DNA from: Candidatus Zixiibacteriota bacterium
Lineage (GTDB): Bacteria > Zixibacteria > MSB-5A5 > GN15 > FEB-12
Length of the DNA stretch: 33,795 nucleotides
Reading direction: 5' to 3'
NCBI GenBank assembly: GCA_041742355.1
Contig: JBGSIV010000203.1
Location: forward strand, 1-33,795
The notes beneath the pieces were generated by a model that worked only from the letters and a program-made list of their open reading frames with translations, was not told the DNA's origin and did no database searches. This document shows, in pieces, positions 1 through 33,795 of the stretch. Each line of letters begins with the position of its first letter. Position 1 is the first letter of the stretch. Made by a program: the position numbers and the translations under genes.

Positions 1-192
1 GACGCCAACCACGACGGCAAGTGTATCGTCTCCGACCTCACCTTCATGGTGAGCTTCCTCTTCCGCGCGGGAGCCGAACCGGTGTGCATGGAGGAGGGGG
101 ACGCCAACGACGACGGTACCGTGAAGATATCCGACGTCACGTACCTCGTGTACTATCTGTTCAGGGGAGGGGCGATGCCGCCCGGCTGCTAG
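1..192 (+). CDS. 3' end of a protein with a C-terminal dockerin type I-like (duplicated Ca-binding loop) domain; partial, begins upstream of the window
   Basis: Frame +1 reads DANHDGKCIVSDLTFMVSFLFRAGAEPVCMEEGDANDDGTVKISDVTYLVYYLFRGGAMPPGC* with stop TAG at 190-192. It has two DANxDGxxxxSD repeats, each followed by a hydrophobic helix. Not in the ORF track because the start lies outside the window. Confidence 0.85.
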   Translation, partial: DANHDGKCIVSDLTFMVSFLFRAGAEPVCMEEGDANDDGTVKISDVTYLVYYLFRGGAMPPGC

Positions 193-198
193 CCGGGC

Positions 199-972
199 TT
201 ACTGCGGGATAAAGAGCGCCGACAGGTCCTGGAAGAAGTGGGCGATGATGCACGGCCAAATGCTCCCGGTGCGAATGTAGAGCAGCGCGAAGAGCAGGCC
301 GTAGGCGGTGATCACGATCATCCCCGGAAGGCCCTGGTAGGCGTGCAGGCTGCCGAAAATGATCGAAGAGATGATCGCCGGGGCTACCCAGCTGCGCAAC
401 TTGCCGAGCAGGCGGAAGCGGGTCATGAGGTAGCCCCGGAAGGCGGTCTCCTCGACCACCCCGGCGGTGATCGAGACACCGACCCAGACTACCCGTCCGA
501 CCGCATCCTCGGGGATAAGGAACTTGATATCCCCGGACATCGGCATCCCCATCTGCGCCAGCACCCAGGCCAACCCGGAGAGCAGGAGGTTGGAGGCGAG
601 GAGGAATGCCCCGGCCCAGGCGAAGTCGATCGCGCGGATACGCTTGAATCCGAGCCCCTGCAACCCGGTCCGCTCAAGCTCCACCGCCGCCACGATTATG
701 ATGAACCCGATCCACTGGATTACAATCGTGCCCAGGAGCATGATCAGGCGCATCGTGTCGTTGAGGCTTCGCAACGTCACCGAGGGGTCTTCGGAAAACA
801 GCACCGAAATCGCAGGGTACAACACCCCCATCAGCGCCAGCGTCAGCCAGGTCAGCCAGGTGGGGCGAAACCCGCTGTTTTGCCAGGACTCCTTGAACCA
901 CGACATATAGGCCGGTTCAGGCGGGAGTGGATCGTACACCGGTATCCGTTCGAATGACTGCTCTTCCAACAC
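199..972 (-). CDS. CPBP (CAAX prenyl protease / Abi) family intramembrane glutamic metalloprotease
   Basis: Multi-pass hydrophobic protein with motifs EExxFRGY, FGxxH and HxxxD. GGAGG RBS precedes the GTG start. Confidence 0.9.
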   Translation of the reverse strand: MLEEQSFERIPVYDPLPPEPAYMSWFKESWQNSGFRPTWLTWLTLALMGVLYPAISVLFSEDPSVTLRSLNDTMRLIMLLGTIVIQWIGFIIIVAAVELERTGLQGLGFKRIRAIDFAWAGAFLLASNLLLSGLAWVLAQMGMPMSGDIKFLIPEDAVGRVVWVGVSITAGVVEETAFRGYLMTRFRLLGKLRSWVAPAIISSIIFGSLHAYQGLPGMIVITAYGLLFALLYIRTGSIWPCIIAHFFQDLSALFIPQ

Positions 973-1071
973 GGTCCTCCATATACCACAAACGGGTCCG
1001 ACTCGGCGACAGTTGCAGGAATACGCCGCCGGACCCCTTTTTTTACAATATCGCCCGAAATCACTTCTGCC

Positions 1072-1102
1072 TTGACGGCCATTCCTGCCGACAGGATACG
1101 CT
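1072..1102 (+). promoter_or_regulatory. possible sigma70-type promoter for the 1257-2100 gene pair
   Basis: TTGACG at 1072-1077. The -10 is poor: GATACG at 17-nt spacing or TACGCT at 19-nt spacing. Confidence 0.35.
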
Positions 1103-1113
1103 CTTCGCGCGGC

Positions 1114-1252
1114 AAAGGAAAGCCCGAAGCGAGATCCTGCCCCCTCCTATGTGATTCACGTGATACGGCCGGCCCGATCCGGTCGGCCGACGTGTGATCC
1201 TCACGTGGTAGACAAAACCGCCCGCCCGGCTTTCCTTTCGGGCATGGAGGAG
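1114..1252 (+). ncRNA. candidate structured 5' leader / cis-regulatory RNA (no known family recognised)
   Basis: AAAGGAAAGCC (1114-1124) is the exact reverse complement of GGCTTTCCTTT (1228-1238). It encloses an inner hairpin CGGCCGGCC/GGTCGGCCG (1166-1189). An alternative pairing GCCCGAA (1122-1128) / TTCGGGC (1237-1243) lies next to the RBS. Confidence 0.35.
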
Positions 1253-1256
1253 AGAC

Positions 1257-1856
1257 ATGCGTAAGAATCGAATCATATTCCATGAAGGGGTCGTCGACCG
1301 GTACTCCGGTCAACACGCCCTGTTCCAGTTTGAAACGGAAGACGGTAACGGGCCGGGGGCTTCCGCGACGCAGGTCGGCCGGACAGCCGAACCGGTCATC
1401 GCGGCGGTCCGGGCGGCGGTCAGCCGCCTTGATCCGGATCAGCAGGATCTGATCTACCAGGTGTATGTCCTCGGGAGGACCCTCCCGGATCTGGCCGACA
1501 CCACCGGTCTGCCCCATGCCCGTCTCGCGGTCATGCACAGACGCGTCAAACGCCGGCTGTGCAGCCTGCTGGCGGCGTTTGTCAACCAGCGCTTCGGGCT
1601 CGACGTGGGGGAGAGCGTCGGATGCCCGATCTGCCGCCATCCGGGGCGCGGCGATATCGACCGGATCATAGCGGCCAAACGCCCTGACCAGTCCTGGCGG
1701 CCGATTATGCGGGCGATCCGGGAGCAGACCGCCCTTGACCTGCGCTCCCCCCATGCCCTGATCGGCCACGCCCGCTACCACCTGCACCTGGCCCCATGGC
1801 CGGACACCGAACAACCTGACACCAACATAATCGGGAGGAACTGCCATGAACGCTGA
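1257..1856 (+). CDS. sigma70 region-4-like HTH protein with C-terminal CxxC...HxxxH putative zinc-binding domain
   Basis: VRAAVSRLDPDQQDLIYQVYVLGRTLPDLADTTG...HRRVKRRL fits the sigma4 pattern (L.PxQxxxxxxxxxxGxxxxxxAxxxG...RxxxxL). CPIC and HARYH follow. GGAGGAG RBS. No sigma2 region evident. Confidence 0.65.
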   Translation: MRKNRIIFHEGVVDRYSGQHALFQFETEDGNGPGASATQVGRTAEPVIAAVRAAVSRLDPDQQDLIYQVYVLGRTLPDLADTTGLPHARLAVMHRRVKRRLCSLLAAFVNQRFGLDVGESVGCPICRHPGRGDIDRIIAAKRPDQSWRPIMRAIREQTALDLRSPHALIGHARYHLHLAPWPDTEQPDTNIIGRNCHER

Positions 1857-2100
1857 GAAACAACCCAGCCGCCGTCGCACCGAACACAGCCTGACCGTCT
1901 TCGTGACCTTCGACATGAAGGAAAAGCTCCAGGGTCTGGCCAAAAAGTACGACCGCACCACCTCCGACATGATCCGCGCTGTCCTCCGTATCGGCATCCC
2001 TATGATGGAGGGGTTGTCCGAGGCGGAGGAGGTGATGGTTCGGGAGTATATCCAGCTTTTCCGCCGCCTTCGGCAGGTGAAATCGCTCAAGGAGGTGTGA
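1846..2100 (+). CDS. ribbon-helix-helix (CopG/Arc-like) DNA-binding protein
   Basis: Beta-strand SLTVFV followed by helix DMKEKLQGLAKKY and DRTTSDMIRAVL. GGGAGG RBS. Overlaps the upstream gene by 11 nt. Confidence 0.75.
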   Translation: MNAEKQPSRRRTEHSLTVFVTFDMKEKLQGLAKKYDRTTSDMIRAVLRIGIPMMEGLSEAEEVMVREYIQLFRRLRQVKSLKEV

Positions 2101-2203
2101 GCAATCGTCAATCTTGCTCCGGCCGAGAAGAGGGCTTGTGGAGCGCATAGAAAGGACTGTATAATCACGAAAACAACAGCAACATCATATATAGCCGGTC
2201 AAG

Positions 2204-3790
2204 ATGAAGAATATCTGGAAGGGAATCCTCCTCGCTGTCATAGTGATCGCTTTCGGCCTCGCCATGGCCGTATCCCGTCAGCAGGCCATTTCGGCGCAGA
2301 GCGAAAACGACCTCGCCGCGGCGCTCGCTGCCGCCGGCGACAACAGGCCCGAGCTCGAGAAAGTCCTGGTCCACTTCACCGAGAAGGGGGACACCCTCAT
2401 GCTCGATGCCGCCCGATGGCTCATCGGCAACATGGAGGGGCACAGCTACGTCACCTACGACCTGATCGATTCGACCGGGGACACGCTCGCCTGGGATGCC
2501 ACCGCGTTCCCGAACTACGATTCGCTGCTGGTCGTCTTCGAGGCCCTTGACAAGGCCCACCCCGGACTGGATTTCCACAGCGCGGTCGCGGCGAAAGACA
2601 TCGAGACGATCAAGGCCGATTACCTGATCGAGAACATCGAGCTGGCTTTCGAGGCCTGGCGCACCCGCCCCTGGGCGAAGGGCCTCAGCTACGAGGAATT
2701 CCGCGAAGGCGTCCTGCCTTACCGCGGCAGCAACGAACCGCTGGAACCGTGGCGGAAAGAACTGATGGCCCGTTACGCCGACCTCCCGGCTAAAATGAAA
2801 GACTCGACCGATCCGATCGAGGCCGCCTCCCTGATCAATAATGACATCATGAAGTGGTTCACTTTCGACCAGCGCTGGTACTTCCACCCGACCGATCAGG
2901 GGCTCGCCGAGATGAAGCGCACCGGCCTCGGCCGCTGCGAGGATATGACCAACCTCACGATCTACGCGATGCGGGCCAACGGCCTTGCGGTGACGTCCGA
3001 TTACACCCCCTATTGGGCCACCAGCGGCAACAACCACGCCTGGAATGCGATCCTCCTCCCCGGCGGACAGGCGATTCCCTTCATGGGCGCCGAGGCCAAT
3101 CCCGGCAGCTACGGCCTGCCGGGCAGACCGGCCAAAGTCTACCGCAAGTCGTTCGCCAAACAGCGCCAGAACCTCGCCTTCATCAAAGGCGACACCACGA
3201 CCAAAGTCCCCGGATGGCTCGGCGGCAAGAGCTATATCGATGTCACCGCGTCCTACGGCGAGGTTTCCGATGTCCTCGTCACGCTCGACTCGCTCCCGCC
3301 CGACTCGATCCGCTTCGCCTATCTCTGTGTTTTCAACGATGGCGAGTGGAAACCGATCCAGTGGGCCGCGATCAGCGGGAAACGCGTAATCTTCAAAGAC
3401 ATGGCGCGTGAAATTGCCTACCTGCCGGGGTTGTATGTGAACGAAAAGATCGTCCCCATCGGTAACGCTTTCATCCTCCAGCCCGATGGCACCCGCCGCG
3501 AGTTGATCGCCGACATGGCCGAACCGGTGGACATCATCTGCGGCGCCATGATGAGTCGGGCTATGGACAAGTCCTCCGAGACCGTCTCCGGCTCGCGCCT
3601 GAAGATTGGCGAGGTCTACACCCTTTGCTTCTGGAACGGCGAGTGGACCTCGGTGGGGGAAGCGATCGCTTCCGATGATCCGCTGGTGTTTTTGACCCCG
3701 TCAGCTGGCCTGTACCGTCTTGTTCCCGCCGCCGACGGGGAGGAGGCGCGGATTTTCACGTGGGACGGCGGCGAGCAGGTCTGGTGGTAG
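2204..3790 (+). CDS. secreted transglutaminase-like domain protein
   Basis: N-terminal signal peptide; AGDNRPELEKVL, FxExVLPYRxxNEPL, GxCxD (GRCED) and HAWN motifs of the Bacteroidota-type transglutaminase-core family. TGTATAAT lies upstream at 2158-2165. Confidence 0.85.
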   Translation: MKNIWKGILLAVIVIAFGLAMAVSRQQAISAQSENDLAAALAAAGDNRPELEKVLVHFTEKGDTLMLDAARWLIGNMEGHSYVTYDLIDSTGDTLAWDATAFPNYDSLLVVFEALDKAHPGLDFHSAVAAKDIETIKADYLIENIELAFEAWRTRPWAKGLSYEEFREGVLPYRGSNEPLEPWRKELMARYADLPAKMKDSTDPIEAASLINNDIMKWFTFDQRWYFHPTDQGLAEMKRTGLGRCEDMTNLTIYAMRANGLAVTSDYTPYWATSGNNHAWNAILLPGGQAIPFMGAEANPGSYGLPGRPAKVYRKSFAKQRQNLAFIKGDTTTKVPGWLGGKSYIDVTASYGEVSDVLVTLDSLPPDSIRFAYLCVFNDGEWKPIQWAAISGKRVIFKDMAREIAYLPGLYVNEKIVPIGNAFILQPDGTRRELIADMAEPVDIICGAMMSRAMDKSSETVSGSRLKIGEVYTLCFWNGEWTSVGEAIASDDPLVFLTPSAGLYRLVPAADGEEARIFTWDGGEQVWW

Positions 3791-3820
3791 GAGCGTGGGT
3801 GTGAGGGAGAGGCGACCGTC

Positions 3821-4900
3821 GTGAAAAAGTGGTCTGTCCTGCTGTTCCCGGCGATGATCCTCCTCTCCGGCTGCGGCACCACGCACTACTTCGTCCCAGC
3901 CCAGCCGCTCGGCGAGGAAGAGTCGGCGGTGTATGTCACATGGCACTATGATCTGCGAGGGCTCAACGCCCCCAGCCCTATCCCGGATTTCCACTTCTAC
4001 TACGGCGCTGGCGAAAACGCCAATATCGGCCTGGGTCTGGCTTTTCCCGTTTTCATATCGCATCTCAGCGCGGCAAGGTATTGGTCGTCCGACGAGGATT
4101 TCCGCTATGCTTTCCTGCACCTCGGCCAGATCGCCGGGACAAACATGAATCCGTTTGTCGAGGGAGGCTTCGGATACTCAGTTCCAGATGGATCGACTGT
4201 GCAGCAGTTCGAATTGGGCCTCGCCTACGGCAACGGCACTGGTTCGCCGTTGGCCGCGTGGGCTATGGATACGAAGTACCGGGGAGGCAACCGCTTCATG
4301 CCGCTGGCTCGGTACCAGATAGCCGGTGTGGACGTCGGAGCGTCGCTTCAGTACTACCACGGGATGACGGCCGCGCATCTGCGTAACCTCGAGAGTGTCG
4401 CCGACGGGAACTGGACCGGACCGGATAAACTGCTTCGCGCCGAAGATATCGATTCGGTGGCCTTCTACCCCGCAGAGGTATCCACCTCGACCAATGATCA
4501 CCTGGTCATCTTCATGAAATCAGGCTGGCAATATGATCTGTTCGCGAAGGGCCCCGAGGCGATCGCGGTTGGGCAGGGGGCGCGGACGAGCGATGCTGTA
4601 TGGCTGCGGACTGGCATCATTCCAACCCTGGATGGGCAACTTCCCCACTTTCCGGCCGATTCTCTCCCCGCGATGTGGTTCCGCGCCTTCACCCAGACCG
4701 GTCGCGGGGCCGAGTTTATCACTCCCGACGAGCCATTCCTCGGGCGAGTCGATTCCATCGCCGCTGCTCTCCAGCGGGGCGAGGATGTCCGGCTCCGCTC
4801 CTACTCCGACATTCAGGCCGAAATTCTCCGCCAGTGGCAGCAGGCCAAACGCGGCTTCTGGAACGACCTCTCGGTCGGCGCGGCGATCATTTCCCGCTGA
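3821..4900 (+). CDS. hypothetical lipoprotein, beta-strand rich
   Basis: GTG start with GGAGAGG RBS; basic N-terminus, hydrophobic stretch and lipobox LSGC (Cys18). Confidence 0.75.
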   Translation: MKKWSVLLFPAMILLSGCGTTHYFVPAQPLGEEESAVYVTWHYDLRGLNAPSPIPDFHFYYGAGENANIGLGLAFPVFISHLSAARYWSSDEDFRYAFLHLGQIAGTNMNPFVEGGFGYSVPDGSTVQQFELGLAYGNGTGSPLAAWAMDTKYRGGNRFMPLARYQIAGVDVGASLQYYHGMTAAHLRNLESVADGNWTGPDKLLRAEDIDSVAFYPAEVSTSTNDHLVIFMKSGWQYDLFAKGPEAIAVGQGARTSDAVWLRTGIIPTLDGQLPHFPADSLPAMWFRAFTQTGRGAEFITPDEPFLGRVDSIAAALQRGEDVRLRSYSDIQAEILRQWQQAKRGFWNDLSVGAAIISR

Positions 4901-5007
4901 GCGCACATCTCGATCACGGTCGGAACATTTCGCCGTCTCCGGCACTTTTCTTAGATAACACCCGGCCATACACCTTTCCGCATAACCCCGTGTTCAGGAT
5001 GATCTTT

Positions 5008-5922
5008 ATGGGCGTGCTCCGCATGATCAAAGACGCGATCTGGAAATTTTTCGAGGACGATGTCTTCACCCTCGCCGGTGCAGTTTCGTTCTTCACCGCC
5101 CTGTCGCTGGCCCCCCTCGTCGTGATCCTGATCGGGGCCGCCGGATTCTTCGGCGACCAGATCCACACCAAACTCATCGGCGAGATCAAAGCCCTCCTCG
5201 GGGAACAGGCCGGCGAGGCGATCGATGTTGTCGTGCAGCACGCCGCCGAACAGAAAATCGCCGGCGGCATCTCGGCCCTGATCGGTCTGGTCACCCTGCT
5301 GTTCTCGGCCACCGGCGTGTTCGTGCAGCTCCAGAAATCCATGAACCGGATCTGGGGGATCGAGCCTGAACCGGGACGCGAGATTAAGGAGTTCTTCATG
5401 AAGCGGCTCCTTTCGCTCGGCATGATCCTCGGGGTCGGATTCCTGCTTCTCGTCTCGCTTGCCGTGAGCGCCGTCCTCTCCGCCCTTGTCTCGGGGGAGG
5501 GCTGGATCTGGCAGGGAGTGAACCTCGCCGTATCGCTTCTGGTCTACTTCATCGCCTTCGGCGCCATTCTCCAGTACCTCCCCGATGCCGATATCCGCTG
5601 GGGGGATGTCGCGGTGGGCGCACTGATCACCGCCGTGCTCTTCAACATCGGGAAGTTTGGTATCGGCCAGTACCTCGGCACCAGCAGCATCGGGTCCGCC
5701 TATGGCGCGGCGGGGTCGTTTGTCGTCCTGCTCGTGTGGGTCTACTACTCGGCGCTGATTATCTTCTTCGGGACCGAACTGGCCTACTTTTATGTCGAGC
5801 GCTACGGCCACGGCATCACCCCCGACCGCCATGCCCGGTGGTCGAACCCGGAGCGTCGCCACCAGGTCGGCCGCACCGAGAAACTCAAACGGCACCAGCG
5901 GGAAGAACAGCACACCCGCTGA
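5008..5922 (+). CDS. YihY / virulence factor BrkB family inner-membrane protein
   Basis: LAGAVSFFTALSLAP, ATGVFVQLQKSMNRIW and YGAAGSFVVLLVWVYYSALIIFFG.E motifs. The true start is ~4999-5023, not 4600 as in the ORF track. Confidence 0.9.
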   Translation: MGVLRMIKDAIWKFFEDDVFTLAGAVSFFTALSLAPLVVILIGAAGFFGDQIHTKLIGEIKALLGEQAGEAIDVVVQHAAEQKIAGGISALIGLVTLLFSATGVFVQLQKSMNRIWGIEPEPGREIKEFFMKRLLSLGMILGVGFLLLVSLAVSAVLSALVSGEGWIWQGVNLAVSLLVYFIAFGAILQYLPDADIRWGDVAVGALITAVLFNIGKFGIGQYLGTSSIGSAYGAAGSFVVLLVWVYYSALIIFFGTELAYFYVERYGHGITPDRHARWSNPERRHQVGRTEKLKRHQREEQHTR

Positions 5923-5937
5923 CCGCCACATTCCCGC

Positions 5938-5965
5938 TTGCCATCCCCTTTCCACCGCGTATATT
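5938..5965 (+). promoter_or_regulatory. sigma70-type promoter
   Basis: TTGCCA-N16-TATATT upstream of the ALDH gene. Confidence 0.5.
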
Positions 5966-6040
5966 GCCCCAGCGGGTCCCTCATGGACCACTACGACCCA
6001 CACCGGGTCATATCAGCCTTTCCGGAGGAAGCTATTCGCC

Positions 6041-7501
6041 ATGACCGAAACGGTAATCAGGAAGCTCGACATCGACGCTATCATGAACCGCGCCAAAACG
6101 GCCGCCGAGCTGTTCCGACATCTGGATCAGGAGCAGACCGACCGCATCGTTACCGCTGTCTACCGCGCCGGGTTCAACCAGCGCATCCGCCTGGCGAAAA
6201 TGGCGGTCGAGGAGACCGGCCTGGGCGTCTGGCAGGACAAGGTCATCAAGAATGTCATCGCCACCCGCTTCGTCTATGAGGACATTCGCGCCCTGAAGAC
6301 TGTCGGCGTGATCTCCGAGGACGAGGAGAGCGGAATAATCGAGATCGCCCAGCCGATCGGCCCGATTTTCGCCCTCACGCCGATCACCAATCCCACCTCG
6401 ACCGTCCTCTTCAAGATTCTCATCTCGCTCAAGTCTCGCAATCCGATCATCATCCGCCCCCATGGCGCGGCGCGCAAGTGCTCGATCGAGGCCGCAAAGG
6501 TGTGTTACGAAGCCGCCCTCGCCGCCCGCGCTCCCGAGCACTGCGTGCAGTGGGTCGGGCGTTCGACTGAGGAAGAGACAATCGCGCTGACCAGACACCG
6601 CAAAGTCGCCATGATCCTTGCCACTGGCTCCGAGGCGCTCGTCCGTGCCGCCTACAGCTCGGGCAATCCCGCTATCGGCGTCGGGCCGGGCAACGTGCCG
6701 GTGTTTATCGGCAAGAGCGCCGATATCAAATTCGCCGTCGACCAGATCTTCATGTCAAAGACCTTCGACAACGGCACCGTCTGCGCCAGCGAACAGGCGC
6801 TGGTCGTGCGGGCTTGCCATGTCGAGGAGATGAAACGGCTCTTCCGCGAGAAGGGCGCGCACTTCCTGACGCCCGACGAGATCAGGAAGCTCGAACCGGT
6901 CGCGTTCAACGCAACCTCCCGCGTCATGCGGGTCGAGGTGATCGGCCAGCCGGCTGTCAAGATCGCGCAGATGGCCGGAATCGACGTGCCCCCGGACACG
7001 ACCCTCCTGATCGCCGAACTCGAGGAGGTCGGGCCGCAGTCGCCGCTGTCGCTGGAGATCCTCGCCCCGGTGCTCGCTTTCTATGTCGCCAACGGGCTCG
7101 ACCACGCGATCGAGCTCTGCCGCAAGATCAACCACAACGGCGGTCTCGGGCACACGATCAGCATGTTCTCCAACAACGAGGAGCGCATCCGCTATTTCGC
7201 CTCGACCATGAACGCCGGGCGTATCCTGGTCAACACCCCCGCCTCGCAGGGGGCGCTGGGCGGCACCTACAATTCGCTCCAGCCGTCGCTGACGCTTGGC
7301 TGCGGCTCCGGCGGGAAGAACATCACCACCGACAACATCAGCGCCCGCCACCTGCTTAATATCCAGCGTATCGCGCGGCGCCGGGAGCACCACTGTATCA
7401 GCCCCGAGGCGCTGGCGCACTACCTCGATGAATCGGTCGATGCCGCCGCGATGGAGATCAAGTGCGAAGAGGCGAAGGTGAACGGGACACTGCAGAAATA
7501 A
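6041..7501 (+). CDS. CoA-acylating aldehyde dehydrogenase (AdhE N-terminal / EutE-like, stand-alone)
   Basis: PITNPTST, ATGS...AYSSGNPAIGVGPGN, SKTFDNGTVCASEQ (catalytic Cys), EILAP, PSLTLGCG and HLLNI motifs. GGAGG RBS before ATG 6041. Confidence 0.9.
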   Translation: MTETVIRKLDIDAIMNRAKTAAELFRHLDQEQTDRIVTAVYRAGFNQRIRLAKMAVEETGLGVWQDKVIKNVIATRFVYEDIRALKTVGVISEDEESGIIEIAQPIGPIFALTPITNPTSTVLFKILISLKSRNPIIIRPHGAARKCSIEAAKVCYEAALAARAPEHCVQWVGRSTEEETIALTRHRKVAMILATGSEALVRAAYSSGNPAIGVGPGNVPVFIGKSADIKFAVDQIFMSKTFDNGTVCASEQALVVRACHVEEMKRLFREKGAHFLTPDEIRKLEPVAFNATSRVMRVEVIGQPAVKIAQMAGIDVPPDTTLLIAELEEVGPQSPLSLEILAPVLAFYVANGLDHAIELCRKINHNGGLGHTISMFSNNEERIRYFASTMNAGRILVNTPASQGALGGTYNSLQPSLTLGCGSGGKNITTDNISARHLLNIQRIARRREHHCISPEALAHYLDESVDAAAMEIKCEEAKVNGTLQK

Positions 7502-7503
7502 TC

Positions 7504-7968
7504 TCAGGGTACTCGGGACTCGGAGATCCAGCGCCAGCCGGTCCGCGGTCGGGGGTCAAGAAGCGTCACCCGGCCGTCCCGGTCAGGGTTCTCCAGGGCG
7601 GAGCGGTAGAGGGCCTCGGTCAGCGCCCAGTGTTCCTCCCGGAACCAATCGTACCCGCGTGGCGGTAAGTCGATGTTCCGCGAGTGAAAGGTGCGGATGA
7701 ACCAGGACGGATCGATGCAGTCGCACAGGGGGGAGCGATAGCCGATACGACGCGGGGAGTAGGCGGCCACCAGCGAACCGGATCCCAGCCGGGATCTGAT
7801 CCCAACCGACGACTGGTACTGTGCGGTGGAGTCCGAGAGGGAAGACGATGATGGCGAGGCGGCCGAGTCGGATACCGCTCGCAGGTCTTCGGCAGGCGCT
7901 GCCGACGCGATCAGGGCTGCGGTCGCGAATGACAGGAGCCAGAAAGCAACCCGGTGTCGTCTGTTCAT
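7504..7968 (-). CDS. hypothetical secreted protein (154 aa)
   Basis: GGGGAG RBS before ATG at 7968; signal peptide MNRRHRVAFWLLSFATAALIASAAPA; Ser-rich linker; CxC; own promoter upstream. Confidence 0.65.
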   Translation of the reverse strand: MNRRHRVAFWLLSFATAALIASAAPAEDLRAVSDSAASPSSSSLSDSTAQYQSSVGIRSRLGSGSLVAAYSPRRIGYRSPLCDCIDPSWFIRTFHSRNIDLPPRGYDWFREEHWALTEALYRSALENPDRDGRVTLLDPRPRTGWRWISESRVP

Positions 7969-8058
7969 AGTATTCTCCCCGCCGTTATTGCCGACTGCAC
8001 GCGAGCAGGACAATGCACTCTCAGGTCGAGGACCGCGCGCGGAGCGCTGTCTGCACAC

Positions 8059-8087
8059 AGACTAGGCAACGCCGGCGGGGTTGTCAA
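8059..8087 (-). promoter_or_regulatory. sigma70-type promoter for the 7504-7968 gene
   Basis: Minus strand reads TTGACA-N17-TAGTCT. The -35 sits inside the inverted repeat GGGTTGTCAACCC. Confidence 0.55.
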
Positions 8088-8123
8088 CCCGATTCGGGTT
8101 AAAGGGCCAGGCCAAAAAACAAC

Positions 8124-8152
8124 TTGAGCCGCCGTCGGCTTTCTTGTATCAT
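8124..8152 (+). promoter_or_regulatory. sigma70-type promoter of the lipid A cluster
   Basis: TTGAGC-N17-TATCAT with an A-rich tract upstream, 30 nt before the lpxC start. Confidence 0.55.
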
Positions 8153-8181
8153 CCGGCGAATTCGTTGAAACGGAAGCGACT

Positions 8182-9573
8182 ATGTACGAAAAGCAGAGAA
8201 CCATTAAGACCCCCATCTCCTTGTCCGGCGTCGGGTTGCATACCGGCAACACCTGCACCATGACCTTTCTGCCGGCCCCCCCGGATCACGGCATCCGGTT
8301 CGTCCGCGCCGATCTGCCGGGGAAACCCTCGGTTATCGCCGACATCGATCACGTCGTCGATATCGCCCGAGGCACCACGCTGCAGGATGGCGAGGCGAGG
8401 GTCCACACGGTCGAGCACGTCCTGGCCGCGTTCGCCGGACTCCAGATCGACAACATGATTGTCGAACTGGACAACAACGAGCCGCCGATCGGCGATGGTT
8501 CCGCGAAACCGTATGTGGACAAGATCCTTGAGGCGGGGATCGAGGATCAGGACGCCGACAAGGTCTACCTCGAAATCGACACGCCGATCACCTACAGCGA
8601 ACCCGAGCGCGGCGTCGATATCGTCGTCGCTCCCTCCAACGACCTGCGCATCACCTTCCTGATCGACTACAAGAATCCGTCGCTCGGTACCCAGTACACG
8701 ACCCTGCAGGATCTGCAGACGGAGTTTGTCGAGGAATTTGCTCCCGCCCGGACCTTCTGTTTCCTCTCCGAGGTCGAGTCGCTCAAAGCCTGCGGTCTGA
8801 TCAAAGGCGGCGGGCTCGACACGGCGATCGTCTTTTACGATTCCGACGGCGGACAGGTCGAGGTCGACCGCATCCGCGCCGCCCTCAATCTCAAGGATCA
8901 GGCGTTTGTCGGCAAGACCGGCATCATCAACGATATCCCTCTGCGATTCTATAACGAGCCGGTGCGCCACAAGGCGCTCGACTTGCTCGGCGATCTGTTC
9001 CTGATCGGCGTACCGTTCAAGGGGCACGTCCTCGCGGCTCGCTCCGGTCACAAGGCCAATGTCGCGCTCGCCAAAAAGATGCGCGACCTCTACAAGAAGA
9101 AGAAGATCGCCGGCAAGTACTCCGGCCGCGGTTCGGCGGCGCTGTTTGATATTGACGCAATCCAGCGCATCATGCCGCATCGCTACCCGTTCCTCATGAT
9201 CGACCGGATCCTCGACCTCGAGCCGGACAAACGGGTCACCGCGATCAAAAATGTCACGATCAACGAGCCGTTCTTCCAGGGGCATTTCCCGGGGCATCCG
9301 ATCATGCCGGGCGTGCTCATTCTCGAAGCAATGGCGCAGGCCGGGGGAGTCCTCCTGCTCAACGCAATCGCCGAGCCGGAGACCAAGGTTGTCTACTTCA
9401 TGGCGATTGACAATGCCAAGTTCCGTAAACCGGTCGTGCCGGGAGATCAGCTCCGATTCGAACTGCAGATGCATTCGTTCCGCCGCATGACCTGCAAGAT
9501 GTCAGGGGAGGCGTTTGTCGACGGCGAGCTGGTCGCCAGCGCCGATTTTATGGCAATGGTTAGAGACCGATGA
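8182..9573 (+). CDS. lpxC/fabZ: bifunctional UDP-3-O-acyl-GlcNAc deacetylase / 3-hydroxyacyl-ACP dehydratase (LpxC-FabZ fusion)
   Basis: LpxC motifs GVGLHTG, TVEH, DGSA, ARTF and HKALDLLGD. FabZ motifs [10 protein letters not shown] and [22 protein letters not shown]. Confidence 0.97.
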
Positions 9574-10343
9574 GTGTTATTCATCCCAGCGCAATCGTTT
9601 CACCGAAAGCAGAGCTGGCTGACGACGTAACGGTCGGCCCGCACACGATCATCGAAGACGACGTCAAGATCGGCCCGGGGAGCAAAATCGCGTCCTCCGT
9701 GCTGCTTGCGTCCGGCGCCCGTATTGGCGCCAATTGCTCCATTTCCCACGGCGCGGTGATCGCCACCCAACCGCAGGATCTCAAGTTCGGCGGCGAAAAA
9801 ACGCTCGCAGAGATCGGCGACCGCACGGTCGTTCGCGAGTACACCACGATCAACCGAGGCACCGTCGCCCACGGCCGCACGACTGTCGGGAAAGACTGCT
9901 TCCTCATGGCCTACTCCCACATCGCCCACGACTGCGTCATCGGCAACAATGTGATTCTCGCCAATGCGGTGAATCTCGCCGGCCACATCGAAATCGACGA
10001 CTTCGCCATCCTCGGCGGCGTCCTGCCTGTGCACCAGTTCGTCAAGATCGGCGCCCACTGTATGATCGGCGGCGGCTTCCGCGTTCCCATGGATGTCTGT
10101 CCGTATGCGCTGTGCGGCGGGTATCCCTTGAAGGTCATGGGGCATAACGCCATCGGCTTGCGGCGGCGCGGTTTTAGCAAAGAGTCGATCACCTCGATCG
10201 AACATGCCTTCAAGCTCCTTTTCTTCAGCGGCCTGAACACCACCCAGGCAGTCGAACGCATTGACGGGGAACTGGAGAAGACCCCGGAAGTCCAGACGAT
10301 CCTTGATTTTCTCGCCCGCTCCACCCGCGGGCTGACCAAATAG
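9570..10343 (+). CDS. lpxA: acyl-ACP--UDP-GlcNAc (or GlcNAc3N) acyltransferase
   Basis: Hexapeptide repeats plus PQDLKF, REYTTINRGT, HIAHDC, LAGH, VHQF and NAIGLRRRGF. ATGA overlap with lpxC/fabZ. Confidence 0.97.
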   Translation: MSVIHPSAIVSPKAELADDVTVGPHTIIEDDVKIGPGSKIASSVLLASGARIGANCSISHGAVIATQPQDLKFGGEKTLAEIGDRTVVREYTTINRGTVAHGRTTVGKDCFLMAYSHIAHDCVIGNNVILANAVNLAGHIEIDDFAILGGVLPVHQFVKIGAHCMIGGGFRVPMDVCPYALCGGYPLKVMGHNAIGLRRRGFSKESITSIEHAFKLLFFSGLNTTQAVERIDGELEKTPEVQTILDFLARSTRGLTK

Positions 10344-10430
10344 TCCGTTCACCGCAGGGGCGTAAGCTCGGCAACCGATCCGACCAGAAGGCCGGTTGCC
10401 GCCACACCAGGAGACCGAGGGAGGTTTGTT

Positions 10431-10889
10431 ATGGAACAGGAAACGGGAATCGTCTGCCGTCCCGCCGAAGAGATCGAGTACCCCACCTTTCTGCAAATGA
10501 TCTACGAGCACGCCGCCGACTTCCTCGAGCCGTCGCTCGTACTCCTCGGCATGAATCAGGCGGAATTCGAGTACCTTTTCCGCACCCGGGGGAGAGTCGC
10601 CGCGATCACCCTGCACGGCATCGAGGTCGGCTTCCACTGGAGCGAAGAGCGCGGCGACACCCTGCATATCCACGGCCTTTTTGTCCGCCCCGAATTCCAG
10701 AAACAGGGAGTCGCCCGCCGGGTGCTCGCCGACCTCGAGCGGCAGGCCTCGCCCGCAGTCACCTGGCTCGAACTCGGCGTTCACTGTGACAACCACCGGG
10801 CCAGGGGGATTTGCGAAGCGGCCGGTTTCGACGTTTCCCGCGAGCTGGACGATTTCAACTTCGTGATTATGCGGAAGCCGCGGCGGTAG
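10431..10889 (+). CDS. GNAT family N-acetyltransferase
   Basis: LFVRPEFQKQGVARRVL (motif A) and N..A......GF (motif B). GGGAGG RBS. Confidence 0.85.
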   Translation: MEQETGIVCRPAEEIEYPTFLQMIYEHAADFLEPSLVLLGMNQAEFEYLFRTRGRVAAITLHGIEVGFHWSEERGDTLHIHGLFVRPEFQKQGVARRVLADLERQASPAVTWLELGVHCDNHRARGICEAAGFDVSRELDDFNFVIMRKPRR

Positions 10890-11047
10890 CACCTGCCATC
10901 CCATTGTGCGGGCGACAATAATCCTTTTGCCGCCCTTTCTATTTAGTTACCTTCCCGCAGAAGAACGTACGCAGTGCGCCGTGTCGCACCGACCGCGAAG
11001 TGCCCTGTCTCTGCGCCGGACGCTGCCAGTTGAGAGAACGATCAGCT

Positions 11048-12037
11048 ATGATGAAAATACGCACCGGAGTAGTCGGCGTCGGCGCTCTCGGCCGCCACCA
11101 CCTGCGCTGGCTCTCCCAGATCCCCGAATCCGAACTGGTCGGCTTTTACGATGTCGACCCGGAAAAACAGCAGAAGTACGCCGCCGAATACAACGTCACG
11201 CCCTTTCCGACAGTCGAAGCCCTGGCTGACGCGGTCGAGGCCGCCTCGATCGTCGTGCCCACCACGATTCACCACGAGGTCGCAAGCATCCTTCTGGCCA
11301 GAGGCGTGCACTGCCTGATCGAAAAACCGGTCACCTCCACTCTCGAAGAGGCTAAAGACCTGTCCTGTCTCGCCGCGAGGACCGGCGCCAGGGTCGCGGT
11401 CGGCCACATCGAGCGCTTCAACCCCGCGGTCCAGGCGGTTCTCGAACTGGGTGTTCGTCCCGCTTTCATCGAAGCCCACCGCCTCGCCGCATTCGATCCC
11501 CGCGGCGCCGATGTCGCCGTGGTGCGCGACCTCATGATTCACGACATCGACCTCGTTCTGACCCTGACCCAGTCACGCGTCGCCGATATCAGGGCCTCCG
11601 CGGTGGCTGTCGTCTCCGATCAGGCCGATATCGCCAACGCCCGCCTGACCATGGAAAACGGCGCCGTGGCCAATCTCACTGCCTCCCGTATTTCGCTCAA
11701 CGTCATGCGCAAGCTGCGCATCTTCCAGCCCTCCGGCTACTTCTCGCTCGACCTCGCCAAAAAACAGGCCGACCTCTACCGCCTGGCCGAACCGGGGGAG
11801 ACCACCGATGGATTTAAAGTCCCGCTCGGCAAATCGGGGCGCGAACTGGTCTACTCCAAGCGCGGCGACACCGGCGGCGATCAGCTCCAGATGGAACTGA
11901 CCGCGTTCCTCCGGGCGATTCTCGACCAATCCCCGGTGGCCGTTCCGCTCGAACAGGGCATCGAGGCCCTCCGCGTCGCGCTCGAGGTCGAGAAGGCCGG
12001 CCGGCAGTCGCTGGACCAGATGCTGGCCCACGCCTGA
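11048..12037 (+). CDS. gnnA: Gfo/Idh/MocA oxidoreductase, probable UDP-GlcNAc 3-dehydrogenase (GnnA-like)
   Basis: GVGALGRHH, IEKP, GHIERFNP, DLMIHDID and D.ANARL....G.VANLTASR motifs. Located between lpxA and lpxB, as for characterised gnnA. Confidence 0.7.
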   Translation: MMKIRTGVVGVGALGRHHLRWLSQIPESELVGFYDVDPEKQQKYAAEYNVTPFPTVEALADAVEAASIVVPTTIHHEVASILLARGVHCLIEKPVTSTLEEAKDLSCLAARTGARVAVGHIERFNPAVQAVLELGVRPAFIEAHRLAAFDPRGADVAVVRDLMIHDIDLVLTLTQSRVADIRASAVAVVSDQADIANARLTMENGAVANLTASRISLNVMRKLRIFQPSGYFSLDLAKKQADLYRLAEPGETTDGFKVPLGKSGRELVYSKRGDTGGDQLQMELTAFLRAILDQSPVAVPLEQGIEALRVALEVEKAGRQSLDQMLAHA

Positions 12038-12049
12038 TCGGCAAACCCT

Positions 12050-13162
12050 ATGGAGCTATTTCTCTCAGCCGGTGACCTCTCGGGAGACAACGCCTCGGCG
12101 CGCCTCGTTGCGTCCCTGCGCACCCTCGATCCCGAGCTCCGCCTCTTCGGACTGGGCCGAACAAAACTTCGCCAACTCGGGCAGGATCAACTCGCCGAGG
12201 GAAACGACCTCGCCGTTATCGGCTTCTGGGAGGTCGCCCGCCGCTTCTTCTTCTTCCGGCGACTGATGCACCGGTGTGTCGATGAAATCACCCGCCGCCG
12301 TCCCGAGGCCATCGTGCTTGTCGACTACCCCGGCTTCAACCTCCGTCTCGCGAAACGGGTGAAACACCTCGGTATCCCGATCATCTACTACATTTCGCCC
12401 CAACTCTGGGCGTGGGGGAAGAAGCGCCTCGCGCAGATCGAGGAACTGGTCGACCTGATGCTCGTGATCCTCCCGTTCGAACAGCGGTTCTACGAAAACA
12501 CCCGCGTCAACGCCTGTTTCGTCGGGCACTACCTGCTGGAAGACATTCCGGCGCAGTACATCGCTTCCGAGCCGCCCGACAAGAAGTCCGGCGGCCTCGC
12601 ACTCCTGCCCGGATCCCGCCCGCAGGAGATCGAGCGCATGCTCCACCCTATGCTCGAAACCGCCCGTGCCTTCACTCGCGCTCATGGCACCCGCGCCGTG
12701 GTCGCCGGCGTGGAGGGAGCTTTCGACTATGAATCAGCCATGGCCCCGTACCGGGGTGACGCCATTTCAATCTCGTTCGATGACTCCCGCCGCCTCATCC
12801 ATGACAGCGCCCTTGTGCTCACTGCGTCCGGCACTGCCACCCTCGAGACCGGCATCATCGGCCGTCCCATGGTGGTTGTCTACCGGACGGGGGAGATCAC
12901 CTATCAGATTGCCCGCCGCCTGATCACGCTTGACAAAATCGCCCTCGTTAACTTGGTTGCGGGCAGAGAGATCGCTCCCGAGCTGCTTCAGCACGAGGCC
13001 ACGCCCGAACGGATGCTGGAGGCGCTCAACCGGTACTGGGACCACGACGCGCACTACCGGCAGACACTCGATCGGCTGCGCGAAGTACCGGGTTTGCTCG
13101 GAGGCCTCGGCGCCTCCGACCGCGCCGCACACCTGATTGTCGGGCATATCGGAAGAAAGTAA
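12050..13162 (+). CDS. lpxB: lipid-A-disaccharide synthase
   Basis: AGDLSGD, DYPGFN, YYISPQLWAW, ILPFE, FVGH, LLPGSR and SGTATLE motifs. Confidence 0.96.
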   Translation: MELFLSAGDLSGDNASARLVASLRTLDPELRLFGLGRTKLRQLGQDQLAEGNDLAVIGFWEVARRFFFFRRLMHRCVDEITRRRPEAIVLVDYPGFNLRLAKRVKHLGIPIIYYISPQLWAWGKKRLAQIEELVDLMLVILPFEQRFYENTRVNACFVGHYLLEDIPAQYIASEPPDKKSGGLALLPGSRPQEIERMLHPMLETARAFTRAHGTRAVVAGVEGAFDYESAMAPYRGDAISISFDDSRRLIHDSALVLTASGTATLETGIIGRPMVVVYRTGEITYQIARRLITLDKIALVNLVAGREIAPELLQHEATPERMLEALNRYWDHDAHYRQTLDRLREVPGLLGGLGASDRAAHLIVGHIGRK

Positions 13163-13165
13163 GCC

Positions 13166-14404
13166 TTGCTAACCGCCTATCGCCTGCTCACCAGGTTTAT
13201 TCACATCGCCACCTACCCGGTGACCCGTCTCCGCGCCGCCCGGGGGCACCAGATGTGGCGGGACCGCCTCGGACTCAACGCCGACGACTCTTCGGCCGAT
13301 GTCTGGCTGCATGCCGCCTCGGTCGGCGAAGTGAAAGTCCTCTCGCACCTGTGCGAGTACCTCCGCCGCAAGCGACCGGCCATCCGGATCTACCTCACCG
13401 TGATCACCGAACAGGGGTTCCAGTCGGCCCGACGGCTTCTCCCCGAATCTGTCGCGGTGCGATACTTTCCGGCCGACACAACCACCGTCGTCGCCCGGGT
13501 CCTCGACCGGATCCGTCCCCGCTGCCTCGTGATCGCCGAAACCGAAATCTGGCCCAACCTCATAACGCTGGCGTCGGAACGCGGTATCGCCGTAATTCTG
13601 GTGAACGGGCGGATGTCCGACACCGGCTTCAAGCGGTACCGGCTCATCGGATCGTTCCTCGCTCGGCTGCTGGCTCGCTACGACCGCTTCTTCTTCAAGT
13701 CGGAACTCGATGCCGCGCGCTACCGCCGGTTCGGTGTGCCGGAAACGAAGTACCGGGTGGTGGGCGACATGAAGTTTGATGCCCCGCTGTGGCCTCGCTA
13801 CGATGAACGGATCGCGCGGATTCGCGCCGACCTCGGCGCCGCTCCCGGCGACTTCCTTGTCGTGGCCGGTTCGACCCGCCCGGGGGAGGAGAGCCTGCTG
13901 GTCGAGATGCTCACCCGCCTGCGCGCTGACGATGGCCGCTGTCGGCTGGTCATCGCCCCGCGCCATGTCGAGCGTCTCGACGAAGTCCGGCAGGTGTGCC
14001 GGGACAGCGGGATTGAACCGGACATCTACGGCAACCCGGTCAGCGGCGCCCCCGTAGTCATTGTTGACCGGATGGGGCTGTTGATGGATCTTTACATGGC
14101 GGCCGACCTCGCGTTTGTCGGCGGTACGCTGGTCGATATCGGCGGCCACAACATCCTCGAACCGGTCTGGGCCGGTACGCCGGTCCTCTACGGCCCATCG
14201 CTCGGAAACGTTGCCGACGCCGCCGAGTACATCGAATCGCACAACTACGGCGCCCGGGTGGCCGACAGCACCGCGCTCACCGACACCGTCCGCGCCGTGC
14301 GCGACGGACGGCGGACCTTCGCCCGGAAAACGGAACATGACCTGAGTACATCGGCGGTGGCCGTCACCGGCGATTATGTGCTGGCAAAACTCGACCATGC
14401 TTGA
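13166..14404 (+). CDS. waaA: Kdo transferase
   Basis: WLHAASVGE, ETEIWPN, NGRMS, KFD, AGST, APRH.ER and FVGGTL..GGHN.LEP motifs. TTG start. Confidence 0.95.
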   Translation: MLTAYRLLTRFIHIATYPVTRLRAARGHQMWRDRLGLNADDSSADVWLHAASVGEVKVLSHLCEYLRRKRPAIRIYLTVITEQGFQSARRLLPESVAVRYFPADTTTVVARVLDRIRPRCLVIAETEIWPNLITLASERGIAVILVNGRMSDTGFKRYRLIGSFLARLLARYDRFFFKSELDAARYRRFGVPETKYRVVGDMKFDAPLWPRYDERIARIRADLGAAPGDFLVVAGSTRPGEESLLVEMLTRLRADDGRCRLVIAPRHVERLDEVRQVCRDSGIEPDIYGNPVSGAPVVIVDRMGLLMDLYMAADLAFVGGTLVDIGGHNILEPVWAGTPVLYGPSLGNVADAAEYIESHNYGARVADSTALTDTVRAVRDGRRTFARKTEHDLSTSAVAVTGDYVLAKLDHA

Positions 14405-15485
14405 GAGAACCTGGAAAAAGTTCCTGCGGCACGAAGGGCTGTCCCCCTGGGGGCTCCTGGCCCTGCCGCTGTGGCTGGCTTCGATCATCTACCGCTTCAT
14501 CCCGCGCATCCAGCGCCGCTTCACGAAAAACCGGATCCGCGTCCCGGTCCCGGTTCTCGGCGTCGGCAACATCACGGTCGGCGGCACCGGCAAGACCCCC
14601 ATGGTCGAGGTCCTTGCCCGCGGGCTGCTCGCCGACGGCATCCGGGTCGGGATTGTCTCCTCGGGCTACGGCCGCGAGAGCCACGATCCGGTGATTGGCG
14701 ACGGCTACCGGTTGCAGGAATGCCGCGCCGAAGACATCGGCGACGAAGTCCTCCTGCTGGCCCACCTCGTTCCCGGGGCGATCTTCTCCATCGATGACTC
14801 CAAGAGCGAGGCCGCCCGATCTCTCGCCGCGAGCGACTACCATCCGCAGGTGATTATAGTCGATGATGCCTTCCAGCACTACCGCCTGGCCCGCGACCTT
14901 GACCTCGTCACGTACGATGCCGCTCTGCCGGGCCGCGTTATGGCGCCGTTCCCCTTTGGCGTGATGCGCGAACCCCGCTCCGCCCTCAAGCGGGCGCATG
15001 TCATCGTCATCACCCGGTCCAACTTCGCGCGGGATATCGGCAAGCTGAGCAAGCGCTTGCGGCGCATCGCCCCCCGCGCTGCCCACTACACCGCCCAGTT
15101 CTCCATCCACACCCTTGTCGGACGTGACCGCCGCTACCCGATCAAATACCTCGAGGATAAATCAACCTTCCTGTTTGCGGGTGTCGGCAACTTCGAGCCG
15201 CTCCGGCGCCAGGTCTCGGTCCTCTCCGGCGACCTCGACTTCGCCCTCGAACTTTCCGACCATCAGGAGTACGACCGCGAAACCCTCGAACGGATCAAGG
15301 CGGTGGCCGACGAACACGATTCCGACGTCATTGTGACCACCGGCAAGGACTGGGTCAAAATCCGGGACTTTGATTTCGGGCGCGAGATGTATTATCTTGC
15401 CCAGTCAGTGGATCTGGACCCCGGGGAAGAACAACTGGTGGCTCACATCGAACAGCAATTGGGATTGGTGAAGGCCGGCAACTGA
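14397..15485 (+). CDS. lpxK: tetraacyldisaccharide 4'-kinase
   Basis: VGNITVGGTGKTP, S.GYG, GDE, DDAFQH, P.G.MRE, DH..Y and TT.KD.VK motifs. Confidence 0.95.
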   Translation: MLERTWKKFLRHEGLSPWGLLALPLWLASIIYRFIPRIQRRFTKNRIRVPVPVLGVGNITVGGTGKTPMVEVLARGLLADGIRVGIVSSGYGRESHDPVIGDGYRLQECRAEDIGDEVLLLAHLVPGAIFSIDDSKSEAARSLAASDYHPQVIIVDDAFQHYRLARDLDLVTYDAALPGRVMAPFPFGVMREPRSALKRAHVIVITRSNFARDIGKLSKRLRRIAPRAAHYTAQFSIHTLVGRDRRYPIKYLEDKSTFLFAGVGNFEPLRRQVSVLSGDLDFALELSDHQEYDRETLERIKAVADEHDSDVIVTTGKDWVKIRDFDFGREMYYLAQSVDLDPGEEQLVAHIEQQLGLVKAGN

Positions 15486-17125
15486 TGGAACGTCACTACG
15501 ATTTTCTCGTGATCGGCAGCGGTATCGCGGGGCTGTTCTATGCCATCGAAGTGGCGACCATCCGCCCCGATGCCCGCATTGCCATCGTCACCAAGAAAGG
15601 GGAGACCGACTCGAGCACCAACCGCGCCCAGGGCGGCATTGCCGCTGTCCTCGCCGGAACCGATTCGTTCAACGCCCACGTCGCCGACACGCTCGACGCC
15701 GGCGCGGGCATGTGCCATGAGGGCGTGGTCGAAACGATCGTGCGGGAAGCCCCCACCGTCATCCGCGACCTCGTCGATCTCGGCGTCGAATTCACCCGCA
15801 CCGAACAGGGGTACGCGCTCGGCCGCGAGGGGGGACATTCCGTCGCCCGCGTGGTGCACGCCGATGACCTCACCGGGAAAGAAATCGAGCGCGCCCTGCT
15901 TGCCGCGGTCAAAGCCCGCAAGGGGCGCATCGACATCTTCCGCGACCACATTGCCCTCGACTTGATCAAGGGGACCTCGGGCGGGCGGCCCGCCTGCGCC
16001 GGCGCCTACATCTTCTCTGAGGTCGACCGCAACTTCTACTCCTTCGTCGCGACCTCGACCATGCTCGCCACCGGCGGCCTCGGGCAGGTCTACTTCCATA
16101 CCAGCAATCCCAAGATCGCGACCGGCGATGGTGTCGCGATTGCCTACCGCGCCGGCGTCCCGGTCAGCAATCTCGAATTCGTCCAGTTCCATCCGACCAC
16201 CCTCTACAGCCCCGGGCGCTGGCCGTTTTTGATCTCTGAAGCGGTGCGCGGCGAAGGCGGCCTGCTCAAGACGATCGATGGCCGGCTCATCATGGATGGC
16301 GCCCACCAGATGAAAGACCTCGCCCCGCGCGACATCGTGGCGCGCGCCATCGACAAGGAACTCAAGGAAAGCGGCGAGGAGTATGTTCTCCTCGATATCA
16401 GCCACCGCGAACCCGAATTCGTCAGGAAACGCTTCCCTAATATCTACAAGACCTGCCTTGAACGCGGGTTCGACATCACCGCCCGCCCCATCCCGGTTGT
16501 TCCGGCGGCGCACTATGCCTGCGGCGGGGTGGTGGCCAATGTCAACGGCGAAACCGACCTGGCCGGCCTCTATGTCGCCGGCGAGGTGGCCATGACCGGC
16601 ATGCACGGCGCCAACCGCCTCGCCTCCAACTCCCTGCTCGAAGCGGTCGTCATGGCCAAGCGGGCGGCCATGAAATCCTGCCGGTACATCGAAGTGGCCG
16701 AGGTCGCCCCGATGTCCACCATCGATTCATCGCTGTACTCGTCGCTCCAGTACCCGAGGGAGAAGGTGCTCATCGCCCACGACCGTCGCCAGCTCACCCG
16801 CGTCATGTCCGATTTTGTCGGCATTGTCCGAACCGAGGATCGCCTCCTTTTGGCCCTCGAAAACGTACAAAGACTCAAGAACGCGATCGAGCAGTACTAC
16901 CTCGCCACGCCGGCGACCTACGACGTGGTCGAACTGCGCAACATGGCGACGGTCGCGGAACTGATTATCCGGTGCGCCCTGATGCGCAAGGAATCGCGCG
17001 GCCTGCACTATGTCGAGGATTACCCCCTCCCGCGCGAATACTACTGCAAAGATACGATGCTCGTTAACGAAGAAAGCGGAGGCAGCAACGGTGGCGGCAC
17101 ACCACGAAATGATTCTCATTCTTGA
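15485..17125 (+). CDS. nadB: L-aspartate oxidase
   Basis: IGSGIAGL, AQGGIA, EGGHS, QFHPT, LISEAVRGEG, LAPRD, HY.CGG, HGANRLASNSLLE and ESRGLH motifs. TGATG overlap with lpxK. Confidence 0.95.
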   Translation: MERHYDFLVIGSGIAGLFYAIEVATIRPDARIAIVTKKGETDSSTNRAQGGIAAVLAGTDSFNAHVADTLDAGAGMCHEGVVETIVREAPTVIRDLVDLGVEFTRTEQGYALGREGGHSVARVVHADDLTGKEIERALLAAVKARKGRIDIFRDHIALDLIKGTSGGRPACAGAYIFSEVDRNFYSFVATSTMLATGGLGQVYFHTSNPKIATGDGVAIAYRAGVPVSNLEFVQFHPTTLYSPGRWPFLISEAVRGEGGLLKTIDGRLIMDGAHQMKDLAPRDIVARAIDKELKESGEEYVLLDISHREPEFVRKRFPNIYKTCLERGFDITARPIPVVPAAHYACGGVVANVNGETDLAGLYVAGEVAMTGMHGANRLASNSLLEAVVMAKRAAMKSCRYIEVAEVAPMSTIDSSLYSSLQYPREKVLIAHDRRQLTRVMSDFVGIVRTEDRLLLALENVQRLKNAIEQYYLATPATYDVVELRNMATVAELIIRCALMRKESRGLHYVEDYPLPREYYCKDTMLVNEESGGSNGGGTPRNDSHS

Positions 17126-18632
17126 TTTCGGCTCGCAGTACACTCAGCTGATTGCCCGGCGCGTCCGCGAAGCCAGCGTGTACTGCGAAATCGTCCCCTT
17201 CAACCACGACCTGCGCGCGTACCGCGACAAAAACGTCCGCGGCTATATCCTCTCCGGCGGCCCGGCCTCGCTCTCCGAACCGGGGTCCCCCCGGCTGGAT
17301 GCGCAGTTTTTCGAAACCGACCTCCCCATTCTCGGCATCTGCTACGGCCTCCAGCTGCTCGCTGACCGCTTCGGCGGCACCCTCGTGGCCTCCGACACCC
17401 GGGAGTACGGGCGGGCCAGATTCCACGTCAAGGACGAGAACAGCCTGTTCGCCGGTATCCCCCAGTCGTCGACAGTCTGGATGTCCCACGGCGACTCGGT
17501 CGCCAAAATGCCCCCCGGCTACCAGATCATCGGCTCGACCGACAGCCTCGAGGTCGCCGCGATCGCCGATCTCGAGCACAAACGCTACGGCGTCCAGTTC
17601 CACCCCGAGGTCCACCACACCAACGAAGGCCGCAAGATCCTCGACAACTTCCTGTTCGATGTCTGCGGGATGAAAGGGGACTGGACCACCGAGGCCTTTA
17701 TCGAGAGCGCCATCGCCCGCATATGCGAACAGGTCGAAGGGAAAGACGTCGTGCTCGGCATCTCCGGCGGCGTCGACTCCACCGTCGCCGCCATGCTCCT
17801 CAACCGCGCCATCGGCGGCCGCCTCCACGCCGTGTTCGTCAACAACGGCCTCCTGCGCAAGAACGAGTTCGAGGATGTCACCGCCATGCTCCGCACCCTC
17901 GACATCAACCTGCACCCGATCGATGCCTCCGAGGAGTTCCTCACCCGCCTCGCCGGCGTGGTCGATCCCGAAGCCAAGCGCAAGATCATCGGCAACACCT
18001 TCATCGACATTTTCGAGATGGTCGCCAAGAACCTCGGCGACATCGAATTCCTCGCCCAGGGGACGCTCTACCCCGATGTGATCGAATCGACCTCCTTCAA
18101 GGGCCCTTCCGCGACCATCAAGTCCCACCACAACGTCGGCGGCCTCAAGGATCGCATGCACCTCAAGCTGGTCGAGCCCTTGCGCGAGCTGTTCAAAGAC
18201 GAGGTTCGCGAACTCGGCCGCAAACTCGGCCTCCCCGATCAGTTCATCCGGCGCCACCCCTTCCCGGGCCCGGGCCTGGCCGTGCGCATCCTCGGCGACA
18301 TTACCAAAGAGCGTTGCGACCTACTCCGCGAAGTCGACGCCATCTTCATCGAAGACCTGCACAACTTCAACATCTACGATGACATCTGGCAGGCTTTCGC
18401 CGTCCTCCTGCCCATCAAGGCGGTCGGCGTCATGGGCGACGAGCGCACCTACGAGAACGTCATCGCCCTGCGCGCGGTGACCTCGGTCGACGGCATGACT
18501 GCCGACTGGGCGCGCATCGACCCCGACATCCTCGCCCACATCTCGAACCGTATCATCCGATATGTGAAGGGGGTCAACCGGGTGGTGTACGACATCTCGT
18601 CCAAACCACCCGCGACCATCGAATGGGAGTAA
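17091..18632 (+). CDS. guaA: GMP synthase (glutamine-hydrolysing)
   Basis: LDFGSQYTQLIARR, GICYG.Q, QFHPEV, SGGVDS, IKSHHNVGG, HPFPGPGL and KPPATIEWE motifs. GTG start at 17091 with GGAGG RBS; overlaps the nadB end by 35 nt. Confidence 0.98.
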   Translation: MAAHHEMILILDFGSQYTQLIARRVREASVYCEIVPFNHDLRAYRDKNVRGYILSGGPASLSEPGSPRLDAQFFETDLPILGICYGLQLLADRFGGTLVASDTREYGRARFHVKDENSLFAGIPQSSTVWMSHGDSVAKMPPGYQIIGSTDSLEVAAIADLEHKRYGVQFHPEVHHTNEGRKILDNFLFDVCGMKGDWTTEAFIESAIARICEQVEGKDVVLGISGGVDSTVAAMLLNRAIGGRLHAVFVNNGLLRKNEFEDVTAMLRTLDINLHPIDASEEFLTRLAGVVDPEAKRKIIGNTFIDIFEMVAKNLGDIEFLAQGTLYPDVIESTSFKGPSATIKSHHNVGGLKDRMHLKLVEPLRELFKDEVRELGRKLGLPDQFIRRHPFPGPGLAVRILGDITKERCDLLREVDAIFIEDLHNFNIYDDIWQAFAVLLPIKAVGVMGDERTYENVIALRAVTSVDGMTADWARIDPDILAHISNRIIRYVKGVNRVVYDISSKPPATIEWE

Positions 18633-18677
18633 GCGGCGGCCCCGGAGCGCCGGCGTAGCGCTCCGGTCGGGCAAACC

Positions 18678-19526
18678 ATGATGCGAAGAATGGCGGTGCG
18701 AATGATGTGGTGGCTCCTGGCTATTGTCGCAGTCGGATTTCTCGCGGCCACCGCGTACCTGTACTTCGCCCAGCGCGGCATGGTGTTCTACCCGACCCGG
18801 ACGATCGAAATCACCCCCGCCGACATCAACATCACGTACGATGACGTCTACATCCCGGTCAATAACGGCGAGCGCATCCACGCCTGGTACGTGCCCCCCC
18901 GGGATCTGGCTCCCGACGCCCCCGTCGTCATCTTCTCCCACGGCAACGCCGGCAACATCTCCCACCGCCTCGAAACGCTCGACTTCCTCGTCCGCCTCGG
19001 CGCCGGTGTTCTCCTGTTCGATTACCGCGGCTACGGCCGCTCCGACGGCACGCCAGGTGAAGACGAAGCCTACGCCGATATCGCCGCCTGCTACGACTGG
19101 CTGACCGCGCAGCACCGGATCGATCCCGCGCGTATCGTCCTCTTCGGCCGCTCCCTCGGCGGCGCGGTCGCCGCCGACCTTGCGGTCAAGCGTCCCTGCC
19201 GCGGACTCATCGTCGAATCCTCTTTCACCTCTCTCGCCGCCATCGGCAGTAAGATGTTCCCCGTGTTTCCGGTCCGCTGGCTCCTGAAGTACGACTTCGA
19301 CACGGTCGGCAAGATCGGCCGCGTCACCTGCCCTGTTCTCGTCACTCACTCGCCGGTCGACGAAATGATCCCCTTCGCCATGGGCCGGGAGTTGTACGAG
19401 GCGGCCCGCCCCCCCAAACGCCTGGTGGAACTTATCGGCGACCACAACGGTCGAGCATACTTTGATCTTGATACCTATCGTCTTGCGGTCCAAGACATTC
19501 TCTCCGGCGCCGCACGCGAATGGTGA
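18678..19526 (+). CDS. alpha/beta hydrolase (ABHD13/Bem46-like), N-terminal membrane anchor
   Basis: HGNAGN, DYRGYG.S.G, GRSLGG nucleophile elbow, DE.IP and HN. Start may be a few codons later. Confidence 0.92.
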   Translation: MMRRMAVRMMWWLLAIVAVGFLAATAYLYFAQRGMVFYPTRTIEITPADINITYDDVYIPVNNGERIHAWYVPPRDLAPDAPVVIFSHGNAGNISHRLETLDFLVRLGAGVLLFDYRGYGRSDGTPGEDEAYADIAACYDWLTAQHRIDPARIVLFGRSLGGAVAADLAVKRPCRGLIVESSFTSLAAIGSKMFPVFPVRWLLKYDFDTVGKIGRVTCPVLVTHSPVDEMIPFAMGRELYEAARPPKRLVELIGDHNGRAYFDLDTYRLAVQDILSGAAREW

Positions 19527-19548
19527 CCGCCGACTGGCGGCAAATCGG

Positions 19549-19577
19549 TTGACACGGGACGGGGGAGTCGCTATACT
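19549..19577 (+). promoter_or_regulatory. near-consensus sigma70 promoter
   Basis: TTGACA-N17-TATACT upstream of the polyprenyl synthase. Confidence 0.75.
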
Positions 19578-19612
19578 CTTCCTCTTGAACCGAAAGAGCA
19601 AAGGGTGCGTGA

Positions 19613-20602
19613 TTGGTGACGCTTGATAAGAGCCAGATGCTTGAGTATACCGCGCCGGTGCAGGCGGATCTCGATGAATTCAACCAGAAGCTGCACGACT
19701 ACCTGCGCGGCGATTCTCCCCTTATAACCTCAATCGCCCAGCACCTGCTGCGCTCGAAAGGGAAGAGAATCCGCCCCGCCTTCCTGTTTCTCTCCTCCCG
19801 CGCCGCCGACAACTTCACGTCGTTCACGGTCGACGCTTCGCTCGCGATCGAACTGATCCACACCGCGACCCTGCTCCACGACGACGTTGTCGACGAGTCC
19901 GAGATGCGCCGAGGGCAGGAAACGGTCAATGCCCAGTGGACAAATCTCATCTCCGTCCTCATGGGCGACTACCTCTTCGCCAAAGCCTTCCGCATCATGG
20001 TCGACTCCGGATCGCTCGACCTCATGGCGGCCATCTCCCGCGCCACCGAACGCGTCTCCATCGGCGAACTGCGCCAGATCGAAGAGACCGGCAACTACGC
20101 CCTTTCCGAGGAGGAATACCTCGCCATAATAGCCGACAAAACCGCGTCGCTCTTCAACGTCTCGTGTGAAGCCGGGCCGATTCTCGCCGGCCGCACCAAG
20201 CGCGACCGCCAGCGCTTCGCCCATTTCGGCGAAAAAGTCGGCATCGCCTTCCAGATCGTCGATGACCTGCTGGACTTCGTCGGCGACGCCCAGGTGACCG
20301 GCAAGGAACCGGGCAACGACGTCATGACCGGAAAAGTCACCCTGCCCCTCATCCACGCCCTCAAGAAAACCGGCAAAGCGGGCCGCGACGAAGTGGTCAA
20401 CCACCTCCGCATCCACGAGCAGCAGGCCTCATTCCAGCGGGTGTACGATTTCGTCCGTGAAAACGGCGGCATCGACTACGCCTACCGGCGGGCCAAATCC
20501 CTCTCCGAGGAAGGCCTCGAGGCCATTCGGCCGGTCGAATCCTCCGCTTTCCACGACTGCCTCGTGAATATGGTCCAGTTCACCATTTCGCGGGCGTCCT
20601 GA
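19613..20602 (+). CDS. trans-polyprenyl diphosphate synthase (IspB/HepT-like)
   Basis: GKRIRP, HTATLLHDDVVD...RRG, GDYL, KTASLF, AFQIVDDLLD and GK.TLP motifs. Exact start uncertain (19613/19616/19637). Confidence 0.93.
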   Translation: MVTLDKSQMLEYTAPVQADLDEFNQKLHDYLRGDSPLITSIAQHLLRSKGKRIRPAFLFLSSRAADNFTSFTVDASLAIELIHTATLLHDDVVDESEMRRGQETVNAQWTNLISVLMGDYLFAKAFRIMVDSGSLDLMAAISRATERVSIGELRQIEETGNYALSEEEYLAIIADKTASLFNVSCEAGPILAGRTKRDRQRFAHFGEKVGIAFQIVDDLLDFVGDAQVTGKEPGNDVMTGKVTLPLIHALKKTGKAGRDEVVNHLRIHEQQASFQRVYDFVRENGGIDYAYRRAKSLSEEGLEAIRPVESSAFHDCLVNMVQFTISRAS

Positions 20603-20678
20603 TGCGGCCGCACTCACCCTGCGCTTCCGGCAATCTCTGTCAAAAACCGAAGCACTGTCCGCGCGTATAAGAAGCACT

Positions 20679-22847
20679 ATGTTTGGTGTCAAAGATCTGG
20701 CCGTCGAACTGCTCACCGATTCCCCGGTACTGGTCGCGCTCTCCCTGATCGTGCTGGTGGCCCTGTCGGTCTACATCTACCGTCGAACCAATCCCCCCCT
20801 GCCGCGGTGGCTTCGCCTGACCCTCGGCGGCCTGCGCATCACCGCTGTCATCCTGCTCTTCCTGGCCCTCTTCGAACCGGTCGTCAGCTACACCCACGAG
20901 TACGTCCGGCCGCGCCGCATCGCGGTCGTCCTCGATGAATCCCTGTCCATGAACAAGGTCGAGAACGAACGCCCCCGGCGCTCCCGCGCCGACTCGCTCC
21001 TCTCCGGCGCGACCTATGAGAACCTGACCCGAACCACCGAGGTCAGCACCTACTTCTTCGGCGGCAGCCTCGACCGCTCCCCCGGCAAAATAGACAGCAC
21101 CCGCACCGCCCTCGGCGACGCTCTGTTCGAGCTCGACAAGCTGCAGATGGCCGAACCCCACGACTACTGGCTCGTCGTCACCGACGGCAACTCCAACTCC
21201 GGCCGCAAACCCCTCGATGTCGCTCCGTCCCTCTCCACCCCGGTCATCAGCATCGATATCACCGGCGGACAGGGCAGTTTCGATATCGGCGTCGGCGAGG
21301 TCGAATTCAACCCCGTCATGTTCGTCGGCCGCCCGGCCGAAATCAGGGTCCGCCTCAACTGGCGCAATGCCGAGGGCAAAACGATCGATGTCCGCCTGAT
21401 CGACTCCGTGCGCACCGTCGATGACGAGCAGCTTGCGGTCACGCAGGAGGGAGGGATCGGCGAAGTCACGCTCAGGTATGTGCCCGATGTCCCCGGCCAG
21501 AAGCTCCTGAGCATCTCGGTCCCCCCGCAGGAAAACGAGGAATCCATCGGCAACAACAGCCGCACGATCTCGGTCAAAGTTCTCAAGAGCCGCATGATGG
21601 TGCTGGTGGTATCCGATGCCCCCGACTACGAGGTCGGCTTCCTCAAGCGCCTCCTGAGCGGCTCCGACCGCTACGAGGTCGACTTGCTGGCCACCGGCGG
21701 CAAAGCCGGCAATCTCGGCGGTCGCTTCCCCTCGGCGCAAACCGAACTCAACCGCTACGACCTCATCATCCTCCACGACCCCGATCCCGCCGACTACAAC
21801 GGCCGCCAGGAGATCCTCCAGTCGTACCTGGCCGAACGGGGGGGAGCGCTCTGGGTCATGATGGGTCCGCAGTTCGCCGCCCGGGGGCCTGTGCCCTGGT
21901 TCAACGACCTGCTGCCCTTCTGCCAGACCGGCGCCATGCCGGTGCAGTATGTCGACCAGCGCGCCGACCCGATGGAAAGCCACCTGTTCCACCCGGCGAT
22001 CCGCCTGGCCGATGATCAGTCGACCATCCGCGAAACCTGGGCCGCCCTGCCCCCCTTCGAAGTGATCGTGCTGTGCGACTCGGTCGCCGCCGATGGCGTC
22101 GTGCTCGCCGAATCCTCCCGCCGCAATCCCGAAGGCGCGCCGCCGGCGCTCGGTTACCGCCGCCACGGCCCCGGCAAAGTGTTCGCCTCGGCCGTCCTAC
22201 CGTTCTGGCCGTGGGGCTTCGTCAATCTCGGCTTCGGGGAAGATGATGCCGGCTACCGCAGGTTCATCGAGGGAACGGTCGGATGGCTTACCGTGAAAGA
22301 TGACTTCGAACCGATCCGGGTCAAACCCGAGAAGGAAGTCTTCACCCGCGGCGAACCGGTTGCTTTCCACGGCTTCGCCTTCGATCTCGGCTACCGTCCG
22401 CTGCCCGGTGTCACCGGGGCGGTCGAGTTGACCGGCGGCCCGGAAAACGAAGAATTCCAGCGTGATCTGGTCGGTGTCGGCGAAGGCAACTTCCGGGCCG
22501 CGTTTGACAATCTCGCTCCCGGACGCTATACCTACGCCGCCCGAATGGAGAAGGAGAACCAGGTCCTCCGCGTCGACAGCGGCGCGATCCTCATCGAATC
22601 CTTCTCACTCGAGGAGTTCGACCAGAGCGGCGACCCGGCCACCCTCGCGGCCCTCTCGCAGGCCACGGGCGGGACCTACTACACCTACGACCAGTTTGAC
22701 CGGGTCCTCAACGACCTCAGCCTCGAGGAAGTCACCCTCTCGAACCGGCGCGAGTTCTCTTTCTGGAATCAGCTCTGGATGCTGATAGCGTTGATCGGGG
22801 CGTTGTCGCTGGAGTGGTTCCTGCGGAAGGCGAATCAGCTAGTCTGA
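20679..22847 (+). CDS. membrane-anchored vWA-domain protein with Ig-like and GATase-like middle domains
   Basis: Two N-terminal TM helices; MIDAS DESLS...T.LG...VTDG; ENEESIGNNS Ig-like end; YDLIIL...GG.L segment; C-terminal TM ending LSLEWFLRK. Confidence 0.8.
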   Translation: MFGVKDLAVELLTDSPVLVALSLIVLVALSVYIYRRTNPPLPRWLRLTLGGLRITAVILLFLALFEPVVSYTHEYVRPRRIAVVLDESLSMNKVENERPRRSRADSLLSGATYENLTRTTEVSTYFFGGSLDRSPGKIDSTRTALGDALFELDKLQMAEPHDYWLVVTDGNSNSGRKPLDVAPSLSTPVISIDITGGQGSFDIGVGEVEFNPVMFVGRPAEIRVRLNWRNAEGKTIDVRLIDSVRTVDDEQLAVTQEGGIGEVTLRYVPDVPGQKLLSISVPPQENEESIGNNSRTISVKVLKSRMMVLVVSDAPDYEVGFLKRLLSGSDRYEVDLLATGGKAGNLGGRFPSAQTELNRYDLIILHDPDPADYNGRQEILQSYLAERGGALWVMMGPQFAARGPVPWFNDLLPFCQTGAMPVQYVDQRADPMESHLFHPAIRLADDQSTIRETWAALPPFEVIVLCDSVAADGVVLAESSRRNPEGAPPALGYRRHGPGKVFASAVLPFWPWGFVNLGFGEDDAGYRRFIEGTVGWLTVKDDFEPIRVKPEKEVFTRGEPVAFHGFAFDLGYRPLPGVTGAVELTGGPENEEFQRDLVGVGEGNFRAAFDNLAPGRYTYAARMEKENQVLRVDSGAILIESFSLEEFDQSGDPATLAALSQATGGTYYTYDQFDRVLNDLSLEEVTLSNRREFSFWNQLWMLIALIGALSLEWFLRKANQLV

Positions 22848-23258
22848 CGTACGGGCGAGCGGCTCAAACGCCTTCGCCAGCACCCGGACATCGATCTGCT
22901 CGTTGAGCGCAATCTTTTCCCGGCACAAACTCTCGGTAATGGCCTGAATCCGCTCGGCCGAAGCCATGATCTGCTCCACGAACCGCCGGTGCTCCGGGGG
23001 GAGAGAATCGCAGATCTCCATCAGGAACTCGGCGTACCCGATTATCCCCGCCAGCGGATTGTTGATATCATGGTTCAGGGAGAGGCAGCGGGCTATGTAC
23101 GGTCGGATCGCCCGGTAGACCGCCAGTTCTTCCTCCAGAATCTGCTCCCCTGTGGGGGTTGGTATCGGCAGTTTCCCCATTCGTCTCTCTCTATCGGCCC
23201 TCTGCATATGTTTAGGCGCAATTGCCGGGTTATCTTTCTTATCGGCCGATTCGTTCAT
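22839..23258 (-). CDS. small protein with only a HisKA (DHp phospho-acceptor) domain
   Basis: H-box LNHDINNPLAGIIGYAEFL followed by I...AERI..I helix; no HATPase_c domain. Start may be 23180 (MGKL). Stop codons overlap convergently with the vWA gene. Confidence 0.8.
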   Translation of the reverse strand: MNESADKKDNPAIAPKHMQRADRERRMGKLPIPTPTGEQILEEELAVYRAIRPYIARCLSLNHDINNPLAGIIGYAEFLMEICDSLPPEHRRFVEQIMASAERIQAITESLCREKIALNEQIDVRVLAKAFEPLARTSD

Positions 23259-23310
23259 TTCTTCGCCGAGTGGGAAGAAACTTCCCGACGGTTTTTTGCG
23301 CGAATTGTGG

Positions 23311-23338
23311 TTGCCACCCCTGCCCGCCGCGCTATATT
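23311..23338 (+). promoter_or_regulatory. sigma70-type promoter
   Basis: TTGCCA-N16-TATATT, with GAGG RBS before ATG 23371. Confidence 0.5.
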
Positions 23339-23370
23339 GATGCTCCGAAACGATCTACAGAGAGGTTACT

Positions 23371-24519
23371 ATGAAGCTCGCAGTGATCGGCGCCGGCCTG
23401 ATGGGCCGGGCAGTGGTATATGACTTCGCGCAGGCCGACGATGTCGAACAGGTCGGCATTTTTGATATCGAACTCCGCCTCGCCGCGGAAGTCGCCGGCA
23501 AATTCGGCAACGGCAAGGCGATCCCCCGGGCACTCGATGCCGGCAACGAGAAAGCCGTCGTGGCCGCCCTCAAGGGTTACGACGCCGTCGTTTCCTGCGT
23601 CACCTATAAGTACAATCCCGGCCTGACCCGGGCCGCTATCCAGGCCAAATGCCACTTTGTCGATCTCGGCGGCAACAACGACGTCGTCCGCAGCCAGCTC
23701 GCCATGGACCCCGAAGCCGAAGCTGCCGGTGTGGTTATCGTCCCCGACTGCGGTCTCGCCCCCGGCATGGTCTCCGTGCTCGTCGCCGACGGCGTCTCGA
23801 AGCTCGATACGGTCAGCTCGGTGAAGATCCGTGTCGGCGGCCTGCCCCAGTCCCCCCGCCCGCCGCTCAACTACCAGATGCTCTTCTCGGCCGAAGGCCT
23901 CATCAACGAATACTGGGAACCCTGCCTGATTCTCGAAGGGGGCCGCAAAAAGACGGTCAACCCGATGAGTGCGGTCGAGGAACTCGATTTCGACGGCCTC
24001 GGAAAGTTCGAAGCCTTCTACACCTCCGGCGGCACGTCCACACTTCCGGACACCTACGAAGGCACGGTCGACTTCCTCGATTACAAGACTATCCGCTACC
24101 CCGGCCACTGCGCCCTGTTCAAGCCGATGCTCGAACTCGGCCTTGCCTCGCGCAAACCGGTTACTGTCGACGGCGTCACGGTCGAACCCCGCTCCGTCTT
24201 CAAGGCCGTCCTCGATCGCAGCCTCACCTTCAACGAACCCGACATGACCCTCGTGCGCGTGACCGTAGCCGGACAGGCCGGTAACCAGTCGCAGACATTC
24301 GTTTACGAAGTCGTCGACCGCCAGGACAGCAAGGCCGGCCTCACTTCGATGATGCGGATGACCTCGTTCCCGGCCGCGGTGATCGCGCTCATGGCCGCCC
24401 GCGGGCAAATCGAGATCCGCGGCTGCAAGCCGCAGGAAGTCGCCGTCGCTCCCGGACCGTTCATCCAGCAGCTGCGCAAACGGCAGATCAATATCGAGAT
24501 TGACGAGCAGACCGGCTGA
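23371..24519 (+). CDS. saccharopine dehydrogenase family protein (lysine 6-dehydrogenase-like)
   Basis: GAGLMG Rossmann motif, VDLGG, DCGLAPG, VGGLP, EGLINEY, EAF.T.GG and YKTIRYPGH. Confidence 0.9.
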   Translation: MKLAVIGAGLMGRAVVYDFAQADDVEQVGIFDIELRLAAEVAGKFGNGKAIPRALDAGNEKAVVAALKGYDAVVSCVTYKYNPGLTRAAIQAKCHFVDLGGNNDVVRSQLAMDPEAEAAGVVIVPDCGLAPGMVSVLVADGVSKLDTVSSVKIRVGGLPQSPRPPLNYQMLFSAEGLINEYWEPCLILEGGRKKTVNPMSAVEELDFDGLGKFEAFYTSGGTSTLPDTYEGTVDFLDYKTIRYPGHCALFKPMLELGLASRKPVTVDGVTVEPRSVFKAVLDRSLTFNEPDMTLVRVTVAGQAGNQSQTFVYEVVDRQDSKAGLTSMMRMTSFPAAVIALMAARGQIEIRGCKPQEVAVAPGPFIQQLRKRQINIEIDEQTG

Positions 24520-24521
24520 TC

Positions 24522-25244
24522 CTACCAGAGGTCGGCCGGCAGCATAAGATCGAGTTTCACCGTGCTTCCGGGGATCACCGTCACCGGATAGGTCAACGTG
24601 TCCGACTCCGGCAGGTAAACAACCAGCAGGTGATGATTCCCCATCGGCACGCCGCTGAAACTGAAACTCCCGTCCGGCCGGGGTGCGGCTGAGGCTGTCG
24701 TCACCCCCCCTGCACCATTCGGATATCGAAGCGCCACCACCACCGAATCGCGGAAGACTGTTCCCGGCGGACGGCGCTCCGCATCGGTGACATACCCGCT
24801 CACCGCATTGCCCAGCAGCTCCGACGCCGCCGTCGTAACCACCCGCTCAATGGCGCTCCCCGAACCGGTCGACCGGATCGTCGTCCCGGTGTAGGCGTAC
24901 GCCGCTCCCCAGGCATCGGTCAGAGATCCGTTCGGATCGATATACGGTCCGTCCCACGTCGCTAATCCCGGGTTGGCGGTGAGCGCGCTCAATGTCGGCG
25001 GCAACGCGCCGACATCCCCCACATACCCGAAGTCACTCCGCGCACCGTGCGTGTTCACCTCCGGATTGCCGCCGATCGCGAACGCCAGGTGCTCCATCTC
25101 GCGCCGCGTCTGCTCCACCCGGGCGTCATCGATACTCCCGAGCATCTCCCGCAGGGCGACCGTGCCGATGATCCCGATAATCACGATCACGATCACCAGT
25201 TCGACCAGGGTGAACCCCTGCTGGGATGTTACCCTGCTTCTCAT
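24522..25244 (-). CDS. type IV prepilin / GspG-like pseudopilin with C-terminal beta-sandwich domain; paralog 4 (short, 240 aa)
   Basis: QQG|FTLVELVIVIVIIGII class III signal; DFGYVGDVGALP...NPG..TW.GPY...DAWG..Y. ATGA overlap with paralog 3. Confidence 0.9.
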   Translation of the reverse strand: MRSRVTSQQGFTLVELVIVIVIIGIIGTVALREMLGSIDDARVEQTRREMEHLAFAIGGNPEVNTHGARSDFGYVGDVGALPPTLSALTANPGLATWDGPYIDPNGSLTDAWGAAYAYTGTTIRSTGSGSAIERVVTTAASELLGNAVSGYVTDAERRPPGTVFRDSVVVALRYPNGAGGVTTASAAPRPDGSFSFSGVPMGNHHLLVVYLPESDTLTYPVTVIPGSTVKLDLMLPADLW

Positions 25245-26383
25245 GGCCGGCAGTTGTCCGCGGTAAAGGTGACCGAGGAGCCGTCGCTGAACTCAAGCGT
25301 GAATTCGGCTCCGCTCATATCAACCGGCGGCCCGCCGCCGTTCGAATTCGCATGGAACTCCTCGATTCTCACTTGCACTGCTTCTCCGGCGCCGAGCGTC
25401 TGGGCCGACGTAAACGTGGCGGTCGACCCGCTTGTCAACGCCGGATTCCCGCCGCGCACCTGCACCCCATCCCAGTAGACGTTCTGGAAGTAGGCGGTCG
25501 GTCCAGTCCACGTCACCTTGACCGAGCTGATACCGGCCGGGGAGCTCTCCTGGTTGGTTATCCAGACCACGAGCTTGTAACAGTTCGCTGTCGTCAGGGT
25601 ATCGGAACCGCTCATGACACCCAGTCCTGTAGCCGAGCCGCTTCCTCCGCTGCTCCAATAGTTTTCCGCGAGGAAGTACTCGGTGTAAACCATCGCTCCC
25701 GGCGGCACCGTCACGAACCGGTGCACGGTGTCGCTTTCGGGGACATAGACAATCTGCAAATCGTGGTTGCCGATCGGGATGGAATCGAACGTGAAGTACC
25801 CGCCGCCGTCAGTCGGGCCTATCCGCGTCGTGGTTCCGCCGCCTCCGTTCGGATAATTCAACGCGACTTCGATCGAGTCGCTGTAGACAGCTCCCGGCGG
25901 CGTCCCGTCTGCGTCCAGCACAACCCCCGCCACTCTGTTGCGCAGCAATTCCGACTCGGCCCCGGCCAGCTTCTTCACGATCGGTCCGTCCGGACTGCTC
26001 GAAATCAGATTCACCCCGTCACGAGTGTACGGTTTTCCCCACGGATCGGTCTTGAACCCGCCTGCTTCCTGCACCAGTTCGTTCACCACGTACGGCCCCC
26101 GCCACGTTCCCAGCCCGGGGTTGGTCCGCAGGGCGTCGAAATCAGGCGGCAGCGCTCCGACATCCCCGACATACCCGAAATCCACCCGCACGCCCACATT
26201 CCTGATCTCAGGATTCCCCACTATCCCCTGAGAGAGCGCTTCCAGCTCGCGTTTGGCTTCTTCGGTCCGCGCCCCCGCGCCGATAATGGCCGCGGATCGG
26301 AGCGCCACCGTCGCCAGAATCGCCACGATCACGATCACGAGGATCACCTCGACCAGCGTAAAACCGCTTCGCGCACGAATCAT
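25241..26383 (-). CDS. type IV prepilin / GspG-like pseudopilin; paralog 3 (long, 380 aa, extra C-terminal domain)
   Basis: True start MIRARSG|FTLVEVIL at 26383 (TGATG overlap), not 26650. Same core motifs as the other paralogs, including DPWG.PY. Confidence 0.9.
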   Translation of the reverse strand: MIRARSGFTLVEVILVIVIVAILATVALRSAAIIGAGARTEEAKRELEALSQGIVGNPEIRNVGVRVDFGYVGDVGALPPDFDALRTNPGLGTWRGPYVVNELVQEAGGFKTDPWGKPYTRDGVNLISSSPDGPIVKKLAGAESELLRNRVAGVVLDADGTPPGAVYSDSIEVALNYPNGGGGTTTRIGPTDGGGYFTFDSIPIGNHDLQIVYVPESDTVHRFVTVPPGAMVYTEYFLAENYWSSGGSGSATGLGVMSGSDTLTTANCYKLVVWITNQESSPAGISSVKVTWTGPTAYFQNVYWDGVQVRGGNPALTSGSTATFTSAQTLGAGEAVQVRIEEFHANSNGGGPPVDMSGAEFTLEFSDGSSVTFTADNCRP

Positions 26384-27546
26384 CAGCAGGCCCCCGTATT
26401 GAAACTGATGGTCGATCCGTCGGAAAGCTGCACCGTGAGGCTGACATTCGCCATACTCACCCTCGGCCCGCCGCCGCCCGACGATTGACGGAACTTCTCC
26501 ACAACTACGGTCGCCGTTGCGCCGTGCGCCACCGTCTTCGCGCTGCTGAACGTCGCGACCGATCCCGAACCGGGCAATCCGCTGTTCTTCTTGACCACCT
26601 GCTGCCCGCCGAACGTGACCTCTTCGTAGTACGCCGTCGGACTCGCCCACGTCAGCGTGACCGACGAAACCGTTATCGGCGCGCCCGAATTGTTGGCCAC
26701 CTGGAACGTGATCTTGTCGCAGGTGCCGCCCGACACTCTGACCGAACCGCTTACCAGCGTCAGCCCGGGCGTGTACCCCGGCGCGCCCCCGCCGCCAAAG
26801 TACTCCTCCGCGAACCGATAGATATCGATCGGGTCATTCCGGTGGCGGGGAAGAATCGTCACATAGCGGAACAGCGTGTCCACTTCGGGGAGGTAGATCA
26901 CTCGCACCGGGTGCATCCCCGCCGGCACCCCCGCAATGCTGAACGAACCGTCGGCATCGGGTATCCGGCTGCTCGTGCTGAGCCCGCCTGCCCCGTTGGG
27001 AACCGTAATTACCACCGCCACCGAATCGCGGTACACCGCCCCCGGAACCGAATCGGCCGCATCGCGGACCACGCCCCGGTAGGTGTTGTTCAGGTAGTCA
27101 TCGGGACTGTCGGCAAACTGCTTGGTCAGGGTCGTGCCGCCGCCGGTGCTCGTGATCGTCACGCCCCCGGCGTAGCCGTACGCCTCCCCCCACTCATCGG
27201 CCCGATAGCCGGTCGTATCCTGCGCAAAACCGGGGGAGAGGTAGGGCCCGTCCCACGTCGCCCAGCCGCCCGGATTCGTCCGCAACGCCTGCAGATTGGG
27301 CGGCAGCGCCCCGATATCTCCCACGTATCCGAAATCGCTCCGCGTTCCGCCCGAGGCCAGCGACGGATTCCCGACCATCGCCTGCGCCAGCGCTTCCATC
27401 TCCCGCTCGGTCGCCACCCGGCGCATATCCTCCATGCTCGAGGTCATCGACTGCATCGCCACCGCCAACAAAACACCCACCACGACAATCATCACCAGCA
27501 GTTCAATGAGGCTCAGCCCCCTGCTGTCGCTGAAGTGCGCTCTCAT
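26383..27546 (-). CDS. type IV prepilin / GspG-like pseudopilin; paralog 2 (long, 387 aa, extra C-terminal domain)
   Basis: True start MRAHFSDSRG|LSLIELL at 27546, 1 nt after the upstream stop. Same core motifs. Confidence 0.9.
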   Translation of the reverse strand: MRAHFSDSRGLSLIELLVMIVVVGVLLAVAMQSMTSSMEDMRRVATEREMEALAQAMVGNPSLASGGTRSDFGYVGDIGALPPNLQALRTNPGGWATWDGPYLSPGFAQDTTGYRADEWGEAYGYAGGVTITSTGGGTTLTKQFADSPDDYLNNTYRGVVRDAADSVPGAVYRDSVAVVITVPNGAGGLSTSSRIPDADGSFSIAGVPAGMHPVRVIYLPEVDTLFRYVTILPRHRNDPIDIYRFAEEYFGGGGAPGYTPGLTLVSGSVRVSGGTCDKITFQVANNSGAPITVSSVTLTWASPTAYYEEVTFGGQQVVKKNSGLPGSGSVATFSSAKTVAHGATATVVVEKFRQSSGGGGPRVSMANVSLTVQLSDGSTISFNTGAC

Positions 27547-27547
27547 G

Positions 27548-28297
27548 CTACCACACCTCCGCCGGATACTGCAGGTCGAGGTGGACATGTTGCCCGGGAT
27601 CGACCGTCACCTGACGGCGCAGCGTGTCGGCCATGGGTCCATACACCAGCGCCAGCAGGTGCGATCCGATCGGGATCGAATCAAACTCCGCCGTCCCGTT
27701 CGGCCGCGGGTTCGCCTGCATCGTCGTTGTGCTCCCCAGGCCATTGGGAATCGTGAGGAGCAGCTCGACCGAATCGGCGTAAACCGCTCCGGGAGGCATG
27801 GCGGCCAGGTCGGTCACCACCACCGTCACAGTATTGCGCAGCAAAGCATCGGCATCATTGGCGATTCGCCGGGTCAGCGACGAACCGCCTCCCGACGACG
27901 AAATATCCACGCCGGCCAGCGTATACGGCTTACCCCAGGCATCAAGGGAATAGCTGATCTCCGCGCCGCCGCCGGCTGCATAAAACTCGTCCCGCACATA
28001 CGGACCCCGCCATGTCCCCAGCCCCGGATTGGTCACCAGCGCCACAAGATCGGCCGGCAGCGCTCCCACATCCCCGACATATCCGTAATCCGTCCGCCGC
28101 CCCCCCGATGTCAACTCGGGATTCCCGGCGACTGCCCACGCCAGGCGATCCAGTTCCGCACGGGTCTCCTCCACCCGCACGGCGTCGTTGGCCCCGCGCA
28201 GGGAGCGCATGGTCACCGCCGTGAGCACACCGAGGATTAAGATGACCACGACCATCTCGATCAACGAGTAGCCGCGCTGTTGACGACACGGATTCAT
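27548..28297 (-). CDS. type IV prepilin / GspG-like pseudopilin; paralog 1 (short, 249 aa)
   Basis: QRG|YSLIEMVVVILILGVL; DYGYVGDVGALP...NPGLGTWRGPY...DAWGKPY. Confidence 0.9.
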   Translation of the reverse strand: MNPCRQQRGYSLIEMVVVILILGVLTAVTMRSLRGANDAVRVEETRAELDRLAWAVAGNPELTSGGRRTDYGYVGDVGALPADLVALVTNPGLGTWRGPYVRDEFYAAGGGAEISYSLDAWGKPYTLAGVDISSSGGGSSLTRRIANDADALLRNTVTVVVTDLAAMPPGAVYADSVELLLTIPNGLGSTTTMQANPRPNGTAEFDSIPIGSHLLALVYGPMADTLRRQVTVDPGQHVHLDLQYPAEVW

Positions 28298-28333
28298 CCG
28301 GGCACACCTGTACCTTTAGGGTTCTTCTGCTAG

Positions 28334-28360
28334 TTATCGGCAGGGCAGGGCCCCGGTTTA
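28334..28360 (-). promoter_or_regulatory. sigma28 (FliA/SigD/WhiG-type) promoter of the four-pilin operon
   Basis: Minus strand reads TAAA (28360-28357), exactly 15 nt, GCCGATAA (28341-28334): a full consensus match, 36 nt upstream of the first ATG. Confidence 0.8.
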
Positions 28361-28410
28361 CCGGCCTAAGGTTTTGATAATCAGGAAATTAGATTCCACC
28401 GGCGGGCACG

Positions 28411-28437
28411 AAAAAGCCGCGGACATTCGCCCGCGGC
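28411..28437 (-). terminator. intrinsic terminator after fdx
   Basis: Minus strand reads GCCGCGG-N8-CCGCGGC-TTTTT. Confidence 0.7.
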
Positions 28438-28468
28438 ACTCACGGCTCCCAATTTCACGCAGCCCCGT

Positions 28469-28789
28469 TTAGAACGTGTCGTCCTTGTCCCAGAGCGGCT
28501 CCTTCTCCGGAATCGTAACGACCAGGTCCTTCGTCACCCGGCACTGGCAGGCCAGGCGCGAGGTGGTGGTGAGATTCTCCGCCTCGTCGAGCATATCCTC
28601 TTCGTCTTCGCTCTTCTCGTTCAGCGTCTCGAACCCCTCGTTGATGATCACGTGGCAGGTCGAGCAGGCGCAGTTGCCTCCGCAGTTGTGATCGATACGG
28701 ATATCATTATCCAGGGCGGCATCGAGAATAGCCGAGCCCTCCGGGACATCGACCGTTATATCAGCAGGGAGAAACCGAATCTTCGGCAT
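28469..28789 (-). CDS. fdx: ISC-type [2Fe-2S] ferredoxin (adrenodoxin family)
   Basis: HNCGGNCACSTCHV...EEDMLD.A......SRLACQ. GAGG RBS before ATG 28789. Confidence 0.93.
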   Translation of the reverse strand: MPKIRFLPADITVDVPEGSAILDAALDNDIRIDHNCGGNCACSTCHVIINEGFETLNEKSEDEEDMLDEAENLTTTSRLACQCRVTKDLVVTIPEKEPLWDKDDTF

Positions 28790-28838
28790 CGCTCGTTCCT
28801 CATCCGTTGCATGTTCCACGCGCGGGTTACACGCCATA

Positions 28839-29129
28839 TTATGCATTTGGTTCCTCCGAGGCAATCGTCTTTTCCGATTCATGGGCCGCCCGGTACACCA
28901 CGATGTTGTCGTGCTCGTTGCCGTAGCGAATCGACTTCGCCACGCCGACCAGCCGCGCCGTCAACTGCATGTACGCCCACGGCGGAATAGGCAGGCCACA
29001 CCCCCGAATGAGCACGTGTTTTCCGCTCAGCGGGGCAAAATCGTACCCCGCCACGGCGGCCAGGAAACCATCCTCGGTGAACCGGCCGTTGTCGGTGAAA
29101 TCTTTGGGATCCAATGGGATAAGCGCCAT
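28839..29129 (-). CDS. DUF2480-like protein (short form, 96 aa)
   Basis: EDGF......D......K.V.I.GC...IP.WAYM.L...L...A..I.YG resembles DUF2480 as I recall it. TGATG coupling to iscA. Confidence 0.7.
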   Translation of the reverse strand: MALIPLDPKDFTDNGRFTEDGFLAAVAGYDFAPLSGKHVLIRGCGLPIPPWAYMQLTARLVGVAKSIRYGNEHDNIVVYRAAHESEKTIASEEPNA

Positions 29130-29488
29130 CAGACAGTAAAGGACGAGCCGCACCCGCAGGAGCGCTTGGCCTTGGGATTAGAGAAACTGAAACCGCCCCC
29201 CATCAGGCCCGACTTGAAATCGAGGGTCGTGCCCGTCAGGTACATCAGGGCCTGCATGTCCACCACCACCTTCAGTCCGAAAAACTCGAACTCCTTGTCC
29301 ACGTCGGCCTTCTCGGTGTCAAACGCCATGCTGTACGACATGCCGGAGCACCCCCCGGCCAGGACGCCGAGGCGAAGGTAGGTCGGATTGTCCTTTTCCA
29401 GTAACTGCAGGCGCCGGATCTCCAAAACAGCGGCCTCGGTGACCGTAATCGGCGGCTGCTGCGTGGTCGGGTGTGTCTGGTCCACCAT
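29129..29488 (-). CDS. iscA: A-type Fe-S cluster carrier (IscA/ErpA/HesB family)
   Basis: ITVTEAA, LRLGVLAGGCSGMSY, GTTLDF and F.NP.A..SCGCGSSF motifs. GGAGG RBS. Confidence 0.93.
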   Translation of the reverse strand: MVDQTHPTTQQPPITVTEAAVLEIRRLQLLEKDNPTYLRLGVLAGGCSGMSYSMAFDTEKADVDKEFEFFGLKVVVDMQALMYLTGTTLDFKSGLMGGGFSFSNPKAKRSCGCGSSFTV

Positions 29489-29813
29489 ACGGTTTATCCT
29501 CCGAAGTTGAAATCATCGCTATAGTTAGTCCCCATACCCCATGTTGGGTACGTCATTGGACAACCCCCGCCGATAACCGTTTGTTCCCGGCCGGGAAATT
29601 TTGGCCGCCCGGTTCTCCTCAGCCGCGAATGGCGCGTCCGGCCCGCCGATCATCGGGCGGCAGGGTCCTCCCGCACGCGCCGAAGGTCCCTCGGGCGGTC
29701 CTTTCGGTCGATCAGGGTATGTTCGGTCCAGATTCCCGCGACATTTTCTGTCGCAGATCCTGCGGAAGGAGCGCCCGAAAGAGGAAAAACTTATACATTT
29801 TTCAATTTTGTTG

Positions 29814-29846
29814 TGGACTACATGTATCCCTATTCGTATAATAGGG
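29814..29846 (+). promoter_or_regulatory. sigma70 promoter of the Rrf2 gene with overlapping palindromic operator
   Basis: TGGACT-N17-TATAAT. The inverted repeat CCCTATT-N5-AATAGGG (29828-29846) covers the -10. Confidence 0.65.
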
Positions 29847-29940
29847 CGTCGCGCAAGCGGAAAACGAAGGTAGATTCGTTAATCTATGCCCATGCGCACC
29901 GGTCGCCCGGTGTAACGCCAACATAAGGAAACACGATCGT

Positions 29941-30375
29941 ATGAGACTGTCACGCAAATCCGACTACGCGCTCCGCGCGGTCCGTCACATCGCCAACCTC
30001 CCCACTGGCAAGCTCGGCTCCATCAACTCGATCTCCGAGGCCGAGAGCGTCCCGCGGGAATTCCTCGCCAAGATCCTCAAGGATCTCACCCGCAGCGGTA
30101 TCCTGGTCTCCTACCAGGGCGTAACCGGCGGCTACCGCCTCGCGCACAACCCCAAGGACGTGTCGTTCCTCGACGTTATCGAGGCTATCGACGGCCCGCT
30201 GCACCTGAACCTCTGCACCGAAACCAAGACCTGCACCTGCGACCAGTTCAACGCCTGCCAGCTGCGCGGCTTCTGGGATCAGCAGGAAAAAATGTTCAAG
30301 AAGGCGCTGGAGAAGCAGAACTTCGCCAAGTACCGCCGCAAAGTCCGCCCCACCACGAAGTCGGCGCGCGTCTAA
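29941..30375 (+). CDS. Rrf2 family transcriptional regulator (IscR/NsrR-like, Cys-containing)
   Basis: [20 protein letters not shown]...[18 protein letters not shown] and [15 protein letters not shown]. Divergent from iscA. Confidence 0.93.
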
Positions 30376-30414
30376 ATTCGCTCCGGTGCCCGCTCGGGCA
30401 CGACCAGGACTCCC

Positions 30415-30449
30415 GAAATGGGGCTTGTCAGCAAGCCCCATTTCTTTTT
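30415..30449 (+). terminator. intrinsic terminator after the Rrf2 gene
   Basis: GAAATGGGGCTTG-TCAG-CAAGCCCCATTTC 13-bp stem followed by TTTTT. Confidence 0.8.
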
Positions 30450-30578
30450 ATATTCCCCGCGGACCCGGGCGGCAGGGAAACCGGGGCGGCAAAAATGTTT
30501 GTCACTGTGAGCATCCACCGGAGCCGCTCGTACGTTCAACTAGTGGAGCAAATGACCTGGTACAAAAGGAGAATCGCC

Positions 30579-31466
30579 GTGTTCGACAGGTTCAACGATA
30601 AACAGCACAAGGTGAAAGTCGGCCTGGCCGAAATGCTCAAGGGTGGCGTCATCATGGATGTCACCACCGCCGAGCAGGCCCGGATCGCCGAAGCCTCCGG
30701 CGCCGTCGCCGTCATGGCCCTCGAACGGGTGCCGTCCGACATCCGCGCCGAGGGCGGCGTGGCTCGCATGGCCGATCCCGATATCATCGAAGCCATCAAA
30801 CACGCCGTGACCATCCCGGTTATGGCCAAGTGCCGCATTGGCCACATCGCCGAGGCGCGCGTCCTCGAAGCGCTCGAGATCGACTTCATCGACGAATCCG
30901 AGGTCCTGACCCCGGCCGACTACAAGCACCATGTGGACAAGTGGAACTTCAAGGTCCCGTTCGTGTGCGGCTGCCGCAACCTCGGCGAAGCCCTCCGGCG
31001 CATCTCCGAAGGCGCGGCGATGATCCGCACCAAGGGTGAAGCCGGCACCGGGGACATCTCCCACGCCGTCCGCCACCTCCGCGAAATCGGCGCCGCCATG
31101 CGCATGCTCACCACCATGCCCGAGGACGAGCTGTACACGGTTGCCAAGGAGCACCAGGTCTCGATCGACCTCGTGCGGATCGTGGCGAAGATCGGCAAAC
31201 TGCCCGTCCCCAACTTCGCGGCGGGCGGCGTCGCCACTCCGGCCGATGCCGCGCTGTGCATGATGCTCGGCGCCGAAGCTGTTTTCGTCGGCTCCGGCAT
31301 TTTCAAGTCCGACAACCCGGAAAAACGCGCCAAAGCGATCGTCACCGCGACCACCCACTGGCAGGACGCCGTGCGGGTGGGCGATGCCTCGCGCGGACTG
31401 GGCAATGCCATGAAGGGCATCCAGGCCGACAGCATCCCCGAAGAGTCGCTCCTGCAGACCCGCTGA
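30579..31466 (+). CDS. pdxS: pyridoxal 5'-phosphate synthase lyase subunit
   Basis: [52 protein letters not shown] and [13 protein letters not shown] motifs. AGGAG RBS before GTG 30579. Confidence 0.97.
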
Positions 31467-31490
31467 GCGACCCCGGAACCCAAGGTTCTG

Positions 31491-31521
31491 CAGGCCCTGT
31501 CGACAGGGCCTGTTTTTTTTT
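31491..31521 (+). terminator. intrinsic terminator after pdxS
   Basis: Perfect 22-bp palindrome CAGGCCCTGTCGACAGGGCCTG followed by a T9 run. Confidence 0.85.
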
Positions 31522-31551
31522 GCTCCTGCCGACCTTCCGCGCTCCCACCGC

Positions 31552-31580
31552 TTGCCATCGCCCGGGAGGGATCGTATACT
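31552..31580 (+). promoter_or_regulatory. sigma70-type promoter
   Basis: TTGCCA-N17-TATACT, about 100 nt upstream of ATG 31678. Confidence 0.65.
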
Positions 31581-31677
31581 GCCCTGTCCCTGAACACAGC
31601 CTCGCAGGGCTGATGTGTCTGTCACCACGAGGGCCGGACGGTGTCCGGCACACGCACCAGGGTACGGATGAGGGTCC

Positions 31678-33795
31678 ATGAAGAACCGATTCAAGCCAGC
31701 CGGAAAGATGCCGCCGGAATTCGAGCCGGCCGCCGAGAAGATTCGCGCCCTCCTCGAGAAGAATGAGTTCCCGCCGGCCTTCCGGTTGCTCCGCCAGATC
31801 GAAAAGCACCATTCCGGGAACAAGGCCTTCTGGCTCCTCCTCGCGCAGTACTACGCCCAGCAGAAAGAGCACGCCGATGCCGCCGAGGCCTTCGAACGCG
31901 CCCTCGCGCTCGACCCGGCCGACAGCGCGATCTACCACAGCTACGCCAACCTCTACTATGCGGCCGATCGGATCGCGGAAGCCAAGGCCGTCCTCCGGCG
32001 CGGAATCGAGCACGCCGGCGACACCCGCGCCTGCTATATGCTCATGGAGAGCCTGCTCGTGGCCGCGAAAGACGTCGACGGCTACCGGCAGCTCGTCGCC
32101 GAAATCCGCGGCCGCCAGGACAGCCCGGACTGGAACCTGCTGTGGTGCGCCGGCGCCGCCTCCCGCACCCAGGTTCCGGTCACCAACATTGATTTCTATC
32201 GACGTTGCCTGGCCGCCGGCTGGGAGGAAACGTGGTTGTTCTACGGGCTGGCTGACCTGCTCTTCCACATGGGACATCTGGAAGCAGCCGAGGATTTCCT
32301 GCGGATTGCCATCCGGAAAGACGGCGCTGAGGTTCGACACTACGAGCTGCTCGTCCAGATCGCGTCAACCGCCCGGCGCCTGTCGAACGAAACGCTCGTG
32401 GCCGCCGCCGGCTGGAAGATCGCCGTCCTCAACGAAGATATCCGCAACCAGATGAACGTCCTCTGGTGGGGCGGCGACACCGAATCCCTGCAGCAGATGC
32501 TCGATGTCTGGGTGAACTGGGTGGGCAAGATCGATACGCTCCTGCTCTCCTTCCGCCACCTGGCGGAGTTCTACCGCCGGGAACAACTCGAGCACGCCGA
32601 ACGGGGGAGACTGCAGTGCGACCCCCTCAAGGCCCTGGAGGAGTGCATCGCGCAACTGGACGAGCGCAAGGACCAACGGTACGCCAGTCTCTACCGCGGC
32701 TGGCTCCACTATTTCCGCAAGGAATACGCCGAAGCCGAAGAGGTGCTCACCGCCGTCCACAAGCGCGTCCGCGTGTCCGACAGTCATCGCGCCGATCTGG
32801 ACGGAGTGCTCGAGGGACTGGCCCGCAGACGCGAACACGAGAAGGGATCCGCACAGCCCGCCCGACCCAAGTCTAAACCGACCGGCGCTCCGGCCTCGAA
32901 AGAACTGCTTGAAATGGGCACGGTACTCGGCGAGGGGAGCCCGTCGCCCGACCGCAAGCCCTCGGTCGGCCTCGACCGCACCGTCGAACACATGCTGCAC
33001 GTCATGACCGGCGACGCCTGCCGCAGCCTGCTCCTCACCGGGCCGTCGGGCATCGGCAAGACCGCCGCCATTCACACGCTCGCCTGGAAGATCCGGCTCG
33101 GCCAGTGCCCCGCCGAACTCGCCGGCTTCCGCGTGTTCCAGACCTCCACGACGCGCCTCCTGGCCGGCGCCAAGTACATCGGAACCTGGCAGGAACGGAT
33201 CGAAAAGGTCTGCACCGAGGCCTCGCGTGCCGAGCGGTTCGTCATCTGCTTCGAAGATATCGAGAACATCGTCGGCGCCGGACGCACTGACGGCGACTCC
33301 AGCTCGTTTGTCAACTACCTGCTCCCGCGTATGCAGAGCGGCGAAATCATCCTCATCGGCGAGCTCGATGCCGGACGGGTCCAGATGCTCTATTCCCGCG
33401 AACCCCGCCTCGAAACAGCCCTGACCGAAATCCGCATTGAAGAGCCGACCGGCGACAAGCTCACCGCCATCCTCCGCGAGAGCGCCTCGGGCGGCCTGCT
33501 CGGCCCGGTCACCGTGACCGAAGCCGCCTTGCAGGAAGCCGTCGCCCTCGCCGAGGTCTTTCTGCCCTACCGGGCTTTCCCCGGCAAAGCGCTCGATTTG
33601 CTCCGACGCGCCGGCGAGCTCTTCCGCGGCGGTGAAACCGGTGCGACCACCCGGATCGACCAGGCCGAGGTCACCCTCGCCTTCTGCGACCGCAGCGGCG
33701 TGCCCGACTTCATCGTCGACTCGCGCCAGTCGCTCGACACCGCCCGCATGCAGTCGTTCTTCGCCGACCGCGTTCTTGGCCAGCAGCGCGCCCTC
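31678..33795 (+). CDS. TPR-repeat protein fused to a ClpA/ClpB-type AAA+ ATPase (3'-partial)
   Basis: Frame +1 is open from ATG 31678 (GAGG RBS) to the window end; I translated it by hand. TPRs include AFWLLLAQYYAQQKEHADAAEAFERALALDP. Clp NBD1 hallmarks: LLTGPSGIGKT (Walker A at 33040-33063), LLAGAKYIG, IVGAG, EEP, R.FPGKALDLL and SGVP. RVLGQ begins NBD2. Confidence 0.9.
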   Translation, partial: MKNRFKPAGKMPPEFEPAAEKIRALLEKNEFPPAFRLLRQIEKHHSGNKAFWLLLAQYYAQQKEHADAAEAFERALALDPADSAIYHSYANLYYAADRIAEAKAVLRRGIEHAGDTRACYMLMESLLVAAKDVDGYRQLVAEIRGRQDSPDWNLLWCAGAASRTQVPVTNIDFYRRCLAAGWEETWLFYGLADLLFHMGHLEAAEDFLRIAIRKDGAEVRHYELLVQIASTARRLSNETLVAAAGWKIAVLNEDIRNQMNVLWWGGDTESLQQMLDVWVNWVGKIDTLLLSFRHLAEFYRREQLEHAERGRLQCDPLKALEECIAQLDERKDQRYASLYRGWLHYFRKEYAEAEEVLTAVHKRVRVSDSHRADLDGVLEGLARRREHEKGSAQPARPKSKPTGAPASKELLEMGTVLGEGSPSPDRKPSVGLDRTVEHMLHVMTGDACRSLLLTGPSGIGKTAAIHTLAWKIRLGQCPAELAGFRVFQTSTTRLLAGAKYIGTWQERIEKVCTEASRAERFVICFEDIENIVGAGRTDGDSSSFVNYLLPRMQSGEIILIGELDAGRVQMLYSREPRLETALTEIRIEEPTGDKLTAILRESASGGLLGPVTVTEAALQEAVALAEVFLPYRAFPGKALDLLRRAGELFRGGETGATTRIDQAEVTLAFCDRSGVPDFIVDSRQSLDTARMQSFFADRVLGQQRAL

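Follow-up and report, generated by a model that had tools for sequence, protein, structure and literature searches.

Our analysis leads us to lean, with modest confidence, to the view that four neighbouring genes of this genome, A to D, encode modular pilins, which likely form a tip complex with one copy of each. This complex would prime a pilus and present adhesive domains on it, the pilus itself being likely built by the machine of an operon on another contig (C77). The window, that is the whole stretch of DNA analysed, is 33.8 kb long and represents the entire contig; as originally predicted, no assembly genes were found within it. All four genes lie on the minus strand: A at 27548-28297 (a prepilin of 249 aa), B at 26383-27546 (387 aa), C at 25241-26383 (380 aa) and D at 24522-25244 (240 aa). 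The original prediction of four tightly coupled prepilin genes was borne out by the open reading frames and by the junctions read from the sequence, which are TAG-c-ATG (a 1-nt gap), TGATG and ATGA. The class III signals with Glu5 were likewise confirmed in all four proteins, with cleavage at G/Y, G/L, G/F and G/F and mature starts at 28270, 27516, 26362 and 25214 for A, B, C and D, respectively. The Pfam N_methyl model matched each of them, above the cut-off in A, C and D and below it in B (19 vs. 21.2 bits). In a four-way alignment, B, C and D were 44%, 47% and 48% identical to A, and the GNP...GPY core and beta-sandwich motif that had been noted as common to all fell in invariant or near-invariant columns. 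A consists of a GspG-like head and a transthyretin-like sandwich and is mostly tail-less; B shares this core and varies most in its tail, which in this genome is a third sandwich resembling that of C; C comprises the head (residues 27-131), the sandwich (136-238), a Gly/Ser linker and a third sandwich (25244-25642, minus strand) which is weakly archaellin/FlaF-like; D, always tail-less, has head and sandwich with a C-terminal PADLW.

The predicted model of C contains three domains (pLDDT 91.8, pTM 0.62) and supports a GspG-type fold for the pilin head, which carries the W.GPY and D.WG motifs. Residues 27-131 matched EpsG (Z 9.4, rmsd 1.8 Å, 83 aligned) and the head matched PulG (Z 7.5), both comparisons referring to C only. 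The earlier claim that beta-sandwich domains are displayed on the pilins was also supported. The proposed GspG identity held in part: the head appears to be of GspG type, but A to D scored 22.8-36.3 bits against TIGR01710 (GspG), all below the curated cut-off of 88.85, and the C-terminal acidic loop of GspG (G.DG..GGEG..ADI), a loop with a role in calcium, was present in both reference GspGs and missing from the family consensus. Pilin D exceeded the Pfam T2SSG cut-off (24.4 vs. 21 bits). The third domain of C matched FlaF/FlaG (Z 8.1) in a near tie with ScsB (Z 7.9), archaeal filament proteins made up 11 of the 50 matches listed in the structure search, and the Pfam Arch_flagellin match (E=1.3e-4) was below the cut-off; the archaellin/FlaF likeness is weakly suggested, as a lead only. 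Searched against the PDB, the full-length family profile matched N-terminal helices only and the third-domain profile matched nothing, and Foldseek with the full C model returned only multi-sandwich proteins at high rmsd.

Of the 285 genomes of the phylum, 222 carried the long-pilin family, with best matches all at E<=4e-49, indicating that the four-pilin observation was not due to chance. The order A-B-C-D was unchanged in 80/80 loci, and 55 of these had all four genes complete in exactly one copy each. A, B, C and D formed four separate clades (SH-aLRT 100, 100, 96 and 100, respectively), their roles requiring one change each on the core tree, and median dN/dS of the pilin genes was 0.18-0.22 with a maximum of 0.37. 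They are old clades under purifying selection, and the non-random order and selection expected by the original prediction were both found. Recent tandem duplication or gene conversion within genomes was rejected because the copies cluster by position and not by genome; relaxed selection was rejected on the dN/dS values. All but one of the 59 A genes parsed encode Tyr as mature residue 1. Pro22, invariant in the small pilin pil1 (see below), was not among the commonest residues of A to D.

Constancy of order was accompanied by highly variable tails. Among the 80 loci, A was tailed in 13/61 genes and tail-less in 48/61, and tail-less genes made up 3/72 for B, 8/76 for C and 74/74 for D, the last measuring 232-235 aa in 72 of 74 genes. 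The short-long-long-short architecture first described is therefore the commonest pattern and not a general one, only D being constantly tail-less. B ranged from 238 to 909 aa, tails reached about 660 aa, and the B tails of relatives were of at least 11 types, including the Pfam domains LamG, H-lectin and DUF2341; the B tree required at least 27 tail changes for 12 states. The third module is optional, and A, B and C have exchanged it with one another. In this genome, neither the B nor the C tail has a lectin annotation, and an adhesive function for the tails is suggested by analogy with the lectin-family domains of relatives.

Upstream of A by 37 nt, we found a sigma-28 (FliA)-type promoter motif, TAAA-N15-GCCGATAA (28334-28360, minus strand), an exact match to the FliA-type consensus, with 0.04 expected per window. 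In 58 of 59 loci, CCGATA was present in the 250 nt preceding A, vs. a shuffled mean of 3.7, and FliA/WhiG was above cut-off in the genome. A sigma-70 promoter scan gave no site. A terminator-like hairpin (28416-28437, minus strand) separates the pilin promoter from the IscA/ferredoxin genes upstream, and is weak evidence because three such sites were found vs. 2.4 expected. A functional link to the Fe-S and saccharopine dehydrogenase neighbours was discarded as local synteny, since loci elsewhere have other neighbours.

The best clue to the partner machine came from relatives of this genome. In other families, an operon encodes, in order, an ATPase, a platform protein, two small pilins (pil1 and pil2), a long pilin, PilMN, O, P and a secretin, and in 19 of 20 loci, hand-picked from families f4-f20, the long pilin sits between pil2 and the PilMN-like gene. 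The same operon is found on C77 with its long-pilin slot empty, pil2 running directly into PilMN here (G000) and in 6/6 other fetched genomes with a free cluster. pil2 has the same head motif as the long pilins (E=3.5e-29). Across 285 genomes, 210 had both long pilin and pil1, 61 neither, 12 the long pilin only and 2 pil1 only, counts that are partly trivial where the long pilin lies within the operon and that include kin which are not independent. With the C77 operon and a PilD on contig C231, the assembly machinery and prepilin peptidase are likely encoded elsewhere in the genome, as had been proposed for the machinery. An orphan system was rejected on this basis and on the position of the long pilin inside the operon in other families. 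The other two machines of the genome, one T2SS-like (C152) and one T4aP, do not track the long pilins.

The C77 machine is likely related to MSHA, judging from sequence comparisons. The platform tree placed its platform as sister to Aeromonas MshG and the ATPase plus platform tree joined it to Aeromonas MSH (SH-aLRT 99 in both, each a quick tree with one reference and a long branch), while the ATPase alone left it without resolved placement. Its ATPase carries the c-di-GMP motif MshEN (60.7 bits vs. a cut-off of 38) and is the genome's best match to Aeromonas MshE (377 vs. 353 and 318 bits); against TIGR02538 (PilB) it scored 548 bits, below the cut-off of 675.65, vs. 694 for the C286 ATPase. 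The P-like gene matches MshK. The secretin scored 127 bits against TIGR02519 (MshL; cut-off 250), and Aeromonas MshL matched the secretin of C152 slightly better (91 vs. 82 bits). The best PDB match of the pil1 profile was MshA (9lab), over residues 1-71 only; the pil1 head alone gave E=0.03 against MshA, and the Atlas pointed to GspG-like clusters (score 0.90). The MSH model lists mshA, E, G, L and M as mandatory in the accessible part of the 2019 survey (Denise et al., 2019, PMC6668835). For MshM, tblastn gave no match at E<=0.01 (one query, 93.8% complete genome), and none appeared in the operon maps; MshH, MshF, MshD, MshO, MshP and MshQ had no tblastn match in the genome either. If the relationship is correct, MSHA-related machines would reach well beyond the few phyla named in that part of the survey (PMC6668835).

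We propose that PilD cleaves the four prepilins, that the MshEN-bearing ATPase and the platform would extrude A to D first, then pil2 and then the conserved major pilin pil1, and that the filament would leave through the short secretin. The transthyretin-like sandwich may provide a rigid spacer, and the tails of B and C may bind surfaces or glycans. Historically, the operon would have had a single long pilin, which perhaps made a homo-oligomeric tip as CofB does; this pilin could have been duplicated, left the operon and specialised into A to D in part of one order. The C77 operon contains no PilT. Among 74 metagenome loci of distant relatives, 7 had PilT directly behind the secretin, which fits a retractile pilus. 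A search for PilY1 gave no match in any control genome either and is not informative.

A heteromeric adhesive tip built from A to D is what we infer. It speaks against a tip that all four pilins have Glu5 and a major-pseudopilin-like head, since incorporation into the shaft would fit too. The same C77 machine might insert A to D singly along the shaft, or use them as caps in place of one another, the four then being sparse decorations of the pil1 filament; we consider this rather unlikely. It would agree with Glu5 in all copies parsed (59 of A, 70 of B, 76 of C and 73 of D, the parser demanding E or D at this position), with the lack of a K-like pilin in operon or cluster, with the predicted head fold of C being that of the major pseudopilin and with the additional B copies tolerated in genus g24. 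However, the strict one-each order, the coupled junctions and the class-specific residues suggest stoichiometry, the longest tails are very large, and S. sanguinis PilB, when modelled in a shaft, gave steric clashes according to excerpts of Raynaud et al. (bioRxiv 10.1101/2021.01.27.428410).

It is distinctly improbable, in our judgement, that C77 is a T2SS-like machine in which A to D replace GspH-K and the tails serve in the periplasm to recognise secreted substrates or to hold them back. The GspG fold of the head would be compatible with it, as would the matches of the core and pil2 heads to Comamonas GspG (E 2.9e-7 and 4.3e-6) and not to MSH pilins, the order E-F-pilins-L-M-C-D shared with the Comamonas T2SS locus, the fusion of PilM and PilN, which resembles GspL, and the missing PilT. 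However, the platform and concatenated trees placed C77 outside the T2SS clade, the acidic loop is missing, the secretin scored higher as PilQ than as GspD (222 vs. 195 bits, both below cut-off), distant relatives have PilT in the operon, and lectin-type tails better suit outside targets. We hold it very improbable that A to D were taken over, after leaving the operon, by the canonical T4aP (PilB/PilT/PilC on C286, PilMNOQ on C134): A to D are physically apart from C77, pilM and pilT also have a similar sigma-28-type motif in front of them, and T4aP genes are typically scattered (Pelicic review, in its accessible text), but C134, C142 and C300 encode candidate minor pilins that belong to this pilus itself (labelled from sequence pattern), 101 of the family's 107 genomes retain pil1 though the operon had lost the long pilin, and PilB was above cut-off in 47 of the 61 genomes without long pilin and pil1. 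The T2SS-like machine on C152 was ruled out as partner because a search with one query found its secretin in only 12 of the family's 107 other genomes, vs. 107/107 for the four-pilin cluster.

The starting point of type IV filaments is thought to be either a tip formed by divergent minor pilins (HIJK) or a CofB-like trimer. Tentatively, Zixibacteria and neighbouring uncultured lineages may possess a distinct filament subtype with an MSHA-related motor, in which HIJK were discarded and the tip consists of tandem GspG-fold pilins, each a socket for swappable modules (archaellin-like sandwich, LamG, H-lectin). If true, this subtype would document how a homo-oligomeric tip made from one gene turned into an ordered heteromer of four. 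Living genomes contain one-, two- and four-gene states of a single modular pilin family with the same machine, a testable series for the evolution of heteromeric tips by duplication. The system probably serves for surface adhesion in a phylum that is widespread and uncultured, and B and C offer natural sockets for display.

Among known systems, the MSHA pilus (Vibrio/Aeromonas, locus L160) shares with C77 the platform and ATPase grouping, the MshEN motif, the MshK match and a locus without peptidase and PilT. However, C77 differs from it in gene order, in accessory pilins with GspG-type heads, in the PilM-PilN fusion and in the Msh genes not found by tblastn. GspG, EpsG and PulG resemble A to D in head fold and in W.GPY and D.WG, whereas A to D are far under the TIGR01710 cut-off, lack the acidic loop and Pro22, measure 230-380 aa when mature and occur in four copies. 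Like PilHIJK/GspHIJK, A to D are four co-transcribed accessory pilins in fixed order, and the long pilin of relatives fills the slot between major pilin and L/M; unlike them, they are 44-48% identical paralogues, all with Glu5 and with no K-like member. The Tip clusters of the Myxococcus Kil (Tad) system, as described in excerpts of PMC12075869, are also minor-pilin clusters apart from the machine exposing variable distal domains, but Kil is Tad-type with four alternative clusters of three non-identical pilin types, and here there is one cluster of four paralogues. The family did not correspond to an already characterised pilin cluster, and a literature search returned no relevant work on Zixibacteria pilins, type IV pili or MSHA among the matches listed. 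The closest theme is that of modular pilins. Pilins onto which PF13620 or PF13385 domains are grafted form a class already described, and bulky modular pilins have been placed at filament tips (excerpts of bioRxiv 10.1101/2021.01.27.428410, among other sources for the latter). A to D share with S. sanguinis PilB and PilC and with CofB the class III signal with its N-methylation motif (B slightly below the Pfam cut-off), a pilin module with extra domains grafted on short linkers in the predicted model, PF13620-like and LamG modules, and a proposed role in tip display and adhesion. In contrast to them, A to D are four paralogues of one ancestral gene in fixed positions, with a GspG-type head, an obligatory second sandwich and an optional third module, in a diderm host with an MSH-related machine. 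The original suggestion of a stand-alone new system with no described analogue was not upheld: A to D are relocated, expanded accessory pilins of an identifiable operon, and likely a lineage-wide variant of the modular-pilin theme rather than a separate new system.

Re-reading of the window bore out the original prediction of four coupled type IV prepilin genes on the minus strand, A (27548-28297), B (26383-27546), C (25241-26383) and D (24522-25244), together with their lengths, junctions, cleavage sites and common motifs. The window is the entire contig C203 of a genome that is 93.8% complete; the rest of it holds housekeeping genes (lipid A, GMP synthase, Fe-S, PdxS), and no filament assembly gene was found among the window's other genes by Pfam annotation. 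An Rrf2 regulator divergent from IscA, DUF2480 and 2Fe-2S ferredoxin (28469-30375) represents the cluster's usual upstream neighbours in family f1, and a 722-aa membrane-anchored protein without a Pfam match (20679-22847, plus strand) lies close to the cluster, in conserved synteny, in many genomes of f1. Also on the plus strand are a gene truncated at the contig end, whose product joins TPR repeats to a Clp-like AAA module (31678-33795), and a 359-aa lipoprotein-like ORF without a Pfam match that adjoins a transglutaminase-like gene (3821-4900).

Profile search of the genome revealed three extension ATPases, three platforms, two Pfam secretin matches and one prepilin peptidase. A compact operon on contig C77 encodes an ATPase, a platform, a putative major pilin, pil1 (132 aa mature), a second small pilin, pil2 (139 aa), a PilM-PilN fusion, O-like and P-like proteins and a 431-aa secretin; apart from the cluster itself, pil2 gave the genome's only strong match to the A-D profile (E=3.5e-29). 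For 20 of the matches listed in families f4-f20, the surrounding 20 kb was examined; a long pilin (A-D and their in-operon relatives) lay directly after pil2 in a C77-type operon at 19 loci, two f17 loci had an additional short copy beside it, and the single exception, L043, was a free four-gene cluster. No machine gene adjoined the cluster in 20 f1/f2 loci, nor in the best 80 loci, and pil2 abuts the PilM-PilN gene in this genome and in 6/6 further genomes with a free cluster. Among 285 genomes, the long-pilin family was present in 222 and pil1 in 212: both in 210, the family only in 12, pil1 only in 2 and neither in 61, as counted by hand from presence lists; related genomes are not independent data points, and no more than six long-pilin candidates were scored per genome. 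Of the 12 genomes with the family only, one (G196) carries the operon and a divergent pil1 in it; of the 61 with neither, one (G176, 72% complete) encodes the ATPase of the operon. In our judgement, and as a machine assignment alone, A-D very probably serve the C77 machine. The genome's second machine, on C152, has a secretin found in 28/285 genomes and in 0/3 congeners; this T2SS-like machine is patchily distributed, and its pilins, probably a G/I/J/K-like set, lie on a different contig, C298. Zixibacteria families without long pilins have several further secretin/ATPase/platform loci on their own branches (L210-L223), and a pilin motif was not detected in 13 of the 14 stretches retrieved.

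Mature C was modelled with AlphaFold2 (47-row alignment, pLDDT 91.8, pTM 0.62): residues 3-48 are predicted to form one unbroken helix, followed by a small head and then two sandwiches separated by a linker of low confidence (239-243). The modelled head matched EpsG (Z 9.4, rmsd 1.8 Å, 83 aligned) and PulG (Z 7.5), and the middle domain resembled transthyretin-like and CnaB-like sandwiches (Z 9-11). A-D scored 22.8-36.3 bits against the GspG family profile, below its cut-off of 88.85, and they do not have the acidic loop of two reference GspGs. The last domain, modelled separately (pLDDT 95), matched FlaF/FlaG (Z 8.1), tied with ScsB (7.9), and archaeal filament proteins made up 11 of 50 rows in its structure search; the predicted FlaF/FlaG likeness is a lead and no assignment.

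In a quick IQ-TREE analysis of 109 cores, with five rows reassigned to B or C after tree inspection, a single branch set off each of five groups, namely A, B, C, D and the in-operon copies (SH-aLRT 100, 100, 96, 100 and 95). The tree is unrooted; we infer that long pilins moved from operon to free cluster because the operon arrangement is the more widespread. The A-B-C-D order was kept in 80/80 loci as far as contigs reach, and all four genes were complete exactly once in 55/80, with three B in one locus and a split D in another. The extra copies of genus g24 are B in this tree; they stand in tandem, giving up to six genes (L062-L065, L074, L115), and one g24 genome has the cluster in two places, beside masked stretches. 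Median core dN/dS was 0.22, 0.19, 0.18 and 0.21 for A, B, C and D (40, 90, 116 and 103 pairs selected for dS 0.05-2). C-terminal tails were absent from 48/61 A and 74/74 D proteins; 72 B proteins had the window's type in 14, others in 55 and none in 3, and 76 C proteins had 53, 15 and 8, respectively. Tail types are common to A, B and C, and FastTree analyses required at least 27 changes among 12 tail states in B and at least 14 among 4 in C. Pfam matched LamG, H-type lectin or DUF2341 in 6 of 12 tail representatives, gave a weak lipocalin match alone in 1 and no match in 5. Two tails belong to no Pfam family (L080:4527-5027; L095:8488-9864): the one seen most often on B, with 41 copies of about 155 aa that contain Cys pairs, and one made of acidic repeats.

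We favour, with modest confidence, an ordered tip: PilD would cleave the A-D prepilins, and the cleaved pilins would assemble at the tip, prime the pil1 filament made by the C77 machine and present binding modules. The variable socket would mainly be B, and D would be a fixed structural part. The order, coupling and bulk of these pilins, together with analogy, suggest that they may form a heteromer at the tip. Decoration of the shaft by A-D is unlikely.

Aeromonas MshE, MshG and MshK queries had their best matches on C77, and MshL was slightly closer to C152 than to C77. In an ATPase tree of 45 rows, the C77 type was one clade (SH-aLRT 91) outside PilB, its sister unresolved; in platform and joined trees of 25 rows, which omit six close C77-type rows, it grouped with Aeromonas MSH (99). 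The C77 ATPase has a c-di-GMP motif above cut-off, and 12 other Msh queries had no match in the genome except MshK and, weakly, MshN. We describe the machine as MSHA-related and stop short of assigning it to MSH because mshM is a mandatory MSH gene in Denise et al. (PMC6668835). The C77 gene order is similar to that of a Comamonas T2SS locus, and the heads of the A-D core and pil2 match Comamonas GspG; thus, the system looks chimeric. T2SS-like secretion by the C77 machine with A-D is improbable. Capture of A-D by the canonical T4aP, whose PilB and PilT on C286 were above cut-offs, is very improbable, PilB being above cut-off in 47 of the 61 genomes with neither long pilin nor pil1.

A motif scan found an exact match to TAAA-N15-GCCGATAA, which we take to be the sigma-28 consensus, upstream of A (28334-28360). 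Upstream of A, CCGATA occurred within 250 nt in 58/59 loci, compared with a mean of 3.7 and a maximum of 8 after shuffling; it lay upstream of C in 7/74 and of the machine's ATPase in 15/24. The genome encodes FliA/WhiG and flagellin-domain genes, and the motif is not specific, as a near match precedes 49 genes genome-wide. Among the genes so preceded (positions C157:6193-7086, C134:8775 and C286:5889) are pilM, pilT and the gene for FliA/WhiG, along with several whose products are probably secreted. Such motif occurrences suggest a FliA regulon covering pili in this lineage.

Taxon labels of the best 80 loci were Zixibacteria (42), Ignavibacteriales/Ignavibacteriaceae (21), only "bacterium" (12) and other (5); the Ignavibacteriales labels were read as loose because many such loci have the window's flanking genes. 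The core profile matched 152 representatives at E<=1e-30 and 556 at 1e-10, and the full-length profile 680 proteins among 8000 scored. Look-alike clusters in the Atlas (scores 0.88-0.91, leads only) came most commonly from Zixibacteria, WOR-3 and Fidelibacterota. In a distant group among 74 metagenome loci, two pilins of ~170 aa precede one short and one long modular pilin; PilM, O, P and secretin genes follow, and in 7 loci PilT comes directly after the secretin.

No paper on the long-pilin family was found in the literature searched, most subscription papers being outside its range, nor was the combination of GspG-fold modular paralogues, four fixed roles and an MSHA-related motor found described. 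Modular pilins occur widely, in 264 architectures, PF13620 and PF13385 among them (bioRxiv 10.1101/2021.01.27.428410). Published descriptions also cover HIJK tips, the CofB trimer and the S. sanguinis PilABC replacement (PMC10191384), as well as remote variable tip clusters (PMC12075869).
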